Shown piece after piece: positions 1 through 64,000 of a stretch of 64,000 bases of DNA. Numbering within the stretch: the stretch's first letter is position 1; each line of letters begins with the position of its first letter. A program made the position numbers and the translations under genes. Below the pieces are notes generated by a model. The model was not told where the DNA came from and did no database searches. It saw nothing but the letters and a program-made list of their open reading frames with translations. The DNA is from Pseudomonadales bacterium (GTDB lineage Bacteria > Patescibacteriota > Microgenomatia > UBA1400 > PJMF01). Location of the stretch: positions 29,966 to 93,965 of the forward strand of contig JACKFY010000003.1 of NCBI GenBank assembly GCA_020632235.1, in the 5' to 3' direction.

Positions 1-1130
1 TCGTACTCCCGTCTTTTGCCTGGTACTTAATGCCCAGTCTTCGTGACTGGAAGTCGTTAAAGTAGCTAGCAGAGTGTGTTTCACGATAAGTTTCTTGAGC
101 AGGAAACCAGGTTTCGATGTCATACTTCTTACGCTGCCCTGCCCCCATGTCTCCTGTGCACATACGCAGCACTTGGTAAGATAGCTCGAGGTCTTGCAAA
201 AGTGATTCGGAGTATCCTAGCATGCGTTCGTGCCATTGGCGTGTTTCGTTTTCATCTGCCACGGTGTACACAACTTGCTCCACTTTGTTGAATTGGTGCA
301 CGCGCACGATGCCCTGGGTGTCTTTGCCGTGAGCACCTACTTCCCTGCGAAAGCAAGGTGAGATACCTACCATTTTGATGGGAAGATCTTTTTCTGTAAG
401 TGTTTCACCCAGGTGATAGGCGGTGAGCGCAACTTCGGCTGTGCCCGCCAAGAACTGTTCGTCCTGCGTGCGGTAGTGGTCTTCCGCCCCCCAGGGGAAG
501 TAGCCGGTGCCCCACATAGCGTCTTCGTTTACTAGCACTGGTGCGCTCATAGGTGTAAAGCCTTCAGCAGCCAGTTTTTTGAGTGAGTACGACAACAGTG
601 CTTGTTCTAAAAGCAAGCCATCATTCTTTAAAAAGTAGGCACGAAAGCCTGCAATGCGCACTGCACGCGTTGTATCGAGCATGCTCAGTTGCTCCATAAG
701 TTCCTGATGTGGTTTTGGTGTAAATGAAAAGGTGGGTAGCTCACCTTCTATGCGCGCTACAACGTTTCCCGTTTCATCTGCACCCACAGGCACATCGTGT
801 GCTGGTACGTTGGGCACCTGGTAGAGGAGCTGCTCAAATTCACGCTCTACTCTTTTTAATTCTGGCTCGATAGTCTTGAGTTCGTCTTTGATTGCTTTGC
901 CTTGGTCAACAAGCTCTGAGTCTGGTTTGCCACCGTTGCCCACCTGCCGTTTAATTTTTTCTGCTACTTGGTTGCTTTGCTTGCGTAGGTCATCAACAGT
1001 GGTTTGGAGCTCTCTTCTTTTTTGGTCTGCTTGCAAAAGCTGATCTATCACCGATGAGTCAAGCTGTTTGTCTCTGCATGCCTGCCTGGTTACCTCTGGA
1101 TTTTCTCTGATGAACTGGATATCGAGCATG
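1..1130 (-). CDS. serS: Seryl-tRNA synthetase (partial; C-terminus runs off the window start)
   Basis: Reverse-complement translation from the ATG at 1130-1128 gives MLDIQFIRENPEVTRQACRDKQLD... with class II SerRS core motifs (GYFPWGAEDHY, FRREVGAHGKDTQGIVRVHQFNKVE). Not in the ORF track because no stop falls inside the window. Confidence 0.85.
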
Positions 1131-1131
1131 T

Positions 1132-1752
1132 TTACTTTTCCAAAATGTTTTCAAGTACATGGAGGTTCTTGTCATTGAGTATCATCACGAGATACGAGCC
1201 AATAAAGATACCAGCAATATTATAAAACAAGATCGTACTGTAGTACAGGATGAGTGAAGGGCTGGTGACAATAGCTAGTGCTAGGAGCGCAATGGGTGGG
1301 ACGAGTGAGACGGCAATGGCCACACCGGCAGCTGAGTTGGAAGACTTGGGCCAAATCCAGATAAAACTACCCACCACCCCTAGGATAACAGCCAGAAAAA
1401 ATGAGTCAACGGTGACGCTGCGTATGGTGGTGCTGTAGGCAATGTCTCCTCCCAGAGAGACAACAACACTCCAAAACAATAGGCAGGCGCTGATGGCAGC
1501 GATCATGGCAATACTAAATGACTTGAGTGCCAAAAAAAACTCTGTTTTCATACGCCTTTTGGCAAACACCACCATCGCCACAATCGGATCAAAAAGCGGT
1601 GAAACAAGCATCGAGCCGATAATGACAAAGATGTTGTCTAGCTTGATGCCGTAACAGGCCACCAAGCACGAAAAGATGGTGAGCAGCAGCAAGTCTAGAT
1701 CAAGCTTGACCTCTGTCTTTGCCCTTCTGACCAGCGAATCTTGTAGTACCAT
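1132..1752 (-). CDS. Polytopic membrane protein (DUF389-like hydrophobic domain)
   Basis: 206 aa ORF with about 6 hydrophobic segments. The GSMLVSPLFDPI motif resembles the DUF389/TIGR00341 family. Abuts the serS start. Confidence 0.45.
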   Translation of the reverse strand: MVLQDSLVRRAKTEVKLDLDLLLLTIFSCLVACYGIKLDNIFVIIGSMLVSPLFDPIVAMVVFAKRRMKTEFFLALKSFSIAMIAAISACLLFWSVVVSLGGDIAYSTTIRSVTVDSFFLAVILGVVGSFIWIWPKSSNSAAGVAIAVSLVPPIALLALAIVTSPSLILYYSTILFYNIAGIFIGSYLVMILNDKNLHVLENILEK

Positions 1753-1761
1753 ACCAGTAGT

Positions 1762-2685
1762 ATGAAGGATCTCCCCCAGCTGTCAAATAGGGTTGCTGCT
1801 CAGTTTCGTTTGGTATCGCGGCATCTCTATATGAATCCTTTAGAGAAGTGTAATCTCAAGTGTAAAATATGCTACACCAAAAAAACTTCTCCAATTTTAT
1901 CAAATGCTCAGATACTCGCGTTTATTGATCGATACCAAGATGCTCACAAGCTTCAGACTGTGACGTACTGTGGGGGCGAGGTGTTTGCTCTGCAGAGCTT
2001 TCCTGATCTGGTTAACCAAACAGTAGCGCGCGGCGCGATGGTGCAGGTTATTACCAATGGTACGCTTGACCAACTCGACCTCCTCGCGTACCCAAATAGA
2101 GTTAACTTGATTGTGTCTCTTGATGGTCTGGAGGAGTATCATGATGCAAATCGCGGGCTCGGTAACTTTCAAAAAAGCATTGCCTTTTTGCAGAAAGCAC
2201 AACGCCGAGGATTTCACACCGAGGTTTTTTCTATAGTGACCAAGCAAAATTATCTCCAGCTGAATAACTTTGAAGAGTACTTGCAGACACAACTCAGCCA
2301 GCCAGTAGAAGTAACCTATCATCCACGAAAACCCCCTGCGTATCTCGATCATCACCCTGTTTCCAACATTACAGGTGAGACAGAAGGTTTTGATTTTCTC
2401 TCTGACACAGAGCTGGTCACCTTGATGAAAGAGAAACAAACATTTCCACCCAAACAGCTGGGGTGTTACCAACTGGGGGTGATGTCTGACGGAAAGGTGT
2501 ATGGGTGTTGCGAAGGCATTACCCCACTTGGAGTCATGGATGACGAGATTGCCGACTTGCTTGTGCATCTCCGCCAGCGATTGATTAAATGGGAGCGCGA
2601 GAACACTCTCGCAAACTGTCTTGGATGCTCACAACCAGAGTTTGTGTGCGGGATCAAGCGGCAGCTGTTTTTGCTCCAGAATTGA
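1762..2685 (+). CDS. Radical SAM protein with a C-terminal SPASM/twitch-like Cys cluster
   Basis: CNLKCKICY matches the CxxxCxxC radical-SAM motif near the N-terminus. The C-terminus carries CX13CC and NCLGCSQPEFVCG (CX2CX6C). The start could instead be M24 at 1831. Confidence 0.65.
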   Translation: MKDLPQLSNRVAAQFRLVSRHLYMNPLEKCNLKCKICYTKKTSPILSNAQILAFIDRYQDAHKLQTVTYCGGEVFALQSFPDLVNQTVARGAMVQVITNGTLDQLDLLAYPNRVNLIVSLDGLEEYHDANRGLGNFQKSIAFLQKAQRRGFHTEVFSIVTKQNYLQLNNFEEYLQTQLSQPVEVTYHPRKPPAYLDHHPVSNITGETEGFDFLSDTELVTLMKEKQTFPPKQLGCYQLGVMSDGKVYGCCEGITPLGVMDDEIADLLVHLRQRLIKWERENTLANCLGCSQPEFVCGIKRQLFLLQN

Positions 2686-2691
2686 CGTACC

Positions 2692-2766
2692 TGTGAAACA
2701 AGTATCTGTGGTGTGAAACACTGTGTAAAAGCCTGGTGTGAAACAAAAGTGAGTATATTTTATACT
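2692..2766 (+). promoter_or_regulatory. Promoter region with three direct copies of TGTGAAACA followed by a TATACT -10 box
   Basis: TGTGAAACA at 2692-2700, 2712-2720 and 2737-2745 (the latter two as TGGTGTGAAACA), then 15 nt, then TATACT at 2761-2766. The same 9-mer-N14/15-TATACT architecture appears at 15604-15632 and, as TGTCAAACA, at the atp promoter. Confidence 0.4.
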
Positions 2767-2868
2767 CTCGTGAAAAACCCCTCTGCCACGCTTCGCTCTG
2801 GCGTCTCCCTTACAAGGAAAGTGTTAACTCCCTCTTTTACAAGAGGGGATGATGCTACACTACCTGAC

Positions 2869-3840
2869 ATGCAGCAGTCACCAGAATTCCTTCGCCAGCA
2901 AGAACACGTTATTAGCCTCATTCGCCAGTTTTTCTCCGCGAAAGGGTTTCGCGAGTTTATGACTCCTGTTTTGCAAGACGCCCTGCCACTGGAAGAAAAC
3001 TTGTACTCATTCCAAACTACCTGGCAAACGACCGAGGGAAACAAGCAGCTTTATCTTCCCACTTCCCCCGAGAGTTATTTGAAGAAACAACTCGCCACCG
3101 GCTCGGGCAACTGTTTTTCCGTTGCTCATTCGTTTCGCAATTTAGAGCAAGCGGGCACCCATCACTCGCCAGAGTTTTTGATGTTGGAGTGGTATCGCGA
3201 GGGAGCCAACTGGACAGACATCATGCACGACGTGCAAGATTTGTTTGCATATATTTTGTCCACCGCCTCACTCCCTTCTTCATTACAGTTTCAACGTTGG
3301 GAGACGTTATCGCTCGACAGCCTTTTTCAGGAACGCCTTGGCACATCACTCAAGACAGTGTGTGAAAGAGACGCGCTTTTTGAGTTAGCTCACTCTCTTG
3401 GATATACAACTGCTGATGCAGCCTGGAGTCAGATGTTTGATCAGGTATTTTTAAACGAGATCGAGCCACACCTTCCCCAGACGCCCTTCTTTCTAGTAGA
3501 CTTTCCTGTCCGCATCTCTCGGCTGTGCCAAGTGCAATCAGACAAACCGTGGCTAGCCGAGCGCTTTGAGGTCTATGCTGGTGGGCTGGAGCTAGGTAAT
3601 GGCAACACCGAAGAGCTTGATCATAAAGCAGTATTGGCTTATTTTAAAAACGAGGAAGAATGCAGAGGCAACGTTGGTATTTCTAGTCATCCAATAGACG
3701 CAGAGTTCGTGAGCTCACTCGAAGCACTCTCGCACACAGGAAAAAGCTATGCCGGGATTGGGATGGGGGTGGGGCGGGTGGTGGAGGTAGTAAGAGAAAA
3801 TTCTTGTAAGAAAATCATGAGGCAAGCAAAAAAATTCTGA
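2869..3840 (+). CDS. epmA: EpmA/PoxA-like protein: class II LysRS catalytic-domain paralog lacking the anticodon-binding domain
   Basis: Motifs align with the LysRS core: LYLPTSPESYLKKQLATGSGNCFSVAHSFRNLEQAGTHHSPEFLMLEWY, FEVYAGGLELGNGNTEELD and AGIGMGVGRVV. The ORF track starts at 2713, but that region holds the promoter repeats, so the likely start is M at 2869 with a GAGGGG ribosome-binding site upstream. Confidence 0.55.
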   Translation: MQQSPEFLRQQEHVISLIRQFFSAKGFREFMTPVLQDALPLEENLYSFQTTWQTTEGNKQLYLPTSPESYLKKQLATGSGNCFSVAHSFRNLEQAGTHHSPEFLMLEWYREGANWTDIMHDVQDLFAYILSTASLPSSLQFQRWETLSLDSLFQERLGTSLKTVCERDALFELAHSLGYTTADAAWSQMFDQVFLNEIEPHLPQTPFFLVDFPVRISRLCQVQSDKPWLAERFEVYAGGLELGNGNTEELDHKAVLAYFKNEEECRGNVGISSHPIDAEFVSSLEALSHTGKSYAGIGMGVGRVVEVVRENSCKKIMRQAKKF

Positions 3841-4117
3841 TTAGATTGTTCATTTTCTGCTATCCCTTGAAAAGACATTGTTGCTACTTGCTGAGTGGTT
3901 ATTCCCGATTTTTTCCTCTTGCATCTGGCTGTCAACAGATTTAGTTGTTCTTCAACATCGCTGATTTCTAGCACTACCCCCCCCGATTAACAAGAAATAG
4001 AGCCCACTGACTGGCTAGATAGTTTTTAATTGCTTGTGTGGAGAAAAGTTCAAACGGTTGGTCTTGGTAACGATCGACTGAAGGGATCATAATAGCAATA
4101 TTATACAGTTCACTTAC

Positions 4118-6163
4118 TTACTTTCCAAACACCTCTATCAAAAATGAAATATGCTCGCTGGGCTCTGTGTCAATTAAAGCAAACCCTCGCGCAACGTCAT
4201 CTCTGTTCACGCCTCCAGCAAACGAGACGTCTTTGAGTTTTTTTGTGACGGATGAGGCTTTCATGCCAGCAAAGCCCTGGGGTCGCATCAGCGAGTAGGC
4301 ATGCAGAAACCCAGACAGCTCGTCACAGGCAAACAGGTACCGCTCGATGCGTGTCTCTGGCTGTTTGCCCGTTCTGTCTGGTGCGTGGGCAGCAATAGCG
4401 TCTTTGAGTACTTGGGGGTATTCAGACAACCACTCTGTTAGCGCTTTGTTGGGGTGTTCGTCGGGAAACTCTTCCCAGTCGAGGTCATGCAAGAGTCCTG
4501 CCTGGTACCACAACTCGCTATCTTCACCGAGTGTACGCGCGTAGGCCTCCATGGCCTGGGCTACCATCTGGGCATGATGGCGCAGTTTTTCGTTTTGGAT
4601 GTGCTTGGTGAGCAGCTCTTCTGCGGCTGCCCTACTTGGCAAGTCGGCTTTTTTTGCTGGTTTGCTCGTTTCTTTGGTTTGTGATCGCACAAATTGTTGC
4701 TGGTTTTCTACCTGCCATGGGAGGGGGCGGAGGGTGGGGAAGGCGATCACCTCGCGAATACTCCAGGTGTTAGTCAAAAGCATCACCAGTCTATCGATAC
4801 CCATGCCCATGCCGCCCAGTGGCGGCATGCCGTACTCCATGACCTCCAAGAAGTCTTCATCAATAGGGTGCGCCTCATCGTCACCCGAGCGCATGCGTTG
4901 CTGCTCGCCGTCAAAAATAGCGCGCTGATCAATAGGGTCGGTGATCTCACTCCAGCCATCGGAGATCTCTTTGCCCCCTACGTAGAGCTCGTAGCGCTCA
5001 GCTAGATCTGGTTGTAATCTGTGTTTTTTTGCCAGTGGACTGACGTCTCTGGGGTAGTCAATCACCCAGGTCGGCTCAATTAAGGTGGGTGCGACCAGAG
5101 TATCAAACAAAGCAAATAAAGCTTTGCCTTTGGTAAAATCACCGATCAGTTCTTCTTGGTGTTTTTTCAATAGCGCTTGCACGCTCTCGTCATCGAGCTG
5201 ATCCCACGTGACGCCAAGGTGTGTCTCAACTAGCTGGGTCATCGTGGCGCGTGGCCAACTTCCTTCAAGAGAGACAGTTGTCTCCCCCACCTGTAGTTCT
5301 AGTGTGCCGTTTACTGTCTGTGCTAGGTGCTTGATGAGCCCCTCCAGTGTTTCGATTATCGTATTGTAGTCAGCGTAGGCGTGATACCACTCCATCATGG
5401 TAAACTCTGGCTGATGGGTTTGGTCTACCCCTTCATTGCGAAAGTTGCGGGCTATCTCAAATATTTTTTCGTACCCACCTACAATAAGTCGTTTCAGGTA
5501 GAGCTCTGGGGCTAAACGCAGGAAAAAATCGCTATCGAGCGCGTTCATGTGAGTGATGAACGGTTTGGCGTTCGTGCCCCCGTAGACAGGGTGAAAGACG
5601 GGTGTTTCAACCTCGGTAAAGCAATGCACGTCCTGTAGGTATCGCCTAATCTCTTTTTCAATCAGCCAACGAGCGTCTAGCACGCGTTTTGTTTCCGGGT
5701 TAATGAGCATGTCAACAGCGCGGTTGCGAAAGCGCGCCTCTTTGTCTTCGGCTGCGTTCCACTCGGTGGGTAGAGGGCGCAGGGCTTTGCCCAAAAAGAG
5801 AACCTCTTGAGCAAAAATAGTGATCTCGCCTGTTTTGGTAGCATCAACTGTTCCCTTGACGCCTATAAAGTCTCCTCTGTCTACCAGGTTTTTGAGCCAC
5901 GAAAACGCCTCGGGCATATCATCTTTTCGCACCATCACCTGGATGTCGCCTGTCATGTCTGCGAGGTCAAGAAAGATAACCTTGCCATGCGCTCTGATAG
6001 ACATCACCCGACCAGCGGTTTGTACTTCCTGGTCTTTTTTTGCTATGCACCCGGCTACAGTGTGTGTTTTATTGAATGCATAGGGGTGTGGATTGATCCC
6101 CAGCTCTTCGAGCTGAGAGCGTTTTTCTGTTTTGGCTTGTATGGCTTCGTCTATTCTGGACAT
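4118..6163 (-). CDS. lysS: Lysyl-tRNA synthetase with a C-terminal HD-domain phosphohydrolase extension of about 175 aa
   Basis: A full class II LysRS (OB-fold N-terminus, FRNEGVDQTHQPEFTMMEWY, GGMGMGIDRLVMLLTNTWSIREVIAFP), then a linker, then an HD domain (LRHHAQMVAQAMEAYARTLGEDSELWYQAGLLHDLDWE...). Confidence 0.9.
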   Translation of the reverse strand: MSRIDEAIQAKTEKRSQLEELGINPHPYAFNKTHTVAGCIAKKDQEVQTAGRVMSIRAHGKVIFLDLADMTGDIQVMVRKDDMPEAFSWLKNLVDRGDFIGVKGTVDATKTGEITIFAQEVLFLGKALRPLPTEWNAAEDKEARFRNRAVDMLINPETKRVLDARWLIEKEIRRYLQDVHCFTEVETPVFHPVYGGTNAKPFITHMNALDSDFFLRLAPELYLKRLIVGGYEKIFEIARNFRNEGVDQTHQPEFTMMEWYHAYADYNTIIETLEGLIKHLAQTVNGTLELQVGETTVSLEGSWPRATMTQLVETHLGVTWDQLDDESVQALLKKHQEELIGDFTKGKALFALFDTLVAPTLIEPTWVIDYPRDVSPLAKKHRLQPDLAERYELYVGGKEISDGWSEITDPIDQRAIFDGEQQRMRSGDDEAHPIDEDFLEVMEYGMPPLGGMGMGIDRLVMLLTNTWSIREVIAFPTLRPLPWQVENQQQFVRSQTKETSKPAKKADLPSRAAAEELLTKHIQNEKLRHHAQMVAQAMEAYARTLGEDSELWYQAGLLHDLDWEEFPDEHPNKALTEWLSEYPQVLKDAIAAHAPDRTGKQPETRIERYLFACDELSGFLHAYSLMRPQGFAGMKASSVTKKLKDVSFAGGVNRDDVARGFALIDTEPSEHISFLIEVFGK

Positions 6164-6187
6164 AATTATGTAGTTTTTTCTAGTTTA

Positions 6188-6242
6188 TACAAAAAAAACC
6201 TCGCTATCTGCTTGGTGTGTGAAGACCGAGGCTGGCGAGGTT
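6188..6242 (-). terminator. Rho-independent terminator downstream of greA, probably the end of the atp-greA transcript
   Basis: On the minus strand, CCUCGC...GCGAGG stems are followed by U8 (the plus-strand A-run at 6191-6198). Confidence 0.45.
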
Positions 6243-6250
6243 GTGTGTTT

Positions 6251-6724
6251 TTAATTTATGGTTGTAATCTCAAGCTTTTTTTCCCCGCCAGGGGTGTTCA
6301 CCAGTATGGTATCACCCTTCTTCTTTCCCAGCAGCGCCTTGCCCACTGGTGAAGTTGCAGAGATTTTGTCTCCTGTGCCGTCAGCCTCAAACTCACCCAC
6401 GATGTGCAGTGAGTGGGTTTTTCGTCCTTCTTTCACCTCTACGTGTGAGCCAATGGTGACTTTGTCTTTACTTTTGGATGAGCGGACCACCTTTGCGTTG
6501 GCGATCACCTCTTGAATTTCGTCAATTCTGGTCTGGATCAGTTGTTGATCTTCACGGGCCGAGTGATACTCGGAGTTTTCTGACAAATCACCAAACTCGC
6601 GCGCGCGTGCAACGCGCTCGACTACCTCTGGTAGTTTTATCTCTTCGAGCTCCTGGAGCTCTGTCTTGAGTTCTTCTAAGCCCTCTTTGGTTACCTCGAT
6701 TACTTTTGTGGTGTCGTCTGTCAT
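6251..6724 (-). CDS. greA: Transcription elongation factor GreA
   Basis: 157 aa with an N-terminal coiled coil and a C-terminal FKBP-like domain, including GDLSENSEYHSAREDQ. Sits 15 bp downstream of atpC on the same strand. Confidence 0.9.
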   Translation of the reverse strand: MTDDTTKVIEVTKEGLEELKTELQELEEIKLPEVVERVARAREFGDLSENSEYHSAREDQQLIQTRIDEIQEVIANAKVVRSSKSKDKVTIGSHVEVKEGRKTHSLHIVGEFEADGTGDKISATSPVGKALLGKKKGDTILVNTPGGEKKLEITTIN

Positions 6725-6739
6725 AGCTTCCTTATTGTA

Positions 6740-7156
6740 TCAGTTTCTATTTCTCATAGCTAGTTGTTGCTCCAAAAGCGCTCTCTTTAGTGACGCCTCA
6801 GCCAAAAGTAATTCTCGTCTATCTTTGCTCGTCCTGATTACTTCTTGCGCCTGTTTGATAGCAGCCTCTGCTTTGGCAGCACTTGCCTCTCGCTCGTGTG
6901 TGCCAGCATCCACCATGATTGAAACACTGTTGTCTGGTTGTACGGTCAAAAAGCCTTTTGAAACAACGATTTTCTCTGTGCTTCCAGACTCTAGCACCAG
7001 CGTCACCAGCCCTGTTTTGAGTGTCGTGATGAGTGGGACGTGATTTGGCAAAATGGTCACCTCCCCTTCGCTGGCGGGTGCGGTCAGCTGGGCAACTGCG
7101 TCACTGCGCAGCACTTCTCTTTCTTGACTGACCACCACAACACTGAGTGTGTTCAT
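6740..7156 (-). CDS. atpC: F1 ATP synthase epsilon subunit
   Basis: 138 aa, position at the end of the atp operon, typical epsilon N-terminal beta-sandwich sequence. Confidence 0.8.
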   Translation of the reverse strand: MNTLSVVVVSQEREVLRSDAVAQLTAPASEGEVTILPNHVPLITTLKTGLVTLVLESGSTEKIVVSKGFLTVQPDNSVSIMVDAGTHEREASAAKAEAAIKQAQEVIRTSKDRRELLLAEASLKRALLEQQLAMRNRN

Positions 7157-7166
7157 ACAAGCTCCT

Positions 7167-8579
<1,413 letters not shown>

Positions 8580-9446
8580 TTATTGTTGTGACAGTACTGA
8601 TGTTGTGATGTCGAGTAGCTCGCTGGTGATGCTTGCTTGTCGTGATTTATTGTACGCGAGCTTGAGGTCGTCAACCAACTCACCAGCATTATCACTGGCG
8701 TTCTTCATAGCAACCATGCGCGCGGAGTGTTCGCTGGCTTTCGCCTCCAAAAATGCGTGCAGGAGTGATGTCTCAAGGTAGTAGGGCAGTAGCTCATCCA
8801 AGATGTACTGGGCAGATGGCTCAAACAAAAACTCACTTGCTTCAATTGGTTGAGCGAGCGTTCTTTCATCTGGATCGTCAATGGTGAGCGGTAAGATCTG
8901 GGTTTGGGCAACTTCTTGACGCAGTGTGTTGATAAAGTCCATAAAGAGTGCGGTGACCGAGCGATACTCGCCATCCACAAACCCTTGTGTCACTGCAGTA
9001 GCAATGGGTAAGATATCGGTGAGTTCGACGCTGTCTCCTAGATCGGTAAACTCTGCTTTGGTAGTGAGCCCGTAGGTACGAGTAAAGGCGACGGCTTTTT
9101 TACCTACCGCAATAATAGTGGGTTGCTGATGCGTGTTGTACCATTGGAGAGCGTGTTTGAATAAGTTGGGGTTGAGGCTGCCACACAGACCTCGGTCGGT
9201 CGAGACCAGTACCAGTACGTCAGCCCCGTCACTGTGCTGCTCAAGTAGTGGATGAATATACTCCACTACTTGCGACTGGAGGAGCTTGAGTGAGTTGGCA
9301 AGCGTGAGGGCGTAGGGCCGAGCCGCCAGCGCACTTTCCTGGGCCTTTTTCATCTTACTGGCAGAGACCATCTCCATTGCCTTGGTGATCTTAGCAATGT
9401 TATTGGCAGTCTTGATGCGTTGTTTTATCTGTCTAGCGTTATTCAT
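8580..9446 (-). CDS. atpG: F1 ATP synthase gamma subunit
   Basis: 288 aa. N-terminus MNNARQIKQRIKTANNIAKITKAMEMVSASKMKKAQ and a conserved C-terminal helix. Confidence 0.9.
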   Translation of the reverse strand: MNNARQIKQRIKTANNIAKITKAMEMVSASKMKKAQESALAARPYALTLANSLKLLQSQVVEYIHPLLEQHSDGADVLVLVSTDRGLCGSLNPNLFKHALQWYNTHQQPTIIAVGKKAVAFTRTYGLTTKAEFTDLGDSVELTDILPIATAVTQGFVDGEYRSVTALFMDFINTLRQEVAQTQILPLTIDDPDERTLAQPIEASEFLFEPSAQYILDELLPYYLETSLLHAFLEAKASEHSARMVAMKNASDNAGELVDDLKLAYNKSRQASITSELLDITTSVLSQQ

Positions 9447-9449
9447 AGG

Positions 9450-10976
9450 TTACTCTGCTACTTCAAGTAGTTCTGGGTGGAGTGCGTTAAACTCGACGAT
9501 AGCATCTTTGAGCGATTCGGTGGTTGCATCACTGATAACTTTTTCACTGGCGATAGCTCTGAGTACTGTGGCATAGTTTATTTTAAGATGCTCGAGGTAC
9601 TCTGCCTCCCAAGTCTGGACGCTATCAAGAATGACAGTGTCCAAAAAGCCATTCACCGCAGCAAAAATAACAGCTACTTGCTCTTCTAGTTTAAGTGGTG
9701 CGTCCCAGCCTTGCTTGAGTACCGCATTAACGTGCTCGCCGCGGTTCAGTTGTGCTTTGGTGCGATCGTCCAGGTCAGAGCTAAACTGGGAGAATGCCTG
9801 CAGCTCTCGAAACTGTGCTAAGTCAAGCTTCATGGTGCCTGCCACTTGCTTCATTGCTTTGTACTGAGCAGCACTTCCTACACGAGATACCGAGTTACCC
9901 ACATTGATAGCAGGCTTCATACCGGCGTTAAACAGGTCTGACTCGAGATAAATTTGCCCGTCGGTGATCGAGATCACGTTGGTAGGGATAAAGGCAGAGA
10001 TATCATTTTGCTGGGTTTCAATGATTGGGAGCGCGGTGATAGAGCCACCACCATATTCTTTGCCCAGTCGCACTGCTCTCTCTAGCAACCTTGAGTGGAG
10101 ATAAAATACGTCTCCTGGGTAGGCTTCTCTTCCTGATGGTCGTCTCAAAAGTAGTGAGATTTCGCGATATGCCTGCGCGTGCTTTGAGAGGTCATCAAAG
10201 ACAATTAAAACATCTTTGCCTTGTTCTAAAAAGTACTCGGCTATAGCCTGACCAGCGTAGGGGGCTAAGAACTGCTGGGCAGCTGCGTCTGAGGCGGTTG
10301 CGGCCACGATGGTGGTGTACTTGAGTGCGTCATGATCTTCGAGCACCTGTATAAACTGGGCGAGTGACGAGCGCCTCTGGCCAATGGTCACGTAGACACA
10401 GAGCACGTCTTGGTCTGATTGGTTGAGAATAGTGCCCAGAGCAACAGCAGTCTTACCCGTGCCGCGATCGCCAATAATGAGCTCTCTTTGCCCTCGACCT
10501 ACCGGGATCATGGCGTCGATTGCTTTAATGCCCGTCATCAGAGGCACCGAGACTGATTGTCTTGCCATAATGCCAGGGGCAATTTTTTCAAGCGGCATCT
10601 GTTTTTTTGATTTAATGGCAGCTTTTCCATCAAGTGGTCTGCCGAGCGCGTCAACTACTCGACCAAGAATAGAGTCTGCCACACCAACAGAAAGAATTTG
10701 ACCTGTACGCTTGACTGTTTGACCTGCTTCTACCCCAGATGCATCGCCCAGTGCCACAATACCCACACCTTCTTTTTTTAGGTTGAGTGCTAAACCATAT
10801 TGGTTAGTGCCAATGTCAATCAGTTCACCCGCCTGGACGTCGTCTAAACCCTTTACTTGCAGCACTCCATCGCCAAATGACATCACGGTGCCGACTGATT
10901 CTGGAGTAGGAGTGATGTTGGCCTGTTTTATCAGCGTGCTGAGTTGAGTGTGAAATGTGTCTGTGTGTTTTGCCAT
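9450..10976 (-). CDS. atpA: F1 ATP synthase alpha subunit
   Basis: [13 protein letters not shown]-loop and conserved alpha-subunit sequence. Confidence 0.95.
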
Positions 10977-11000
10977 GAGGTACTTTCTAGGGTGTTGGTG

Positions 11001-11426
11001 TTACATCTGCGCAATCATACTTTTTTGAAGCTCCGAGAGTTGATGGCGGATAGTTTGATCATAGAGTGTTGAGCCAATTTGTAGCTTAATGCCGCCAATC
11101 ACATGCGGATCAACAACCTCTTTGAGTGTCAGTGTGGCATCTTTGTTTGCAACCAATGTTTGTATTTTTTCTCTCTGCTGGGTAGTTATTGGTACTGCAG
11201 TGGTCACGATGGCCTCAGACCGCTCTGATGGTAAACGCTCGAGCGTGCCGGCTACTGTCGCATCAAGTACGCTCTCACCTATTCGCAGCTGGATGCCTCC
11301 GAGCACTGCCTCGTCAACAACCTCTCGCATCTTGAAAGAAGATAGTTTTTTCTTAAGTACCTGCTCTACCTCTTTTTTTTGAGCGGCAGTGAGCTTGCTA
11401 GCGGTCGTAACGGTAACAACAGTCAT
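11001..11426 (-). CDS. atpH: F1 ATP synthase delta (OSCP) subunit, short form with an internally duplicated C-terminal motif
   Basis: 141 aa between atpF and atpA. Two similar segments, REVVDEAVLGGIQLRIGESVLDATVAGTLERL and KEVVDPHVIGGIKLQIGSTLYDQTIRHQLSEL, both resemble the delta C-terminal motif. Confidence 0.6.
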   Translation of the reverse strand: MTVVTVTTASKLTAAQKKEVEQVLKKKLSSFKMREVVDEAVLGGIQLRIGESVLDATVAGTLERLPSERSEAIVTTAVPITTQQREKIQTLVANKDATLTLKEVVDPHVIGGIKLQIGSTLYDQTIRHQLSELQKSMIAQM

Positions 11427-11428
11427 AG

Positions 11429-11914
11429 TTAGATAGTTTTTCCGAGTGTGTCAAGTTCTGTCTCGATCAACGCGTGTTGTTTTTTTGTATCAAGATTGTT
11501 GCCAATAAGACGCTCTGAAACAGCTACAACAGCTGCAATCATATCTGTCCGTGCTGACTGCATGCTTGCTGCTTGTTCTGCTTGCCAGGCTGCTCTTTCT
11601 TTTTCAATCTCTGTTTGTGCTGCAGTTTTTGCCTCAGTCAAGAGTTGTTCTTTTACATTGGCAGCTTCTGACTTTGCCTGCTTGAGGAGCTCTGATCGTT
11701 CTGCAGCCACTTTCGTTTTAGCATCCTTTTTCATCTCATCGATCTTTGTTCTTGCCAGGAGTGCATCATCAGCAGCTTTTTGTCCTTCTTCAATGCGTTT
11801 GGCTCTCTCTTCGAATACTTTCAACACTGGCTTGTAGATCAAGTACGTGAGCGCCGCGAGCACAACGCCAAAGTTAACTACTTGAAAGAGAATGAGCGAA
11901 ATGTTTATGTCCAT
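11429..11914 (-). CDS. atpF: F0 ATP synthase subunit b
   Basis: N-terminal transmembrane helix followed by a long charged coiled coil, in operon position. Confidence 0.8.
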   Translation of the reverse strand: MDINISLILFQVVNFGVVLAALTYLIYKPVLKVFEERAKRIEEGQKAADDALLARTKIDEMKKDAKTKVAAERSELLKQAKSEAANVKEQLLTEAKTAAQTEIEKERAAWQAEQAASMQSARTDMIAAVVAVSERLIGNNLDTKKQHALIETELDTLGKTI

Positions 11915-11935
11915 GGGGTGTGCTCCTTGTTTTGA

Positions 11936-13077
<1,142 letters not shown>

Positions 13078-13082
13078 TGGGT

Positions 13083-13110
13083 ATTATACAAATAATACGG
13101 TGTTTGACAA
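13083..13110 (-). promoter_or_regulatory. Putative atp operon promoter: TGTCAAACA, then 12 nt, then TATAAT
   Basis: Minus-strand sequence ttgtcaaacaccgtattatttgTATAAT lies directly upstream of atpB. Same architecture as the TGTGAAACA-N14-TATACT sites. Confidence 0.4.
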
Positions 13111-13160
13111 CAGTAAAACACACCACCAAACAAGCATGCGGCATATTTTTTCAAAACACT

Positions 13161-15236
13161 CTACTCAGCTAGCACAATGACTGCATTGTACTCCCCACTG
13201 GGGTCTTCGGTATTGTACTCTTCTTGCGTTCCCGCAACTAGTTCAAGACCGCTGTCGGCGCTCAGTTGCTCGAGAAGTTCTGGATTGTCTTCTGGGGTGA
13301 GGAGATACATACCCGGTTCGTACTCCCCTGTGGCATTACCCGTATCTATACTATTGTACTCACCAAGAGGCATATCTGCTTTGGTGCTGCTTGCATATCC
13401 TGCCGTGCTGGTGGCGTTGAGGATGAGAACATCGAGCTCGCTTGTGGTAACTTGGGCCGACTCACTTGCTTCTGGTGTAGGCTCGGGTGATGGGTCTGGT
13501 GTGCTGACAACCTCTACAACAGGTGTAGGGGTTGAAGTGGGAAGGGACACATCGCCCGCTTTCATGCGGATAAATAAAAATCCTACACCGACACCAACAC
13601 CAACTGTGACCAAAAATACAATCAGCACAATAGAAAGTAGTTTGACCATATTTTTCGTCCCTGTCTCATTTTTTATGACTGGTTTTTTGACTACAGGTGG
13701 GGAAGTTTTAGCCGCTTGTCTTTCATCCTCACTCGATTCTGCATGAGCAAACTGTGCGATATTAACATCTTCCTCTGTAGTATCTAGCTCACTTTTTTGT
13801 GCGCTTTGATCATCTCCCAGCTCGAGTGGCGCGTGGATTTCTTCATCAGCATCACTCTGATCCTGTTTGTCAGTATCCTCATTTTTTTTGTTGTCGTCAA
13901 CAGTTATTTCTTTTACTGTTTTATCTTGAATTTCGATAGTACTCTCTTTTTTTGGCTCGGCAGTCTCTTGTTCTGTCGCGTCTTCAATCTCTAGCGCAGA
14001 AGGTGGTTGTTCTTCGGCTTGATCTGCCTCTTCCTTCTGTACTTTTGCATCTGTGTTTTGTGCTCCTTCCCCTACCTCTTCAATAGCGAGTGGTTCACTC
14101 GAGTCTTCTTGGTCTTTTGTGTCACTTTCATCTTGTTTTGTGCCAGATGTATCTGTACTCGCATCACCAGCTACAACAGGAGTAACGACGCTTGTGACGG
14201 CGCTGGCAGCTGCGACTTCTGCTGGGGTGGTGGGGGTGGGGATGCTAGTGTCTTCTGTATCTGACTCGACCGATGTATCTGAGGCTAGCTCAACATCGTC
14301 ATCTTGTTTTTCTGTGTCCTCGCCCGCATCTTTATTGTGTTCATCTGGTTCTTCAAGGTTTCCTGCTACGAATGCTTCTAGCTCTTTTTCGGTTGCGGCT
14401 TCAAGAGCAAACTGTGGCACGCTGTAGTCTGGAATAGCCAGACTCTTCATAGCCACCTCCATCATTTTTTGTACAAATGAGGGCATGTCAACGTCTTTAT
14501 CGCTGTGTTCTGCCAGCTGTTGGAGAGGAATAGTGCTACTGAGAGCTTCTGTGAGCGTTTCCTCTACCAGTTCGTTTGTTAGTAGGTAGACTGTTTGGGT
14601 GCTGGGCTCTGAACCCTTGAGCGTCTTGATACTCTCGGCCACTGCGTCTAGGTCATCTATTTCGTGAGCTGCTGTTTGGTCGATGCCGATGTACTGCAGG
14701 GCGCTGTAGAGTACCCCACCCATCTGAACCAAGGTAACCGATGGCTCTAGCGAGACAAGTGACTTGGCCGCCCAACTGATGGTGACAACACTCATATGTG
14801 GCAGCTCAAACTGGGTGGCTGCGGCTCGAAGAGGGGCCAGTACTTCTTTTTCAAATGCGCTCAGCTGCACTCGAGAGGTACCTTTAAACTGTGTCAGAGT
14901 AAAGTGTTTGACTTGATGTGTCTCGGGAGTTATACCCAAGGATGGCAACGTTGTTTTTTCAATATACTCAGACACCTTGGACTCAGTCGTTTCTTCAACC
15001 GAGATAATGGCGTTCGTTGCCAGGTCATCAGGAAGTACCACCGCATACTCTGTTTTTTCTAGTTTTTCGAATAGCTTGAGGATGTTTTTGGGCACAAGCA
15101 CCCCGTTTTTGATGAACGAGCCGTTTACCTGCTTAAATGACTCGACGGCAAAGGTGTGCTCTTTACTCCCCTTTTTCATCTGGGCGATGTAGGCCACGTC
15201 GGGCAAGATGGTGAGTAGCGTCATAGGCTTTGGCAT
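13161..15236 (-). CDS. Membrane-anchored protein: PilM-like actin-fold N-terminal domain, long acidic disordered linker, one transmembrane helix, LytR_C-like C-terminal domain
   Basis: The N-terminus, AVVLPDDLATNAIISVEETTESKVSEYIEKTTLPSLGITPETHQVKHFTLTQ, matches the PilM pattern. A D/E/T/S-rich region of about 200 aa follows, then a GVGVGVGFLFI transmembrane helix. The C-terminal VLILNATSTAGYASS...NAVIVL is LytR_C-like. Confidence 0.4.
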   Translation of the reverse strand: MPKPMTLLTILPDVAYIAQMKKGSKEHTFAVESFKQVNGSFIKNGVLVPKNILKLFEKLEKTEYAVVLPDDLATNAIISVEETTESKVSEYIEKTTLPSLGITPETHQVKHFTLTQFKGTSRVQLSAFEKEVLAPLRAAATQFELPHMSVVTISWAAKSLVSLEPSVTLVQMGGVLYSALQYIGIDQTAAHEIDDLDAVAESIKTLKGSEPSTQTVYLLTNELVEETLTEALSSTIPLQQLAEHSDKDVDMPSFVQKMMEVAMKSLAIPDYSVPQFALEAATEKELEAFVAGNLEEPDEHNKDAGEDTEKQDDDVELASDTSVESDTEDTSIPTPTTPAEVAAASAVTSVVTPVVAGDASTDTSGTKQDESDTKDQEDSSEPLAIEEVGEGAQNTDAKVQKEEADQAEEQPPSALEIEDATEQETAEPKKESTIEIQDKTVKEITVDDNKKNEDTDKQDQSDADEEIHAPLELGDDQSAQKSELDTTEEDVNIAQFAHAESSEDERQAAKTSPPVVKKPVIKNETGTKNMVKLLSIVLIVFLVTVGVGVGVGFLFIRMKAGDVSLPTSTPTPVVEVVSTPDPSPEPTPEASESAQVTTSELDVLILNATSTAGYASSTKADMPLGEYNSIDTGNATGEYEPGMYLLTPEDNPELLEQLSADSGLELVAGTQEEYNTEDPSGEYNAVIVLAE

Positions 15237-15321
15237 AACAGGGGTATTTTTTTGAGTAAATCAAGACCCAGCTATCAGTATGAAAAAAAATTACTCGTTT
15301 GGCAAGTGGCGGAATGAATGA

Positions 15322-15603
15322 TTAACACGGCGTCAAGTTGCCGAGGCGTCCCACCATTGCATCTAGTGCCTTGATTGCAGTGAGCTGCTTGTTATTTGGA
15401 TAGTGTTTTCTCCACACATAGCACGACCAATCGTCAACTATCTCGGCACATATGGTTTCTCCTGCAACAAACGAGAGTTTTCCGCAGTGGAAGTTGTTGA
15501 GAGCGCGGTAGGTCTGCATGAGTGCGTGCTGTAGCACGACTTCTGCATATGTTTCACGCGTGCAACAGTGTAATGATCTGGTCGCAGTATGTCGTGAAAC
15601 CAC
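15322..15603 (-). CDS. Small Cys-rich hypothetical protein, divergent from the C39-like peptidase gene
   Basis: 93 aa ORF with 7 Cys in normal-GC DNA. No recognisable family, so it may be spurious. Confidence 0.2.
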   Translation of the reverse strand: MVSRHTATRSLHCCTRETYAEVVLQHALMQTYRALNNFHCGKLSFVAGETICAEIVDDWSCYVWRKHYPNNKQLTAIKALDAMVGRLGNLTPC

Positions 15604-15632
15604 TGTGAAACAGAGCTGATGTAAGCTATACT
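15604..15632 (+). promoter_or_regulatory. Putative promoter: TGTGAAACA, then 14 nt, then TATACT
   Basis: ccactgtgaaacagagctgatgtaagcTATACT sits 10 bp upstream of the ATG at 15642. The inverted partner GTTTCACG at 15551-15558 pairs with CGTGAAAC at 15592-15599. Confidence 0.35.
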
Positions 15633-15641
15633 ATTCTTTGC

Positions 15642-16280
15642 ATGGCTCAGCACATCGTTCCTTTTTACCCAAACACGCCAGATAACACCCATTGCTACCA
15701 AGCGGCACTGAAAATGGTGCTCAAGTTTTTTTGGCCAGAGGAAGCATACTCTTTGGATGAGCTGGACGAAGTAACTGCCAAGGTTGATGGGCTGTGGACG
15801 TGGCCGATTGCCGGACTACTGTGGCTACAAGAAAAACACGCCGAGGTGAGCATGATAGATGCATTTGATTTTCATGCATTTGTGAAAGACGGAGGGCAGT
15901 ACTTGCTTGATTTTTATGGAGATGAGGTGGGTAGCGCGCAAATTGCCCACAGCGATATAGAGCAAGAGATTAGTTTTGCCCAGCAGGCTTTAAAAACGCT
16001 TTCGATAGAAAAAAGGAGTGCTCGTATGGCAGATGTGAAGGCACTACTTGAGGATGGATTTCTGGTTATCTGTAACGTGAATGCTAATGCACCCAACAAC
16101 AAAGAGGGGTACACAGGGCACTTTGTCGTTATCACGGGGTTTGACGAGAATGGGTTGTATATGCATGATCCTGGATTACCACCACGGCGCAATCGACGGG
16201 TGAGCTATGAGCACTTTACCTCTGCTTGGGCGTATCCAGATGAAACAGCGAAGTGGTTGATTGCGGTGAGGAAAGTGTGA
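15642..16280 (+). CDS. Peptidase C39-like (papain-fold) domain protein
   Basis: Carries the Cys motif NTHCYQAALKMVL and the His motif YTGHFVVITGFDENGLYMHDPG, typical of C39/C39_2 peptidase domains. No ABC transporter partner nearby. Confidence 0.55.
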   Translation: MAQHIVPFYPNTPDNTHCYQAALKMVLKFFWPEEAYSLDELDEVTAKVDGLWTWPIAGLLWLQEKHAEVSMIDAFDFHAFVKDGGQYLLDFYGDEVGSAQIAHSDIEQEISFAQQALKTLSIEKRSARMADVKALLEDGFLVICNVNANAPNNKEGYTGHFVVITGFDENGLYMHDPGLPPRRNRRVSYEHFTSAWAYPDETAKWLIAVRKV

Positions 16281-16352
16281 GTCCGCTGGGACTATCCGCC
16301 GGTGGGTGGAAGGACACAGAGCTTAAAAAAGTCGGTCGGCTGACGGATCTAA
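16277..16352 (-). repeat. tRNA-Lys-derived partial copy (3' acceptor end, degraded T-region, variable and anticodon 3' half) fused to a hairpin-containing repeat
   Basis: gtgagtccgctgggact (16277-16293) and aggacacagagcttaaaa (16311-16328) are identical to tRNA-Lys segments. The T-loop is replaced by a 17-nt insert. It is followed by a 24-nt repeat unit (aagtcggtcggctgacggatctaa) that also encodes the GIY-YIG C-terminus DPSADRLF*. Confidence 0.6.
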
Positions 16353-16616
16353 CCGAACTAATAGTAACGACCAGAGAAATGACCTACCCCTACTTGACTT
16401 AAGCTGTTTTTCCCTATAAAGAGCAGTGCTTTTTTCTCCGCATAGCTCAATGTAGAGATACTCCCAAAAAGGCGGAAACCTATGAGTAAAGCTTGGTTTC
16501 TTTACCGGTAGTTGTTGATTGTGCTGGTCAAGTCGGTTATTAAGGTGTTGTGTTATGCCAATGTATATTTTGTGTGCAGTGGGATTGTAGATGCAGTACG
16601 TGTAGTATGGCGGTAT
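16323..16616 (-). CDS. GIY-YIG nuclease domain protein (YhbQ/UPF0213-like)
   Basis: PYYTYCIYNPTAHKIYIGITQHLNNRLDQHN is the GIY-YIG core, and ALYREKQLKS follows it. The track ORF (to 16649) uses a GTG inside the tRNA-Lys T-arm, which is probably spurious. The true start is unclear. Confidence 0.6.
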   Translation of the reverse strand: MPPYYTYCIYNPTAHKIYIGITQHLNNRLDQHNQQLPVKKPSFTHRFPPFWEYLYIELCGEKSTALYREKQLKSSRGRSFLWSLLLVRLDPSADRLF

Positions 16617-16693
16617 TGGTGAGTCCGCTGGGACTCGAACCCAGGACACAGAGCTTAAAAGGCTCCTGCTCTAACCAACTGAGCTACGGACCC
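16617..16693 (-). tRNA. tRNA-Lys (anticodon TTT), CCA encoded
   Basis: The reverse complement GGGTCCGTAGCTCAGTTGGTTAGAGCAGGAGCCTTTTAAGCTCTGTGTCCTGGGTTCGAGTCCCAGCGGACTCACCA folds as a canonical cloverleaf with a GTTCGAGTC T-loop and anticodon loop CTTTTAA. Confidence 0.85.
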
Positions 16694-16755
16694 TCACACA
16701 AGCACGTAGTATACCCCACTGATGAATGCTCCGCTACAGATAAAGAAAATCTAGA

Positions 16756-16794
16756 ACACAGAGCTTAAAAAGTCCGTCGGCTGACGGATCTAAT
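16756..16794 (-). repeat. Second copy of the tRNA-Lys-derived hairpin repeat, upstream of tRNA-Lys
   Basis: acacagagcttaaaaagtccgtcggctgacggatctaa matches 16314-16352 with two or three differences. It shares acacagagcttaaaa with the tRNA-Lys anticodon and variable region and contains a CCGTC-ggct-GACGG hairpin. Confidence 0.6.
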
Positions 16795-16951
16795 CTTTAC
16801 CCCGATACTTCTCGGGGAACCCCGCCCCGTCTGAAACCCAACCTCCAGTTGGGATGATGCGAACCCTCAAATCTGCGTGTGCTGTGATATGTCAGAGTGT
16901 TGTACGTATTCTGATTCGTTTGGAAATCTCCCTGCATGCTATCATGCCACT

Positions 16952-17797
16952 ATGCCAGAACTACCCGAAGTAGAAACAATTGTTAGGCGTCTGCAGCCAC
17001 TTGTGGTGGGCAGCACTATTGAGCAGGTTGAAGTGCGAAAGGAAAAATCATTTCAAGGCAGTCTTGATGCAGTTGTGGGGGCTACTATGTTGAGTGTTGA
17101 GCGCCGAGCAAAGTTTATTCGCTTGCAGCTGGACAACAACTACAATCTTCTCGTACACCTCAAGATGACAGGGCAACTTATCTATGTGTCTAGCACAACT
17201 AGAGTGGGTGGTGGACACCCCACCGCCGACTGGGTGGACGAGCTACCTAGCAAGCATACACGAGTGATTATCTCCCTTTCAAAATCGGCCCAGCTCTTTT
17301 TTAACGACCAGCGTATATTTGGGTGGATCAAGGTGATGAGTGATGATGAGGTACGCTTTATTTTTGACCAGCTTGGCCCCGACGTGATAGATGCGAGCGT
17401 AACGCCAGACTATCTGTATGAAAAATTGCAGGGCAGGAGTATTGCTATAAAACAAGCCATTATGGACAATAGCGTGATGTCAGGCTTGGGTAACATTTAT
17501 GCCTGTGACGCACTAAATCGTGCCAAGATCCATCCTGCCCGACCCGCCAAGAGCCTGAGCAAGCCAGAGGTTGCAGAGCTGCTTTCCCAGTCAAAGCAAG
17601 TGCTCGAACTGGGCATCAAGTTGGGTGGGGCTACCATAGAGCACTTTATGCATATTGATGGCTTTTCGGGCAGGTACCAAGACGTGACGGCTGTGTATGG
17701 GCGGGAAGGTGAGGCGTGCTACAACTGCGGCGGCACCATCAGCAAGATCAAGCTGGGTGGACGAGGGACGTACTTGTGTGAGGGGTGTCAGGAGTAA
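16952..17797 (+). CDS. mutM: Formamidopyrimidine-DNA glycosylase (Fpg/MutM)
   Basis: Starts MPELPEVETIVRRLQP with the catalytic Pro2, and ends in the zinc finger CYNCGGTISKIKLGGRGTYLCEGCQ. Confidence 0.9.
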   Translation: MPELPEVETIVRRLQPLVVGSTIEQVEVRKEKSFQGSLDAVVGATMLSVERRAKFIRLQLDNNYNLLVHLKMTGQLIYVSSTTRVGGGHPTADWVDELPSKHTRVIISLSKSAQLFFNDQRIFGWIKVMSDDEVRFIFDQLGPDVIDASVTPDYLYEKLQGRSIAIKQAIMDNSVMSGLGNIYACDALNRAKIHPARPAKSLSKPEVAELLSQSKQVLELGIKLGGATIEHFMHIDGFSGRYQDVTAVYGREGEACYNCGGTISKIKLGGRGTYLCEGCQE

Positions 17798-17832
17798 AAA
17801 AATACTATAGTTAGAGTGTAAGAAAGATTATT

Positions 17833-18513
17833 GTGAAAAATAAAACTTCTATTCAGACCGACGCAGTGTTAAAAGAAGACCATGACTCACTCTATGAAAG
17901 TCTGGCAAAGTATAGAAGAGAGATGCTTGGTCCTAGTATTGGTACCTTTAGGAAAGACGATTCAGTCTTATGGTTTTCCTATACAGAAGACTATTTAGCT
18001 GCTTTAGAAATACTGATAAATCAAAAATTAGAACATGAGCAAATGCCCTTAACTAATTATGAAAAGAATAGGTTAACTATACCAATTCTTTTTGTTTTTA
18101 AACATACAATTGAGCTTTGCTCTAAGTCAATACTTCTTGCTTTCAATAATGGTTTTGACAAAACACACAGTTTGGAAAAAATATCTTTAGCAATTAAGGA
18201 GGTTCAGAAAAATAGACACAAATTAAAATCTAGCTTAAATAAAGCCCCCCAAACGATAGATAAAATACGATTACTAGGTGCAGGAGACGAAAATAAAGCT
18301 CTAAATAACATGTCTGGCTATTTGACCAAATTAGTTCAATTATTAGAAGATTATTTTTTTAACGTTCATCTATTTGAGACAATGCGCTCAATTATGGTAG
18401 CAGATGTTAATAATGAGCTATTTAGATACCCAGAATCTAATTCTATAAGCATAGTTCTCAATAACTACGACTTTTTTCTCAATCCTTTTTTTAAGATTGA
18501 TCTTGTTGGCTAA
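17833..18513 (+). CDS. Hypothetical protein in an AT-rich island
   Basis: 226 aa ORF in DNA of about 33% GC against a background near 50%. No recognisable family. GTG start. Confidence 0.55.
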   Translation: MKNKTSIQTDAVLKEDHDSLYESLAKYRREMLGPSIGTFRKDDSVLWFSYTEDYLAALEILINQKLEHEQMPLTNYEKNRLTIPILFVFKHTIELCSKSILLAFNNGFDKTHSLEKISLAIKEVQKNRHKLKSSLNKAPQTIDKIRLLGAGDENKALNNMSGYLTKLVQLLEDYFFNVHLFETMRSIMVADVNNELFRYPESNSISIVLNNYDFFLNPFFKIDLVG

Positions 18514-19457
18514 CAATACTTCTTCAACTCCCTCACCGCCTGCTCAAACTGCTGTTTTTCTTCCCAACTTAGTTTGATTTCCAACGTGTCTTCTACCCCG
18601 CCGCGCCCCACCACACAAGGGACGCTTGCTGCTACTCCACTCTGGCCGTAGTACTGATGCAGAGGAATAGAAAGCGGCAAGACTGTTTTATTGTCCGAGA
18701 GAATGCACGAGACGATATGTGACACAACAGCCCCGATGCCGTAGTACGTAGCGCCCTTACTATCAATAATGCGGTAGGCGGCGTTTCTAGCCTGCTCATA
18801 CGCGCGCTGTATCTGTTGCTCTGAAATAGTGGGAAAGTGGAGGAGTGGTTGACCACCCACGCTGGCGGTTGAGAGTGTGGGAAATGAGTGGTCGCCGTGC
18901 TCACCGAGGATGTAGGCATGCACGCTACTAGGGCTGACATGCAGTAACTCTGAGAGATGAAAGCGAAAGCGCTGGGTATCAAGAGTGGTGCCAGAGCCAA
19001 AGATTCGGCCTTTGGGCCAACCAGCGATGCGGTAGGCATGATAGGTGAGTATGTCCACAGGGTTGGCTACAATCAAGATCACAGCCTCTGGTGCGTGCTT
19101 GATGATGTGGGGTAAGATTGACTCTAAAATGGCTTTGTTTTTTTCTGTCAAATCAAGACGTGTTTCGCCTGGTTTTTGTGAAGCGCCTGCAGCATAGACA
19201 ACGATATCGCAGCCTGCTAGGTCTTCGTAGCGCTCTGTTGCCGTAATGGTTGCCGGATGCAAGACACCCATAGCGTGCTCAAGGTCGAGCTGTTCGCCGA
19301 TAAGATCATCTTTGCATCTACCGTGTAGCACGAGCTCGTTCACATCGCCAGTATGGAGGATGGAAAACGCGGCAGTCATGCCTACCCGCCCACACCCGAC
19401 AATAGCAACTTTATTCAGTTGTGTGTTTTGTTTGTTCAAAGACGGAGTGTTTGGCAT
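18510..19457 (-). CDS. ldh: L-lactate dehydrogenase
   Basis: Rossmann N-terminus KVAIVGCGRVGMTAAFSIL and the catalytic-loop motif GEHGDHSFP, which is LDH-type rather than MDH-type. Confidence 0.8.
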   Translation of the reverse strand: MPNTPSLNKQNTQLNKVAIVGCGRVGMTAAFSILHTGDVNELVLHGRCKDDLIGEQLDLEHAMGVLHPATITATERYEDLAGCDIVVYAAGASQKPGETRLDLTEKNKAILESILPHIIKHAPEAVILIVANPVDILTYHAYRIAGWPKGRIFGSGTTLDTQRFRFHLSELLHVSPSSVHAYILGEHGDHSFPTLSTASVGGQPLLHFPTISEQQIQRAYEQARNAAYRIIDSKGATYYGIGAVVSHIVSCILSDNKTVLPLSIPLHQYYGQSGVAASVPCVVGRGGVEDTLEIKLSWEEKQQFEQAVRELKKYC

Positions 19458-19463
19458 ACGTTT

Positions 19464-20423
19464 CTAGCGTAGCATTTTTTCTGCCACTTGGACAATATGG
19501 TGACTGGTGAGACCGTGTTTTTTATAGAGTTCGTTTGGCGTTCCAGACTCCCCAAACTTGTCTTCGACTGCGAGTAGTTTGATAGGCAATTGTATGCCCA
19601 GTTTGGCCAGTGATTCAAGCACCGCGCTCCCCAGCCCGCCGGTAATTTGATGATCTTCGATAGTAATAATAGGCATGTTGTTCTTGGCAGCGTTCACCAG
19701 CACGGTGGTATCAAGTGGCTTGATGGTGTGCATGTTAACTACTTGCGCTTGGATACCTTGTTTGCTGAGCACTTGATGTGCCAGCACTGCTTGTTCTACC
19801 ATGGGACCGCAGGTAATCAGCATGACGTCACTTCCCTGGGTCATGATCTTTGCTGCTCCTATCTCAAAGGTATCGTCTGGAGTTGTGTAGGTAGTGGTCG
19901 CGTACTTTGTCGTGCGCAGATAGCAAGGGCCGTTGTGCTGCAGCGTGGCGTGTGTTGCCTGATAGCTTTCTTGTGCGTCACTAGGCACGAGTACCGTCAT
20001 GTTAGGGAGGGTGCGCATCAGTGCGATGTCTTCGAGTGCTTGGTGGGTGGCACCATCTGGTCCAATCCCCAGGCCTGCGTGTCCGCCCATCAGCTTGACA
20101 TTGAGATTTGAGTAGCAGATGGCTGTGCGTATCCCGCCGTAGGCGTTGTAGCACAAAAATGCAGCATAGCTAGCGGCAACAGGTAGTTTGCCAGCCATAG
20201 CAAACCCAGCTACCACACTGGCCAGGTTTTGTTCAGCTACGCCCACCTCGACAAAGCGCTCTGGCGCTACTTCTTTAAAGTAGTTGAGGCGTGTTGATTC
20301 TTCCAAGTCTGCTGAGAGAGCAATAATATCTGGATTCTCTTTAGTTGCATCAGCCAGTGCCCGGCCAAAGCCTTCTCTGGTAGAGTTTTTTTCTCCTACA
20401 GGAAAGTGCACGGTGATGCTCAT
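19464..20423 (-). CDS. tkt: Transketolase, C-terminal subunit (pyrimidine-binding plus C-terminal domains)
   Basis: FVEVGVAEQNLASVVAGFAMAGKLPVAASYAAFL. The likely start is ATG at 20423-20421, overlapping the stop of the N-terminal subunit gene as ATGA. The track ORF extends to 20483. Confidence 0.8.
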   Translation of the reverse strand: MSITVHFPVGEKNSTREGFGRALADATKENPDIIALSADLEESTRLNYFKEVAPERFVEVGVAEQNLASVVAGFAMAGKLPVAASYAAFLCYNAYGGIRTAICYSNLNVKLMGGHAGLGIGPDGATHQALEDIALMRTLPNMTVLVPSDAQESYQATHATLQHNGPCYLRTTKYATTTYTTPDDTFEIGAAKIMTQGSDVMLITCGPMVEQAVLAHQVLSKQGIQAQVVNMHTIKPLDTTVLVNAAKNNMPIITIEDHQITGGLGSAVLESLAKLGIQLPIKLLAVEDKFGESGTPNELYKKHGLTSHHIVQVAEKMLR

Positions 20424-21238
20424 AGATGTAACTCCTCTAGTGCTTGCTCTGCTTCTTCCGCACTTGGCGCTTTGCCGTGCCACTCGTACTTGCTTTCCAT
20501 GAATGAAACCCCTTTTCCTGGAGTGGTCTGGCAGATGATCGCGGTTGGAGGACTACTTGTTTTTGCTTGTTTGAGTGCTGCATAGATTTCTTCTGGGTTA
20601 TGCCCGTTAATATGCACCACTTCCATGCCAAATGAGGCAAGTTTGGCGGAAAATGGCTCGAGTGGCATCACATCATGCGTGTTTCCCCCAATCTGGATGT
20701 TATTTCTATCAATGAGTATGGTCAGGTTTCTGAGGCAGTATTTATTGATATAGTTGTAGGCCTCCCAGGTTTGGCCCTCTTGGTGCTCGCCATCACTGGT
20801 GATACAAAAGACGTGTTGGCTTCCTCCATCCATCAGCAGTGCGTGAGCGCAGCCAGCAGCCTGTGACAGGCCTAAGCCGAGTGGACCCGAGGTATTTTCA
20901 ATTCCTAGAGAAACATCTCGGTGTGGATGACCCTGGAGAGGGCTGTCTAGTTGACGAAGCGTGAGTAGTGTTTCGTTTGAAAAATATCCAGCCTCTGCTA
21001 GCGTTGCGTACAGTACCGGGCAGATGTGCCCGTTTGAGAGAAAGACGCGATCCCGGGCCGTCCAGCTTGGATTATCTGGGTTATGCTTGAGGATGTCGGA
21101 AAAATATAGCACAGCAAAGACGTCCGCCATTCCCAGCGCACCGCCAGGATGACCACTGCCTGCACGAGCCAACATTTTTATGATGGAGCGACGGATGGTG
21201 GTGGCTGTTTTGGCTACGGCAGTAGTGTCGAGGGGCAT
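20420..21238 (-). CDS. tkt: Transketolase, N-terminal subunit (TPP-binding)
   Basis: RRSIIKMLARAGSGHPGGALGMADVFAVLYF and GHPHRDVSLGIENTSGPLGLGLSQAAG. Confidence 0.85.
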   Translation of the reverse strand: MPLDTTAVAKTATTIRRSIIKMLARAGSGHPGGALGMADVFAVLYFSDILKHNPDNPSWTARDRVFLSNGHICPVLYATLAEAGYFSNETLLTLRQLDSPLQGHPHRDVSLGIENTSGPLGLGLSQAAGCAHALLMDGGSQHVFCITSDGEHQEGQTWEAYNYINKYCLRNLTILIDRNNIQIGGNTHDVMPLEPFSAKLASFGMEVVHINGHNPEEIYAALKQAKTSSPPTAIICQTTPGKGVSFMESKYEWHGKAPSAEEAEQALEELHL

Positions 21239-21283
21239 TACAATTTATTTTAATCCTTTTTTTCCCTTAAAAAAAGGTGTAGA

Positions 21284-22552
21284 GTGAAAGAGAGAACGTG
21301 CCAAAGGCGCGTCTGTTTTGCTATGCCACAACAACCATCAGTCTTTATGATCGGCTGGGAGTACCCACCGCACAATAGCGGCGGTTTGGGTGTTGCGTGT
21401 CAGGGGATGACCGAGGCTTTAGCCAGCGCTGGCCACCACATCAACTTTACTCTACCCTACCAGTTTGCAGGGAGTGTGGGACACATGAGTGTGCACGCCT
21501 CGCCTGATCCAACAGTGCGGAAAAGCCAAGCGCAGAGTCCTCCGTGGAACGCCTATAGTGCTTCAAGCAGCATTCAGCAGGTGTCACTGCGCGCAGCATT
21601 TGTTTCTGGGGTTGATACTCTGCCTCAGGCAGACCTCGAGCATCATGTAGAGTCATACGCCCAGCGCGTACAAAAAATAGCACACAGCCAGTCATTTGAC
21701 GTGATTCATGCACATGACTGGCTTTCGTTTCCTGCTGCTATGGCAGTGCATGCTGATACAGGAAAGCCACTGGTAACTCACATTCACTCGACAGAGTACG
21801 ATCGTATCCCTGGCGGAAATGGTAGTAGCTATATCATGCAGGCAGAGCAGCGTGGCATGCAGGCTGCTACTCATGTGATTGCCGTTAGTGAGTACACCAG
21901 GCAGATCCTCATCAAGCAGTACGGTATTAACCCGACCAAGATATCGGTAGTGCACAACGGCATAGCACCGCACAGTACGCAGGTGGCACAAGCGCAGTTT
22001 GCGGGCAGAAAACCTATGGTGGCGTTTATGGGTAGAATTACTGGCCAAAAAGGTGTGCATCAATTTCTGGAAGTAGCAAAACGAGTGACAACAATACTAC
22101 CCGAGGCCTTGTTTGTGATCGCAGGCAATGGCGATCTGTACCACAATGTACTACTACACAATGCAGCAGCGGGGCTCTCGGCGCACGTCTTGTTTGCGGG
22201 GTTTGTGCGTGACAGGCAAAAACAACAGTTACTCTCTCGGGCTGACGTCTTTATTATGCCGTCTCTCTCCGAGCCATTTGGATTGGTTGCGCTTGAGGCT
22301 GCCCAGCACAACACGCCGGTGATTATCTCAAAAAACTCTGGGGTGGCAGAGGTGCTGCCCAGCGCCACTCAGCTTGACTACTGGGACACCGATAAAATGA
22401 GTGAGGCAGTTCTTTCTTTACTCAAAGATCGTGAGGCCGCCCAGCTGCAGATAGCATCTCAACAGCGCGATCTTTCTCATGTTACCTGGCAAAACTCGAT
22501 CGAAAAACTAGGTAGCGTGTACAAGCGAGCACTCTTGGGTACTCATGGCTAA
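21284..22552 (+). CDS. GT-B glycosyltransferase (GT4/GT5, glycogen-synthase-like)
   Basis: IGWEYPPHNSGGLGVACQGMTEALA near the N-terminus and the C-terminal EPFGLVALEAAQHNTPVIIS motif. GTG start with an AAGGTG ribosome-binding site. Overlaps the GH57 gene start. Confidence 0.7.
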   Translation: MKERTCQRRVCFAMPQQPSVFMIGWEYPPHNSGGLGVACQGMTEALASAGHHINFTLPYQFAGSVGHMSVHASPDPTVRKSQAQSPPWNAYSASSSIQQVSLRAAFVSGVDTLPQADLEHHVESYAQRVQKIAHSQSFDVIHAHDWLSFPAAMAVHADTGKPLVTHIHSTEYDRIPGGNGSSYIMQAEQRGMQAATHVIAVSEYTRQILIKQYGINPTKISVVHNGIAPHSTQVAQAQFAGRKPMVAFMGRITGQKGVHQFLEVAKRVTTILPEALFVIAGNGDLYHNVLLHNAAAGLSAHVLFAGFVRDRQKQQLLSRADVFIMPSLSEPFGLVALEAAQHNTPVIISKNSGVAEVLPSATQLDYWDTDKMSEAVLSLLKDREAAQLQIASQQRDLSHVTWQNSIEKLGSVYKRALLGTHG

Positions 22553-23768
22553 GGTTTGTTGGTACTTTCACCTGCACCAGCCATTTCGCCTTGCCGCTCA
22601 AGACGTTTTTTCACTAGGGAAGAATCACGAGTATTTTTCCGCAGATAACGCAGTTATTTTTCAAAAAGTAGTAAAAAAATCATACCTTCCGATGCTGACA
22701 CTCCTTCTTGAGTTGTGCCAAGCACATCCGCAATTTGTGTGCGCGCTGTCTCTGACTGGTGTGTTTTTAGAGCAGGCGAGTGAGTACGCGCCAGAAGTAC
22801 TTGTGTTGCTGCAACAACTGGTTGCCACAGGCCAAGTAGAGCTCTTGGCAGAGACCTATCACCACACGCTGGCCTCGCTCTACTCTACTCAAGAGTTTAA
22901 TGTGCAGGTACACCACCACCTGCAGCTGCTTGATCAACTGTTTGCCTACACCCCAACAGTTTTTCGCAATACCGAGCTGATTTACCAAAATGAAATAGGT
23001 AGCATGGTGGCACAACTAGGGTTTATTGGCCTATTGACCGAGGCAGTGCCCCGCTATCTGGATGGTAGAGAAAAAACACGACTGTATCGAAGTGTGGGTG
23101 ATGAAGCACTCCCCCTCTTGCTCAAGCAAGCAGAGCTTTCCGATGACATTGCGTTTCGGTTTTCAGACAAGCAATGGAGCCAGTACCCTCTTACTGCGCA
23201 GACCTATCTAGAGTGGTTAGATAACTACCGTGATGACGAGTTGATCAACTTGTTTATGGATTTTGAGACCTTTGGCGAGCACCAGTGGGCAGATACAGGA
23301 ATTTTTTCGTTTTTTCAGTCACTCAACGAGATGTTGATTGCAAATAAAGCAGCGCAGCTTGTCACCCCTAGTATGGTACTTACACCACTCACCAAAAAAC
23401 AGCGATGTGACCTGCCCGTCTATGATGTGCCAGAGCCTATTTCTTGGGCAGACGTTGATCGCGATATTACAGCCTGGATCGAGAATAGTATGCAGCAGGA
23501 TGCACTCAAACAGCTGTATGCACTTGAGAAGATTATCACTACTCTTCCTCGTTCAAGCTCGGCTAAAGGCAGCGTTACTGCAAAACACATTGAGTTGCTT
23601 TCGTTGTGGCGAAATTTGCAAACCAGTGATCATTTTTACTACATGTGTACCAAGTGGGCAGCAGATGGTGACGTGCACGCCTACTTTAGTCCGTACCAAG
23701 ACCCGTACGAGGCCTACCGTAATTTTTGTATTGCACTCAGGGACTTGAGCGATAGAGTCAAACAGTGA
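22545..23768 (+). CDS. Glycoside hydrolase family 57 (alpha-amylase or branching-enzyme type)
   Basis: N-terminal WYFHLHQPFR, the GH57 H-x-HQP signature. Confidence 0.75.
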   Translation: MAKVCWYFHLHQPFRLAAQDVFSLGKNHEYFSADNAVIFQKVVKKSYLPMLTLLLELCQAHPQFVCALSLTGVFLEQASEYAPEVLVLLQQLVATGQVELLAETYHHTLASLYSTQEFNVQVHHHLQLLDQLFAYTPTVFRNTELIYQNEIGSMVAQLGFIGLLTEAVPRYLDGREKTRLYRSVGDEALPLLLKQAELSDDIAFRFSDKQWSQYPLTAQTYLEWLDNYRDDELINLFMDFETFGEHQWADTGIFSFFQSLNEMLIANKAAQLVTPSMVLTPLTKKQRCDLPVYDVPEPISWADVDRDITAWIENSMQQDALKQLYALEKIITTLPRSSSAKGSVTAKHIELLSLWRNLQTSDHFYYMCTKWAADGDVHAYFSPYQDPYEAYRNFCIALRDLSDRVKQ

Positions 23769-23780
23769 TAGGCTAGTAGC

Positions 23781-25793
23781 ATGGCTCGCGCACTCACCCT
23801 AGGAAACGGAAAAATACTGGTTGGTCTAGATAAATATGGGTTTGTCAGGGACTTTTATTTTCCCTACGTGGGGCTTGAAAACCATGTCTCGGGCCACCAG
23901 CACCGTATTGGAGTCTGGATCGAGGGCGAGTTTAGCTGGATTGATGATGGCTCGTGGGATATCACCATTGGGTATAAAAACGAAACTATGGTGGGCTACT
24001 TGGTGTGCAAGCGTGAAGATTTGGGCGTGAGTATTGTGATGGAAGACATTGTTTATAACGAGCACAACATCTTTGTGCGCCAGGTGGATGTCTATAACAT
24101 GCGTGATGAGCCCATAGAGGTGCGGCTGTTTTTCCACCAGGTGTTCTTGATACACGAAAGCAAAAAAAGAAACACCGCCTTTTATGACCCCACCCACGCC
24201 ACCCTCGTGCACTACAAAGGCAGGCGGGTGTTTGTTGCCAACGGCAAGACAGACGCAGGTACGGGCATTGATGCGTACTGTGTGGGTGAGTATCAGTATG
24301 GTGGTAAGGAGGGCACCTTTCGTGATGCAGAGGACGGTGAGTTAGGCAGTAACGCAGTGGAGCACGGCTCGGTGGACTCTGTCATGCGCTTGAGCTTGAC
24401 TGTTCAGCCTAGAGAAAAGGCGCGAGCGTACTACTGGATCTGTGCTGCCAAGTCGCTCGAGACAGCCTACCAACTCAACGATCTTGTCTTACAAAAAACC
24501 CCTGGCTCGATGGTGCACTCTACCAGTAGTTACTGGCGGGCGTGGCTGGACACCCATGTCTCCAATCTTGCTGACTTGCCGCCAGAGCATAAGAAACTAT
24601 TTGACACGTCACTGTTTATTGTTCGGTCGCACCTTGACAATCGCGGTAGCATTATTGCTGCGAGCGATAGCGAGATGATCGAGTACGGCAAAGATGACTA
24701 CTCCTATATGTGGCCGCGCGATGCGGCGTTTATTGTCTCTGTGCTGTGTAAAGCTGGGTTTGAAGAGGTGGTCAAGCCATTTTTCTCGTTTTGTACCGAT
24801 GTGCTCCACCCCGATGGCTATCTTCATCACCGATATAGATCTGACAAAAGCCTGGGTTCTACCTGGCACTCAACTGCCCAGCAGACTGAGTGGCTCAAAA
24901 ACAAACTGCTGCAGCTGCCCATTCAGGAAGACGAGACAGCCAGCGTGTTGGTGGCACTTTGGGAGTACTACACAGCGTCAAAAGATGTGGAGTTTATCGA
25001 GGCGCTCTACAAACCACTCATAGAGAAAATGGCAACATTTTTGGTGCAGTTTCGAGACAAAAAAACAGGCTTGCCACTCCCCTCGTATGATCTGTGGGAG
25101 GAAGTGATGGGGGTGTCTACCTACACCTGTGCTTCGGTCTATGGCGGACTGATGGCAGCAGCGCGGTTTTCAGAGCTGTTGGATAAAAGAAACCACATGC
25201 GTGAGTACACCAGTGTGGCCAAAGAGATCAAGAAAGCGGCCTGCGACTATCTCTATGATCCTGACCTCGCCTCGTTTGTGCGGTATGGAAAAATAAATCA
25301 GAGTGGTGAGTTTGAGCGGGTGCGGGTAGTTGATGCCAGCTCGCTGTTTGGCCTGTGGCACTTTGGCATGTTAGACCACACCGATGAGCGTTTCAAGAAC
25401 ACCCGACAGCAGGTGCAGGCACGACTGTGGAACCCTTCACAGCTGGGTGGCTACATTCGCTACGAGCGTGATGCCTACTTTCGCGCCAGCGACCTACCCA
25501 ACCCTTGGTTTATTACTACCTTGTGGGACGCGCAGTGCACGCTACTACAGCCAGAGCTGACAGAGCGTGACTTAGAAAGTGCTAAGCAAACGCTTGATTG
25601 GGTGGTAGAGCATGTGTACCAGTCTGGCATCTTGGCAGAACAGCTGGACCCCTACACAGGCGAGTCACTCTCGGCTACGCCGCTTGTGTGGAGTCACGCA
25701 GTGTACATAGAGACTATTCAGATGTATCTGGAAAAAAAACGAGATCTTGAGCTGGGTACCGAGGTGTTGAGCCAGGAGCTGCATGTGATTTAG
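23781..25793 (+). CDS. Glycoside hydrolase family 15 (glucoamylase/glucodextranase-like)
   Basis: 670 aa. A bacterial/archaeal GH15 N-terminal domain (LGNGKILVGLDKYGFVRDFYFPYVG) and a C-terminal (alpha/alpha)6 region. Confidence 0.75.
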   Translation: MARALTLGNGKILVGLDKYGFVRDFYFPYVGLENHVSGHQHRIGVWIEGEFSWIDDGSWDITIGYKNETMVGYLVCKREDLGVSIVMEDIVYNEHNIFVRQVDVYNMRDEPIEVRLFFHQVFLIHESKKRNTAFYDPTHATLVHYKGRRVFVANGKTDAGTGIDAYCVGEYQYGGKEGTFRDAEDGELGSNAVEHGSVDSVMRLSLTVQPREKARAYYWICAAKSLETAYQLNDLVLQKTPGSMVHSTSSYWRAWLDTHVSNLADLPPEHKKLFDTSLFIVRSHLDNRGSIIAASDSEMIEYGKDDYSYMWPRDAAFIVSVLCKAGFEEVVKPFFSFCTDVLHPDGYLHHRYRSDKSLGSTWHSTAQQTEWLKNKLLQLPIQEDETASVLVALWEYYTASKDVEFIEALYKPLIEKMATFLVQFRDKKTGLPLPSYDLWEEVMGVSTYTCASVYGGLMAAARFSELLDKRNHMREYTSVAKEIKKAACDYLYDPDLASFVRYGKINQSGEFERVRVVDASSLFGLWHFGMLDHTDERFKNTRQQVQARLWNPSQLGGYIRYERDAYFRASDLPNPWFITTLWDAQCTLLQPELTERDLESAKQTLDWVVEHVYQSGILAEQLDPYTGESLSATPLVWSHAVYIETIQMYLEKKRDLELGTEVLSQELHVI

Positions 25794-25820
25794 GTTGACT
25801 CCTTTTCCCCTCCTTGTACA

Positions 25821-26750
25821 ATGACCCCCATGAGTAACTATGTGATTGGTATTGATGCTGGTGGAACAAAGACGGAGGCGCTGTGCGCAACCTTGGATGG
25901 TGAAGTAGTAGGTAGGGGGTTTTCTGGGCCTAGCAATTTAGGCACGACCTCGGTGGGCGCTGCGAGCTTTAGCTTGAAAGAAGCTATTCGCCAGGCAACT
26001 GAAGGGCTGGCAGACGCACGCGTCGCACGCATGGTGGTGGGTTTGGCGGGGATGGATACACCTGAGGAAGAAAAACGAGCGCACGAGGTGTTTAGCCAAG
26101 CACTCCACGAGTATGGCATCAACAACTTAATGTTAGTGAATGACACCATGATTGCGCTCAAGAACGGGAGCGATGCGCAGGATGCGGTGATCATTATTTC
26201 TGGCACAGGCTCCAATTGTGTTGGCATCAATAGTGCTGGCGAAACCAAACAAGCAGGTGGCATGGACTACCTACTCACCGATCAAGGCTCGGGGTACTTT
26301 ATCGGCCGGCAAGTACTGCGTGAGGCAGTCAAAAGCTATGACGGACGTCGCACTCACTCCGTGCTAGAAGAGCTAGTGGCCAAGCACTTTTCCATTCCTT
26401 CTCTAGACCACCTGAAAGAGCAAGTCTACAACCCCGTGTTGAGCAAAGTGGAGGTGGCAGCGCTCGCTCCACTCTGTTCTGAGGCGTTTGACTTGGGTGA
26501 TGTTGCTGCCCAAGAGATCTTCACTCACGCCAAGCAAGAACTGATGCTGCTCCTCACCACCGTTGTTAATGGACTACAGTTTTCTGGTGCGTTTGATGTG
26601 GTGCTGGGGGGCTCGGTTACACACATTGATCATGTGCAAAAGTATCTCAAAGAACAGATTGTTCTTAAGTACCCGCTCGCGCAGGTTGCTATCCCTGAAA
26701 AACCACCCGTGTTTGGTGCACTCAAGATGGCTTTGAGCACACAGCAGTAG
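25821..26750 (+). CDS. BadF/BadG/BcrA/BcrD-type ATPase (N-acetylglucosamine-kinase-like sugar kinase)
   Basis: VIGIDAGGTKTE, the ASKHA phosphate-1 motif, plus the ISGTGSNCVG motif. Confidence 0.7.
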   Translation: MTPMSNYVIGIDAGGTKTEALCATLDGEVVGRGFSGPSNLGTTSVGAASFSLKEAIRQATEGLADARVARMVVGLAGMDTPEEEKRAHEVFSQALHEYGINNLMLVNDTMIALKNGSDAQDAVIIISGTGSNCVGINSAGETKQAGGMDYLLTDQGSGYFIGRQVLREAVKSYDGRRTHSVLEELVAKHFSIPSLDHLKEQVYNPVLSKVEVAALAPLCSEAFDLGDVAAQEIFTHAKQELMLLLTTVVNGLQFSGAFDVVLGGSVTHIDHVQKYLKEQIVLKYPLAQVAIPEKPPVFGALKMALSTQQ

Positions 26751-26827
26751 CTATTTTCATATTTGTTGGTATACTACGTATATAGTTCTAGCAACTAACT
26801 TACGGAACACAGTAATAATTTCCCAAT

Positions 26828-26894
26828 GAGTAGTATGTCTGGAAATGTAGTATGTATGGGGCTCAGTAGTAGCCCAAGAAATGAGTGTGTATGG
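26828..26894 (+). promoter_or_regulatory. 5' UTR repeats GTATGT(C/A)TGG, three copies, the last overlapping the RRM gene start codon
   Basis: gagtagtatgtctgg at 26828-26842, gtagtatgtatgg at 26847-26859 and gagtgtgtatgg at 26883-26894, which includes the ATG at 26891. A GGGCT...AGCCC hairpin lies between them. Confidence 0.3.
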
Positions 26895-27241
26895 CAGATA
26901 CAGCAACACAACAAGTAAATCCTAACAAGTTGTTTGTAGGCAACATCCCTTGGAGCATAACCCAAGACGGCTTGGTCGACCTTTTCTCGCAGTACGGTGC
27001 GATTGTCGACGCCAAGCTGATGACCGAAAGGCAAACAGGTAGGTCAAAAGGTTTTGGATTCGTTGAATTTGAAAGCGCAGAGGCAGCGCAAGCGGCAATT
27101 GACGCGTTAAGCGGCACTGAAGTAGAAGGTAGAGAGCTCGTTGTCAACGTTGCCCGACCAAGAGCACCCCGAGAAGACCGAGGTGGCTATCGCGGTGGCG
27201 GTGGCGGATACAACCGAGACCGCAACAGCCGAAGCTGGTAA
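26891..27241 (+). CDS. RRM-type RNA-binding protein with a Gly/Arg-rich tail
   Basis: KLFVGNIPW is the RNP2 motif, KGFGFVEF is RNP1, and the tail is RGGYRGGGGGYNRDRN. Confidence 0.85.
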   Translation: MADTATQQVNPNKLFVGNIPWSITQDGLVDLFSQYGAIVDAKLMTERQTGRSKGFGFVEFESAEAAQAAIDALSGTEVEGRELVVNVARPRAPREDRGGYRGGGGGYNRDRNSRSW

Positions 27242-27269
27242 GCTAGGCTTGGATACATGAAATATCTAA

Positions 27270-27297
27270 AAAGACCCCTTTTGAGGGGTCTTTTTTT
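27270..27297 (+). terminator. Rho-independent terminator
   Basis: aagaCCCCTTttgAGGGGtc followed by T7. Confidence 0.7.
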
Positions 27298-27339
27298 GCA
27301 CGTGCTTGCTTGGAGTAGTACATGGTAAGATGCAGATAG

Positions 27340-27867
27340 ATGTTTGCAATCATCCTACTCATTATCTCGGGAGTTATCTTAGCAGCGGTTGTGTTGTATT
27401 TTGGTATGCAGGTGCTGTATGCCAGCACCATGCTGCACGGCCCTGTGTTTGTGCCTAGCAAACCCAAAGATGTTGCCCAGATGATCAAGCTCGCCCAGCT
27501 AAAAAAATCTGACAAAATTTTGGATCTTGGCTCTGGAGACGGCACGGTAGTATTGGCGCTAGCAAAGCTGGCGTACCAGGCTCATGGAGTTGATATTAAC
27601 CCGCTATTGGTGCGAAAAGCACGAAAGAAAGCGGTCGCACTTGAGCTGTCAGAGCGCGTGACGTTTGAGCGCGCTAATTTTTGGAGTCTTGATTTGTCTG
27701 AGTATGATGTGATTTTTTTCTATGGCACTACGTATGTTATGAAAAAACTAGAGAAGAAACTGTTTGCAGAGTTGAAGCCAGGGTCGCGAGTTGTTTCCAA
27801 TTACTTTGAGTTTCCTACCTGGAAGCCAGCTAGAGAACAAGGGAAGATTAGGGTGTATGAGAAATAA
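27340..27867 (+). CDS. Class I SAM-dependent methyltransferase (small)
   Basis: ILDLGSGDGTVVLALA is motif I, and there is an N-terminal transmembrane helix. Confidence 0.65.
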   Translation: MFAIILLIISGVILAAVVLYFGMQVLYASTMLHGPVFVPSKPKDVAQMIKLAQLKKSDKILDLGSGDGTVVLALAKLAYQAHGVDINPLLVRKARKKAVALELSERVTFERANFWSLDLSEYDVIFFYGTTYVMKKLEKKLFAELKPGSRVVSNYFEFPTWKPAREQGKIRVYEK

Positions 27868-28067
27868 TGCAAAGTATGAGCGTTAGGGACGAATCTTTTT
27901 TAGCAAGGTTACTTAGAAAACAGTCTGTTGTTGAACGCGTCGCTCAAGAAACTGGAAAGAAATGCGGGGGGGCAAAGAATGAGATTGGTCGTCAGATAAA
28001 ACAGTGTTTAACAGGAAAAAATCCTATTTCTGGTGCATCAGTTACAAAATCTGGCGTTGAAGATTAA
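27867..28067 (+). CDS. Small basic hypothetical protein, overlapping the methyltransferase stop as TAATG
   Basis: 66 aa ORF in a layout consistent with translational coupling. No known family. Confidence 0.25.
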   Translation: MQSMSVRDESFLARLLRKQSVVERVAQETGKKCGGAKNEIGRQIKQCLTGKNPISGASVTKSGVED

Positions 28068-28663
28068 TAACAGACAACAACCAGGTCAAAACTACTTTCT
28101 GGCCGTATGTGTGAAAAGTAATAGTCCTCGGCCGGATCCCACCTGCGGTGCCAATCATCCATGTATGTCGCTCCTTCTCGATTCACAAGGTTTGTCCTTC
28201 TTACTGTATCATCGGAAGATTGCACTAAAACTGAAAGGTCGACAAGTTTAGTAAGCTCTGGTCTAGCAGAGTACGCGCCGTCGAGCACAATCACTCTGTG
28301 GGGAGCAATAGTGATAGGTGTATCAGATAAGCCTTTGTTTGTTTGAAAATCAAATGGACGATAGGATACAGCTTCTCCATTTCTGAGGGGTATAAGCACC
28401 TCTTTTGCAAGTCGTTTCCAGTCAATACCAAGCTGGACTCTTTCTTCAGGAGATCTATTATCCCATAGCTCATTTTCGCCACCAGCCCAAAAATTATCAG
28501 CCGTAACAACAACCCCGCCTACTTCTTCAGCAACTTTTTTCGCCAGGGTTGATTTGCCAACACCACTTCTGCCATCAAGTGCAATGATGACTGGGTGTTG
28601 TGCGTTGTTTTTTAATGCAGTTATTACTGCGACAAGATACTCCATACTGTTTGAAGGTTGCAT
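28064..28663 (-). CDS. P-loop nucleoside kinase (uridine kinase / nicotinamide-riboside kinase family)
   Basis: IALDGRSGVGKSTLAKKV is the Walker A motif, then ADNFW, then VIVLDGAY. The layout resembles NRK/Udk. Confidence 0.65.
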   Translation of the reverse strand: MQPSNSMEYLVAVITALKNNAQHPVIIALDGRSGVGKSTLAKKVAEEVGGVVVTADNFWAGGENELWDNRSPEERVQLGIDWKRLAKEVLIPLRNGEAVSYRPFDFQTNKGLSDTPITIAPHRVIVLDGAYSARPELTKLVDLSVLVQSSDDTVRRTNLVNREGATYMDDWHRRWDPAEDYYFSHIRPESSFDLVVVCY

Positions 28664-28678
28664 GTTTTTAGTTCTTAA

Positions 28679-29116
28679 CTATTTCCACCCATACTCAGAG
28701 TACATCTCACCTTTTGCGACAGCATCAAGTGCGTAGCGCACGGACGCAATCATGTTTTCTGGTAGATCAGCCATATCAAACCACTTCAACTCGCTACATT
28801 TATCTGGCTCTTTGTTCGTTATCTTTCCACTCCAGCTCGTAGCTACAAAATATACATCTACGCGCTCTGAGCCATCACTATCAGATTTTCGATGCATGAT
28901 GTGGGCTGGTTGTAGGTTGTTTGGTTGTAACATAATGCCTATTTCTTCTTTTACCTCTCTGATGATAGCCTGGGAGAATGGTTCGCCCTCGTCGACATGT
29001 CCAGCAACAAGACTCCAGTCGCCGTCGTGATAGCCAGTGTTATGGCGTTTGGATAACAGAATTTTGTTTTCTTTTTGCAAGACAAGGAATGTGGCGACGA
29101 TATTGGTGTGGCGCAT
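28679..29116 (-). CDS. NUDIX hydrolase
   Basis: GHVDEGEPFSQAIIREVKEEIGI is the Nudix box. Confidence 0.85.
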   Translation of the reverse strand: MRHTNIVATFLVLQKENKILLSKRHNTGYHDGDWSLVAGHVDEGEPFSQAIIREVKEEIGIMLQPNNLQPAHIMHRKSDSDGSERVDVYFVATSWSGKITNKEPDKCSELKWFDMADLPENMIASVRYALDAVAKGEMYSEYGWK

Positions 29117-29135
29117 GGCAGAAATAGTGAGCTGG

Positions 29136-29486
29136 TTATTTTTTACTATATCTTCCGATGAAAAAACTAATTATCAAGCCAATAATTGTAAGAATAGTAT
29201 CGATTTTTGATCCGGCGTCAGATTGTTCATATAAATTGAGCATGTATTTTAAGAAGTTTGAGGAAATCCATAAAATTTCATTTTTATAAAATGAAATGAA
29301 AAATGATATTAAAATAAATTTAAAAAGAAGGTCACCTCTTTTTTGTTGATGTTCGATCGCCTGCAAAGTAATTTTTCTATCTTTGTTCTGCAACTCAAGC
29401 ATTTTTAGTAAGACGTTTCTCATGTCTTCCAGATCATCATCAATTTTTTTTATCTTTTTTGAGGAAGAAAGAGGAGATTTGTTCAT
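29136..29486 (-). CDS. Small membrane protein in an AT-rich DNA segment, immediately downstream of tRNA-Glu
   Basis: 116 aa with two hydrophobic helices, in DNA of about 30% GC. Confidence 0.4.
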   Translation of the reverse strand: MNKSPLSSSKKIKKIDDDLEDMRNVLLKMLELQNKDRKITLQAIEHQQKRGDLLFKFILISFFISFYKNEILWISSNFLKYMLNLYEQSDAGSKIDTILTIIGLIISFFIGRYSKK

Positions 29487-29494
29487 ATTTTTTG

Positions 29495-29566
29495 TGACCC
29501 CACGGGGAATCGAACCCCGCTTTTCAGGATGAAAACCTGATGTCCTAGCCGATAGACGATGGGGCC
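29495..29566 (-). tRNA. tRNA-Glu (anticodon TTC)
   Basis: The reverse complement GGCCCCATCGTCTATCGGCTAGGACATCAGGTTTTCATCCTGAAAAGCGGGGTTCGATTCCCCGTGGGGTCA gives a cloverleaf with anticodon loop TTTTCAT. CCA is not encoded. Confidence 0.85.
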
Positions 29567-29607
29567 ATCTATCTTTTTTACTATACTATCAATTGCACTG
29601 CACCACT

Positions 29608-29758
29608 CCTTTCAGGATGTCACCCTCAGGGTGATCACTCGCTAGAGCGAAAAACCTGATGTCCTTATCTCCCGCAGGGAGGCTAGCCGACAGACCCCGT
29701 TATTGCCTCAAATATTTAATCGAGAGCAAAACGGGACAGGCTTTGGGGCCATCTATCT
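29608..29758 (-). other. Partial tRNA-Glu duplicate (5' leader, acceptor 5' half, D-arm, anticodon arm; no T-arm) interrupted by three hairpin insertions
   Basis: The colinear blocks ggggccatctatct, ctagccgaCagac, aaaacctgatgtcct and tttcaggatg match the tRNA-Glu gene and its 5' flank. They are separated by inserts that each form hairpins: CCCGTT...AACGGG, CTCCC-gca-GGGAG and TCACCCT-c-AGGGTGA. Confidence 0.6.
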
Positions 29759-29815
29759 GTAGTATTGTACCATTTTCATTTCTAGCAGATAGAGACTGGT
29801 AAATAGTGCTTTTTT

Positions 29816-30190
29816 TCAAAATAACCATGTAATATTTTCAAAGTGCTCGATGGTGTCACCCTGCAGCGTCACGCAATCAAAGCGATAGTTTTTGTGAATG
29901 GCGTGTGCTTTGACGTATGCAGCAGCACAGATTTGGAGGGAGCGGAGTTTTTTCTGGGTAATGCTGCTACTGGGGTGAGCAGGAGCATGCTTTGATCGTG
30001 TCTTGACCTCGATGAATACCAGTTCGTCTCGGTCGTTGTCCCAGGCGATAATATCTACTTCGTGGTTTTTGTAGCGCACGTTTTGCTCTACTACACGATA
30101 TCCTTGTGTTGTTAAAAAGCGAGCAGCTGCACCTTCCCCTCTAGAGCCAGTGGAGGTATTATGCGCTCTTTGTTGTTTGGGCGACAGCAC
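29816..30190 (-). CDS. yraN: YraN/UPF0102 family endonuclease (start uncertain)
   Basis: [49 protein letters not shown] matches the YraN core. The track ORF extends to 30394, overlapping rplS. A likely start is GTG near 30190, or ATG at 30262. Confidence 0.6.
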
Positions 30191-30512
30191 TCTTTTCTTT
30201 AATGCGGGTGGCTGCTTTTCCGATGCGGTCGCGGAGGTAATAGAGTTTTGCGCGCCTGACATGACCTTTGCGTTTGACCTCGATAGACTTGATACTTGGC
30301 AGACGCACGGGTAGAATCTTTTCAACCCCAATGCCGTTTGCACCGATCTTGCGCACGGTAAATGATTGACCAGCACCCGCGTTTTTAATAGCAATTACCA
30401 ACCCCTCAAATAGCTGGGTGCGTGTTTTATCACCGTCAGTAATGCTTTGGTGAATGCGCACGGTGTCGCCTATGTGTACGTCTGTGGTGTTGTGAGTAAA
30501 GGTGTTTGCCAT
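30159..30512 (-). CDS. rplS: 50S ribosomal protein L19
   Basis: [80 protein letters not shown]. Confidence 0.9.
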
Positions 30513-30571
30513 ATCTCCTTCAGGTTATTCTTAAAGCAAGAGATGTATTGTACTGTATGTTGGAGCTGTTC

Positions 30572-32263
30572 TCAAGTGCGTGGTTTTTGATTCTTCATGC
30601 CTGCTACTTTGAGAAACTCTACAAATAAAGGGTGGGGCGCGAGTGGGCGAGATTTATACTCCGGGTGTGCTTGGGTTGCGATGAAAAACGGGTGCACTTC
30701 TGGTGGCAGCTCTATCATCTCAACAAAAAAATCATCGGGTGAGGTGCCCGAGATGACAAACCCCGCGTCTTCTAGTGGCTGGCGGTACTCATTATTAAAT
30801 TCATAACGATGGCGATGGCGCTCTGAAATGAGGTTTTGTTTGGCGTCTTTAAATGCCTTGTGTTTGCTATAGATGCTGTGTGCGAGTGTGCCTTTTTCCA
30901 AAATACAGTCGTACGCACCCAAACGCATGCTGGCCCCGTCCCCCTTGATGCGCTGATAGGATGCCTCAAATGGAATGTCGTGAATGATGGGGTGGGGTGT
31001 ATCGGGGTTGACTTCGGTGGTGTGGGCGTCGTCTAGGCCGCACACATTACGGGCAAACTCCACACTGGCCAGCTGCATGCCGTAACACAGGCCCAAGTAC
31101 GGCACTTTGTTTTCTCGGGCATACTTGATGGCATTAATTTTCCCCTCGACTCCCCGCTCTCCCCAGCCAATAGGCACAATAATGCCGCTGGCTGACCTGA
31201 GCGTTTTCCAGGCATTTTTGTCGTTTTGTTCTAGCTGTTCGGCGTTAATAAGCTCTATCTGGACGTCGAGTGACTGGTGCCAGCCAGCAAACGAGAGCGA
31301 CTCCAAGAGCGAGACGTACGAGTCTTTTAGCTCAAACTCACCCGTGGCGATGTACTTGGCGATGATAGCGATGGTGACGGTTTCTTTTTTGGGCGTTGAG
31401 ATAGAGTCAACAAAGTCACGCCAAGGCTTCAGGGTACTTCGCTGTGCCTCTAGTCCCACTTTTTTTAGCACTTTCTCGTCAAACTGTTGGTCTGCTAGCA
31501 CCAAGGGTACGTGGTAGATCGTTTCAAGATCTGGGTTCGAAATAACATCAGCAGCGTCGATATTGCAGTAGTAGGCTACTTTTTCTTTGCGCTTGTCATC
31601 AATGTAGTGCTCTCCTCTCCCCACAATAAAGTCGGGCTGAATGCCCATTGAGTTGAGGGTGCGCACCGAGAGCTGAGTGGGTTTTGACTTTAACTCATTG
31701 ATGTGGGAAGGGTTCGGAAAGTAGGTGACGTGGACGTGGATAACGTCACTGGGCTGCTGTAACTTCATGATGCGGTAGGCCTCGTAGTAGATGACGTTTT
31801 GGTATTCGCCCGCCGTGCCACCCAGCTCCACCAGGCAGATATCAAACCCGTTGCCCGCTTTTTTTATTCTGCGAATGGCCTCTTGTGGGATGTACATCCA
31901 GGCGTCAACGGTAGCACCGTTGTAGGCCAGATTGCGGGTGTTGTCTATCACGGTGGAGTAGATCTGCCCTAAAGTAGTAAAGTTGGTCTCGCCCACTTCT
32001 TGGCCCAAGAAGCGCTCGTACGAGCCCAGGTCAAGATCTGCTTCCAGGCCGTCTTCACACAAAAAGACGTCGCCGTGCTCGATAGGGTTGATGTTGCCCG
32101 AGTCTAAATTGAGATAGTTTTCACACTTGATGTTGGTGACCGAGTAGCCGCGGCTTTTGAGCAGCATTCCCAGCGAGGCCGCCGTGATGCCTTTGCCTAG
32201 GCCCGACAGCACACCGCCAGATACAAAGATATACTTAGTGGGAGTTGTTCCATGATTGCTCAC
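30572..32263 (-). CDS. pyrG: CTP synthase
   Basis: KYIFVSGGVLSGLGKGITAASLG at the N-terminus and a C-terminal glutamine amidotransferase domain (GLCYGMQL). Confidence 0.95.
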   Translation of the reverse strand: MSNHGTTPTKYIFVSGGVLSGLGKGITAASLGMLLKSRGYSVTNIKCENYLNLDSGNINPIEHGDVFLCEDGLEADLDLGSYERFLGQEVGETNFTTLGQIYSTVIDNTRNLAYNGATVDAWMYIPQEAIRRIKKAGNGFDICLVELGGTAGEYQNVIYYEAYRIMKLQQPSDVIHVHVTYFPNPSHINELKSKPTQLSVRTLNSMGIQPDFIVGRGEHYIDDKRKEKVAYYCNIDAADVISNPDLETIYHVPLVLADQQFDEKVLKKVGLEAQRSTLKPWRDFVDSISTPKKETVTIAIIAKYIATGEFELKDSYVSLLESLSFAGWHQSLDVQIELINAEQLEQNDKNAWKTLRSASGIIVPIGWGERGVEGKINAIKYARENKVPYLGLCYGMQLASVEFARNVCGLDDAHTTEVNPDTPHPIIHDIPFEASYQRIKGDGASMRLGAYDCILEKGTLAHSIYSKHKAFKDAKQNLISERHRHRYEFNNEYRQPLEDAGFVISGTSPDDFFVEMIELPPEVHPFFIATQAHPEYKSRPLAPHPLFVEFLKVAGMKNQKPRT

Positions 32264-32343
32264 GGAGATGTATTGTAGCTAGAATAAGCCTTTAGGGCAA
32301 CTTGTATTTTCATTCAATAAAAAGTAAAATTGTTTAAAATATA

Positions 32344-33132
32344 ATGAGTAATTTAGAAAAATTTTTTTGCTGGCGCAAGAATGCTTTGGCAGCTAGCAAA
32401 GCGCATCCGGATAAACCTCATGAGTTATCTCCTTTAATTTCTCAAGATGAGGTGTCAAAAATGTTAGATTTTATCACTGATTTGATAAATGAACACGCAC
32501 GGAATGTGTTCAAAGATTTTGATATAGTGATGCAACTCTATTTAGATGGGCGTAGAGATGATCGGCTGTATAGGTTTTTTAAATCTTGCAGAAAGCCATT
32601 TTTGATTTATAGAAGTATTGTTTTCATGTTGACAGAAGAACGGATGATTGATCCAGATTTAAATAACTTTATAAAATTATTGGGAAAATTTAATGATAGT
32701 TTTTTCTTGGAAAATAACTCATATGCTACAAAGCTTAGAGCTGCTTTTAACAAAATTAAAGACAATTCTTTTCCAGAGCATGTGCCCACCAGTGGTTTTG
32801 CTTCCAGATTTGGGGAGTTGAAGTCTGAAATACTACATTTTTTTGATGAAATGGAAAAAAAACAGTCAGTAGATATTAATTCGTACCATGATTTGCGCAA
32901 ACTTCTAAAGCATATGTTGAACTACTTTCAAATTTTTGCTTACTTAAATAGAGATGAGATTTCATTGCACAAATTTTATGAGATTAGTCAGTTGGTTGAC
33001 GTAATGGGGGATACGCATGATACTGCAATTCAACAGTCATTAAAAGGAGAAGTTGAGTATATTAAATACAAAGTTGCCATTGAGGCTGGCTTGTTCTCTA
33101 GGGTTAGAGAAGCTCTAACTTTATCCCAATAA
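32344..33132 (+). CDS. Hypothetical protein in an AT-rich island between pyrG and dnaE
   Basis: 262 aa in DNA of about 32% GC. No recognisable family. The 3' end overlaps the dnaE stop convergently. Confidence 0.5.
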   Translation: MSNLEKFFCWRKNALAASKAHPDKPHELSPLISQDEVSKMLDFITDLINEHARNVFKDFDIVMQLYLDGRRDDRLYRFFKSCRKPFLIYRSIVFMLTEERMIDPDLNNFIKLLGKFNDSFFLENNSYATKLRAAFNKIKDNSFPEHVPTSGFASRFGELKSEILHFFDEMEKKQSVDINSYHDLRKLLKHMLNYFQIFAYLNRDEISLHKFYEISQLVDVMGDTHDTAIQQSLKGEVEYIKYKVAIEAGLFSRVREALTLSQ

Positions 33133-36100
33133 CTTCGCTATTTGTTTTTCTAACTGCTTACTCCATTCCACTGTGTAAGGCAAGACCATGCGTTGCTGCT
33201 TGCCCTCGCCAGGAAGGAGGATAACCACCGAGTGTTTGCCTGGGTGTGACTTGAGGAGGGCGCCCAGCTTGGTTAGCGTTTCCTGAGGGGTTTTTCGCGG
33301 AATGAAGATCTCTTTGTGCAGCTTGCTGGCAGTGTGGGTGAGCTCTACTTGGTTTGGCTGCGTAATGCTCTCGACAATGAGCTGAAGCTCCTCATCGCGC
33401 TCATCCACCTTGGCGCGCATAATTACCACGCTATCTGACTGGAGGAGTGATTGGTACTGCTCGTAGGTTTTGGGGAATACCACAAAGCTGGCGCTCCCGC
33501 TGGCGTCTTCGAGTGTGCCAAACGCCATAGGTTTGCCTGTTTTTTTGGTGGTTACTTCTCGCACCCGGGTCAACACCCCGCCAAAGGTGAAGATCTGCCC
33601 CACGTGAATGGTGCGGTCAAGGTCGGCAACTGTTTTATTGGCTTGGCTGCTTGCGACTTCCAGCTGCTTTGAGAGGGGGTGGTCGGTTAAGTACAACCCT
33701 AATAACTCTTTTTCAAAGTGCAAAAGCTCGGCGCGCGGGTACTCATCAGTTTCCAAAAAAGTGTCTTGCGGGGCCGAGGCGTGCTCGCTGGTGTTGGCAA
33801 AGAGGGTGTCTTGGCCCTCCACCGCCGAGGTGAGCTTGGTGGCAGTGGCGCGAATACTCTCGAGGTTTTCTAGCATACTCGCCCGGTTGCCAAAGGTGTC
33901 AAACGCGCCTACCTTGATCAGGCACTCCAGCGTTGTTTTGTTGACTTTTCTACTATCTGTCTCGTGAATAAACTGCGTGAGTGAGACAAACTGCCCCAGT
34001 TCTTTTCTGGTTTCTAAAATATTTTCAATCGCGCTGCTGCCCACGTGCTTGATAGCAGTCAGGCCAAAGCGAATAGCGTAGCCATTCAGCGAGCTCTCGT
34101 CCGTTTCTAGCGTAAAGGTGTCCGATGAGCGGTTGACATCTGGTGGCAGCACTACGATACCCATGGCTTTGCTCTCCTCGATGGCTCTGGCCACTTTTTC
34201 ATCGCGTTGGGCAGAGCTACTGGCAGACTCCACACTCATGACAGCTGTCATGTACTCCACGGGGTAGTTGGCCTTGAGATACGCTGTTTGGTAGGCAATC
34301 ATGGCGTAGCTGGCCGCGTGCGCTTTGTTAAAGCCGTAGTTGGCGAAGGCCTCGATAAAGCCCCAGACTTTTTCCGCCACTGTTTTTTCGTAGCCTTTCT
34401 TGATAGCCTCATCCACAAATCGTTTTTTATTTTTATCCAGCAGTGACTTTTTCTTTTTCCCAATCGCGCGGCGCAAGATATCCGCATCACCTAGCGAGTA
34501 GCCTGCCATGATGTTGGCGATCTGCAAGATCTGCTCTTGGTAGACCATCACCCCGTAGGTCTCTTTGAGTACATTTTTGAGCGTCTCGTGCGGGTAGATG
34601 ACGCTGTTGGGGTTGTGCTTGCCTTCTATAAACTGCGGGATCAGATCCATGGGACCAGGCCGGTAGAGTGCTACCATAGCGGTGATGTCTGAAAACTGGT
34701 TGGGCTTGAGCGAGCGGGCTACTCGGCGCATACCCGCAGACTCCAACTGAAAGACGCCAAAGGTATCTCCAGCTGAGAGCAGCTCAAAGGTCTTTGTGTC
34801 ATCGAGTGAAATAGTGTTGATATCAAGGTCATTCCCCGTTATTGTCTTGATGTGGTTGATAGTAGTCTGGATGGTCGAGAGGTTCCTGAGACCCAAGAAG
34901 TCAAACTTTAAGAGGCCGATAGCATCATCACTGATGTTGCAATCAAGTGCGTACATGTCGTACTGCGTTACCATCTTGCCTGATTTGCTATCTTGCTGAA
35001 TGGGGGTGTAGTCGGGCAGTGGTTTGTCGGTGATGATAAGCGCTGCTGCGTGTACTGATGAGTGGCGGATAGAGCCCTCGACTTGCTCTGCTAGGTCAAT
35101 CAGTTTTTTATACTTTGGTTGGCTGTAGTAGGTGGTCAGCTCTGGCACGGTCTCGACCGCACTGCGCAGGCTCGTTTTTTTGCCTGGGTTATTGGGGATG
35201 AGCTTGGCAATTTTGTCTGGTTCTTCGTAGGGCATGCCTAGCACTCGCCCGATGTCTCTGACGGCAACCCGAGCCTCCATCTTTCCAAAGGTGATGACGT
35301 GCCCCACGTGATCTTCACCATACTTTTTGGCCACGTAGGCAATCACCTCGTCTCGCCTATCGTCGGCAAAGTCCATATCAATATCTGGTGGGGTGGGACG
35401 CTGCGGGTTTAAAAAACGCTCAAATGCCAGCCCGTGTTGGAAGGGATCGATAGTGGTGATGCCCAGCACAAACGCCACCAGTGAGCCTGCTGCCGAGCCG
35501 CGCCCAGGGCCCACCCCGATTCCTTGCTCTTTTGCCCAGTTAACAAAATCTTGAGTAATCAGGAAGTAGGTGGCGTAGCCCTTTTGATTGATGATGTCTA
35601 TTTCGTAGCGCATGCGCTCTTTCATCTCGTTTGTAACGGGGTCAAATTTTTGCTCTAGTCTCTGCCAGCACATCTGCTCAAAGTAGCTGTCGGCAGTTTC
35701 TCCTTGTGGTACGGGAAAGTTGGGGAAGATCAGCTGGCCAGTGGGGATCTCGACGTTGCACTGCTCTGCTATCGCAACTGTGTTGGTGATGGCCTCCGGG
35801 TAGTCGTGAAAATCACGCATCATCTCTTCGGTTGACTTGAGGTACAAATCTGGCGTATCAAGCATACTCATGCGCTTGGTGTCGCTGATGAGCTTTCTGG
35901 TCTGCACGCACAAGAGGGCGTCTTGGGCAACACTATCACCTTTTTTGACGTAGTGGACGTCGTTGGTAGCCACAATGGGTAGCTGCAACTGCTTGGCAAT
36001 GGCAAGTAGCTTGGTATTAAGCGCGTCTTGCTCGCTACTCCCCTCATGTTTTTGCAGCTCTATATAGAACCTGCCCGCAAACCGCTCGTTGTACCACTTG

Positions 36101-36621
36101 AAAAGGGCGAGCGCCTCATCGTCTTGGCCTGCCCTGAGCAATCTATTGAACGGACTATTCATGCAGCCGCTCAGTACAATGAGATGATCGCTATATTTCT
36201 CAAGAATCTCTTGGTCCATTCTGGGTTTGTACGAAAACCCTTCCAAATGAGCGAGAGAGACCAACTGCATTAAGTTTTGGTAGCCGATGTGATTCATGGC
36301 CAGCAGGGTAAGGTGTGCCTGGTCACTGCCCATACGCACCTGTTTGTCAAAGCGAGAATTGGCCGCCATGTAGGCCTCTACCCCGATGATGGGTTTCACC
36401 CCCTCTTTCTTAGCCGTGTTGTAGAAGTGAAGGGAGCCGTACATTGAGCCGTGATCAGTCAGGGCGAGGGCAGTTTGGTTGTGCGCCTTGGCTTGTTGGA
36501 CAAGTTCGGGTAGCTTTCCAAGCCCATCGAGCATTGAGTACTCGGAGTGCACATGAAGGTGGACGAAGTCTGACATGGGTAGGTAGAGGATAGCTTGCTT
36601 TAGCACGCCTCGCAAGAGCAA
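33121..36621 (-). CDS. dnaE: DNA polymerase III alpha subunit
   Basis: N-terminal PHP domain FVHLHVHSEYSMLDG. 1166 aa with conserved palm and fingers. Confidence 0.95.
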   Translation of the reverse strand: MLLRGVLKQAILYLPMSDFVHLHVHSEYSMLDGLGKLPELVQQAKAHNQTALALTDHGSMYGSLHFYNTAKKEGVKPIIGVEAYMAANSRFDKQVRMGSDQAHLTLLAMNHIGYQNLMQLVSLAHLEGFSYKPRMDQEILEKYSDHLIVLSGCMNSPFNRLLRAGQDDEALALFKWYNERFAGRFYIELQKHEGSSEQDALNTKLLAIAKQLQLPIVATNDVHYVKKGDSVAQDALLCVQTRKLISDTKRMSMLDTPDLYLKSTEEMMRDFHDYPEAITNTVAIAEQCNVEIPTGQLIFPNFPVPQGETADSYFEQMCWQRLEQKFDPVTNEMKERMRYEIDIINQKGYATYFLITQDFVNWAKEQGIGVGPGRGSAAGSLVAFVLGITTIDPFQHGLAFERFLNPQRPTPPDIDMDFADDRRDEVIAYVAKKYGEDHVGHVITFGKMEARVAVRDIGRVLGMPYEEPDKIAKLIPNNPGKKTSLRSAVETVPELTTYYSQPKYKKLIDLAEQVEGSIRHSSVHAAALIITDKPLPDYTPIQQDSKSGKMVTQYDMYALDCNISDDAIGLLKFDFLGLRNLSTIQTTINHIKTITGNDLDINTISLDDTKTFELLSAGDTFGVFQLESAGMRRVARSLKPNQFSDITAMVALYRPGPMDLIPQFIEGKHNPNSVIYPHETLKNVLKETYGVMVYQEQILQIANIMAGYSLGDADILRRAIGKKKKSLLDKNKKRFVDEAIKKGYEKTVAEKVWGFIEAFANYGFNKAHAASYAMIAYQTAYLKANYPVEYMTAVMSVESASSSAQRDEKVARAIEESKAMGIVVLPPDVNRSSDTFTLETDESSLNGYAIRFGLTAIKHVGSSAIENILETRKELGQFVSLTQFIHETDSRKVNKTTLECLIKVGAFDTFGNRASMLENLESIRATATKLTSAVEGQDTLFANTSEHASAPQDTFLETDEYPRAELLHFEKELLGLYLTDHPLSKQLEVASSQANKTVADLDRTIHVGQIFTFGGVLTRVREVTTKKTGKPMAFGTLEDASGSASFVVFPKTYEQYQSLLQSDSVVIMRAKVDERDEELQLIVESITQPNQVELTHTASKLHKEIFIPRKTPQETLTKLGALLKSHPGKHSVVILLPGEGKQQRMVLPYTVEWSKQLEKQIAKLLG

Positions 36622-36642
36622 TGGTTAGCCCAACTTTATATT

Positions 36643-38016
36643 CTAGAGCTGTTTCAACTGCCGCTCAATCTCCACCCTCACTTGGCCTGCGTCAGCATTG
36701 TTTCCCACCACCCGCATGGCCTGGCCCATAAAGAACCCCAGCACTTGGGTTTCACCAGCTTGGTATTTTGCCACTGCGTCAGGATGCTGTGTTAGTATTT
36801 TTTGGATTGTGGTGCTCAGCTGCTGTGCGTCAACGCTACTGCTGGCAGTCTGCTTTTGGTATGTTTTCAGCACCGACTCGGGCGTGCTTTCAGGGTTGAT
36901 CTCTAGCTGTTTATTCACGAGTGCTGCAGCAATTTTTTTGGGTAGAATGCCTTGTTTTTCTGCTAATGCAAATACACTGTCAAGCCACGCTGTTTGCTCT
37001 GCATTGACCACCAGCATCTTTAATGCCTGGTTGTTTAGGCCGTAGGTATCGCTCCAACGGGTTCGCACGCTGCCTGGCAACTCTGGTAGCTGGTGTTGCC
37101 ATTCTTTAATCTGGCTTTGGGCAAACTGGAAGGGAGGGAGGTCGGGGTCGGGCATGTAGCGGTAGTCGGCTGCATCTTCTTTTGCGCGCTGCGTAAAGGT
37201 GATATCTTTTGTGCTGTTGTAGCCTCTGGTTTCTTGTGCTGGAAGCACGCCAGTATCGAGCACTTCGCCTTGCCGCTCTACTTCATGGCTAATAGCGTTT
37301 TCTAAAAATCGGAATGAGTTAATGTTTTTGACCTCGACTTTATACTCAGGCAGCTGCCCGCGCTCCGCCTGTTCTGTACTCTGCAGAGAGATGTTTGCCT
37401 CCAGTCGCATGCCGCCTTGTTCCATGTCACAGTCAGCAATCTCTAGGTAGCGCATGATCTCGCGCAGATTGCGGCCGTACTCGGCTGCCTGCGCGGGCGA
37501 GGTAACATCTGGCTCACTTACGATCTCAACCAGCGGCACGCCAGCCCGGTTGTGATCAATCATGCTAACCTTTTCCCCGTCAAGAGTGGCGTGGATCATC
37601 TTGGCAGTGTCTTCTTCCAGATGAATGCGCGTCAGGCGGACAGGCCCGTGGGAGGTCTCTACTGCCCCACCAGTGCAGAACGGAATGTCATACTGGCTGA
37701 TCTGGTAGCCTTTGGGCAGATCAGGATAAAAGTAGTGTTTTCGATCAAACTTTGAAAATAGGTTGATATCACAACCCAGTGCTAGACCAAGCTTGATAGT
37801 CCACTCGATGGCTGTTTTGTTGGCTACGGGCAGTCCGCCTGGCATCCCCAAGCAGACGGGACAGGTATGAGTGTTGGGTTTTTCTGCAAAAAAGGGGTTA
37901 TTTGTGCAGCCGCAAAACATTTTTGAGGCAGTTTTTAGTTCGGCGTGCACCTCCATACCACAGATGAGGGTGTAGGCTTCAGTCCGTCGGTTGATGGATG
38001 GGTTTTGGGCGTTCAT
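36643..38016 (-). CDS. gatB: Asp/Glu-tRNA amidotransferase subunit B
   Basis: ICGMEVHAELKTASKMFCGCTNN...CPVCLGMPGGLPV. Confidence 0.9.
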   Translation of the reverse strand: MNAQNPSINRRTEAYTLICGMEVHAELKTASKMFCGCTNNPFFAEKPNTHTCPVCLGMPGGLPVANKTAIEWTIKLGLALGCDINLFSKFDRKHYFYPDLPKGYQISQYDIPFCTGGAVETSHGPVRLTRIHLEEDTAKMIHATLDGEKVSMIDHNRAGVPLVEIVSEPDVTSPAQAAEYGRNLREIMRYLEIADCDMEQGGMRLEANISLQSTEQAERGQLPEYKVEVKNINSFRFLENAISHEVERQGEVLDTGVLPAQETRGYNSTKDITFTQRAKEDAADYRYMPDPDLPPFQFAQSQIKEWQHQLPELPGSVRTRWSDTYGLNNQALKMLVVNAEQTAWLDSVFALAEKQGILPKKIAAALVNKQLEINPESTPESVLKTYQKQTASSSVDAQQLSTTIQKILTQHPDAVAKYQAGETQVLGFFMGQAMRVVGNNADAGQVRVEIERQLKQL

Positions 38017-39389
38017 TGCTTATTCCTCCAGGTGTTCCAACGTGTTGCTCTCTCAAACGCATCGGCAATTTGGATAGCCCTTCCTTCTTTCCACCACGGC
38101 GTGGTGATGTTCATTCCTAAGAAAAGATTGGTGGTCTCATCTCTATAACACGGCACGCTGACGCCAGGCAGCCCGCAGATAGAGCTCGGTTCCAACAGCA
38201 TGTCTTCTAGCTCGCCAAACATAGCCTGCCCTTCACTAGCGCCACGTTTCTTGGCAAAGCCTGGTGATGACAAGCTAACGAGCGCGTCGTACCTTTCAAA
38301 CAACTCTTGAAAGTCTCTCATAAATAAGGTGCGGACTTTATTTGCATGAGTGTAGTACTGCTCGGCGTAGCCTTTACTCAGCGTGTAGGTGCCCAGCATG
38401 ATGCGGCGTTTGGCCTCGTCACCAAAATGAGAGCGATCTCCACCATAGCGAATGCCAGTGTAGCGGGCAAGGTTGCTTGAAACCTCTCCTCGCTGGACTA
38501 TGGTGTAGACGCCAATCGCGTAGTGTGGGTCAAATGTTGGGGCTGGCTCGACAGTAGCACCGAGGTCTTCAAGCACCTTGAGTTGTTCTTCAAAGCGTGA
38601 CTTTGTTTCTTCAAACTCCGCAAGATTGTGGTAGATATACCCGATGCGCATGTCTTTGATAGGTTTTTGAAGTGACGCGGTAAAGTCGGGTGTTGCCTGA
38701 GGGCTGGTGGTAGCATCAAGGGGGTCGTGTCCGGCAATGGCGTTCAAGAGGATGGCCGAGTCTTCGACTGTTTTGGTCATTGGCCCGGGGCTGTCGGTGG
38801 ATGACGCCATCGCCACGATGCCGTATCGGCTCACCCTACCGTAGGTGGGCTTGAGACCCACGATGCCACACCATGAGGCAGGCTGGCGAATAGAACCAGC
38901 CGTCTCGGTGCCGAGCGCTGCAATGCACATATCAGCAGCGACCGCCGCTGCACTTCCACCAGATGATCCTCCTGGTAAGTAGTCAGTATTTCTGGGGTTT
39001 TTTGTCACATCAAAGTCTGATGTTTCAGTTGATGACCCATGCGCCCATGCATCCATGTTGGTTTTGCCTATAAGTACAGCTCCGCTAGACCTAAGCTTTT
39101 GTGTAACACTTGAATCAAAAGGAGGAATGAAGCTCTCAAGCACTTTAGAAGACGCAGTAGTAGGCATATCTTTCGTGCAGAAGTTATCTTTAATAGCCAG
39201 TGGTATACCCGAAATTTTTGTATTACTTTGCTCCTGAAAGTTTGCATCTTCTTTTATATAAGTATATGCATTGATATCATTATTTTTAGATTGAGATACT
39301 TCTGTACACTTTGTTATTAATTCATTAATTGATATATCTTTAGATTTGATCGCTTGATGAGCTTTTTTGAGAGTTAGAGTGTTTAACAT
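38013..39389 (-). CDS. gatA: Asp/Glu-tRNA amidotransferase subunit A
   Basis: Amidase signature [13 protein letters not shown]. The N-terminal roughly 100 codons lie in AT-rich DNA. Confidence 0.9.
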
Positions 39390-39392
39390 TAC

Positions 39393-39683
39393 TTACTTTT
39401 CTAAAATACGCGGCACTACTATAAAGCCCTGATACGTTCGATGCGCATTTTTTAGCGCTTGATCCTGGGTAAACATTGTGTCTTTATGTACCTCGTCTTC
39501 TCTATATACATTCTCTAGACCAGTGACTTGGTGTGTTGGTTCAACTCCCCCAACTTTTACTTCTTGGAGGGTTTTAATTGTTTCTAGCGTTTCATTAAAT
39601 GCAGCAGTTAGGTCTTTGTCTTGGTCATTATTTATGGGAATATGCGCAAGTGTTGCTATGTGTTGCGTATCTGTTCGTTTCAT
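39393..39683 (-). CDS. gatC: Asp/Glu-tRNA amidotransferase subunit C
   Basis: 96 aa, operon position just upstream of gatA, GatC-like length and sequence. AT-rich. Confidence 0.75.
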   Translation of the reverse strand: MKRTDTQHIATLAHIPINNDQDKDLTAAFNETLETIKTLQEVKVGGVEPTHQVTGLENVYREDEVHKDTMFTQDQALKNAHRTYQGFIVVPRILEK

Positions 39684-39706
39684 GATCTATATAAGCCTTA
39701 GTTACT

Positions 39707-41056
39707 ATGGTATGTATTATCACTAGATTAGCTTTGAGTTCAAGTATAAAAAGACTAGCAGGCCCTGTATACTTTGCCTTAATGTTTTCAAAACTGGTTA
39801 AAAGCATCTCTCTGCCGCCTCTCATAAGATTATTTTTATTCTTAGTACTCTCTGTTGCTGTACTCACAGTATATTTTTTCAACTTTGAGAATAGAATAAA
39901 TTTTGGACCCGAGCAAGGACTTTCACTCATTACTTCAGCAGATTATATTCATAAAGACTTTAGCTTGCTTGGACTTGAAAATCTGCAGAGAGTCACATCT
40001 CATGGGCATGTGCTTTATTCAGGCTCACTGTACAATTACTCACTTGTTCCATTTTTGGTTCTTTTTAATTATAGCCCTGTAGCACTGACTATACTCTCTG
40101 CTCTTAGCATCATTGCTGGAAGTGTAATGACTGCTTTGGTAGCAAAGAAAGTAATATCAAACACGGCTGGAATGTTTACATTTATAGTAAGTGTGTTTAG
40201 TGCAGTATATATTTGGCATGCAACGTTTATATGGATACTCAACTATCTTCCATTTATCGGGGCAGTATCACTACTCTGCTTTTATTATTTTAAGGAACAA
40301 AAAAATCAGTCTTTGCAGGCTCTATTTTTAGGGATTTTATCAGGAGTAGGCTTTAACTTGCAGTACATGTATGTATTTACGGCACTCTTGGTAGTACTTT
40401 CTATATTATTCTTAAGTAAAGAAAAATGTAAGCACACATGTGTATTTATTACTGCTTTTGTTATAGGAAATGCGCCTATGATTCTTTTTGATATTAGAAA
40501 CGACTGGTATCATTCTCGACTGTTGATGCAGTATGCACTTGATACCTTGCACAATACAGGACAAAGTAAGATTGCGTATTATCACTTTCTGCAATTTTTT
40601 CCACTGCTTTTTATTGGAGTTGGCATACTCTTAGAAAGAGCATATAAAAAACTTCCAGTGCTAGCTGTATTACTAGCAGGCGCATACATTTGGGCTAATA
40701 TGTTGACGCCATTAGTCAACTATAATCGTCCGGTCGGAATGTCTGTAACAGTCGCTGAGCTTGATTTTGCTGCACAACTGATTGCTGCTGAAAACCCTGA
40801 GCAGTTTAATATTGCCTCACATCTGCCATTTGATTCAAGTAGGGCGTATCCGCTCAGGTACATACTTGAGTATAGGTATAGCACGACACCTCAAGGAGTA
40901 GAAGAATATGCGTCATCAAGTGTGGTGTACGGATTAGCGAAAAATGATATTTCACTCCTTGATGCATTTCCGTGGGAGTTTAGCGCGCACAATCCAGACA
41001 AGATAGAGTTGATAGGAAAATTTGCAGATGAATATAGTCTTTACAAAATTGAATGA
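39707..41056 (+). CDS. Polytopic membrane protein, probable GT-C fold glycosyltransferase (ArnT/PMT-like), AT-rich
   Basis: 449 aa with more than 10 predicted transmembrane helices and a soluble C-terminal domain. GC about 35%. The start is probably downstream of 39707. Confidence 0.45.
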   Translation: MVCIITRLALSSSIKRLAGPVYFALMFSKLVKSISLPPLIRLFLFLVLSVAVLTVYFFNFENRINFGPEQGLSLITSADYIHKDFSLLGLENLQRVTSHGHVLYSGSLYNYSLVPFLVLFNYSPVALTILSALSIIAGSVMTALVAKKVISNTAGMFTFIVSVFSAVYIWHATFIWILNYLPFIGAVSLLCFYYFKEQKNQSLQALFLGILSGVGFNLQYMYVFTALLVVLSILFLSKEKCKHTCVFITAFVIGNAPMILFDIRNDWYHSRLLMQYALDTLHNTGQSKIAYYHFLQFFPLLFIGVGILLERAYKKLPVLAVLLAGAYIWANMLTPLVNYNRPVGMSVTVAELDFAAQLIAAENPEQFNIASHLPFDSSRAYPLRYILEYRYSTTPQGVEEYASSSVVYGLAKNDISLLDAFPWEFSAHNPDKIELIGKFADEYSLYKIE

Positions 41057-41083
41057 GGCTAAAAATTGTTTAGTGAGATGGTT

Positions 41084-42004
41084 TTAAGCTGCCGTATGAC
41101 CCCTAAGTGCTGCAATTCTCTCTTCTACAGGAGGATGAGTTTGAAACAACCCCGCAAACCACCCTACCGCGTCGCTGCGAAAGCGCAGGGGGTCGGCAAT
41201 GTACAGGTGGGCGGTGGCTTTGTTGGCAGCTTCAAGCGGCTCGTGGTCACGAGAAATTTTCTCTAGCGCCCGGATCAGCCCCTCTGGGTTTTTGGTCATG
41301 CTCACGCCCGTGGCATCCGCCAGGAACTCGCGTCTTCTGGACACCGCCAGCTTGATCAGATTGGCCACAATAGGGGCAAGGAAGGCGAGCGCGATGCCCA
41401 CCACTATAAAAAAGACCTGAAACTGCGCGGGCGCACGATTGTCATCACTTTGTTTGTTATTGCCAAAAAACGACATGCGTAGCATCCAGTCTGCCAGCAG
41501 GGCAATAAAACCCACCAGCACGGTGACAATAGATAGCAAGCGAATATCATAGTTTTGCACGTGCGCCAGCTCGTGGGCCACTACACCCTCAATTTCTGAT
41601 CTATCGAGTCTACTCAGCAGACCAGTCGTGGCGCAAACCACCGCGTGGTCTGGATCACGCCCAGTCGCAAAGGCGTTCATGGCGCTGTCTTGGATAACGT
41701 ACAGTTTTGGCATAGGAATACTCTGCCCAATGCAAAGATTTTCAACCGTGGTGTAAAAATCAAAGTACTCGTCTCTCTTGGCTTCTCTTGCCCCTGACAT
41801 CGAAAGAATGATCTTGTCTGAAAACCAGTACGACGCAAACGAGGTAAGACCAGAGAAAATCAGAGCCACTCCAACAGTGTCAAGCCCATATCCAAATGCT
41901 ACTGACATGGCGTAGGTAGAGAGCGTGATGAATAACACAAACACACCCATGATGATCCATGAGCGTGTTTTATTTTCTGATATTAGGTTATAGTGATTTT
42001 GCAT
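41084..42004 (-). CDS. htpX: Zn-dependent protease HtpX (M48)
   Basis: HELAHVQNYD is the HEXXH motif. N-terminal transmembrane helices. Confidence 0.85.
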   Translation of the reverse strand: MQNHYNLISENKTRSWIIMGVFVLFITLSTYAMSVAFGYGLDTVGVALIFSGLTSFASYWFSDKIILSMSGAREAKRDEYFDFYTTVENLCIGQSIPMPKLYVIQDSAMNAFATGRDPDHAVVCATTGLLSRLDRSEIEGVVAHELAHVQNYDIRLLSIVTVLVGFIALLADWMLRMSFFGNNKQSDDNRAPAQFQVFFIVVGIALAFLAPIVANLIKLAVSRRREFLADATGVSMTKNPEGLIRALEKISRDHEPLEAANKATAHLYIADPLRFRSDAVGWFAGLFQTHPPVEERIAALRGHTAA

Positions 42005-42045
42005 TCTAGCTATAGGATAAAAAATACTACTTGAGAAATAAAATT

Positions 42046-42639
42046 TTATTTCTCAAGGTTGACTATAGGCTCTTTCATATCTTCTGAGGATACTGTTGTA
42101 GCACTGCTGTCTTTTGGCATAACAAGCCCCTCTTCTGGGCCAAACTTAAACAGTGAGGCTACAAGATTGGAGGGAAAGGTGACCAGTAGTTGATTGTAGC
42201 GCTGAGTCAAATCAATGAGTAATCGTCTGGCATACATCAGCTTGTCTGCAGTGTCGCGCAGCTCATTCATAAAGTTGGTCACTGTGGCGTCAGACTTCAG
42301 CTCTGGATTATCTTCTACTGTAATAGCAATTTGGGGCACTAATTGTTGAATACTATCGAGTGCTTTCTGCATATCTGCTGATGAGCCAGAGCTGCTGGCC
42401 GCAGCAATTGTTTTTCGCGCTTCTGCGAGCATCTCAAAGATGCCTTTTTCGTGTTTGAGGTAGCCTTTGACAGCGCTCTCAAGATTGGGAATGAGTGAGG
42501 CTTGGCGCTTCAACTGGTTGCCAATTTCTTGAATGCTCGCCTCTATCTTGGTTTTGAGGCTCTGGAGTGTGTTGTACACACTCGCAATGTAGCCGAGTAC
42601 CCCCAGGATAATGACGCCGATAACGATGTATATAGTCAT
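42046..42639 (-). CDS. lemA: LemA family protein
   Basis: N-terminal transmembrane helix MTIYIVIGVIILGVLGYIASVYNTLQSLK and a LemA-like coiled region. The track ORF starts at 42678. Confidence 0.7.
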   Translation of the reverse strand: MTIYIVIGVIILGVLGYIASVYNTLQSLKTKIEASIQEIGNQLKRQASLIPNLESAVKGYLKHEKGIFEMLAEARKTIAAASSSGSSADMQKALDSIQQLVPQIAITVEDNPELKSDATVTNFMNELRDTADKLMYARRLLIDLTQRYNQLLVTFPSNLVASLFKFGPEEGLVMPKDSSATTVSSEDMKEPIVNLEK

Positions 42640-42870
42640 GAGTACCTTTCGTTTGATCACATCTACTAGTGGCGTCATAATAGCACACGAGGTTCTAGAC
42701 TGCTAGCATGAAGAGCCTCTGGTGTCTTGAGTGCGACCTTGTCCGTTGTGTTCTGTGGCATAGCGCAGTATAATCCGCTTACTAGCCAAAGCTTGGAAAA
42801 ACGGTTTGTGGATGAAGCACGGAGCTGTCTACTGCTGAAAAACAAGCAATACATAGAGTCCTGATACGCT

Positions 42871-42924
42871 GGGATAATCTAGTGGTTATCCCGACACTAG
42901 GTGTCGGGGCACGGAAGAGATCGC
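42871..42924 (+). repeat. tRNA-Asp-derived partial copy with hairpin insertion; upstream copy of a 44-bp direct repeat
   Basis: GGGATAA-tctagtgg-TTATCCC is D-arm-like. CCCGACAC-tag-GTGTCGGG replaces the anticodon 5' half. ACGGAAGAGATCGC matches the tRNA-Asp anticodon 3' half and variable loop. The 44-mer at 42881-42924 is identical to 43314-43357. Confidence 0.6.
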
Positions 42925-42950
42925 GTATAGTAACAATAAGTAGCAAATAT

Positions 42951-43026
42951 GGCCTCGTGGTGTAGTGGTTAACATGCTTCCCTGTCACGGAAGAGATCGC
43001 CGGTTCGAGTCCGGTCGAGGTCGCCA
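42951..43026 (+). tRNA. tRNA-Asp (anticodon GTC), CCA encoded
   Basis: GGCCTCGTGGTGTAGTGGTTAACATGCTTCCCTGTCACGGAAGAGATCGCCGGTTCGAGTCCGGTCGAGGTCGCCA gives a canonical cloverleaf. Confidence 0.85.
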
Positions 43027-43042
43027 AAAAGAAGAAATACGT

Positions 43043-43297
43043 ATGTCTTGGGTCTACATCTTGTGTAGCAAAAAAGATAACTCATATTATGTTGGTAGTA
43101 CCAATAATCTAGAACGGAGAATTGGGCAGCATAACAATGGTTTTTCTCGATACACCAGAGCAAAAATCCCTTGGAAGTTAGTGTATACAGAAACTCATGA
43201 TTCTCTAAAAGACGCTCGAATACGAGAGCAACAACTCAAAAACTGGAAAAGCAGAGTTGCTCTTGAGAGATTGATAGGTAAAAACAAACAGCTCTGA
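43043..43297 (+). CDS. GIY-YIG nuclease domain protein (YhbQ/UPF0213-like), second copy
   Basis: MSWVYILCSKKDNSYYVGSTNNLERRIGQHN...IREQQLKNW. The track ORF (from 42965) runs through tRNA-Asp. The ATG at 43043 lies 17 nt after the tRNA. Confidence 0.7.
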   Translation: MSWVYILCSKKDNSYYVGSTNNLERRIGQHNNGFSRYTRAKIPWKLVYTETHDSLKDARIREQQLKNWKSRVALERLIGKNKQL

Positions 43298-43299
43298 TA

Positions 43300-43382
43300 G
43301 GTCAGGACGGTGTAGTGGTTATCCCGACACTAGGTGTCGGGGCACGGAAGAGATCGCCGGTTCGAGTTCGGTCGAGGTAGCA
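43300..43382 (+). other. Full-length tRNA-Asp-like pseudo-tRNA with a broken acceptor stem and the anticodon arm replaced by an extended hairpin; downstream copy of the 44-bp repeat
   Basis: GGTCAGGACGGTGTAGTGGTTA-TCCCGACACTAGGTGTCGGGGC-ACGGAAGAGATCGCCGGTTCGAGTTCGGTCGAGGTAGCA. The D-loop, variable loop, T-arm and 3' acceptor are close to tRNA-Asp, but the 5' acceptor cannot pair and the 3' end reads GCA rather than CCA. Confidence 0.6.
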
Positions 43383-43541
43383 AAAAGATATTCTAGGATA
43401 TCTTATAACTTGTAAAATCAAGTGTTTCTAAAACTATAAGATGTCTTATAGTTTTACTACTAACTATAGGTCTTTTTTACGCACCAACTGTGTATTGTCA
43501 CATGTAGGTAGTTTGGTATAGTACGACTACGTTTCGTATCT

Positions 43542-44423
43542 ATGTCACAAAAACGATTGCAGTCATTTTTAAAGTTTTACAAGCTCCATCAGGTGTTGGT
43601 GAGTGTAGTGGCGCTGTGTGTGGTAGTGGGATTAGTTTTGCTGGCAACCTCTTTACTCTCAGGCAACACACAAAATCAACAAGTAGCAGAGGTAAGTGTC
43701 TCCCCTAGCCCGAGCGAGCTCATGTTGGCAGATGTCCAACCTGAACAAGAAGTGGTGAAAAGCGAGATTGTTTCAACTCTCTCTCCGCTCGCGCAGGAAG
43801 AGGCTGTGACCCAGGTGGAATCAGGCGATGTGCTCAGCTCAGAAAACTGGGTAGGTCCAGAGGCGAGCGCGCCCATGTCCAGTCCTGAAGTAGTTCAAGA
43901 ACCAGTAACTACTCAAGAAAATCGGGATGTTCAATCTGTTGAGCCAGGAAAAAGTGATTTTGCACCCCTACCTGAACCAACAATGGCACAACAAGTAGAA
44001 TCCTCTCAAGAAGCAAGCTCTGATTACATTGTTGTGGAAGGTGATACTCTCGAGGCGATTGCTGCTCGTAGTGCTACCTCGGTCGGCTGGCTGGCGCACA
44101 AAAATAACTTGAGTAATCCAAATCACATTGAGGTTGGACAAGTTTTAAAGATGCCAGGCTCCTCTCAAAACCAACAAGAGATTGCTGTACAAAGTCAGCA
44201 AGATGCTCAGCCGGAAGCAACCCACGTAATGGGTGAAAGCCAGACTGCTGGCACCTACATGGTCCAACCTGGAGATGCGCTGTGGAGTATTGCCGAGAAG
44301 CACTTAGGTAGTGGTTATCGTTGGGTAGAGATCTATGAGTTGAATGTTGATACTCTTGGCAACACTCCAGACTTGATTTACCCCAACCAGCAGCTAGAAC
44401 TACCCAGTGGGGTTATTGGGTAG
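43542..44423 (+). CDS. LysM-domain protein with an N-terminal transmembrane anchor
   Basis: Two LysM motifs: YIVVEGDTLEAIAARSATSVGWLAHKNNLSNPNHIEVGQVLKMP and YMVQPGDALWSIAEKHLGSGYRWVEIYELN. Confidence 0.75.
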   Translation: MSQKRLQSFLKFYKLHQVLVSVVALCVVVGLVLLATSLLSGNTQNQQVAEVSVSPSPSELMLADVQPEQEVVKSEIVSTLSPLAQEEAVTQVESGDVLSSENWVGPEASAPMSSPEVVQEPVTTQENRDVQSVEPGKSDFAPLPEPTMAQQVESSQEASSDYIVVEGDTLEAIAARSATSVGWLAHKNNLSNPNHIEVGQVLKMPGSSQNQQEIAVQSQQDAQPEATHVMGESQTAGTYMVQPGDALWSIAEKHLGSGYRWVEIYELNVDTLGNTPDLIYPNQQLELPSGVIG

Positions 44424-44460
44424 TACGCGCCCAGTATTACTCATGCTACACTAAGTGCGC

Positions 44461-44531
44461 GCGGGATTCGTATAATGGCAGTACGTCACCTTCCCAAGGT
44501 GAAAGCACGGGTTCGATTCCCGTATTCCGCT
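44461..44531 (+). tRNA. tRNA-Gly (anticodon CCC)
   Basis: GCGGGATTCGTATAATGGCAGTACGTCACCTTCCCAAGGTGAAAGCACGGGTTCGATTCCCGTATTCCGCT gives a cloverleaf with anticodon loop TTCCCAA. CCA is not encoded. Confidence 0.8.
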
Positions 44532-44560
44532 CAGAGTACCAGACCACCTTCGTTTTATAC

Positions 44561-44875
44561 ATGCAGTTTCAGTTACTTCTCAGCCAAGCTCGCGCCATTC
44601 GTAAAAAGTATGCACAGTGGGAAGAGACGCATTTGGGTCAAACATGGACCAAGACTCAGCTAGTTGAAGGTCTGGTGGTGGATGTTGGCGACCTGATGAA
44701 GTTGGTGCAGGCAAAAGAGGGGCTGAGAGACATCAAGCATGTTGATGAAAAACTTGCTCATGAGCTTATCGACTGTTTGTGGAGCGTGATGGTAATCGCT
44801 GATGCCTATGGTGTTGATCTCGAAAAGGCATTTGTGAGAGAGATGGACGCGCTTGAGGAAAAGCTGTCTGCTTAG
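44561..44875 (+). CDS. MazG-like nucleotide pyrophosphohydrolase domain protein
   Basis: 104 aa. LVEGLVVDVGDLMKLVQAKEG...ELIDCLWSVMVIADAYGVDLEKAF is typical of small all-alpha MazG/NTP-PPase proteins. Confidence 0.6.
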   Translation: MQFQLLLSQARAIRKKYAQWEETHLGQTWTKTQLVEGLVVDVGDLMKLVQAKEGLRDIKHVDEKLAHELIDCLWSVMVIADAYGVDLEKAFVREMDALEEKLSA

Positions 44876-45011
44876 ATTTTTATACGCACAAAAATTGGTT
44901 TAATTCAAGACCTACGGTTGGAGTCTATCCCGTCTGAACCCCGATCGCAGGTCGTGGGTGACAGCGGGGATACCGCAGATTTTCACTGTAACTTCAGTTT
45001 AGCACATCAAG

Positions 45012-45085
45012 AGCCACCTCGGGGATTCGAACCCCGGACCTACGGTTTACGATACCGCCGCTCTAGCCATCTGAGCTAAGATGGC
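45012..45085 (-). tRNA. tRNA-Thr (anticodon CGT)
   Basis: The reverse complement GCCATCTTAGCTCAGATGGCTAGAGCGGCGGTATCGTAAACCGTAGGTCCGGGGTTCGAATCCCCGAGGTGGCT gives a cloverleaf with anticodon loop ATCGTAA. CCA is not encoded. Confidence 0.8.
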
Positions 45086-45163
45086 ACTTGACCAGATAAA
45101 TTATAGCATAGGTGTGTTGCGGCTCGAATACTTCGGGGAAGATGCTGTATACTGCTTAGTACC

Positions 45164-45934
45164 ATGCCTACCACTTCTTCACCGCTTCCTGATCAACCAA
45201 CAACCGAGGGCACTACTTTGGACCATACCGGAGACAACTCGCCCACCTCAAGACTGAAAGAATTTGAAGAAAAAAAGACCGTACGCCGCAGTTTGCTTAT
45301 TATCGGTTTTAGTGTTGTGTTGTTCCTTTTATTTTTAGTCTTTGGCCTCCCCTTCTTTTTTGGTGTGTTTGTCAATTTGGTGGGTAGCGGCCTAGAAGAA
45401 GAAGTTGTTGTGTCGCCGCAATCACCTAGCATCTCGGTGCCATTTGAGGCTACAAACAGTGCGAGTGTGCAGGTGGTAGGATATGCCCAGTCTGGGGCAG
45501 AGGTTAGCCTGCGGCGTGCAAGTAGCACCTTGGGTCGGGTAGTAGCGAGTGAGGATGGCTCATTTAGCCAGCTTATTTCTCTTCAGGAAGGAAGCAACAC
45601 AGTAACGGCAGTGGCTATCCATAACGGTCTTGAGTCTGTGGCGAGCACACCGCTCACCATACTGCTCGATACAAAGCCACCCGCATTGGAAGTAAATGAG
45701 CCGAGCGACAACGCCAGCTTTACCTCGCGGGCAGAACAAGAGCTTATTATTTCTGGCAGCACTGACCAAGAGGCGAGCGTTACCATCAATGGCAGGTATA
45801 CGCCGGTCGCAAGTGACGGGACGTTTACCCTAACCCAGCAGTTGGTGGAGGGTGAAAATACCCTCACTGTGGTAGCTCGTGATGACGTAGGTAACGAAAC
45901 AACCCGAGAGCTGAGTGTCTCGTTTTCACTCTAG
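45164..45934 (+). CDS. Membrane-anchored protein with a beta-rich (Ig-like) extracellular region
   Basis: Pro/Thr-rich N-terminus, a transmembrane helix (LLIIGFSVVLFLLFLVFGLPFFFGVFV), then T/S/V-rich repeats consistent with a beta-sandwich. Confidence 0.45.
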   Translation: MPTTSSPLPDQPTTEGTTLDHTGDNSPTSRLKEFEEKKTVRRSLLIIGFSVVLFLLFLVFGLPFFFGVFVNLVGSGLEEEVVVSPQSPSISVPFEATNSASVQVVGYAQSGAEVSLRRASSTLGRVVASEDGSFSQLISLQEGSNTVTAVAIHNGLESVASTPLTILLDTKPPALEVNEPSDNASFTSRAEQELIISGSTDQEASVTINGRYTPVASDGTFTLTQQLVEGENTLTVVARDDVGNETTRELSVSFSL

Positions 45935-47112
45935 TCTGCTTTTTTTACCCCCAATGCCCAGAGCGTGCTCCAAAAGTAAAGAAACACAAATGGCTGGATC
46001 AGGCTTGCGGTAAAGAGGCTGTGCGTCATGAGTGACATGATCAACGCTTTTTGTGTGGCCGTTGTCTTTGTATTAGTCCAAAATTGTACCAAAATAGCAC
46101 CAACCAAGACCAGCAATGGCACGCCACCCACCAGCAGTATAAGCTGGATACTGTTATCGGGTATCCTATAGAAGATAAATGGTGTGCCAAAGGTGGTCTG
46201 TACACCAAACATATCGCCGCCAGTAAGCAACTCTGAGGGAGAGAGGGCAAACTGCTGGAGTGTTTCTCCTCGAGCTTCTACTGTTTGGGTGCGAGTTAGA
46301 TCAACCCCCAACCCCCCTGGTTTGGGCATGAGGGCATATGTGGTTATGAGCACTATAAGACTTATGATGAATACTCGCGCGTTTTCTTTTTTTGCTGTTT
46401 GGGAAAGTAGGAGCATTACACCGTGCCCAACCAGAAACGCCAGCCAGACAGCCCGAGACACCGTAAGGGCGATGCCAATGGTAAATAAAAAGGTGCATAC
46501 CCAGCGTACTGTGCTTTTTTTGAGACGCAAGCTTAAGATGTAACCAAAGACAAACAACAGACCGGTAAAGCTAGGGTCAAAGAGCGTGCTAATTAGCCTA
46601 TAGTAGTGATCGTCCCAGCCAAGGGCTGTGAGAAACCGAGTATCTGGAAGTAACACATACTGGAGTAGCCCGAGCCACAGGTGCCCCAGCAAGCTCAAGA
46701 GTATCCAGCCCCTCAACTCTTTTCTTTTCACACTCTGTGTCAGGCTAAAAACAAACAAGGCATAGAGCAGTAGTCGCCCGGCGTAGAGCAGCGTGATGCC
46801 GTCATGCTGGACAAGCACCTCAAGGCCTACCTGTAAGCTGATCCACCCGAGTGTAAGTACAATAAGAGGTTGCTTTTGGAGAGTATGGCGGATCTGATTG
46901 AAAAAAGTAGCACTAGACTTAGTTTTCAACATCAGTACCATCCAAGAAAAAACAGCGATGCTGATGGATAAATCATGTAGGTAGAGCGCTCCGGTAGGTA
47001 GTTGTATGCGTCCAAGTTGTCCCAAAGTAAGGACAACAAATGTGGCGATACCGCTAATGCGGTAGAGTGTCTGCAGCATGCGTGACGAGTGCTTTGTGGG
47101 TGACGAGTACAA
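45931..47112 (-). CDS. O-antigen ligase (Wzy_C)-like polytopic membrane protein
   Basis: About 10 transmembrane helices. TVSRAVWLAFLVG is a Wzy_C-like motif. Lies next to a Wzx-like flippase. Confidence 0.45.
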   Translation of the reverse strand: MYSSPTKHSSRMLQTLYRISGIATFVVLTLGQLGRIQLPTGALYLHDLSISIAVFSWMVLMLKTKSSATFFNQIRHTLQKQPLIVLTLGWISLQVGLEVLVQHDGITLLYAGRLLLYALFVFSLTQSVKRKELRGWILLSLLGHLWLGLLQYVLLPDTRFLTALGWDDHYYRLISTLFDPSFTGLLFVFGYILSLRLKKSTVRWVCTFLFTIGIALTVSRAVWLAFLVGHGVMLLLSQTAKKENARVFIISLIVLITTYALMPKPGGLGVDLTRTQTVEARGETLQQFALSPSELLTGGDMFGVQTTFGTPFIFYRIPDNSIQLILLVGGVPLLVLVGAILVQFWTNTKTTATQKALIMSLMTHSLFTASLIQPFVFLYFWSTLWALGVKKAD

Positions 47113-48358
47113 TAAACGGTAGTGCTATGAGTCGAGAGTAAGCAAGTCCTTGCGCTACCCCTATTAATCCCCCTGAAGGACCAAGGAGCATAATGCCGAT
47201 AATCATCAAAATAAGAGTAAGTACCATATGAGCATTCATCAGCTGCACTTTTTTGAGGGTAAACAACACCATGTAGGGCAAGAGCATGGCGCTGTAGAGA
47301 ATGCCAGCAACCAAGAGCCAGCGCACACTGGGCACAATTTCGGTCCAGTTTGGGCCTAAAATAAGATCTACAAAGAACTCTGGGGCAATAAACAGTGGAG
47401 CTGCTCCCAGCACCACCACTCCTAGAGTAAGGGAAAACACTTTGTAGTAGGTGTGTAGAAGAGTCTTTCCGTCTTCTTGCAGTGTATTAAAGGTGGGAAA
47501 ACTACTATGGGCAAACGATTGACTGAGCGCGTAGGTTGCCTTGTGGGTAAGCCCGTACGCATTGTGATACAGACCGAGTGCTTGAGCAGAGAGGAGCTTG
47601 CCCACCAAGAGGTTATCGACATTTTCTAGACAGTACGAAAGGGCGGCATTCAGGCTAAAGCGTTTGGTGTGCTCTAGAATTACTCTCCCCTTTTCTTTTG
47701 AAAACCAAAATCGAGGGGTAACAGCAAACATCTGAAATGACAGTAGTACTTCAAATACTGCTGCTCCAATGAGTGCTACCACCAGTGCCCAGACCGAAGG
47801 AAAAAAAAGTGCGATCACAACTGCAAGAACAGCCTCAACGCTCTGAATAACTGCGTGGTACATCGCCTCTGTTCCAAAACGAAACTCTTTCTGCAGAGAC
47901 ACTACCATGGGGTTAATAGCACCTTTGATAATGGGAACAAGTGCGGTTGCTGCAGTCAGCACAAACAGTGGTGGTTGGTTGTAACCATGCGCGAGTAAAG
48001 CTCCAAGTACTATCATCAAAACAGCAATCAATACACCCCGCATGAGTGCTATGACCCAGGCAGTATCAACATACTCGGCAATGCTCCCTTTTTTTTGCAA
48101 CAACGTAATATTAACGCCTGTTTGGGTGAGCGCCTCGGTGATGCCCAGGCTTACTAATACCAGTGAAAACAAACCAAACTCTTCTGGGGTTAAGAGACGC
48201 GCCAAAAAAAACAACTTAATGAGAGACAGCACTCCTGTGCTCAGCTTGAGCACGCTTTGCCAAGAAAATCCTCTCAGAACGGTGGTATGCATGCCCATTT
48301 TTTCATTGTAACACTTTTGTGACTTGCAGAGCGGGAGTGAGCGCGTCATACTACCCAA
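47054..48358 (-). CDS. Polysaccharide biosynthesis protein / Wzx-like oligosaccharide flippase
   Basis: 12 to 14 transmembrane helices. N-terminal LSLIKLFFLARLLTPEEFGLFSLVLV is typical of the Wzx/MOP superfamily. The start may be M21 or M23. Confidence 0.6.
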   Translation of the reverse strand: MGSMTRSLPLCKSQKCYNEKMGMHTTVLRGFSWQSVLKLSTGVLSLIKLFFLARLLTPEEFGLFSLVLVSLGITEALTQTGVNITLLQKKGSIAEYVDTAWVIALMRGVLIAVLMIVLGALLAHGYNQPPLFVLTAATALVPIIKGAINPMVVSLQKEFRFGTEAMYHAVIQSVEAVLAVVIALFFPSVWALVVALIGAAVFEVLLSFQMFAVTPRFWFSKEKGRVILEHTKRFSLNAALSYCLENVDNLLVGKLLSAQALGLYHNAYGLTHKATYALSQSFAHSSFPTFNTLQEDGKTLLHTYYKVFSLTLGVVVLGAAPLFIAPEFFVDLILGPNWTEIVPSVRWLLVAGILYSAMLLPYMVLFTLKKVQLMNAHMVLTLILMIIGIMLLGPSGGLIGVAQGLAYSRLIALPFIVLVTHKALVTHAADTLPH

Positions 48359-48958
48359 ATGAGCGTTCTTCGGTCAGTGGGGTCGTTATTCCTCGATCTT
48401 ATCGAAACCATTGTGATTGGTTTATCACTTTTTTTAGTGGTGTACCTTTTTTTTGTGCAACCCCATCAGGTAAATGGTCAGTCGATGGTGCCCAACTTTC
48501 AAAATGGTGAGTATGTCTTGACTGACAAAATTAGCTATAAATTTAATGATCCACAGCGGGGAGATGTGATTGTTTTTCACGCGCCAGAGGCTGCCCACTG
48601 CCCCACAGGTACAGGGTGTGACTTTATTAAGCGCATTATTGCCATACCAGGCGAAACAGTCAGCGTGCATGATAATGCTATCTATGTGAACAACCAGAAG
48701 CTCGATGAGAGTACTTACATTCCTAGTGAGTACCCCATTGAGGCTGGGTTGTTTACTCGCGGGCGTGAGGTTACTCTTGGAGCAAATGAGTACTTTGCTC
48801 TTGGTGATAATAGACCGTATTCAAGTGACTCAAGAGCCTGGGGGCCAGTGCCTCGCTCGGCTATTGTTGGTAAGGCCTTTTTTAAGTATTGGCCGAGTGG
48901 TGTTATTGGTCCTGTCAAGCATGCTGAGTATAACGGTACCTTTACTGCTGTAGAATAA
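48359..48958 (+). CDS. lepB: Signal peptidase I
   Basis: NGQSMVPNF holds the catalytic Ser box, followed by GDNRPYSSDSRAWGPVP. Confidence 0.8.
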   Translation: MSVLRSVGSLFLDLIETIVIGLSLFLVVYLFFVQPHQVNGQSMVPNFQNGEYVLTDKISYKFNDPQRGDVIVFHAPEAAHCPTGTGCDFIKRIIAIPGETVSVHDNAIYVNNQKLDESTYIPSEYPIEAGLFTRGREVTLGANEYFALGDNRPYSSDSRAWGPVPRSAIVGKAFFKYWPSGVIGPVKHAEYNGTFTAVE

Positions 48959-49695
48959 TGAGAGTCGTCGATCCACTCAAACTTATTTCGCTCAACATCG
49001 AGGGAAGCAAGCATCTTGATCGCATCATTCCGTTTTTACAAAGCGAGCGGCCAGACGTGATCTGCTTACAAGAAGTCTTCGAGAAAGATTTGGTGGAGTT
49101 TTCTACTCAGCTTGCAATGGAGTGTGTGTTTGCCCCATATGGAAAGGTGACTACCCCCAATCGCTATAACATACCAAACAATGGTCCTTGGGGTGTGGCG
49201 TTACTAACCAAGAAGACTCCAGATACTGTGGAAACCCACTACTACAAAGGAGCAGGTGATATGCCAGAATTTAGCACGCCAACCTCTGTTGACAGAGTAC
49301 TTTTAACAGTCCAAATTTCTCATCAAGGGTGCGCGTACCCCATAGCTACGACGCACTTTACTTGGTCATCTGGAGGAGAACCAAGTGAGGAGCAGCGTCA
49401 AGACCTGGATGCTCTTCTTTCATGCCTTGAACAGTACCCCGACTTGGTGCTGTGTGGAGACCTGAATGCCCCGAGGGGTGGTGAGATTTTTGATATGTTT
49501 TTGCAGCAGTTTCATGACTATCTGCCTTCAGAAATAACTACAACTATAGACAAAGACCTGCATTATGCAGGTGATCTACAGCTTGTCGTTGACGCACTGC
49601 TCTGCAAAGGTACCTACTCTGCCCAGAATGTACGGGTGGTGGGAGGAATGAGTGACCACATGGCTGTGGTGGGAGAGATTGCTCCTACTTTATAA
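48958..49695 (+). CDS. Endonuclease/exonuclease/phosphatase (EEP) family protein
   Basis: LISLNIEGS and VICLQEV are N-terminal EEP motifs. The C-terminal SDHMAV is also EEP-like. Confidence 0.65.
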   Translation: MRVVDPLKLISLNIEGSKHLDRIIPFLQSERPDVICLQEVFEKDLVEFSTQLAMECVFAPYGKVTTPNRYNIPNNGPWGVALLTKKTPDTVETHYYKGAGDMPEFSTPTSVDRVLLTVQISHQGCAYPIATTHFTWSSGGEPSEEQRQDLDALLSCLEQYPDLVLCGDLNAPRGGEIFDMFLQQFHDYLPSEITTTIDKDLHYAGDLQLVVDALLCKGTYSAQNVRVVGGMSDHMAVVGEIAPTL

Positions 49696-49837
49696 TACTT
49701 TTTTCGTGAAATACGTCATAATTTTTGTGAAATTAGCTATTTTTTCCGTATATATCTGAGTGCAAGTACAAACAATAAACATACAAAACCAAAGATTGCA
49801 AGGAATGGTGCCTGACTCGCATCAAATGGAAAAGTTA

Positions 49838-50674
49838 TCATAATTTACTCCCCAACCCCATAATTACGTCTAAATCTCGCTGTGTAGTTTCAAGGTCCCC
49901 TTTGAGGGTAATAGTAATTTTAGTGGCGCGTGCTGACCGGCTGACCCTGACGTTTGAGTGTGCTTTGAGTAAACCATCGAGCTTTGTTTTCCACTGTTTG
50001 AGTGCTTGGTCATCCACCTGCAGCACCTTGGGGCCTGCAATGCGCCTCGGTTCACCCTCCTCTCTTTGGTCAAGGTAGCTACGCACCGCTTGCTCGGTAT
50101 CGCGCACAGTCAGGTTTTCTGCCAAGACTGTCTTAAATACCGCGATCATATCAGATGTTGTATGTAAGCCCAGGAGTGCTCTGGCATGTCCCTCGGTAAT
50201 CTGGCCAGACACCAGGCCATCGGTGACGGCGTCAGGTAGCTCCAGTAGCCTCAGGGAGTTGCTCACATACGAGCTTGATTTACTCACTTTCTTTGCGATC
50301 TCGCCCACGCTGTAGCCAAAGTCACGCTTCAGCTGCTGGAAGGCTTTCGCCCGCTCAACAGCACTCAGGTCTATGCGTTGGACGTTCTCGATGATGGCCA
50401 GCTCGAGCATTTCTTTGCGAGTAGTTTTGCGCAGTACAACGGGCACCTCGGTGAGTCCTGCCATCTGGGCGGCTCGCCAACGACGCTCACCGGCTACAAT
50501 TTGATGGCCGGCCGGTGTCTGGGCAACAACGATAGGCTCTAGGATGCCGTACTGCTTGATGGAGTCGGCTAGCTCGGCGATATCTTCTTTCTCGATGTAG
50601 CTGCGAGGTTGGTAAGGGTTGGGCTGTAGTGTTTCTACTGCCAGTAACTGGATTGAGAGCTTAGCGTCAGACAT
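49838..50674 (-). CDS. parB: Chromosome partitioning protein ParB/Spo0J
   Basis: LQPNPYQPR and VAGERRWRAAQMAGLTEVPVVLR are the ParB box. Confidence 0.85.
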   Translation of the reverse strand: MSDAKLSIQLLAVETLQPNPYQPRSYIEKEDIAELADSIKQYGILEPIVVAQTPAGHQIVAGERRWRAAQMAGLTEVPVVLRKTTRKEMLELAIIENVQRIDLSAVERAKAFQQLKRDFGYSVGEIAKKVSKSSSYVSNSLRLLELPDAVTDGLVSGQITEGHARALLGLHTTSDMIAVFKTVLAENLTVRDTEQAVRSYLDQREEGEPRRIAGPKVLQVDDQALKQWKTKLDGLLKAHSNVRVSRSARATKITITLKGDLETTQRDLDVIMGLGSKL

Positions 50675-50736
50675 ACCATTGGTATACCACAGTACTGCTT
50701 AGAGTGATAGTAGAACACGCGTTTCAAAGAGGGAAG

Positions 50737-50997
50737 TTAGTTGGCAGCAACTACACTGACGGTGGTTTTGCCGTGGCGTTTGCCAAACTGTACGGTGCCA
50801 TCTTGCATAGCAAAAATAGTGTGGTCTTTACCCATACCAACACCTGCTGCTGGCCTATATACAGAGCCGCGTTGGCGCACGATGATCTGCCCTACCGCAA
50901 CCGCCTGACCACCAGACTTTTTGAGCCCTAGGCGTTTGCCGTGACGCTTTCCCTGGGCGTGTTGGGCGACTTTTCCTGATGCTTTGACTTTTGACAT
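50737..50997 (-). CDS. rpmA: 50S ribosomal protein L27
   Basis: [44 protein letters not shown]. Confidence 0.9.
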
Positions 50998-51009
50998 AGT
51001 AGATGTGTG

Positions 51010-52182
51010 CTATTTTCTATACTCGAATTGCCGTATCTCTCGTTGTACCGCTGCATTTTTTCTAGAGTACAGCAGCGGCTTAGACAGTGAAGTGTACCCA
51101 AATGTCTCGAGTTTGTCAATCAGACTGTGGAGGTTGTAGGTGCGTTGTTTCTTTTTAAAACGTATGGTGGTGTTAGGAAAAATAATGACCACCCGAGCCC
51201 CATCTTGCAGAATGGTGCGCCAGTGTTTGAATGCACCCAGATAGAGTCGTTCAAGACCCGTGAAGATATGCTCGACCTGTGAAGGTCGAGGGGTTTGTTT
51301 CCCCAAGAATGGCTCGGTGACGATAGTAGAGATACTGTTTGGCTCTAGAGGTACTGGTTGGGTGGCATCGTGCTCAAAAACATGAGCAACGGGCGAGCTT
51401 TCAAAGTGTGTGGCAAACCAGCCGATGTTGCTGTTGGTGCCAACTACTGCCTGGGAGTCTTGGTCTGAGCCGTATATGCTCGTCATGCCCACTTGGAGTG
51501 CTTCAAGCAGTACCGTGCCAGTGCCGCAAAATGGATCGTACACATTGGTGGTGTCTGGAATATCAGTCAGTACAGCGGGTCCCAGTGCAAGATTGACCAT
51601 CATCCGAGCTACCTTTGGTGGCAGCATGCCTTTTTTCCTGTTCGCATAGGGTTTTTTTCTGTCTACCGCGCTCCACTCGTCAATGTTTTGCACCGCAACT
51701 GTTTTTGCAATTATTGTTTCTTGATCAGTTGTAATGATCAGTATTTCTTGCACCTGTTTTTGATGAAGTAGTACCGAGGCTGAGAGTCCTGTGCGCGAAC
51801 CGGTAACATAGCGAGCGGTCTTTCCTTTTTCAATAAGTGTTTGTTTGATGGTTTGGACAGGAAACTTAGGCACATGATCTCGGCCAAGCTCTGCTATTGA
51901 AAACACAACTTTGTGCGTATCTTGAGAAAGTAGAGTGTTGAGCACTGACTTAGTGATGTCTTCAACTCCCGCGTTTTGTGATAGGGTTGTTTCATGGCGC
52001 AGTATCTTGATTGTGCCTCCCAGTAGTGATTGGAGCTCTTGCGCCGAGCGAGTGGTGATTATCTTACAGAAATGGAGGTTAATCTGTGTAATGCTGCAGT
52101 CTGCATCGGCAGAAAGCACCCGAGTAATCTCGGCAATGGAAAGATCTGGTGTGTTGCCCAACTGAGCGTAGAGTGTATTCAT
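51010..52182 (-). CDS. RNA (guanine-N2) methyltransferase, Trm11/RlmL-like
   Basis: PPKVARMMVNLALG...DPFCGTGTVLLEA are motifs X and I of N2-G RNA methyltransferases. The likely start is M17. The track ORF runs to 52230. Confidence 0.6.
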   Translation of the reverse strand: MNTLYAQLGNTPDLSIAEITRVLSADADCSITQINLHFCKIITTRSAQELQSLLGGTIKILRHETTLSQNAGVEDITKSVLNTLLSQDTHKVVFSIAELGRDHVPKFPVQTIKQTLIEKGKTARYVTGSRTGLSASVLLHQKQVQEILIITTDQETIIAKTVAVQNIDEWSAVDRKKPYANRKKGMLPPKVARMMVNLALGPAVLTDIPDTTNVYDPFCGTGTVLLEALQVGMTSIYGSDQDSQAVVGTNSNIGWFATHFESSPVAHVFEHDATQPVPLEPNSISTIVTEPFLGKQTPRPSQVEHIFTGLERLYLGAFKHWRTILQDGARVVIIFPNTTIRFKKKQRTYNLHSLIDKLETFGYTSLSKPLLYSRKNAAVQREIRQFEYRK

Positions 52183-52239
52183 AACTTTGGATGCAAGACG
52201 CGAGTATGTACCAAAGGTGGCAACACACAAAAAAGAAAG

Positions 52240-52566
52240 TTACTTTGTCGCAATACTCTGCACAGTAAAGGTAGTTTGTGGCTGTCTATGGCCGTATACT
52301 TTGCGGTAGCGTGACTTTGACTTGTACTTGAGTACTCTGATTTTTTTACCCTTCCCGTGACCATCAACAGCAAGGGTAACGCTGGCTCCCGCTACTACTG
52401 GTGTGCCAACACTACCTGCGGTTTTTTTCTCATCATCACCAACAAACAAAACATCGGTTACTTTGAGTGTTTTTTTCTCACCTGTATCAACAGTGTTGGT
52501 AACGAGCGTGTCTCCAGCCCGAACGGTATACTGCTTTCCAGCAAGTTGAATAATAGCGTACTGCAT
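52240..52566 (-). CDS. rplU: 50S ribosomal protein L21
   Basis: MQYAIIQLAGKQYTVRAGDTL... Confidence 0.9.
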   Translation of the reverse strand: MQYAIIQLAGKQYTVRAGDTLVTNTVDTGEKKTLKVTDVLFVGDDEKKTAGSVGTPVVAGASVTLAVDGHGKGKKIRVLKYKSKSRYRKVYGHRQPQTTFTVQSIATK

Positions 52567-52590
52567 AGAGCGAGTAGTATATCATAGACT

Positions 52591-53676
52591 TTAGGCAATG
52601 TGGAGCGACTGCTTGTGAAGAGTATTTCTGGTAGTTGCATGAACGACCCCCAACAGGATGCAGAGGGCAATCAGAGAACTCCCTCCAGCAGAGAGAAAGG
52701 GAAGGGTGAGCCCGGCAATGGGAATAAGCCCTATGTTCATGCTGATATTAACACCAGCTTGAAACAAGATAAGCGCCCCTGTGGTAAGCGCGATGAGTGA
52801 GGGGTCTGTCTCTTGATGGTAAAAAAAGAGATAAAAGCAGTACCCTATTAGCAATGCGTACATAGACACGACCAACAGTGCCCCTATAAATCCATACTCC
52901 TCGGCAATAGCAGAAAAAATAAAGTCAGTTTGGCGCTCTGGTAAAAACTTTAGGTGTGACTGCCCGCCCTCCCCTACCCCCGTCCCCGCCACCCCCCCCG
53001 CGCCGATAGCAATGAGTGCTTGTTGGGCATTGTAGTGGCGTTCTGTTTCCTGTGAGCTTCCTGCGACAAATGAGTAGACACGCTCTTTTTGGTACTCACG
53101 CAAAACAAACACCCATGACAAGACGCTGGATATAAGTAAGATAGAAATGAGCCAGGTGGTTTGTTTTGCGGTAATGCCCCGTGCCCAGATAGTGACGCCG
53201 AGCGTCATTGCAAAGACAATAGTGGTGTCCAGATCAGGCTCGATCATAATTAGTGCTGTTGGAAGAGCTACCAGCGCAAGTGTGACAAGTAGATGCTTCC
53301 ATTTTTTGAGTGAGTGAGTGCGGGTATACCAAATAACTACTAGCATCGTGCATAGCACAGCAAACTGTGATGGCTGGAACACAGCAACGTCCCCGATAGC
53401 AATCCAGCGGGTAGTGCCGCGAGTGGTGGAGGCAAGAAGGAGTGTAGCAACCAGTGAGCCTACTACTCCCAACCACAAAAATGGGCTGTAGCGTAACAAC
53501 ATGTTTGTTGGTATGCGTTGGACTATAAAAAATACAGCAAAACCCACTGCATAAAAAACCGCCTGGCGAAAGGCAAGTGCTTCGTCAATCCCCATCAAAG
53601 TACTCAAACTGAGTAAGGCAAATAGAGCCAAGAGGGCGGGTAAAAACCATCGATGCATGAGACTAGTATAGCGCAC
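52591..53676 (-). CDS. SEDS family protein (RodA/FtsW-type)
   Basis: About 10 transmembrane helices and the C-terminal GLTLPFLSAGGSSL motif. Confidence 0.8.
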   Translation of the reverse strand: MRYTSLMHRWFLPALLALFALLSLSTLMGIDEALAFRQAVFYAVGFAVFFIVQRIPTNMLLRYSPFLWLGVVGSLVATLLLASTTRGTTRWIAIGDVAVFQPSQFAVLCTMLVVIWYTRTHSLKKWKHLLVTLALVALPTALIMIEPDLDTTIVFAMTLGVTIWARGITAKQTTWLISILLISSVLSWVFVLREYQKERVYSFVAGSSQETERHYNAQQALIAIGAGGVAGTGVGEGGQSHLKFLPERQTDFIFSAIAEEYGFIGALLVVSMYALLIGYCFYLFFYHQETDPSLIALTTGALILFQAGVNISMNIGLIPIAGLTLPFLSAGGSSLIALCILLGVVHATTRNTLHKQSLHIA

Positions 53677-53696
53677 CTAGATCACTACTTGATAGA

Positions 53697-56543
53697 TCAA
53701 GCGCGTATTCTGGGAGCATCTTCCAGCGATCTTTCAAGCGTTGTGCTGGTTTTTGCTTCTATCTCATGCCTCCAGTCTTCCGGCCAATCAGACAGGCTCA
53801 CAACCGCGTGTTGTCCTACACTCAAGCCCGCTTCTTTGCGTAGTTTTTGAATGCGGCGAATCAGCTCTCTGGCTTCTCCCTCAACTTTGAGTTCTGGAGT
53901 AATGCGGGTATCAAGCTGGGCAGTTGTTTTCTCACCCACTTGGTTCCAAACCACTGTCTTGATATTCACCTCTTCTTTGAGCACCTCCAAAAGCTCTGCG
54001 GACAGCCTGGGTTGTGGTGAAGAAATAATGACCTCGCCGAGTGGTTGGCGTACTTTTATACCAGCAGCACTTCGCTGTGCGTGGATAATCTCTACCAAAG
54101 AACGCAGCAGCTGCATCTCTTGCTCGAGCGTTGCGTCTAGGTAGTGCTCGCGCGTGCGCGGCCAGTCTGTATGGTGAATGCTCGTTTGATCATCAACCAA
54201 CGCGTGGTGCACCCACTCGCTAAAAAAGGGAGTAAACGGTGCAAAAAGAGTAGCAAGTGTAGTCAGTGTTGTGTAGAACACTGCCCGAGCCTCACCCTCT
54301 CCGTCGCGAATACGATCTCTGCTGCGCCTGAGATACCAGGTAGAAATTTCTGAAACAGCATCAATCAAAGCCCGACTAGCCTTGACAACGTCGTAGGAAT
54401 CAAGATGAGTGGTTACTTCCCGTGTGAGCGAAGAAAGTTTGCTGAGTATCCAACGATCCATCACGTGAAGGTTGCTTATCTCTTCTTCTTTTGTCTGTGT
54501 GTAGTCACTATCTGTATCAGCATAGAGGGTGTAGAACGCCACCATGTTGTACCAAATCAAAAACACGCGCTTTCGCAAATCGGCCACATCACTTTCTTGA
54601 AAACTCAAGTTTTCACCCTTCATCACTGGTGAGCTCATCAGATAGAGGCGCAAGCTGTCAGCTCCGTATTGGCGTACTACCACCATGGGGTCGGGGTAGT
54701 TTTTCTTTGATTTGCTCATTTTTTGCCCGTCGCTGCCCAAGATGTTACCTGTGGTGACCACATTTTGAAAGGCAATAGCATTAAACACTCCCACACTCAT
54801 CACATGCATGGTGTAAAACCACGCCCTGGTCTGGGCAATGTACTCTGAGACAAACTGCGCAGGGTAGGTAGCGTCAAACTCTTTTTTGTTGGCAAAAGGA
54901 TAGTGTCTGGAGGCAAACGGCATCGAGCCCGACTCCACCCAGCAGTCAAACACTTCTGGTACACGCTCCCCTTTGATTGTTTTTTTGTCATCTACCCAGA
55001 CTGCAATAGGATCAACAAACTCACGGTGAATGTCGGTGAGATCAGCAACTTGACTTGGTTCAACAGCCCATTTTTGCAGCTCTTCCAAAGAACCAATGAC
55101 TCGCCTGTACTCGCCATCACTACTACACCAAATAGGCATGGGTGTACCCCAGTAGCGTGAACGCGAAATATTCCAGTCTGGTGCTGCCGCAACCCCCTTG
55201 CCAAATCGACCGTACTTCAAGTGTTCAGGAAACCAATTGATTTCTTCGTTTGTTTCAAGCATTCTCTCTTTGAGGTGCTGCACATCGATAAACCACGCAG
55301 GCTCCGCACTGTAGTAGAGCGGCGTTGAGCAGCGATAGCAATAGGGGTACGAGTGAGTAATTTTTTCTAGGAAAAACACTGCTCCTCTAGTTTCAAGATC
55401 TTCAATAATGCGCTTCTCTGCTAATTTATAAAATGCATGCGGGGCAACCGATACCCACTCAAAAAATTTGCCTTCAGAGTCGAGAGTTGGTATGAGTGGT
55501 AAATCGTAGGTTTTAGAAAGGGTAAAGTCATCCTCGCCGTACATGACGGCTGTGTGCACGATGCCAGTGCCGTCTTCTAGACTCACAAAATCAGCTGGTA
55601 ACACACTCCAGGCGTCTGTTGTGGCGTGCTCTTCTAGATAGGTAAAGAGTGGCTGATAGCGCGTGCCCACCAGCTCTGCACCTGTTTTTGTCTTGATTAC
55701 CGTGTGCTCGCTTTCGCCGAGTATGGAGTCGAGTCTCTCTGTTGCCAGCCACACGCGAGTCTCTTTGGTATACACCAGTGAGTACTCTGCCGACTCATCA
55801 ACAGCAAGTGCTACATTACCCGGTAGCGTCCAGGGAGTCGTGGTCCATGCCACAAAGTAGGTTGGCTCTGAGGGCACGCTGCCATCTGGGTTGGCTGTTA
55901 TTTGAAAGAGTGGATAGATAGACCAGTCCTCCGTATCCTCGTAGCTATTATCCATGGCTATTTCAAAGTTTGAGAGTGGCGTAGCACAGCGCGGGCAGTA
56001 CATGACTACCTTTCTGCCTTGGTAAACCAAGTTTTTGTCATAGAGTTGCTTAAAACCCCACCAGACAGACTCCATGTAGCTGGTGTCCATTGTTTTGTAG
56101 CTACGCTCAAAGTCAACCCACCTACCCAATCGGTTGATGATCGTCTCCCATTCTTTGTCTAGCCTGAGGACTTCAGCACGACACGCCTGGTTAAATGGGG
56201 CAACCCCCATTTCTTCAATGCCCTTTTTTCCGCCCTTGATGTCCAGTTGTTGTTCGATCATGTTTTCGATAGGCAGTCCATGACAGTCCCAGCCCCAGAC
56301 ACGCTCGACACGAAAGCCCTTCATAGTTTGGTAGCGAGGGATAACATCTTTAATCGTTGAAGCCAAGAGGTGTCCGTAGTGTGGCATGCCAGTAGCAAAG
56401 GGAGGCCCGTCATAAAACACGTAGGGTTTGTCTTTGGGGCGCATCTCCACTGATGCTTCAAACGCATGGGTAGTGTTCCAAAACTGCAACACAGCTTCCT
56501 CCATTTCTGGCAAGTTTGGTTTGGCGGGTAGTTTTTTTGGCAT
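53697..56543 (-). CDS. ileS: Isoleucyl-tRNA synthetase
   Basis: PPFATGMPHYGHLL is the HIGH motif and KMSKS is present. 948 aa. Confidence 0.95.
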   Translation of the reverse strand: MPKKLPAKPNLPEMEEAVLQFWNTTHAFEASVEMRPKDKPYVFYDGPPFATGMPHYGHLLASTIKDVIPRYQTMKGFRVERVWGWDCHGLPIENMIEQQLDIKGGKKGIEEMGVAPFNQACRAEVLRLDKEWETIINRLGRWVDFERSYKTMDTSYMESVWWGFKQLYDKNLVYQGRKVVMYCPRCATPLSNFEIAMDNSYEDTEDWSIYPLFQITANPDGSVPSEPTYFVAWTTTPWTLPGNVALAVDESAEYSLVYTKETRVWLATERLDSILGESEHTVIKTKTGAELVGTRYQPLFTYLEEHATTDAWSVLPADFVSLEDGTGIVHTAVMYGEDDFTLSKTYDLPLIPTLDSEGKFFEWVSVAPHAFYKLAEKRIIEDLETRGAVFFLEKITHSYPYCYRCSTPLYYSAEPAWFIDVQHLKERMLETNEEINWFPEHLKYGRFGKGVAAAPDWNISRSRYWGTPMPIWCSSDGEYRRVIGSLEELQKWAVEPSQVADLTDIHREFVDPIAVWVDDKKTIKGERVPEVFDCWVESGSMPFASRHYPFANKKEFDATYPAQFVSEYIAQTRAWFYTMHVMSVGVFNAIAFQNVVTTGNILGSDGQKMSKSKKNYPDPMVVVRQYGADSLRLYLMSSPVMKGENLSFQESDVADLRKRVFLIWYNMVAFYTLYADTDSDYTQTKEEEISNLHVMDRWILSKLSSLTREVTTHLDSYDVVKASRALIDAVSEISTWYLRRSRDRIRDGEGEARAVFYTTLTTLATLFAPFTPFFSEWVHHALVDDQTSIHHTDWPRTREHYLDATLEQEMQLLRSLVEIIHAQRSAAGIKVRQPLGEVIISSPQPRLSAELLEVLKEEVNIKTVVWNQVGEKTTAQLDTRITPELKVEGEARELIRRIQKLRKEAGLSVGQHAVVSLSDWPEDWRHEIEAKTSTTLERSLEDAPRIRA

Positions 56544-56611
56544 TATGATATTTCTTTCTGATAGGTATTAAAAAACCTCGCCTCCTTTTTTCCTGTAAAA
56601 TAGCTGTAGTC

Positions 56612-56790
56612 GCTAAAAACACGGTCAAAAGGTAAGGACGAGGGACAACTCGTGGTACCACCTTACTTACTTCTCATTAGTCGCTGTAACGGGCGCACCC
56701 GGCAAGGTCTATTAGACCTCTAAGGCTGTTCTTCTCGCTCCTTGCCAAGAGATAGCTTGACTTAAGTGGATTGAGAGTAGTATAACACAT
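56612..56790 (-). ncRNA. T-box riboswitch leader upstream of ileS
   Basis: On the minus strand, AAGGUGGUACCACGAG (plus 56651-56664) matches the T-box core GGUGGUACC. It is followed by a terminator helix (GGUA..ACGAG/CUCGU..UACC) and a U-run. A structured Stem-I-like region lies upstream (UUGGCAAGG...CCUUGCCGG with an inner AGGUCU-AAU-AGACCU hairpin). Confidence 0.55.
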
Positions 56791-56793
56791 TTT

Positions 56794-57270
56794 TTACTGC
56801 AAGCTTTGAAGGTATCTTTCAATAGCATCAGATAGTTCTTCAAGAGTTACGTATGCTTCACCTACTTGGCATTTGTTGGGTGTAGACATAATCAAAAAAT
56901 TTTTTTGGTGGGCAAGCGCTTCCAAATATGCAAGCGTTGCTTCTGGTGACTGCAGTAGTGCTATAAGTTGCCCCACTGTAGCAACCGAGACATTACTCAA
57001 AGCAACAACATATGTCTCATGTTGCTCAACACCAGGAAGCGTAGTTTGTAGAAAAAATCTTCCACAGAAACCATCTGTGATTATAGGGGTGTTTCTATCA
57101 GGTTTTTCCCCCGCAATGATAGTATTTATCATAAGCTTATCTACAAATTGGAGGTGAGGATTGCGAATACCTTTTGTGGATGCATGTGGGTACTTCTGTT
57201 GAAATGCAGGATATTCTGGGTGCCAACTTGAAGTAATAATAATGACGGGTAGCGCAGTATCATGAAACAT
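56794..57270 (-). CDS. Hypothetical protein between ftsZ and the ileS leader
   Basis: 158 aa in normal-GC DNA. Not recognisably SepF, YlmE or DivIVA. Confidence 0.45.
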   Translation of the reverse strand: MFHDTALPVIIITSSWHPEYPAFQQKYPHASTKGIRNPHLQFVDKLMINTIIAGEKPDRNTPIITDGFCGRFFLQTTLPGVEQHETYVVALSNVSVATVGQLIALLQSPEATLAYLEALAHQKNFLIMSTPNKCQVGEAYVTLEELSDAIERYLQSLQ

Positions 57271-57447
57271 ATCGATGACAAACGCTAGCTCTTGGGCCGT
57301 AGAAGGCTGAATAAGTAAAACCTGATCTTCTTGGTCGTGTGTAAGGCTGTCATCTAAAACAAGCGGTTCTTGTGTTTGTGGCCAATATATTCAACATAGT
57401 TTTTGACAGCAGCAACCCACTGATCTTTACCACGTTGAGATGCAATA

Positions 57448-58713
57448 CTAACTCTTCTGCCGCAAAAACGCAGGGATCTCAAAGTCATCATCACCGACAA
57501 GGTCATCTTGGGCGGAGGTGTTTTGTTGCGAGCTGGTGCTGGAAAATGCATTCTGGCTAATGAATGATGACGGGGTGTCGTCGTCTCCTCCTCTCGAAAT
57601 CTGCCCCGAGGTGAGTGGTTGGGTAAAGCCTTGAGGCGCACGATCAATCTTTTCTGGCGTAGTAGGCTCTGGCTCTGGTTTTTCCCTGACTCTTGATTGT
57701 GAAGAGCGAGAGTAAGCGCCAAACATAGTGCGGGCCGAACCAGCAAAGCCCATCTGGTCTTCGTGGAAGCCTGTCGCGATCACGCTGATCTTAATCTTGT
57801 TACCCATCTCTTCATTGATGGTAGCGCCAAAGATAATGTTGGCGTCAGGATCGGCGGCGTTGGCGATGATGGTGGAGGCATCAGAGACCTCGGTCATGGT
57901 CATGTCGGGTCCACCGATGATGTTATAGAGCACGCCTTTTGCCCCATCTATTGACACCTCAAGAAGTGGAGAGGAAATAGCCATGCGGGCAGCAGTGGCT
58001 GCGCGGTTTTCGCCACTGGCCTCGCCAATGCCCATCAGGGCAGAGCCAGACTCTGTCATGATGGTTTTAACGTCAGCAAAGTCAACATTGATCAGCCCTG
58101 GTACGGTGATAAGGTCAGAGATACCTTGCACACCTTGGCCCAGTACGTTGTCGGCTAGTTTGAAGGCATCCAGGAATGCCATTTTTTTGTCCACCACGTC
58201 CATCAGGCGTTGGTTGGGGATGACGATCAAGGTATCAACCGACTCTTTGAGATTTTCAATGCCCTCTTCGGCAGACTGCATGCGGGGTACGCCCTCAAAC
58301 GCAAACGGCTTGGTCACCACCGAGACGGTGAGTGCCCCCGCCTCTTTGGCGATCTCGGCGATAATAGGTGAGGCGCCCGTGCCGGTACCACCGCCCATAC
58401 CGGCGGTGATGAACACCATGTCAGTATCAAAGAGCATGTCTTTGAGTTTCTCATGACTTTCTTCAGCTGCTGCCCGCCCCACTTCTGGATCAGCGCCAGA
58501 GCCTAGGCCTTTGGTAAAGTTACTGCCTATCTGCACTTTGGTGTCGGCTTTTGAGGTAAGTAATGCTTGAGCATCAGTGTTGATAGCGATAAACTCTACT
58601 CCCTGGATTTGGTTGGAGGCAATCATCGAGTTGACCGCATTACCCCCACCCCCCCCTACTCCGATGACCTTAATTTTTGCAAATGTGGTGTTAGTTGGTT
58701 TGACGAGTGCCAT
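57448..58713 (-). CDS. ftsZ: Cell division protein FtsZ
   Basis: [17 protein letters not shown] (tubulin signature) and a variable Pro/Ser-rich C-terminal tail. Confidence 0.95.
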
Positions 58714-58790
58714 AGAGATCTTTACTAGTTCAGACTATATCGTTACTTATCGTGTAATTTATGTGGTTTGTCAAGACGTGAAATAGGTGG

Positions 58791-60095
58791 TTACGGTAGT
58801 ATTGACTTGAGTAGCTGCAGGAGTTTTTTCTTGATTGTTTCGAATGAGGGGGTGCCTGAAAAAGAGGGAAGTGAAAACTCACTACTTGATGCTGCGGGTA
58901 GTGTTTGCGCACCGTACTCAAGCAGTCCAATGCTGGTGACGTAACTGGGGTTGTTGATATCCGAGAGAATGCCCGAGATCTCTTTTGGTGTGCCGATACG
59001 AGCGGGGAGCTTGAGCTCTCTTTTGGCAATTGAGACAAGATGGGCGGTACGCGCCCCACCACCGGTGATGACGATGCCAGCGGGGATATCAGCCAGCACA
59101 TTTTTTTGCTCTAGCTTTTCATGCACGAGTGAAAAAATTTCTTTGATGCGTGGGGTCATGATGGCATCAACGATGCTACTTTTGGAGAGTGGTTCGGCAT
59201 GTGGATCGCCAGTAATGCCAGTGATATCAAGCATGTCGGAAGCCTTTCTTCGTTTTTGAAAGTCTTGTTTTGACTCGCCTGCAATGGGTTTGAGCACCGT
59301 TTCGCTCTCGTTTGAGATCTGTAGTTTGATCTCTTCTGCGGCGTCGATGCTGACCCTGCAGCCAAGCGCAATGTCTTGGGTAATGTGGCGGGCTCCAACG
59401 GGAATAGAGTCAGAGTAGGTCAGTGAGCCGTCAATATAGACACACAACGATGTGGTGCCTGCCCCGATATCAATGATCGCTACGCCTAGTTCTTTTTCTG
59501 TTTCTGATAGCACCACTTGAGCAGCTGCAAGCCCAGAAAACACAAATCCATCCACGGTGATGCCTAGGTCACGCAGCACCTTTTCGCTATTTCTGAGTGT
59601 GGTTGACATGCCGGTAATGATGTGTGCTTCAGACTCAAGCCTTACTCCAGTCATACCGACAGGATCTTTGATACCTTCTTGACTATCAACTTTGAAGTCT
59701 TTAGGAATGACATGAATGATCTCTCGCTCGCTGGAAAGTGAAATAGCCCGAGCTGCCTCAATGACGCGATGGACGTCTTCTGGTGTTATCTCTTGGTTGG
59801 GGGCAGCGACCGCCACCACTCCTTTTGAGTTAAGCGAAGAAATATGAGCGCCCGAGACCGAGACGTATGCACTTTCTATTTCTTGACCAGCCATGCGTTC
59901 TGCCCCGTCCACACTTTCAGATACGGTACTGAGCACCTGCTCAAGGTCAACAATTTGGCTTTTACGCATGCCCTTCGAGCTTATAGCACTTACTCCAGTT
60001 ACCTTGAGGCCAACTTCTGGCTCTCTGGTAGCGATCAATGTTGTGCATTTGTCGGTACCGATATCAATAGCAGTGAGGTAATGGTGTTTGGACAT
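58791..60095 (-). CDS. ftsA: Cell division protein FtsA
   Basis: Actin-fold motifs LTAIDIGTDKC and IIDIGAGTTSL. The track ORF starts at 60149. Confidence 0.85.
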   Translation of the reverse strand: MSKHHYLTAIDIGTDKCTTLIATREPEVGLKVTGVSAISSKGMRKSQIVDLEQVLSTVSESVDGAERMAGQEIESAYVSVSGAHISSLNSKGVVAVAAPNQEITPEDVHRVIEAARAISLSSEREIIHVIPKDFKVDSQEGIKDPVGMTGVRLESEAHIITGMSTTLRNSEKVLRDLGITVDGFVFSGLAAAQVVLSETEKELGVAIIDIGAGTTSLCVYIDGSLTYSDSIPVGARHITQDIALGCRVSIDAAEEIKLQISNESETVLKPIAGESKQDFQKRRKASDMLDITGITGDPHAEPLSKSSIVDAIMTPRIKEIFSLVHEKLEQKNVLADIPAGIVITGGGARTAHLVSIAKRELKLPARIGTPKEISGILSDINNPSYVTSIGLLEYGAQTLPAASSSEFSLPSFSGTPSFETIKKKLLQLLKSILP

Positions 60096-60157
60096 AGTAA
60101 CAAGATGCGCACCCTTGACTAGGCTACTGCATAGTTTCCAGCATAGCAAATTTTATT

Positions 60158-60907
60158 CTAGATGCGAAGTACTGGGAGGCGAAAGCGCATGTCTATCTCT
60201 CGAATGGTGGTAGTAGATTGAGTATAGTCTGGTGATGAAAGAAGCGCCTCAAGTGTGTCAAGCGTGCCACTGTCTGCTGACTGGGTAATAAGCACTGTGG
60301 GAAATGCATCATTGTGTACTGCTATGTGATGGGGCGTTGTGATGGTAATGGTGAGCGGTGTACTTGAAAATACTTGATGAGTGCTGAGTAGCTCTACTAA
60401 CGTAAGCAGTGATGGAGAAAGCACTCCGTTGCTCTGACACATTTCAGTACTTTGACAGGTAAGATGCAGTGCTGTTTGTGTATGGTAGGGGATGATCACA
60501 CCAGTTTGGGAGAGGCCGTAGAGCTCGTCATTACTACTGAGTGTGTAGATCTGTTCGAGTGGAGAAATACGCACTTTGAGTGTCGTTGGTAGTGTTTTGG
60601 AGATAGTAGTAATGACAAATGGAGCATGAGTGGTGTCTGTGCGAATGATCTTTTCTATATCTATAAAAAACAGAGGTCTTCCCTCAAGAGTATCGAAGTA
60701 CGCACGTTCTTGCTCACTACAGGGTTGCTGCGTGTCTGCGTAGAGGCACTGGACTTCATGAATGCGGGGTATAGCAAGGAAAACAAGAGTGCTGCACAGT
60801 AAAAAAGCAGGCGCGAGTACTCTCTGGATCATACTCCACAACAGAGACGACGAGCGACCAACAGCTGTTGTCTTTGCTGTACTGCGTGGTTTTTTACTTC
60901 GCTTCAT
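60158..60907 (-). CDS. ftsQ: FtsQ/DivIB-like cell division protein
   Basis: N-terminal transmembrane helix followed by a POTRA-like region. Sits between murG and ftsA. Confidence 0.5.
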   Translation of the reverse strand: MKRSKKPRSTAKTTAVGRSSSLLWSMIQRVLAPAFLLCSTLVFLAIPRIHEVQCLYADTQQPCSEQERAYFDTLEGRPLFFIDIEKIIRTDTTHAPFVITTISKTLPTTLKVRISPLEQIYTLSSNDELYGLSQTGVIIPYHTQTALHLTCQSTEMCQSNGVLSPSLLTLVELLSTHQVFSSTPLTITITTPHHIAVHNDAFPTVLITQSADSGTLDTLEALLSSPDYTQSTTTIREIDMRFRLPVLRI

Positions 60908-62044
60908 GGGGTACTTTTGTAGCTGGGAGAACTGTTTGTATCGTTTTATAGAGTGTTTGCGCGCTGTTGTATGGTAGCTTTTTCTTACTTCTTTGTAAGC
61001 TTTGTCTCATTTTGGTATGAGCAGTTACTACTTTTTTAAGTGCAGCGATAAGTGAGCGAGGGTTGAGTCCGCTTTGCGCAAGCACCACTGCTCCACCAGC
61101 TTTTTCCAGCGCAGCTGCCCCGACAGCTTGCTCGTCATAATGTGAGAACGGTAGTGGAATGAGGACGCTTGGTATACAAAAATACTGTAGTTCCTGGAGC
61201 GTGTTTGCCCCTGCTCTTGAAACAACGCTGTGGGTGTGCTGGTAGATCCAGGCTAGTTCTTTTTCGCTGATCCAGGGGCGAATGGCGTAGCGTTTTTGTT
61301 TGGCAGGCGAGAGTTTCATGCGCACACGCTCTAATTCTGATTGGTAGTTGCGCTGGGCAGTTGGGTTGCCACACTGATGAATGACAGAGAACGTACGAGT
61401 AAGCTCGCCAATGGCCTGACTAATGGTGGTGTTGATGATCTCAGAGCCTTGGTTGCCACCGGTGATATAGAGCAGTGGTTTGTCTGTGTGAAGAGTGAGC
61501 CAAGGTGGGGTGGGTGGGTGGGGTGTGGTCAGACCGGCGCGCATGAGATTACCCGTCAAGACCGCCTTTTTTTGGGCAGCTTGGTGAGCGCCTCTGGATG
61601 AGAGACCGCTACTTTCTTTGCAAGTGGGGTGATAACTCGGGTTGCTCGCCCCAGCACTCTGGTTTGCTCATGCGCCACGATGGGGATGCGTAGCGCCCAA
61701 GCAGCAACTGCAAGTGGCACTGCTTGATAACTTCCAAACGAGACAAAGACATCTGGTTTTTCTCTAAACAGCACTCGCACAGCCGAGAGAATACTCAGTG
61801 GTAAGAGAAACGCTAGTCGCACCCACTCGCTGATGCTCCCAGTCGAGATGCGTGGGGCCTGAAACGCAATGAACTGTGCGCCCACTACCTCAACTTCATT
61901 TTTTTCTTGCGATGGTTGTTTGTGTTTGGTTTGAGAAAACGATCGACCAAAAAAAACTACTTCATGAGTAGCATCTTGAGCCTGAATATACTGGATGAGC
62001 GCCACTGCAGGAGTAAGATGACCACCAGAAATACCGATTTTCAT
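60894..62044 (-). pseudogene. murG: murG (UDP-GlcNAc transferase), split by a frameshift in an A7 homopolymer (T7 at 61567-61573 on the plus strand)
   Basis: The N-domain ORF at 61556-62044 (KIGISGGHLTPAVAL, IPIVAHEQT, VAVSHPEAL) and the C-domain ORF at 60894-61559 (LTGNLMRAGL, ITGGNQGS) abut. Reading through the A-run with a one-nucleotide slip gives the contiguous MurG sequence ...SHPEALTKLPKKKAVLTGNLMRAGL... Confidence 0.75.
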
Positions 62045-63207
62045 GATTCGCTTGCTATGCGTAGGATGATACCAGACGAGAACAATACCATAACCAGCGC
62101 CGATCTACCATACGAGATAAAAGGGAGCGGAATGCCGGTCAAGGGCACCAGGGCCACAATTGCACTCAGGTTTAAGATCATCTGCATGCCTACCCACAAC
62201 ACAATGCCGTAGCCCAAGAGCTGCACTGCTGGCTCATCATGGGCACTGGCGATACGAAATCCGAGTATGGTGTAGGAAAACAACAACAGCATCATCAATA
62301 TTGACCCAAGAAAACCCACTTCTTCGGCAATAATAGCAAAGATAGAGTCGGTGCTTGCTTCAGGAATGTAGGAGAACCGCTGTTTTGAGTTGCCTACCCC
62401 CTGCCCCACCCATCCTCCCCGACCCAGCGCGATGGTAATCTGGCGAATGTGAAAGCTGCTGTCTGAAGGGTTGCTTTCTGGATTAAAAAACGTGCGCACT
62501 CGCTCCATGCGATAGGGAGAGGTAGCAATCAGCCCGGCTACGACAGCCAGCAAGACTGCCCCCACCCCCACAAAGTGAAGTAGTTTGCCTCCGGCTAAAA
62601 AATACATCCCGCAGGCAATGCCCAACACCATCAAGAGGGATCCTAGATCTGGTTGGAGAATGATGATCACAATCGAGACAGAAAGAGAGAGAAGAAAGGG
62701 TCCCAGTCGTTGGTGTTTGGTCAGCCAACTGGCGAGAAATATAATCAGGGAGAGCTTGTAGAGCTCAACTGGTTGAAAGACAACGCCTCCTAGGGCTATC
62801 CAGCGTTTTGCCCCGTTCAGTTCAACACCAATACCGGGCACAAACACCAGTAGAAGTAACAGCAGCCCACCTACCCAAGCATAGTTGCCTAGTGTAAGCC
62901 ACACCCTGGTAGGCAGTAGCGCAGCTACTACAAATGCACACAGTCCAACACCCACTCCCAAGACATGTTGTTTGACAAAGTGATACGGATCACCCAAGAG
63001 CTGGTAACTCTCGGCTATAGAGGCCTCAAATACCCAAAACACCCCGAGGATGCACAAGAGAAACACCACTCCTACAAAAAGACGAGCAAGACGCTTGAGT
63101 GAAACATTTTTTTTTCGTGGCACATTACAATGGTAGCAAACCCTGCCGCGTACCACCAGAAAGAGAAGTTGTATCGGTGTGTTATAGCAGTGCCAGCCAC
63201 ATACCAA
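62041..63207 (-). CDS. ftsW: Cell division protein FtsW (SEDS)
   Basis: dcw position between mraY and murG, and the C-terminal GIPLPFISYGRSAL motif. Confidence 0.8.
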   Translation of the reverse strand: MVCGWHCYNTPIQLLFLVVRGRVCYHCNVPRKKNVSLKRLARLFVGVVFLLCILGVFWVFEASIAESYQLLGDPYHFVKQHVLGVGVGLCAFVVAALLPTRVWLTLGNYAWVGGLLLLLLVFVPGIGVELNGAKRWIALGGVVFQPVELYKLSLIIFLASWLTKHQRLGPFLLSLSVSIVIIILQPDLGSLLMVLGIACGMYFLAGGKLLHFVGVGAVLLAVVAGLIATSPYRMERVRTFFNPESNPSDSSFHIRQITIALGRGGWVGQGVGNSKQRFSYIPEASTDSIFAIIAEEVGFLGSILMMLLLFSYTILGFRIASAHDEPAVQLLGYGIVLWVGMQMILNLSAIVALVPLTGIPLPFISYGRSALVMVLFSSGIILRIASES

Positions 63208-64000
63208 AGATGGTTAACATAATCTGCACCAGCCAGGCTCGCTGGACAATCTTGGGTTCCTCCCACCCCTTGTGTTGGAGGGTAAGGTGAAATGGTGCTG
63301 CTGGTAGTATCTTTTTTTTGCGAAATTTTTTTGAGAGTAACTGCAGAAGTGAGCTGGTGATCTCAATCACAAAAAAGCTACTAATAATGATCAAGGCAAT
63401 AATTTTTCCCAAGAGCAACCCAACCACTGCTAGAGCCGCGCCAAAAGCCATCGAGCCAACATCACCCATAAACATACGTGCCGGATAGACATTAAAGTAG
63501 AGAAACGAGATGAGTGCACCCAGCCACAGGGCAATAAAGGTAGCGATGGGTACATCCATGAGTGAGTCGGAGATCGAGAGAAACCACAAACCAAACAGTG
63601 TAATCATCAGGTTGCCTGCCGCCAGGCCATCAAGCCCGTCGGTGACGTTGACCGCGTTGGCAAATGCAACAATGGTAAAGCTAGCAAAGGGAATAAAGAA
63701 CACACCCAGCTCAAAGTTATCAATAAAGGGCACATTTACAAACGAAATGTGCAGCTGAAAGTACAGCATGCAGCTAATAAGGAGTGCGAGAGTGATCTGC
63801 ACAAAGAGCTTGTGGCGCATGCGCATGCCAAAAAACCCACTTGACTCAAGCTTGAAAAACTTCTTTATGTCGTCATACAACCCGAGTGCTCCAAATGAGA
63901 GAAAGGTAACAAAGAGAATCTGTATTTCTGCAGACAAATTGGTGTGAATGCTGATGATGGGAATGCCAAATAGCTGGAGGGCGGGGATAATAAGGGCAAA
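63182..64000 (-). CDS. mraY: Phospho-N-acetylmuramoyl-pentapeptide transferase MraY (partial; N-terminus beyond the window end)
   Basis: NAVNVTDGLDGLA and MFMGDVGSMAFGAAL are motifs. The reading frame stays open to position 64000. Confidence 0.85.
   Translation of the reverse strand, partial: FALIIPALQLFGIPIISIHTNLSAEIQILFVTFLSFGALGLYDDIKKFFKLESSGFFGMRMRHKLFVQITLALLISCMLYFQLHISFVNVPFIDNFELGVFFIPFASFTIVAFANAVNVTDGLDGLAAGNLMITLFGLWFLSISDSLMDVPIATFIALWLGALISFLYFNVYPARMFMGDVGSMAFGAALAVVGLLLGKIIALIIISSFFVIEITSSLLQLLSKKFRKKKILPAAPFHLTLQHKGWEEPKIVQRAWLVQIMLTIFGMWLALL

Follow-up and report, generated by a model that had tools for sequence, protein, structure and literature searches.

Described systems of EF-P modification and related enzyme pairs

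EF-P usually needs to be modified in order to rescue polyproline-stalled ribosomes. In E. coli and Salmonella this involves EpmA (PoxA/GenX/YjeA), the EF-P-(R)-beta-lysine ligase, which has a LysRS class II core without the anticodon-binding domain and is genetically coupled to EpmB (YjeK), a radical-SAM enzyme of the KamA type with a PLP-binding module. The loop-tip Lys of EF-P is likewise the residue on or for which two other systems act: the hydroxylase EpmC (YfcM), which is O2-dependent and not a radical-SAM enzyme, and the B. subtilis 5-aminopentanol pathway (YmfI, YnbB and GsaB, with the accessory protein YfkA), which operates without an EpmA-type ligase. The SPASM/twitch enzymes (anSME, SkfB, SuiB, BtrN, BlsE, MoaA) are characterized by a partial TIM-barrel and a Cys-rich auxiliary-cluster domain starting with CX8-GX4-C. 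In the PylB/PylC pair a PLP-independent radical-SAM enzyme rearranges lysine to a non-canonical amino acid, which an ATP-dependent ligase joins to the epsilon-amine of a lysine. This pair serves here as an analogy only: PylB is BioB/HydE-like, PylC belongs to the ATP-grasp enzymes, and both lack homology to the proteins that we report; the acceptor is free lysine. YfkA of the Bacillus pathway is annotated as a radical-SAM protein. The level of EF-P modification is affected by yfkA (PMC5885033). A review of January 2026 recognizes three bacterial routes of EF-P modification only (PMC12856214), and in a survey of 3,000 genomes the class 'unknown modification' takes up about half of the main lysine-type family of EF-P (PMC11388002; PMC12856214).

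Here we describe a gene pair from Microgenomates-type Patescibacteria, which encodes a radical-SAM enzyme and an EpmA-like ligase. With moderate confidence we take it to be a two-enzyme module modifying the loop-tip Lys of EF-P, related to the EpmA/EpmB/EpmC system and distinct from it; from the evidence below we infer its acceptor, its donor and the reaction of the radical-SAM enzyme. A search of the literature on EF-P in conjunction with SPASM, Patescibacteria or the candidate phyla radiation returned no description of such a module.

A conserved radical-SAM-ligase gene pair

The window, i.e. the whole 64-kb stretch of DNA that was analysed, contains the following features of the module and its immediate context:

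1762..2685, + strand: radical-SAM enzyme gene, 307 aa; PF04055 and a C-terminal SPASM/twitch-like domain
1849..1872, + strand: CxxxCxxC codons (C30, C34, C37; CNLKCKIC), read off the sequence
2464..2649, + strand: C-terminal cysteine cluster, C235-x8-G-x4-C249-C250, then C286-x2-C289-x6-C296
2686..2868, + strand: spacer of 183 bp between the radical-SAM and ligase genes, with three TGTGAAACA direct repeats and TATACT
2692-2700, 2712-2720 and 2737-2745, + strand: the exact TGTGAAACA direct repeats, all inside 54 bp
2761-2766, + strand: -10-like TATACT, 17 nt after the third TGTGAAACA
2869..3840, + strand: EpmA-like ligase gene, 323 aa; LysRS class II core without anticodon-binding domain, PF00152 only
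3589..3612, + strand: pocket segment ELGNGNTE (aa 241-248) by alignment, with Asn246 at the aromatic position
3751..3777, + strand: motif 3 AGIGMGVGR (aa 295-303), aligned to SGVALGVDR of 3a5z
4118..6163, - strand: housekeeping LysRS (OB domain, class II core and C-terminal HD domain; PF01336, PF00152, PF01966), as context outside the module

The first-pass annotation had proposed a radical-SAM gene with a CxxxCxxC motif upstream of an EpmA-like gene, and both are indeed found in this order on the + strand. The start of the second gene has to be moved: the position 2713 given to it was that of a mechanical ORF, and the homologues begin at the ATG at 2869. For the radical-SAM gene we prefer the ATG at 1762 to the NCBI start at M24, because residues H21-Y23 are invariant.

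The pairing is conserved in relatives. The ligase gene lies directly downstream, on the same strand, in 43 of the 52 genome loci that a search with the radical-SAM protein recovered; conversely, the radical-SAM gene is directly upstream in 64/68 metagenome loci found with the ligase, and one more has it at 985 bp. The two genes are separated by a median gap of about 41 bp, with an overlap in six pairs, and in most relatives, where they abut or overlap, they are probably co-transcribed. When all the ORFs that flank the pair in 61 loci were clustered, the neighbours proved variable, with no other conserved gene and no recurrent family of small carrier proteins near the pair. Fusions of the two proteins were absent among 1.84 billion representatives, where longer matches cover the radical-SAM core only. 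The radical-SAM enzyme is shown to be the obligate partner of the ligase. Ten of the loci from the radical-SAM search, or nine by the count of 52 loci, have no ligase downstream. They make up a subclade (e.g. CP011212) in which uppP and an MFS-like gene flank the radical-SAM gene; the enzyme may therefore have a ligase-independent role.

The spacer between the two genes

The spacer of 183 bp is atypical when set against the median gap of the relatives. A promoter with three repeats had been proposed for it: the three exact TGTGAAACA copies are present, and the promoter is a consensus match, in which the third copy forms a -35-like element ahead of TATACT. The ligase gene appears to have its own promoter here. 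Across the window TGTGAAACA occurs four times, with 1.03 copies expected. A riboswitch or leader RNA in the spacer was considered and rejected: Rfam detected only tRNAs in the whole window and had no match in the spacer under permissive settings, and the predicted RNA fold is not significant (z = -0.81). The combination of TGTGAAACA and TATACT is seen again at 15604-15635, before an unrelated gene.

The radical-SAM protein is of the SPASM/twitch structural class

The 307-aa protein matches the Radical_SAM model of Pfam (PF04055) with 53.7 bits (cutoff 29.5), which places it in the superfamily. Its C30, C34 and C37, which are invariant among the aligned homologues, form the CxxxCxxC motif that in radical-SAM enzymes binds a [4Fe-4S] cluster. 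The family is compact, with homologues about 60% identical across Patescibacteria. The C-terminal Cys cluster that had been noted for it is borne out, as C235, C249, C250, C286, C289 and C296 are all invariant in the 78 homologues aligned. Compared with the seven-Cys SPASM motif CX9-15GX4C...CX2CX5CX3C...C, by which two auxiliary clusters are bound, the protein has six cysteines and CX2CX6C, and lacks the CX3C and the terminal Cys; these residues are a putative shortened auxiliary Fe-S motif of the SPASM/twitch type.

The description of this protein as SPASM/twitch-like holds by structure and not by domain HMM. Its AlphaFold model (pLDDT 92.5) is, by overall predicted fold, of the SPASM/twitch structural class: SkfB, SuiB, anSME, BlsE, viperin and MoaA are among the top Foldseek matches (top 50), with SkfB at E = 1e-14 and TM 0.68, and SuiB, anSME and BlsE at E ~1e-11. 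The relatives of this class are found at E-values of 1e-14 to 1e-9 and at about 16-21% identity. The SPASM model TIGR04085 stays under threshold (14 bits, cutoff 27, E = 0.05), PF13186 has no match, and the C-terminal domain scanned alone yielded nothing beyond the sub-threshold SPASM match. Two further differences set the protein apart from described SPASM/twitch enzymes: it is paired with an aminoacyl-tRNA-synthetase-like ligase, and its AlphaFold model consists of the core and the auxiliary domain only, with no RRE-type domain for the recognition of a leader peptide.

We rejected an identity as EpmB/KamA. NCBIfam matches of the protein are confined to the core and are all far under their own cutoffs (the 25 best of 53 with E < 0.01), and these 25 do not include the KamA-family models TIGR00238 or TIGR03821. 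No lysine aminomutase is present in the top 50 Foldseek matches. A tblastn search with an EpmB probe, which was an approximate sequence, detected no KamA-like gene in the 64-kb window and missed the radical-SAM ORF, though it matched KamA-like genes elsewhere. HMM, structure and tblastn searches thus agree with the earlier view that this neighbour differs from the EpmB/KamA subfamily. The protein is homologous to EpmB in the core only, and has C-terminal Fe-S cysteines in place of the PLP-binding module. It resembles EpmB in being a radical-SAM enzyme genetically coupled to a probable EF-P ligase, to which it may supply the donor amino acid.

The ligase is an EpmA relative with an altered pocket

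The identification of the downstream gene as a paralog of the LysRS catalytic core that lacks the anticodon domain stands: tRNA-synt_2 (PF00152) at aa 5-309 is the sole Pfam match, the OB domain is absent, and the fold is GenX/PoxA-like. NCBIfam, PDB sequence search and Foldseek all place EpmA first among the matches. The best PDB sequence matches are PoxA/GenX, with 29-32% identity to EpmA, and the top Foldseek matches of the AlphaFold model (pLDDT 91.9, with a low-confidence C-terminal tail) are 3g1z, 3a5z and 3a5y at a TM of about 0.8. The protein nevertheless differs from EpmA in scoring below both curated EpmA cutoffs (TIGR00462, genX: 233.8 bits vs 286.9; NF006828: 215.5 vs 264), and in that its conserved partner is the SPASM/twitch-like enzyme and not EpmB. 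The lysS models reach only 121-146 bits (TIGR00499: 121 vs a cutoff of 427.6) and PF01336 is absent, hence it is not a housekeeping LysRS. The gene at 4118-6163 is a genuine lysS, with 582 bits to NF001756 (cutoff 468).

The proximity of this true lysS, which lies 280 bp downstream on the opposite strand, and the unusual C-terminus of the ligase, with GVGR for GxDR and the low-confidence tail, would fit an incidental adjacency in which the EpmA-like ORF is a decaying duplicate of lysS. We regard this as highly improbable: the ORF is intact, it keeps the class II motifs, it shares only 27% identity with the resident LysRS, over 100 orthologues have the same domain truncation, and the pairing is held across varied genomic contexts. 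The possibility of a truncated lysS pseudogene, which the first-pass annotation had itself put forward as a refutation, is thereby countered.

The homologues of the ligase, in over 100 loci, show 35-57% identity. By alignment the ligase keeps the Arg of motif 2 and that of motif 3, together with the Glu and Tyr known to bind lysine in LysRS. It departs from EpmA at two pocket positions. Asn246 replaces the Phe of EpmA (ELANGFHE, i.e. GNGNTE for ANGFHE) and the Trp of the resident LysRS (EISDGWSE), and Gly298 sits at the gate position of Ala298 in E. coli EpmA, where LysRS likewise has Gly. No variation is seen across the family at G296, G298 and G300. Of about 103 complete homologues linked to the radical-SAM gene, 97 combine gate Gly with pocket Asn, and the sole canonical-type relative recovered (L139, with gate Ala and pocket Phe) is without a radical-SAM neighbour. 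In E. coli EpmA Ala298 is the selectivity gate between alpha- and beta-lysine, and the A298G variant loses the use of beta-lysine and gains that of alpha-lysine (bioRxiv 10.64898/2026.07.07.736966). Given the Gly at the gate and the Asn at the pocket aromatic, two positions mapped by alignment and not from a ligand-bound structure, the donor of the ligase is therefore probably not (R)-beta-lysine.

KamA-like genes and canonical beta-lysylation

One alternative is that the ligase performs canonical EpmA/EpmB beta-lysylation, with (R)-beta-lysine supplied by a KamA-family enzyme encoded elsewhere and the SPASM/twitch-like enzyme being accessory or unrelated. We consider this unlikely. EpmA is the closest known relative of the ligase, and KamA-like genes are widespread as a family of Patescibacteria; a supply of beta-lysine, or of some other beta-amino acid, may therefore exist, and nothing then obliges the radical-SAM enzyme to stand in for EpmB. 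Near the pair, the EpmB probe recovered KamA-like genes in three loci of two distinct groups. One group is L013/L085, and in L013 the KamA-like gene lies 217 bp away from that of the ligase; the other is L019, with the KamA-like gene about 4.6 kb from the pair. This amounts to 2/121 distinct loci and matches chance (P = 0.23). Moreover, these genes are under every curated cutoff, that of EpmB included, and their recurrent neighbour is a Ddl-like ATP-grasp gene and not efp or the ligase. The pair is absent from the three surroundings of KamA-like genes that were examined, and no long contig is common to the best 120 KamA-like matches and the match lists of the pair. Against beta-lysylation stand the invariant gate Gly, which in E. 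coli EpmA ends the use of beta-lysine and gives that of alpha-lysine, and the fact that the conserved neighbour of the ligase is the radical-SAM gene and not a KamA gene.

Genomic association with efp

If chance is modelled with a single efp in each genome of roughly 1 Mb, efp is over-represented near the pair: it lies within the flanks in 9/121 distinct loci (Poisson P = 6e-7), and directly beside the pair in 8/121 (~7%), where about 0.2 would be expected (Poisson P = 1e-10). Three of the loci (L111, L120, L135) read radical SAM, ligase, efp along a single strand; in five others (L002, L006, L010, L015, L112) efp and the radical-SAM gene are divergently oriented. A tblastn search with the EF-Ps of E. 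coli and B. subtilis found no efp in the 64-kb window, and the residue of the modification loop, which the first-pass annotation had marked for checking, was therefore read from efp in the related loci. The products of these pair-adjacent genes have a Lys at the loop tip (SPGKGSAF), as in the EpmA system, and lack the PGKGP signature. The latter characterizes unmodified EF-Ps (PMC12856214).

The first-pass annotation had left two branches, a variant of the EF-P pathway or an amino acid to carrier-protein ligase system. The EF-P branch is favoured because the adjacency of efp is far above chance and no carrier-protein gene recurs with the pair; the carrier branch is not borne out. In its broader form the latter would have the ligase charge some other acceptor, be it a carrier protein, a different protein or a small molecule, with the radical-SAM enzyme maturing the product, in a module that has nothing to do with EF-P. 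It could draw on the rarity of efp beside the pair (only ~7% of the loci, and none in the window), on the fact that the radical-SAM enzyme has peptide maturases as its closest relatives in structure, and on the position of the ligase under the EpmA cutoffs. We hold it to be improbable in view of the excess of adjacent efp, including the same-strand radical SAM-ligase-efp arrangements; of the flanking-ORF clustering, in which neither a carrier protein nor a precursor peptide nor any further gene recurred with the pair; and of the size of the radical-SAM protein, which at 307 aa is without an RRE-type domain. To our knowledge, amino-acid:carrier-protein ligases are SerRS-like and not LysRS-like, which also counts against it.

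A proposed mechanism for the module

The best reading is that the module differs from EpmABC and is kin to the known lysine modification of EF-P. The earlier suggestion of a non-canonical substrate-modification pathway is supported in so far as it has outlived three possible refutations: a KamA score of the radical-SAM protein, a pseudogene nature of the ligase gene and a lack of pairing in relatives. The ligase would adenylate an amino acid with ATP and transfer it to the epsilon-amine of the EF-P Lys in SPGKGSAF. The donor may be L-alpha-lysine, or else an alpha-amino acid that has been modified but retains a terminal amine.

For the radical-SAM enzyme two roles can be envisaged. In the first, which we slightly favour, it would turn a common amino acid into the unusual donor of the ligase, and would then be a non-homologous, PLP-independent functional counterpart of EpmB. 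In the second, it might tailor the side chain of the aminoacylated EF-P without O2, as a counterpart of the O2-dependent EpmC, by chemistry such as the epimerisation, oxidation or C-C/C-S chemistry of its structural relatives. As a bolder and tentative proposal, which we hold as a real possibility short of even chances, the pair may constitute a fourth route of EF-P activation, in which an alpha-type ligase and an O2-independent SPASM/twitch enzyme install a tag that is neither beta-lysyl, rhamnosyl nor 5-aminopentanol. Such a route could proceed via a new non-canonical amino acid made without PLP, or via the editing of a protein-bound lysyl group (D-lysyl epimerisation, oxidation, cross-linking).

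Implications

The ligase is a natural relative of EpmA with an altered amino-acid pocket and is hence relevant to the re-engineering of EpmA (bioRxiv 10.64898/2026.07.07.736966), while the radical-SAM protein represents a small, compact SPASM/twitch-like family that can be studied for its reaction. The retention of two dedicated genes in minimal genomes argues that the module is important to these organisms. For a radiation that is large, uncultivated and for the most part anaerobic, it is a concrete candidate for EF-P modification that can be put to the test; the members of this radiation would probably use the pair to install an undescribed variant of the EF-P tag for translating proline-rich proteins.

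The radical-SAM/EpmA-like gene pair and its conservation

The features discussed here are as follows:

1762-2685, + strand: radical-SAM gene (307 aa), with Radical_SAM as its sole Pfam domain (53.7 bits, aa 25-159)
1849-1872, + strand: CNLKCKIC motif (C30, C34, C37) within the radical-SAM gene
2686-2868, + strand: spacer of 183 bp, with three exact copies of TGTGAAACA at 2692, 2712 and 2737
2869-3840, + strand: EpmA-like ligase gene (ATG 2869 start, 323 aa)
4118-6163, - strand: housekeeping LysRS with OB and core domains (NF001756, 582 bits), fused to an HD domain

The pairing of the first and fourth of these is kept in relatives. A radical-SAM-seeded search with one genome per GTDB species recovered 61 homologous loci (L handles). 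Downstream sequence of 1 kb or more is available for 52 of them, and in 43 of these an EpmA-like gene follows immediately on the same strand. An independent ligase-seeded search of metagenome contigs gave 80 loci; among the 68 with enough upstream sequence the radical-SAM gene lies immediately upstream in 64, and 985 bp away in one more. The exceptions in the ligase set are a canonical-type EpmA relative (L139) and a divergent EpmA-like variant (L133 and L134). The radical-SAM loci in which no ligase gene adjoins form a subclade (L016, L025, L028, L030, L034, L042, L044, L049, L050 and L052), in which the radical-SAM gene follows uppP in nine of ten loci (not L016) and is often followed by a gene for a 418-aa MFS-like membrane protein. 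Clustering of all flanking ORFs yielded no other conserved neighbors of the pair.

The divergent variant (L134:3467-7011, L133:1-3299) is placed head-to-head with a protein of 818 aa that has two ATP-grasp modules (LAL_C2 + Dala_Dala_lig_C). The complete genome CP011212, labelled 'TM6 GW2011_GWF2_28_16', belongs to the subclade in which no ligase gene adjoins the radical-SAM gene. The source MAG is itself labelled 'Pseudomonadales', yet the close homologues that carry taxonomic information belong almost entirely to Patescibacteria.

The EpmA-like ligase and its pocket

The first-pass annotation read the ligase as a LysRS core paralog without the anticodon-binding domain, and Pfam agrees: the class II core PF00152 is found alone, with no OB domain. 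EpmA models score best (TIGR00462, 233.8 bits; NF006828, 215.5 bits), though under their cutoffs of 286.9 and 264, and lysS models score 121-146 bits. The best PDB sequence matches are Salmonella PoxA (137 bits) and E. coli GenX (130 bits), with LysRS at 97 bits or less; the AlphaFold model (pLDDT 91.9) first matches 3g1z, 3a5z and 3a5y (TM ~0.8, 29-32% identity). The alternative of a truncated lysS pseudogene falls, as the ORF is intact and conserved in relatives and a complete LysRS is encoded at 4118-6163; the EpmA-like gene is thus not the housekeeping enzyme, nor a fragment of that enzyme. Its homologues all start where ATG 2869 lies. A mechanical ORF listing starts it at GTG 2713 and the NCBI annotation at GTG 2770, the latter adding 33 residues (2770-2868) present in no homologue. 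At its C-terminus the housekeeping LysRS bears an HD/HDIG phosphohydrolase domain (PF01966, aa 529-616), a fusion that could link the making of Ap4A-type nucleotides to their hydrolysis; in L055 a relative with the HD domain alone lies downstream of the ligase, at ~1.7 kb.

[quoted passage not shown] The corresponding segment is AGIGMGVGR in the window ligase and GGMGMGIDR in the LysRS of this organism; the consensus of the Patescibacteria ligase family is AGIGLGxDR, with G296, G298 and G300 invariant. The second pocket segment, ELANGFHE in EpmA and EISDGWSE in LysRS, is ELGNGNTE in the window ligase: Asn takes the place of the aromatic residue and the Glu, which in LysRS binds the lysine epsilon-amine (LysU structures), is retained. 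The predicted pocket is thus unlike both that of EpmA and that of LysRS. Its Gly and Asn combination is seen in 97 of ~103 complete radical-SAM-linked ligases; the ligases lacking a radical-SAM neighbor have Ala and Phe (L139) or Gly and Cys (L133 and L134), a covariation that depends on few independent exceptions.

The radical-SAM partner

Both Cys clusters originally noted in this protein are borne out. CNLKCKIC is present, its three Cys being invariant, and C70, C235, C249, C250, C286, C289 and C296 are likewise invariant in 78 homologues, as is a striking segment, T-x-HPRKP-x-x-YL-x-x-HP; across the pair, the catalytic and cluster-binding residues are conserved. The C-terminal motif, C-x8-G-x4-C-C followed by C-x2-C-x6-C, reads as a shortened SPASM/twitch pattern. 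The proposed SPASM/twitch likeness holds for the fold, with the AlphaFold model (pLDDT 92.5) matching SkfB (E = 1e-14), SuiB, anSME, BlsE, viperin, MoaA and EpeE, and fails for the domain model, which gives the isolated C-terminal domain 14 bits against a cutoff of 27. NCBIfam matches cover the core only and are to SPASM/twitch-type families, all far under cutoff; profile searches of PDB sequences return SkfB, BlsE, YydG/EpeE, MoaA and viperins. The view that this neighbor is not EpmB/KamA is upheld: no KamA/EpmB model is among the best 25 of 53 NCBIfam matches (E below 0.01) and no aminomutase occurs among the top 50 structural matches.

The homologues are ~60% identical and come from Roizman-, Woese-, Gottesman-, Pace- and Cerribacteria and 'Patescibacteria group' MAGs. 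The family is compact, with 34 clusters at 50% identity with E <= 1e-30 among 1.84 billion representatives, in which no radical-SAM/ligase fusion was seen. In the public database the identical NCBI protein begins at M24, leaving out 1762-1830; ATG 1762 is the better start because the shorter form would lose H21-Y23, which are invariant, together with a helix that is modelled with confidence. Hence, the public annotation appears to miscall the starts of both genes of the pair.

Some radical-SAM homologues (P0035, P0078, P0363) have 40-150-aa insertions at conserved positions, with the string 'VHFSDSA.RAR' common to P0035 and P0078; these may represent either mobile insertions or intervening sequences that are translated. 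A sister family of ~290 aa (P0373, P0375, P0376, P0381, P0385, P0390) shares CNLxCxxCY, TNGTIDRLDEF, CCEG and a C-terminal CxxC, and is missing the HPRKP...HHP segment.

KamA-family genes near the pair

A low-stringency probe detected a KamA-like gene 217 bp from the ligase gene and convergent with it (L013/L085), and another ~4.6 kb upstream (L019). They are part of a large, widespread Patescibacteria family (L019:2313-3404, L013:10007-11188, L142:8980-11116, L146:8895-11101) that lies under every curated cutoff, including that of EpmB. As these 2 distinct occurrences in 121 loci are what chance predicts (P = 0.23), there is no sign that they belong to the module; since such genes exist, the radical-SAM enzyme need not replace a missing aminomutase. 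A Ddl-like ATP-grasp ligase gene often directly precedes and overlaps the KamA-like gene. It immediately adjoins the KamA-like gene in two of three loci looked up, the third having neither it nor the pair. The two genes are a putative second, uncharacterised aminomutase-plus-ligase pair.

The spacer

The three repeats reported here are exact copies of TGTGAAACA, recovered by a direct-repeat search at spacings of 20 and 25 bp; the promoter said to carry them amounts to a consensus match, the third copy giving a -35-like GTGAAA 17 nt ahead of TATACT (2761-2766). The 64-kb window has four copies against 1.03 expected. The fourth, at 15604, is seen in the same layout, GTGAAACCA-c-TGTGAAACA, 14 nt, TATACT (15590-15641), right ahead of the start ATG of a gene for a C39-like peptidase (15642-16280). 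The repeat therefore seems to be an element of promoter regions in this organism and not one peculiar to the locus, and its layout with a -10 before both genes suggests a common promoter or regulator element. The spacer has no Rfam family and its RNA fold is no better than shuffles (z = -0.81). In relatives the gap between the paired genes has a median of ~41 bp (HSP-based) and six pairs overlap; gaps as long as 183 bp are found in only 4/111.

Association with EF-P

No efp gene occurs in the 64-kb window. With identical loci collapsed to 121 distinct groups, efp is inside the flanks in nine and directly beside the pair in eight. In L002, L006, L010, L015 and L112 efp and the radical-SAM gene are divergently oriented, and in L111, L120/L121 and L135 efp comes right after the ligase gene on the same strand. 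A chance model that allows ~7.6 kb of flanking sequence to each locus and a single efp to each genome of ~1 Mb expects ~0.9 and ~0.2 cases (P = 6e-7 and P = 1e-10). Between the substrates first suggested, an EF-P variant and a carrier protein, this adjacency favors the former. The loop of four translated EF-Ps is (V/N)-(S/N)-P-G-K-G-S-A-F, with Lys at the tip and no PGKGP, the signature of unmodified EF-Ps (PMC12856214). We consider it quite probable that the module acts on EF-P. In a 2024 survey, the modification was classed as unknown for 51% of EF-Ps in the main lysine-type family (PMC11388002); no description of the pair turned up in full-text searches that joined EF-P/EpmA with radical SAM/SPASM or with Patescibacteria/Microgenomates/candidate phyla radiation.

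Proposed function

We propose a module that operates in the manner of the EpmA arm of EpmABC: the ligase would adenylate an amino acid and pass it to the loop-tip lysine of EF-P, with a donor other than beta-lysine. It departs from EpmA in its sub-cutoff curated score and in having Gly instead of Ala298 at the gate, and its partner falls outside EpmB by every membership test. If EF-P is the substrate, the chance that the radical-SAM enzyme converts a common amino acid into the donor is roughly a little short of even; it would then fill the role of EpmB without PLP and without being related to it, in a logic reminiscent of PylB/PylC. Only somewhat less probable is that it tailors aminoacylated EF-P, in the role of EpmC but without O2. 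The enzymes closest to it in structure have peptides and proteins as substrates, and the invariant CC doublet and C70 could donate a hydrogen atom, as in radical epimerases. Any other role seems unlikely. Donor synthesis, whereby the radical-SAM enzyme sets what the ligase loads, is slightly favored mainly because of the pocket covariation, with its few independent exceptions. Rather than a demonstrated pathway, the radical-SAM/ligase module is a solid, testable lead.

Follow-up and report, generated by a model that had tools for sequence, protein, structure and literature searches.

Several kinds of mobile or repeated DNA bear a resemblance to a small nuclease gene enclosed by hairpins next to a tRNA gene. 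Integrase-borne islands and prophages reside in tRNA genes and leave attL and attR sites with a duplicated 3' part of the tRNA, and hairpin-recognising HUH transposases are the enzymes of the REP/BIME-RAYT and IS200/IS605 systems (discussed in PMC11893778). Group I introns with homing endonucleases are found in bacterial tRNA genes (PMC3984707; PMC13011429), and SegB is a free-standing GIY-YIG homing endonuclease encoded in the tRNA clusters of T4-like phages (PMC2330249; PMC13096335). Of the known systems, the Ssn family comes closest; its members are single-domain GIY-YIG proteins of 94 aa that bind a hairpin repeat solely as single-stranded DNA and cut it a few nucleotides upstream; their genes are flanked by the cognate hairpin repeat, called NTS or SRM (Chenal et al., Nat Commun 2025, PMC11893778).

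Here we describe two cassettes, one at a tRNA-Lys gene and one at a tRNA-Asp gene, in a 64-kb stretch of DNA (hereafter the window). The Lys cassette is one copy of a widespread and apparently undescribed arrangement: our literature search, whose coverage of subscription journals was thin, found no description of this layout of nuclease, hairpin and tRNA.

Results

Anatomy of the two cassettes

The original prediction placed an intact tRNA-Lys upstream of a same-strand GIY-YIG gene whose 5' end runs into the tRNA, and ARAGORN, Rfam and Pfam agree with it (Table 1). The GIY-YIG domain begins directly after the CCA of the tRNA. The reading frame has no ATG: its sole canonical start is a GTG within the tRNA, and the codon after the CCA is ATA. 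The cassette lies between genes for a C39-like peptidase and for Fpg, as identified by Pfam. A repeat search recovered the two predicted repeats of about 40 bp as a pair of about 39 nt (16314-16352 and 16756-16794), and the 18-mer GTCGGCTGACGGATCTAA occurs twice against 0.02 occurrences expected by chance. The whole unit measures about 340 bp and holds, between its repeats, only the tRNA and a 97-aa GIY-YIG ORF; as had been predicted, no integrase gene is present there, either in the ORF list or by Pfam.

Both repeats belong to pseudo-tRNA-Lys sequences, copy B upstream and copy A downstream. Copy B consists, in this order, of a D-loop piece, a hairpin, the 3' half of the anticodon loop, the 3' strand of the anticodon stem and the variable region, and it ends abruptly at the junction of variable region and T-stem. 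Its right arm equals tRNA-Lys over 17 nt, save one additional T in the T-run. The first part of copy A is likewise made of a D-loop piece, a hairpin (hairpin 1) and the anticodon 3' half with the variable region. In its second part, hairpin 2 replaces the 5' strand of the T-stem and the T-loop, and is followed by the 3' strand of the T-stem and the 3' acceptor strand, which matches the tRNA in 17/17 nt (16277-16293 against 16619-16635). Anticodon 3' half and variable region are thus found in three copies (16306-16328, 16638-16660 and 16748-16770), and the hairpin repeat pair 16326-16352 and 16767-16793 is 96% identical. In both repeats the D-loop piece, TTAGA, lies beyond the hairpin, on the side opposite the anticodon/variable segment; the hairpin stands in for 8 nt of tRNA-Lys, namely the 3' strand of the D-stem, position 26 and the 5' strand of the anticodon stem.

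Each repeat had been described as a chimera of a tRNA-Lys segment and a novel hairpin. The anticodon 3' half and variable segment are indeed there, but the hairpin is no local novelty, being conserved in the nuclease family across phyla. Similarly, the acceptor segment was correctly recognised in the downstream repeat, whereas the 17-nt insert said to replace its T-loop is a second hairpin of the same family with one mismatch. This repeat also encodes the end of the ORF, stop included, with 9 codons instead of the predicted 8; the TAA stop is the anticodon-loop TAA of the repeat.

When folded as single-stranded DNA, the copy B hairpin gives -6.0 kcal/mol (z = -3), and together with the T-run that follows, it has a terminator-like score. 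Hairpin 1 of copy A, which adjoins the ORF and doubles as coding sequence for part of its C-terminus, has lost its fold through a G-to-C change (-0.8 vs -6.0 kcal/mol). Pseudo-tRNAs with two hairpins at places matching those of copy A also occur at a tRNA-Lys (locus L126) and at a tRNA-Asn (L154). Judged from its sequence, the Lys copy looks partly decayed: it lacks an ATG, and of three hairpins two are mutated.

The tRNA-Asp locus, predicted to share this architecture, has the same layout as the Lys locus; its repeat is 77 nt long (83% identical), and its hairpin has a perfect 8-bp stem. Here the hairpin displaces 14 nt of the tRNA, which comprise the 3' strand of the D-stem, the 5' strand of the anticodon stem and some of the loop. 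By its sequence features this copy looks intact. The Asp-linked and Lys-linked proteins are 28% identical by BLASTP, and in the Asp-type subfamily the rule also holds, with other hairpins, at tRNA-Glu, tRNA-Lys and tRNA-Met.

Table 1. Positions in the window of the features of the Lys and Asp cassettes.
Feature	Position	Strand	Basis or remark
Copy A, downstream pseudo-tRNA-Lys	16277-16360	-	Repeat search, tRNA alignment
Hairpin 2 of copy A, degenerate C-type, TCCGCC-GGTG-GGTGGA (TCCGCCGGTGGGTGGA)	16295-16310		One mismatch to family
GIY-YIG ORF, Lys-linked, intact, single-domain	16323-16616/16649	-	Pfam PF01541, E = 5e-14; GTG start annotated at 16649
GIY-YIG domain of Lys-linked ORF	16326-16616	-	Pfam
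Hairpin 1 of copy A, minus-strand sequence TCCGTCAGCCGACCGA	16332-16347		One stem position mutated
tRNA-Lys(UUU), intact, encoded CCA	16617-16693	-	ARAGORN; Rfam tRNA, 69.1 bits
Copy B, upstream pseudo-tRNA-Lys fragment	16756-16794	-	Repeat search, tRNA alignment
Hairpin of copy B, intact, 16 nt, minus-strand sequence TCCGTC-AGCC-GACGGA	16773-16788		Family TCCGYC-N4-GRCGGA
Upstream Asp repeat: remnant of GIY-YIG 3' end, then pseudo-tRNA-Asp piece with hairpin	42848-42924	+	Repeat search
Hairpin of upstream Asp repeat, CCCGACAC-TAG-GTGTCGGG	42890-42908	+	
tRNA-Asp(GUC), intact	42951-43026	+	ARAGORN, Rfam
Second GIY-YIG ORF, 84 aa, ATG start	43043-43297	+	Pfam, E = 6.5e-20
Downstream pseudo-tRNA-Asp, 3' half complete	43281-43386	+	
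Hairpin of downstream pseudo-tRNA-Asp, same as upstream one	43323-43341	+	

The nuclease family

The window proteins are 97 aa (108 aa as annotated) and 84 aa long, and the Pfam GIY-YIG domain spans almost the entire protein. Lengths in the subfamily are mostly 80-125 aa, and 3,752 clusters at 50% identity match it at E <= 1e-10. The Lys-linked protein retains every subfamily-invariant residue; its exact sequence is in NCBI under the name GIY-YIG nuclease family protein (108 aa). Among solved structures, the nearest are the UPF0213 proteins 1ywl (E = 7e-9) and 1zg2 (E = 5e-7), followed by SLX1. PADLOC and NCBIfam returned weak sub-threshold matches only and no convincing defence-system model, and the matches to TIGR01453 and to PHROG homing endonucleases cover about 35 N-terminal residues, far under the cut-offs. 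The window proteins do not have the make-up of a homing endonuclease of SegB or I-TevI type, in which a linker and a DNA-binding domain for a long double-stranded site follow the catalytic domain: Pfam finds the catalytic domain only.

A covarying hairpin accompanies the nuclease genes

A de novo search found a perfect hairpin of at least 6 bp ending in CCGYC at 84 of 102 ORFs. The stem was TCCGCC/GGCGGA in 71 cases and TCCGTC/GACGGA in 21, with no discordant pair and with 20 different loops. The family is a 16-nt TCCGYC-NNNN-GRCGGA hairpin, whose stem covaries from T:A to C:G and whose loop is free. Despite this switch, G:U-type (G:T) intermediates are absent among about 90 hairpins. Such a strictly Watson-Crick stem fits DNA pairing better than RNA pairing. 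Comparison of these sequences indicates a hairpin that is not derived from tRNA: as a conserved structure with a covarying stem, it goes with the nuclease family and is common to several phyla. Its closest counterparts are the hairpin repeats of the Ssn nucleases (PMC11893778). We found no residues that separate the partners of T-type from those of C-type hairpins, and hairpin type follows the protein tree weakly (p = 0.03). The idea that the palindrome is the operator of a dimeric protein was dismissed because many loops are non-palindromic (AAGA, GAGA, AGTG) while the stem is still paired.

The exact hairpin was also searched for throughout a genome collection, yielding at least 120 loci, which is not a copy count and stands beside a rough expectation of a few hundred chance matches. 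Among the matches listed, 4 of 131 adjoin a GIY-YIG ORF, and 126 are listed as solo hairpins with no nuclease gene nearby; of these, 18 form the tip of a longer hairpin, vs 1.6% expected. A scan of viral contigs gave 86 concordant vs 37 discordant stem variants. These matches are mostly noise, none of the viral contigs carries the nuclease gene beside the hairpin, and the scan gave no sign of phage carriage.

Recurrence at other tRNA genes

The hairpin adjoins homologous GIY-YIG genes in Ignavibacteriae MAGs, in Bacteroidota MAGs and on many unclassified metagenome contigs, and each time it is set within a partial copy of the adjoining tRNA (Lys, Asn, Met, Val or His). Among 60 distinct metagenomic homologues with enough flanking sequence, 54 have a same-strand tRNA directly adjacent. 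The hairpin lies at most 110 nt from the ORF in 49 of them, is present within 110 nt on both sides in 10, and is found on the ORF side opposite the tRNA in 44. The 16-nt hairpin follows homologous genes at tRNA-Asn (L001, in an Ignavibacteriae MAG), tRNA-Val (L002) and tRNA-Met (L019 and L077); at all four loci it is flanked by sequence of the local tRNA, of which 3-10 nt are replaced. The replaced positions are constant for each tRNA species (Asn 15-17, Lys 23-30, Met 37-46). A further locus at tRNA-Lys(UUU), L137, has exactly the layout seen in the window, with the identical 8 nt replaced. The repeats are therefore not confined to the Lys locus, as the prediction required, since partial tRNAs bearing the hairpin stand beside related GIY-YIG genes in unrelated genomes. 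A miniature tRNA-targeting element with the nuclease as its sole protein, as originally proposed, agrees with this recurrence; the proposed scar does not describe the hairpin.

Frequently a second dead tRNA copy is present beyond the tRNA. Tandem arrays are found at L001, L126 and L154, and L128 has six nuclease ORFs in one tRNA cluster. The pseudo-tRNA of L154 keeps its anticodon arm and acceptor intact, with a hairpin in place of the D-arm and a T-loop lengthened by a hairpin, and L132 contains a full-length tRNA-Lys bearing the hairpin. At 41 loci the arm between ORF and hairpin has diverged further from the resident tRNA than has the outer arm; the reverse holds at 14. Nearest protein neighbours agree in tRNA partner and in layout in 49 of 73 cases, vs 16 expected, and close relatives sometimes switch tRNA species.

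The exact Lys-linked protein was found in one other assembly, GCA_020429115.1, which is 99.88% identical to the window over 3.3 kb, with no differences within the cassette. We looked for an empty site, or for a pair of occupied and empty alleles, in this sole other assembly of the organism and in three contexts of homologues of the flanking C39-like gene, and found none; these homologues do not exceed 59% identity, and the three contexts have neither synteny nor a tRNA. It is the distribution of the cassette that suggests its mobility.

Discussion

Proposed mechanism and alternative explanations

We consider it somewhat probable, at roughly 55%, that the Lys cassette is one of the copies of a small Ssn-like module, selfish now or in the past, that spreads through tRNA homology. 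Such a module would comprise a minimal single-domain GIY-YIG gene, a cognate DNA hairpin of the form TCCGYC-N4-GRCGGA and arms copied from a tRNA gene. It would be placed against the intact tRNA, and beyond the ORF would lie a dead partial copy of that tRNA with the hairpin inside. By analogy with Ssn, the protein would bind the hairpin in single-stranded DNA and nick it a few nucleotides away, within the tRNA-homologous arm. The nicked end could then recombine with a tRNA sequence, either that of a neighbouring copy, leading to tandem arrays, or that of a naive tRNA gene of another genome after DNA uptake, and in this way the module may still be moving today. Since GIY-YIG enzymes cut DNA and do not join it, every joining step would have to be performed by host recombination. 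The module would be copied in with a duplicated stretch of tRNA, so that one functional tRNA gene would always survive, and tRNA sequences would act as portable homology arms effective across species. Several points count against this reading, besides its reliance on host recombination: the search for occupied and empty alleles gave no pair and the second assembly has an identical cassette, the published Ssn motif is absent and the nearest solved structures are UPF0213 proteins, a naive tRNA gene is hard to square as a target with hairpin-dependent binding, the model does not account for a constant 16-nt hairpin in the place of a few tRNA nucleotides, and a tRNA partner that tracks the protein phylogeny is also expected from long vertical inheritance.

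Mostly vertical inheritance would also mark an unlikely alternative, a domesticated system in which a host-beneficial Ssn-like nuclease, with hairpins at tRNA genes, would restrict incoming single-stranded DNA or modulate recombination or integration there. It has a precedent in Neisseria, where SsnA and the NTS repeats modulate natural transformation (PMC11893778), and it accords with tRNA partner and layout following the protein tree, with the identity of the cassette in two assemblies and with the solo hairpins that lack a nuclease gene and sit in excess at the tips of longer hairpins. Yet copies decay, as the missing ATG and mutated hairpins of the Lys copy illustrate, and the tandem arrays, the six ORFs of L128, the tRNA switches among close relatives and the patchy occurrence among phyla resemble selfish turnover; nor does PADLOC offer a convincing defence-system match. 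The covariation of the stem around a variable loop could also point to RNA. The pseudo-tRNAs might then be functional RNAs transcribed together with the tRNA and the mRNA of the nuclease, the hairpin being a handle for the protein, a protection of the mRNA end or a terminator and, in the extreme form, the tRNA-derived arms guiding the nuclease to the tRNA gene. The cloverleaf-like shape that some pseudo-tRNAs retain (L154, L132), the near absence of a spacer between ORF and tRNA on the same strand, and the score of hairpin B with its lengthened T-run as an intrinsic terminator all suit this explanation. However, the stem shows no G:U-type intermediates, the characterised Ssn relatives do not bind RNA (PMC11893778), a terminator separates tRNA from ORF at several type A loci, and the window's Lys ORF adjoins a hairpin that has already lost its fold. 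The two cassettes match no Rfam family other than tRNA, Intron_gpI included, at E <= 10, and the whole window matches none at gathering thresholds; a known sRNA was set aside on these results. A tRNA-derived structured RNA, the other option of the original prediction, is accordingly less favoured, and we regard it as distinctly improbable.

The same Rfam result, together with the uninterrupted tRNA, speaks against a degraded group I intron and its homing endonuclease as the source of the repeats. Partial duplication of a tRNA is, in textbook accounts, typical of integrase insertion, which would make the repeats attL/attR scars of an island in tRNA-Lys, and group I introns do occur in patescibacterial tRNA genes (PMC13011429). 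But the anatomy of the cassette already contradicts both origins, and we give them hardly any weight: the unit is of about 340 bp and has no integrase, one repeat lies upstream of the tRNA as well, a foreign conserved hairpin replaces tRNA nucleotides within the repeats, and the layout recurs with the nuclease gene as its sole constant gene.

If the selfish-module reading is right, a simple type of genome change around tRNA genes has been overlooked, and its driving force would be the very large family annotated as "hypothetical GIY-YIG nuclease family proteins", of which this subfamily alone comprises thousands of clusters at 50% identity. Such change would account for many partial tRNA genes, for tandem arrays of tRNA fragments, for contig breaks by tRNAs in metagenome assemblies and for gene calls that run through tRNAs. 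Ssn-type single-strand nucleases would gain new hairpin specificities and a new genomic niche, each lineage would provide a ready nuclease/hairpin pair for single-stranded DNA tools, and the locus would be a testable case of mobile behaviour by a nuclease with neither DNA-binding domain nor strand-transfer activity. More tentatively, and with considerable doubt, we suggest minimal mobile elements of a new class: a hairpin-specific single-strand nuclease without DNA-binding domain would use tRNA-gene sequence as universal homology arms, spread among distant bacteria including the CPR and escape counter-selection by duplicating its target instead of splicing, which would amount to homing without intron or intein. 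A stronger version, in which the tRNA-derived arms are a nucleic-acid guide positioning the nuclease on the tRNA gene, is possible.

Comparison with known systems

Like the Ssn proteins, the nucleases described here are single-domain GIY-YIG proteins of about 90 aa without a DNA-binding domain, and a short hairpin repeat, differing between protein lineages, stands on one or both sides of the gene. Both window cassettes agree with Ssn in protein size, in the single domain and in having hairpins on both sides. In both systems the identity of the loop is unimportant and the succession repeat-gene-repeat resembles an insertion sequence. The hairpin sequence is different: the published SRM motif HGTCWYN(0-2)YYVSBRHN(0-5)WNVSBRGN(0-2)RNCYNB, which matched the NTS positive control, had no match in the 64-kb window and none in the 500-nt flanks of 103 related ORFs. 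Moreover, the hairpins here lie inside partial tRNA copies and the unit includes an intact tRNA, whereas the Ssn paper makes no mention of tRNA.

SegB, too, is a GIY-YIG gene among tRNA genes, with which it is statistically associated, and it promotes the preferential inheritance and the segmental (tandem) amplification of the tRNA region. In contrast to the cassette proteins, it is a larger, two-domain, phage-borne enzyme whose cleavage target is a protein-recognised site in double-stranded DNA, and it comes with neither a conserved hairpin nor hairpin-disrupted pseudo-tRNAs. Integrase islands share with the cassettes the retention of an intact tRNA and a displaced partial copy that marks the far end. 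The cassettes differ from them in having no integrase, in their size of 0.3-0.4 kb, in a duplicated portion that may be 5' or 3', in the constant foreign hairpin that replaces 3-10 nt and, often, in another copy across the tRNA. REP/BIME-RAYT and IS200/IS605 resemble the cassettes in their small gene between cognate hairpins, in the solo copies of the hairpin and in their likely action on single-stranded DNA, but these systems are not embedded in tRNA sequence, and GIY-YIG hydrolysis proceeds without a covalent intermediate and hence without strand transfer. Finally, group I introns with homing endonucleases also associate a nuclease with a tRNA whose function is kept; the cassette has no ribozyme and leaves its tRNA uninterrupted, function being kept by duplication and not by splicing.

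Anatomy of the tRNA-Lys cassette

The tRNA-Lys cassette lies on the minus strand, and ARAGORN, Rfam and Pfam agree on the arrangement given in the original prediction, an intact tRNA-Lys followed on the same strand by a GIY-YIG gene reaching into the tRNA. The complete catalytic domain runs from 16616 downwards (Pfam, E = 5e-14). The open reading frame (ORF) has no ATG, and an ATA follows the CCA of the tRNA. Every residue invariant in the subfamily is kept, and the closest homologues are 40-53% identical. In many database gene calls the family protein has 30-40 extra residues at its N-terminus or a second domain fused to it (P0207, P0209, P0212 and others); as for the window ORF, these probably reflect starts inside an upstream tRNA or pseudo-tRNA (a dead partial tRNA copy), or else merged tandem copies.

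Features of the two tRNA-linked GIY-YIG cassettes
Feature	Position	Strand	Evidence or remark
tRNA-Lys(UUU), intact, CCA encoded	16617-16693	-	ARAGORN, Rfam
GIY-YIG ORF, counted from GTG within the tRNA	16323-16649	-	Directly 3' of the tRNA, same strand
Lys repeats	16314-16352 and 16756-16794	-	Repeat search and mismatch search
Copy of tRNA 3' acceptor strand	16277-16293	-	17/17 nt identical
Second hairpin of downstream copy, TCCGCCGGTGGGTGGA	16295-16310		One-mismatch copy of the same hairpin kind
Asp cassette	42848-43386	+	Plan as in the Lys cassette

Both flanking repeats were recovered, and 0.02 occurrences of their common 18-mer are expected by chance. In tRNA orientation, each comprises a D-loop piece (TTAGA), a 16-nt hairpin, the 3' half of the anticodon loop, the 3' strand of the anticodon stem and the variable region, showing that the hairpin stands in for 8 tRNA nucleotides. 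The upstream copy ends at the variable/T-stem junction, while the downstream copy extends as far as the tRNA 3' end and holds the acceptor segment predicted for it. It also supplies the stop of the ORF, the TAA of the anticodon loop, and its final codons, which number nine and not eight as first counted. The "17-nt insert" reported in place of the T-loop is present, but it is a second hairpin of the same kind. As single-stranded DNA the upstream hairpin has a folding energy of -6.0 kcal/mol (z = -3); the hairpin beside the ORF has lost its folding through a G-to-C change.

In both repeats the T-run that follows the hairpin in the anticodon loop is longer (5 and 6 T, at 16773-16797 and 16323-16347 on the minus strand) than in the tRNA (4 T). 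The upstream hairpin and its T-run score as an intrinsic terminator, on the strand of the tRNA and just 5' of it, and this hairpin may have been put to secondary use as a terminator. Abutting the upstream repeat, a further perfect hairpin, CCCCGA-TACTTC-TCGGGG (16800-16817), has a stem resembling the hairpins of a pseudo-tRNA (ACCCCGAT-ATG-ATCGGGGT) beside an Asp-type GIY-YIG homologue (locus L206); it could be the remnant of another module. On the opposite strand, the TGA stop of a C39-like peptidase gene (15642-16280, plus strand) falls within the acceptor fragment (GTGAGTCC), so that the dead tRNA copy now supplies the end of a neighbouring gene. Since this peptidase has its closest relatives in Patescibacteria/CPR bins (Pacebacteria, Shapirobacteria, Levyibacteriota), the NCBI label of the 221,608-bp contig, "MAG: Pseudomonadales bacterium", is probably wrong.

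A second cassette at tRNA-Asp

The same architecture had been proposed at tRNA-Asp, where repeat, hairpin and GIY-YIG ORF were all found. The repeat is 77 nt long, with 83% identity between copies, and its perfect 8-bp hairpin, CCCGACAC-TAG-GTGTCGGG, takes the place of 14 nt in the tRNA copy. The ORF (84 aa, ATG start) shares only 28% identity with its Lys-linked counterpart. The upstream repeat keeps about 17 nt that resemble the 3' end of the ORF, and it therefore derives from an earlier unit of ORF plus pseudo-tRNA. Three homologues of the Asp-linked protein obey the same rule, each with its own hairpins: at tRNA-Glu in a Patescibacteria MAG, at tRNA-Lys in a read-archive contig and at tRNA-Met in a Flavobacterium MAG. 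The Asp copy appears intact and the Lys copy in early decay.

Recurrence across phyla and tRNA species

Hairpin-split tRNA copies recur beside homologous GIY-YIG genes across phyla and tRNA species. In an Ignavibacteriae MAG (locus L001), two GIY-YIG genes lie in tandem after tRNA-Asn, each preceding GGTTGTAAGTTCGA-TCCGTCAGCCGACGGA-TTACTCGCGGAGCA, the 3' part of tRNA-Asn with three T-loop nucleotides exchanged for the same 16-nt hairpin. In L002 it stands in for 10 nt of a copied tRNA-Val, and in two Bacteroidota MAGs (L019, L077) for about 10 nt of a copied tRNA-Met; L137, at tRNA-Lys UUU, matches the window layout exactly, including the same 8 replaced nucleotides. Pseudo-tRNAs with two hairpins (D region and T arm), like the downstream copy of the window, are present in L126 (tRNA-Lys) and L154 (tRNA-Asn).

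The family comprises 3,752 clusters (50% identity; E <= 1e-10). Scanning metagenome contigs with the protein added another 80 loci, on which ORFs, tRNAs and hairpins were mapped. Two layouts were seen: [hairpin-pseudo-tRNA] - tRNA - ORF - hairpin-pseudo-tRNA (type A) and hairpin-pseudo-tRNA - ORF - tRNA - [hairpin-pseudo-tRNA] (type B). Among the 60 distinct ORFs with sufficient flank, 54 have a same-strand tRNA immediately beside them, 49 a hairpin within 110 nt, and 44 a hairpin across the ORF from the intact tRNA. Many loci run out at contig ends near the ORF, as repeats tend to cause.

Tandem arrays occur in L001, L126 and L154. In L154 (2430-2750) the intact tRNA is followed by three pseudo-tRNA-Asn units in tandem. 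In each of them the anticodon arm and the acceptor persist, a T-type hairpin replaces the D-arm and the T-loop holds a C-type hairpin; the units are tRNA-like and structurally coherent. In L128/L129 (Ga0210050_1000769), six GIY-YIG ORFs of the family are interleaved in one tRNA cluster (Leu, Pro, Gly, a 'Pyl(cta)' call, His, Arg, Lys), as if most of its tRNA genes had each gained a module.

A hairpin of the nuclease family

In a de novo search, with perfect pairing as its sole sequence assumption, 84/102 ORFs proved to have a stem of 6 bp or more beside them, with CCGYC at its end. The stems are TCCGCC/GGCGGA (71 distinct contexts) or TCCGTC/GACGGA (21), with no discordant case, and the 4-base loop takes 20 different forms, many non-palindromic. 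A covarying, always concordant stem with a free, often non-palindromic loop indicates a base-paired hairpin and not a palindrome bound by a dimer. No G:T intermediates were found among these stems, which is somewhat more in keeping with pairing as DNA than as RNA. The hairpin is thus a property of the nuclease family and not of the tRNA: the tRNA-hairpin chimera described originally stands as anatomy, but its "novel" hairpin is conserved in other phyla.

The exact 16-nt hairpin also occurs alone, precisely at the tip of longer hairpins unrelated to it, several of them terminator-like (L013, L096, L097, L105, L069, L119 and others), with no GIY-YIG gene nearby; such tips account for 18/126 of the matches listed, against 1.6% expected, in a scan with many likely chance matches.

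Proposed mechanism

In relatives of the Lys-linked module the hairpin replaces 3-10 nt of the tRNA copy, constant for each tRNA species: D-loop 15-17 in Asn type B, 23-30 in Lys, 37-46 in Met, and 25-34 or about 46-52 in Val. In 49/73 cases (16 expected) a protein and its nearest neighbour have the same tRNA partner and the same layout, and related proteins also switch between Lys-UUU and Lys-CUU, Val and Met, or His and Lys. The short inner arm, from ORF to hairpin, diverges more than the outer arm from the resident tRNA in 41 loci and less in 14, as expected if the inner arm moves together with the ORF and the outer arm belongs to the site.

The layouts observed would follow from a single crossover, or one-sided repair, involving a tRNA gene and a unit with a copy of the same tRNA split by a hairpin, provided that the event fell on the side sparing one intact tRNA. 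The tRNA sequence would serve as homology arms and duplication would save one working tRNA. The outer arm of type B measures just 14 nt, which may point to a break at the hairpin edge and not to ordinary homologous exchange; hairpin-dependent cleavage of single-stranded DNA could make this break. An integrase-type island and a group I intron are both excluded by the cassette anatomy and Rfam. The miniature element originally proposed is supported in outline, as a recurrent nuclease module nested in tRNA genes, but its key part needs revision, the hairpin being a conserved family element. No empty site was found for this organism in one other assembly, where the cassette is identical, or in the contexts of flanking-gene homologues. 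The cassette is probably an Ssn-like nuclease/hairpin module that resides in tRNA genes and spreads through them, and it may still be mobile.

Comparison with known systems

The two-domain GIY-YIG homing endonuclease SegB resides in phage tRNA clusters (PMC2330249; PMC13096335), and its likeness to the present system is functional: tRNA association and nuclease-driven segmental amplification. The closest known system is Ssn (Chenal et al. 2025, PMC11893778), whose description does not contain the word "tRNA". SsnA of N. meningitidis, a single-domain GIY-YIG protein of 94 aa, binds the NTS hairpin repeat only as single-stranded DNA, cuts a few nucleotides upstream and is inactive on double-stranded DNA and RNA; ssnA and the genes of many homologues are bordered by hairpin repeats, the identity of the loop is dispensable, and each of several homologues prefers its own repeat (PMC11893778). 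The window proteins have UPF0213 proteins and SLX1 as nearest solved relatives. The degenerate Ssn search motif matched nowhere in the window, nor in the flanks of 103 related ORFs; it did find the NTS control. In the full-text literature, partially covered, no paper was found that contained the hairpin sequence or described GIY-YIG genes with hairpin-split tRNA copies. The system would best be classed with the Ssn-type nuclease/hairpin modules described recently, as a new variant nested in tRNA genes.

Follow-up and report, generated by a model that had tools for sequence, protein, structure and literature searches.

What does a truncated, hairpin-interrupted copy of a tRNA gene represent when it lies directly upstream of the intact gene? 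The question is raised by the tRNA-Glu locus of the 64-kb stretch of DNA that was analysed as a whole (the window). tRNA genes are few in the ultra-small bacteria of this group, so any rearrangement of one is consequential. At this locus ARAGORN and Rfam called a sole intact tRNA, tRNA-Glu(TTC) at 29494-29566 on the minus strand, and nothing upstream of it. An earlier note, written from the DNA letters alone, had described a second copy of the 5' part of the gene upstream on the minus strand, with 8 nt of leader, without the T-arm, and broken up by three inserts of one hairpin each. Gapped local alignment of leader plus tRNA-Glu against the 300 nt upstream proved the copy to be real, with a score of 63, whereas dinucleotide shuffles gave 25.8 +/- 3.8 (z = 9.8). 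Its blocks match tRNA-Glu at 43/45 identity, are colinear with the leader and positions 1-47, and stop there; the T-arm is absent and a 3' acceptor remnant is doubtful at most. The three inserts were also found, but the third contains two hairpins, which makes four in total. The features of the locus are as follows.

29608-29758, minus strand: pseudo-tRNA-Glu, the 8-nt leader and four colinear blocks spanning tRNA positions 1-47, with three inserts
29751-29758, minus strand: leader of the pseudo-copy, AGATAGAT, 8/8 identical
29744-29750, minus strand: block of tRNA positions 1-7
29696-29743, minus strand: insert 1, 48 nt in place of nucleotides 8-9, hairpin CCCGTT...AACGGG
29683-29695, minus strand: block of tRNA positions 10-22, one mismatch (A14>G)
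29664-29682, minus strand: insert 2, 19 nt, CTCCC-TGC-GGGAG
29651-29663, minus strand: block of tRNA positions 23-35
29620-29650, minus strand: insert 3, 31 nt, hairpins TCGC-TCTA-GCGA and TCACCC-TGA-GGGTGA
29608-29619, minus strand: block of tRNA positions 36-47, one mismatch
29567-29607, minus strand: spacer of 41 nt between pseudo-copy and intact tRNA-Glu
29494-29566, minus strand: intact tRNA-Glu(UUC), 184 nt off the ancestral position
29136-29486, minus strand: 116-aa ORF beginning 7 nt past tRNA-Glu (NCBI hypothetical protein H6774_03330)

Homology between the two copies continues for ~23 nt beyond the leader and covers a -10-like box (17/23 identical); on the side of the intact gene it occupies the final ~23 nt of the 41-nt spacer. 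An intron-containing or split tRNA was ruled out for the pseudo-copy: the four helices are not recoverable after removal of the inserts, and ARAGORN and Rfam are silent. Throughout, Rfam returned tRNA matches only and left the pseudo-copies unmatched, save for partial tRNA matches in one locus of the survey described below (L131).

Comparison with relatives showed which copy stands at the original site. In 14 of 15 relatives that have the order L19-YraN-tRNA-Glu (~68-75% protein identity), a single tRNA-Glu lies 347-469 nt past the end of the L19 match and on the same strand as L19; the exception, L004, has a distance of 103 nt. Here the pseudo-copy lies at 409 nt and the intact tRNA-Glu at 593 nt. 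It is the pseudo-copy, not the intact gene, that occupies the ancestral tRNA-Glu position. No pseudo-copy was found within 60 nt upstream of tRNA-Glu in any of the 15 relatives, which vary in the genes downstream of it. A filled and an empty site in a pair of close relatives were not found, the nearest relatives being only ~68-75% identical in protein.

Directly 3' of tRNA-Glu the GC content falls sharply to 27-30%. The 116-aa ORF in this DNA has 27% GC compared with 48% for the window, and is succeeded by Nudix and P-loop kinase genes; both the low GC and this gene order had been read correctly in the earlier note. The C-terminus of the encoded protein contains a hydrophobic stretch that appears membrane-like when judged by eye from the sequence. 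Homologue searches, word-indexed over 5.8 billion proteins and exhaustive over 1.84 billion representatives, returned only the protein itself. Pfam and PHROG were without match, NCBIfam gave a lone PhaR match far below threshold (20 bits vs a cut-off of 109), and exact-protein look-ups of this protein and of the window's GIY-YIG proteins had no returns. The AT-rich ORF is a complete orphan.

Hairpin-marked tRNA fragments were found at 4/5 tRNA loci of the window, which has one copy per tRNA species. The Lys and Asp loci, ~13 kb to either side of Glu, share the layout pseudo-tRNA, intact tRNA, GIY-YIG (UPF0213) ORF, second pseudo-tRNA. Their features, together with a candidate at tRNA-Thr, are listed here.

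16751-16866, minus strand: Lys pseudo-tRNA A, 5' part of tRNA-Lys up to the variable loop, hairpins CCCAAC..GTTGGG, CCCCGA..TCGGGG and TCCGTC..GACGGA
16617-16693, minus strand: intact tRNA-Lys(UUU), called by ARAGORN/Rfam
16323-16616, minus strand: Lys GIY-YIG ORF, immediately 3' of tRNA-Lys (PF01541, 5.1e-14; family profile, 2.9e-11)
16277-16360, minus strand: Lys pseudo-tRNA B, D-loop, then anticodon loop to variable loop, with a TCCGTC..GACCGA hairpin in the slot of the anticodon stem
42848-42924, plus strand: Asp pseudo-tRNA A, tRNA-Asp 5' part in which TCCCGACAC-TAG-GTGTCGGGG replaces the 3' D-stem and the 5' anticodon stem
42951-43026, plus strand: intact tRNA-Asp(GUC), called by ARAGORN/Rfam
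43043-43297, plus strand: GIY-YIG gene, 84 aa, minimal UPF0213/COG2827 type (PF01541, 6.5e-20)
43281-43386, plus strand: Asp pseudo-tRNA B, hairpin-substituted like copy A, with a nearly intact T-arm and 3' acceptor, overlapping the GIY stop
44909-44976, minus strand: candidate tRNA-Thr relic downstream of tRNA-Thr, with anticodon-arm sides GCGGTATC and AACCGTAGGTC

The upstream copies without T-arm that the earlier note had reported at Lys and Asp are real when aligned against shuffles (z = 3.9 and 5.6, respectively), but the downstream copies, which retain T-arm sequence, had been overlooked. In Lys pseudo-tRNA B the T-loop is replaced and the 3' T-stem and acceptor are retained (z = 5.5). 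Direct repeats of 45-77 nt, spaced by 433 and 441 nt, mark the Asp and Lys loci. At Asp, 77 nt of pseudo-tRNA A recur in pseudo-tRNA B as a direct repeat (83% identity) that takes in a copy of the final 17 nt of the GIY ORF. Two Logan contigs found in a LemA look-up (SRR12358676 and SRR28385528) terminate at 42909, within this repeat. The Asp GIY-YIG protein keeps the invariant columns of an eight-sequence family alignment (Y5, Y16, G18, T20, R26, H30, E62 and others). In the Lys ORF, ATG, GTG and TTG are absent from the end of the tRNA to the domain, which points to a pseudogene or an unusual start. The segment at 44909-44976 is probably a tRNA-Thr relic, judging by its two arm sides, which are separated by ~49 nt including a CCCCG..CGGGG hairpin; its alignment is weak (z = 1.9) and it is without a nuclease ORF. 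The expectation that a process recurs at the tRNA genes of this genome was thus borne out by the fragments, and the expectation that tRNA flanks take in non-core DNA by the GIY-YIG ORFs at Asp and Lys and the AT-rich orphan ORF at Glu. The latter fills the slot held by GIY-YIG at the other two loci and is probably an unrelated or replacement insertion within this cassette slot.

In relatives, the Asp locus (L084-L089) retains the synteny LemA, tRNA-Asp, tRNA-Gly, tRNA-Thr, and obvious pseudo-copies are absent from L086 and L084, which were read through. A search of 1.37 Mb of loci, 17 of them from Patescibacteria relatives and the remainder from other bacteria, yielded no GIY gene; the relatives are distant.

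The earlier note had proposed that duplicated tRNA parts were colonised by short, MITE-like hairpin elements. A search for the inserts as independent repeats did not bear this out: each hairpin insert occurs once in the 64 kb, barring A/B duplicates within one locus, and the inserts do not derive from a single sequence. A MITE- or REP-like family was ruled out, since dispersed near-identical copies are absent from the window. Instead, the hairpins form a structural class with a common TCCCG...CGGGA-like stem base and a distal stem and loop that vary and covary. Among the non-AT hairpin bases in 193 kb, TCCCG..CGGGA ranks first (45, vs 12 for the inside-out form). Hairpins in the anticodon slot have at least 7 bp in 20/21 distinct cases, and covariation was found at stem positions 6-8 among 31 distinct hairpins from all slots. 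Those of the window are also of TC..GA or CCCG..CGGG form, and the fit of the Glu hairpins to the TCCCG..CGGGA consensus is loose. The pseudo-regions of the window contain 8 tight GC-rich hairpins where 0.73 are expected; total hairpin density including long loops is not enriched there (P = 0.09). A bias toward TCCCG as the first strand was considered as evidence of a role as RNA or as single strand and was withdrawn, as the palindrome TCCCG..CGGGA reads alike on both strands.

A survey of 84 loci with homologous GIY-YIG genes, taken from metagenomes and genomes (83 counted; the 84th, L173, was added later) placed these observations in a wider context. A tRNA lies within 200 nt of the GIY-YIG gene in 30/83 counted loci, on the same strand in 30/30. 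The flanks of these genes contain incomplete tRNA copies, with helices either split by or exactly swapped for TCCCG...CGGGA-type hairpins; hairpins in other genomes occupy the same tRNA positions or swap whole helices exactly at helix boundaries, and acceptor stems are not kept up in the substituted copies. In 12 of the 30 loci the ORF abuts the 5' end of the intact tRNA, and a hairpin-bearing colinear 5' tRNA fragment lies upstream (12/12 by eye; z > 2.5 in 8/12, counting the near-identical L097 and L098 separately). The remaining 18 have the order tRNA, terminator, GIY, pseudo-tRNA, with a hairpin in place of the anticodon arm, and 8 of ~13 assessable loci among them have an upstream pseudo-copy as well; a Flavobacterium MAG is a named case. 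In L097, a tRNA-Glu(CUC) locus, the inserts stand at the D-loop/D-stem junction and between anticodon nucleotides 2 and 3, which are two insert sites of the Glu pseudo-copy, and the insert sequences are unrelated. Nuclease-less pseudo-tRNA units were found within arrays at L099 and L108. Minimal loci (L132, L134 and L144) have a hairpin on a single side. In a second class of GIY homologues, inverted copies of a GGTCGAGTAG-hairpin-CGTATCGAGACC repeat lie on the flanks, sometimes with a TCCCG..CGGGA hairpin inside the repeat. The pattern of hairpin-marked tRNA fragments characterises the flanks of minimal GIY-YIG (UPF0213) genes that adjoin tRNA genes in Patescibacteria and Bacteroidota.

The nuclease of the window is likewise minimal. 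In the 84-aa protein, Pfam GIY-YIG spans residues 1-71 with no other domain, and in the PDB it matches single-domain UPF0213 proteins best, namely 1zg2 (B. halodurans BH0048, E = 5.9e-8) and 1ywl (E. faecalis EF2693, E = 5.4e-5). By its ~80-110-aa class, its single GIY-YIG domain and its similarity to BH0048 and EF2693, it belongs to UPF0213/COG2827.

The reading that we favour, at a probability of about 0.55, is that the Glu pseudo-copy is a GIY-less 'solo' relic of selfish minimal-GIY-YIG cassettes that reside in or beside tRNA genes. For the mechanism we infer homing with a rescue tRNA. A putative GIY-YIG nuclease would cut the tRNA gene, and the cut would be repaired from a donor whose tRNA-derived homology arms enclose the nuclease gene together with a working tRNA. 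In this way the recipient would acquire the cassette with its replacement tRNA, and the old tRNA would persist as fragments. Hairpins in these fragments would abolish the tRNA fold and uninterrupted homology, whereby the marked fragments would become non-targets and the cassette would be steadied against deletion. Successive rounds could give tandem arrays as at other loci, and loss of the ORF would leave a pseudo-copy beside an intact tRNA, as at Glu.

The nuclease-less units of L099 and L108 supply a precedent for such ORF loss. At Glu itself, a profile HMM built from over 70 homologues and run against six-frame window fragments matched only the Asp and Lys ORFs and revealed neither a GIY-YIG ORF nor a relic; the link to the cassette is therefore one of architecture, not of a nuclease footprint. 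The spacer sequence GCAATTGATAG was tried as a relic on account of its resemblance to the ...AIERLI codons at the 3' end of L097/L090 and was rejected, the profile HMM being negative and the 8-mer match insignificant after multiple comparisons by our own estimate. Further points tell against the cassette reading, among them the loose fit of the Glu hairpins to the consensus and the failure to find a filled and an empty site in close relatives. The duplication of promoter and leader is equally consistent with plain tandem duplication, and the rescue tRNA would itself be the target of any sequence-specific nuclease. Moreover, an 84-aa protein without a DNA-binding domain leaves the source of target specificity unexplained.

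A plain tandem duplication of promoter, leader and tRNA-Glu, with neutral decay of the upstream copy and incidental palindromic insertions, is a rather unlikely alternative. It accounts for the homologous -10-like box and leader, for the lack of a nuclease ORF or relic, and for a pseudo-copy RNA fold that barely beats shuffles (z = -2.3). It is weakened by the recurrence of the pattern at 4/5 tRNA loci in 64 kb, by two insert sites identical to those of an unrelated tRNA-Glu/GIY locus, by hairpins of a recurrent class with covarying stems, and by the excess of 8 hairpins over 0.73 expected; in addition, blocks that are 96% identical are odd for the age needed to drift in ~98 nt of inserts. The exact exchange of helices at their boundaries and the covarying distal stems would also suit functional RNAs, for instance a structured leader or 3' end that governs how the transcripts of tRNA and nuclease are processed or how stable they are, or a decoy for a protein that presents the TCCCG..CGGGA hairpin on a tRNA-like scaffold, as would the co-orientation of copies with tRNA and ORF (30/30 loci) and the promoter-like box retained by the pseudo-copy. 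This is distinctly improbable, however, as the copies do not maintain acceptor stems, their folding is unremarkable (z = -2.3, -0.8 and -0.8), no Rfam family matches, and the 15 relatives have no such copy in the 60 nt 5' of tRNA-Glu. Because a palindrome reads alike on the two strands, the covariation is explained just as well by a role at the DNA level.

Hairpin-directed single-strand transposition, in which the GIY-YIG protein would read TCCCG..CGGGA as element ends in the manner of IS200/IS605 TnpA or REP-associated transposases, and tRNA fragments would be carried along or targeted because tRNA genes form hairpins, is very unlikely. The cassette is bracketed by hairpins at Asp and Lys, and the inverted GGTCGAGTAG-hairpin-CGTATCGAGACC flanks of the second GIY class resemble the RAYT layout; yet the minimal loci have a one-sided hairpin, hairpins are not dispersed in the window, and we know of no GIY-YIG transposase. 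Scarcely credible is an integrase-type island at tRNA-Glu whose cargo would be the AT-rich ORF (perhaps with Nudix and kinase) and whose att remnant would be the pseudo-copy. The abrupt GC fall 3' of the tRNA and the variable gene content past it among relatives would fit, but no recombinase was found among the seven ORFs of 27000-32500 scanned against Pfam, the window has no other tRNA-Glu 3' fragment, and the duplicate is a 5' part lying 41 nt upstream, where an att copy would be expected 3', at the far end.

The relic reading makes the hairpin-split half tRNA part of a repeatable architecture found at no fewer than 30 independent loci in at least two phyla. A full-text search, outside which most subscription-journal papers lie, returned no published description of it; a prior description is possible. 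The architecture centres on UPF0213, a family with solved structures. Homing with rescue, if true, would be a new strategy by which selfish nucleases take up residence in an essential gene; it would generate tRNA pseudogenes and tandem arrays, might cause assembly breaks at tRNA loci, and would provide a compact hairpin/nuclease pair. More tentatively, and with doubt prevailing, minimal UPF0213-type GIY-YIG genes might form a widespread, undescribed class of selfish elements, in Patescibacteria and Bacteroidota at least, that invade tRNA genes with a replacement tRNA ('cleave-and-rescue') and mark the displaced tRNA pieces, whose helices they swap for or split with a nuclease-recognised TCCCG...CGGGA hairpin; the Glu pseudo-copy would then be the fossil of one invasion, and UPF0213 would have its first proposed biological role. 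If homing with rescue is false, a conserved hairpin that exactly replaces tRNA helices still wants explanation.

Several known systems resemble parts of this architecture. Archaeal bulge-helix-bulge and bacterial group I intron tRNAs also carry inserts within the tRNA sequence, the anticodon loop included; unlike these and split or permuted tRNAs, the Glu copy has no T-arm, 3' acceptor or group I core and adjoins an intact gene. Tyrosine-integrase islands and prophages likewise target a tRNA gene, keep a working tRNA and leave a partial duplicate at the boundary, whereas here there is no integrase, the duplicate can be the 5' part (Glu), hairpins replace tRNA segments, and the cassettes measure ~430-440 bp. 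REP/RAYT and IS200/IS605 elements also combine a single small nuclease gene with short hairpins of conserved base, a likeness strongest for the GGTCGAGTAG-type class, but the fold here is GIY-YIG, not HUH, and the window hairpins are confined to tRNA fragments.

Enzymes of the Seg and I-TevI type have two domains, one of them a DNA-binding module, whereas the window protein is an 84-aa catalytic domain alone. As regards the marks of a homing endonuclease, a GIY-YIG ORF is present at Asp (6.5e-20) and Lys (5.1e-14) and absent at Glu, and the 84-aa protein has no C-terminal DNA-binding domain. The cassette is flanked by hairpin-substituted partial tRNA copies, of which, to our knowledge, there is no report at Seg loci. 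SegB of phage T4 reportedly cuts in the tRNA gene region of a related phage and is co-inherited with its flanks (PMC2330249). The likeness is a GIY-YIG nuclease gene among or adjoining tRNA genes; the host here is a bacterial chromosome, not a phage. Stand-alone UPF0213/COG2827 proteins are classed as a minimal, Slx1-like form of the GIY-YIG fold (PMC1564403). A literature search gave no report of tRNA linkage for UPF0213 proteins. BH0048 and EF2693 have the same size and single-domain layout as the window nuclease, and in comparison with their family it is the tRNA and hairpin context that is new here.

Five tRNA genes were found in the window with ARAGORN and Rfam, one of which is an intact tRNA-Glu(UUC). 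Directly upstream of it neither tool called a tRNA. However, a second, broken copy of tRNA-Glu is present there; its alignment score against the tRNA is 63, whereas dinucleotide-shuffled versions of the flank score 25.8 +/- 3.8 (z = 9.8). The locus is composed of the following features:

29494-29566, minus strand: intact tRNA-Glu(UUC), called by ARAGORN and Rfam
29608-29758, minus strand: broken tRNA-Glu copy (pseudo-copy), with the parts listed next
Leader, 8 nt: AGATAGAT
tRNA blocks, tRNA positions 1-7, 10-22, 23-35 and 36-47: 43/45 bases identical
Insert 1, 48 nt: holds a CCCGTT...AACGGG hairpin
Insert 2, 19 nt: CTCCC-TGC-GGGAG
Insert 3, 31 nt: two hairpins, TCGC-TCTA-GCGA and TCACCC-TGA-GGGTGA
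29136-29486: 116-aa ORF, beginning 7 nt after tRNA-Glu, 27% GC (window 48%)

An earlier note had described a partial tRNA-Glu duplicate with three hairpin inserts and no T-arm. The alignment bears out the duplicate, and the T-arm is indeed absent, as the blocks stop at tRNA position 47. All three inserts are present, but the third holds two hairpins rather than one. The homology extends about 23 nt further upstream across a -10-like box (17/23; direct-repeat family D11).

To place the two copies, 15 relatives with L19 and tRNA-Glu on the same strand were compared, most of which have a YraN-like gene in between. In each, tRNA-Glu is single-copy, and no duplicate was seen in the 60 nt upstream of it (15/15). 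The L19 match is followed by the tRNA-Glu start after 347-469 nt in 14/15 relatives, the exception being locus L004 (103 nt). The corresponding distances in the window are 409 nt for the pseudo-copy and 593 nt for the intact tRNA-Glu. It is therefore the disabled copy, recently related to the tRNA, that occupies the ancestral site with its promoter; of the two, the functional gene is the one that was displaced or arose later. In the same region the mechanically listed 192-aa YraN (UPF0102) ORF (29816-30394) overlaps the L19 gene (30159-30512); its true start is probably an internal ATG, giving about 148 aa. Its NCBI locus tags (H6774_), together with source names and the closest relatives, assign the window to a Woesebacteria-like Patescibacteria MAG. 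Several of the Patescibacteria MAG records (L001-L003, P0001 and P0121) are labelled 'Pseudomonadales bacterium' in the source database, which conflicts with gene content and nearest relatives and is likely a labelling error.

The AT-rich 116-aa ORF 3' of the tRNA, and the Nudix and P-loop kinase genes downstream of it, were found as the earlier note reported. Searches of 5.8 billion proteins and of 1.84 billion cluster representatives returned only the self-match; Pfam and PHROG gave no match and NCBIfam a single one, far below threshold. An open frame of this length is improbable by chance in 27% GC DNA, so this is probably a genuine orphan gene. It sits in the slot held by a nuclease gene at the Asp and Lys loci, where the following features were found (A, upstream pseudo-tRNA; B, downstream pseudo-tRNA):

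42848-42924: Asp pseudo-tRNA A, followed by a 26-nt spacer
42951-43026: intact tRNA-Asp
43043-43297: Asp GIY-YIG ORF, 84 aa
43281-43386: Asp pseudo-tRNA B
16751-16866: Lys pseudo-tRNA A
16277-16360: Lys pseudo-tRNA B
44909-44976: relic downstream of tRNA-Thr

The T-arm-less upstream copies previously proposed for these two loci exist, but a downstream copy at each had been missed, and Asp B goes on to include a T-arm and 3' acceptor that are almost intact. Asp A and B have a 77-nt direct repeat in common (spacing 433 nt). Within its last ~50 nt, which are identical, lies the hairpin TCCCGACAC-TAG-GTGTCGGGG, taking the place of the D-stem 3' side and the anticodon-stem 5' side. In A the repeat also reproduces the final 17 nt of the nuclease ORF, and A is therefore a copy of a unit to which the nuclease was linked. 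Two independently assembled Logan contigs (L081, SRR12358676; L082, SRR28385528) are identical to the window as far as position 42909, inside this repeat, where both stop; the Asp hairpin repeat is a breakpoint for short-read assemblies. The Lys locus (16277-16866) has the same order of pseudo A, tRNA, GIY-YIG ORF and pseudo B, with a repeat spacing of 441 nt. No ATG, GTG or TTG lies between the tRNA-Lys end and the nuclease domain, the sole in-frame start being a GTG inside the tRNA, so this ORF may be a pseudogene. In the Thr relic, the anticodon-arm sides GCGGTATC and AACCGTAGGTC lie about 49 nt apart around a CCCCG...CGGGG hairpin, and the motif TTCAGACGGG is common to this relic and the Lys pseudo-copy. 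It is probably another nuclease-less relic, weaker than the Asp and Lys cases. Thus fragments mark 4/5 tRNA loci in the window (Glu, Asp, Lys and Thr), two of them with a nuclease gene.

The Pfam match of the window nuclease is GIY-YIG; it also matches two single-domain UPF0213 proteins, BH0048 and EF2693, a type regarded as the minimal Slx1-like form (Dunin-Horkawicz et al., PMC1564403). The set compared comprised 84 loci, 83 of which were counted: those of the nearest homologues, plus 80 from metagenomes that were retrieved with a small alignment. A tRNA lies within 200 nt of the GIY-YIG ORF in 30/83, always on the same strand (30/30), and two layouts were seen. In layout D (12 loci; tRNAs Glu, Asn, Arg, and Gln), an intact tRNA begins right at, or within, the 3' end of the ORF, and a hairpin-broken colinear copy of the tRNA 5' part lies directly upstream of the ORF, as in locus L093: GGCCCTATCGT[two hairpins]CTAATGGTTAGGA-ATG. 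This fragment was recognized by eye in 12/12 loci and with z > 2.5 in 8/12, counting the near-identical L097 and L098 separately. The L097 copy of tRNA-Glu(CUC) extends to the anticodon arm and has inserts where the D-loop meets the D-stem and between the second and third anticodon nucleotides. These are exactly the sites of inserts 2 and 3 in the window Glu copy, with unrelated inserted sequences.

Layout U (18 loci, mostly tRNA-Asp, with a tRNA-Met case in a Flavobacterium MAG) consists of intact tRNA, terminator, ORF, and pseudo-tRNA. Here the 17-nt anticodon arm is swapped exactly for a TCCCG...CGGGA hairpin, while the variable loop, T-arm, acceptor strand, and CCA are retained; in some loci the T-arm is likewise swapped. 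An upstream pseudo-copy is also present in 8 of the ~13 assessable loci. Tandem arrays with differing nuclease paralogues occur in L108, L125, L128, and L131. Those in L125, L131, and L108 repeat a pseudo-tRNA/terminator/GIY-YIG paralogue unit and have just one intact tRNA, and L128 (2565-2850) has an array of 87-nt units with hairpins in the T-arm slot. Nuclease-less units lie inside L099 and L108.

The same nuclease clade has a second context (32-41 of the 84 loci; L103-L143 and others), in which a ~50-nt repeat, GGTCGAGTAG-hairpin-CGTATCGAGACC, flanks the gene on both sides in inverted orientation and sometimes contains a TCCCG..CGGGA hairpin. The arrangement recalls REP sequences and the transposase gene that they surround. 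In the relative L084 (1490-1650), the last 14 nt of tRNA-Gly (CCGTATCCCGCTCA) are repeated ~150 nt downstream, an att-like duplication suggesting that a small piece of DNA inserted at the 3' end of the tRNA.

Among non-AT hairpin bases, TCCCG..CGGGA is the commonest across the GIY loci (193 kb), with 45 cases against 12 of the inside-out form. It has 43 distinct occurrences, 21 in the anticodon-arm slot, where 20/21 stems are at least 7 bp. Stem positions 6-8 vary (A-T, T-A, C-G) with complementarity maintained (31 distinct hairpins, all slots), which argues for selection on the hairpin as a structure whose base is fixed. Being palindromic, it gives no way to tell a DNA role from an RNA role. 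Tight GC-rich hairpins number 8 in the window pseudo-regions, which were picked post hoc, against 0.73 expected. The earlier note had suggested colonisation by short hairpin elements, to be sought as MITE-like repeats; none of the inserts recurs elsewhere in the 64-kb window, so they do not form a repeat family.

With its layout and two exact insert sites shared with tRNA fragments flanking UPF0213-type nuclease genes, the Glu pseudo-copy is, at a probability of roughly 55%, the relic of a nuclease cassette. The complete arrangement occurs at two loci of the same window and nuclease-less units exist elsewhere. On the other side, a profile of >70 homologues searched against all six frames of the window matched only the Asp and Lys nuclease ORFs, leaving no nuclease trace at Glu. 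Plain tandem duplication followed by decay, which accounts for the duplicated promoter and leader too, is the less probable course. A functional RNA is harder to credit; Rfam matched the pseudo-copies and hairpins to no family, partial tRNA hits in L131 aside. Hairpin-directed transposition is improbable, and an integrase island is the least expected of all.

As a nuclease cassette, the unit is inferred to spread by break repair. A tRNA gene that has been cut would be repaired from a donor carrying nuclease and tRNA between tRNA-derived arms, which would leave the recipient with a working tRNA and the old copy in fragments. Substituting hairpins would abolish the target or the fold and would also break up the direct-repeat homology through which the cassette could otherwise be lost. 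The arrays would be accounted for if the rescue tRNA were itself targeted. The 84-aa enzyme has no obvious source of target specificity, and no filled/empty site pair was found among the relatives because the nearest are only 68-75% identical.

The Glu feature would itself be a relic, yet it points to a repeatable architecture and offers the UPF0213 proteins, whose function is unknown, a role that can be tested. The combination of GIY-YIG gene and hairpin-substituted tRNA fragment is apparently undescribed in the full texts searched, where thin coverage of subscription journals makes this absence of evidence only. Among the closest systems are tRNA-restoring integrative elements, hairpin-associated transposases, and free-standing GIY-YIG homing endonucleases such as T4 SegB, located in a tRNA cluster (PMC2330249). 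None of these is known to pair a catalytic-domain-only nuclease with hairpin-substituted tRNA fragments.
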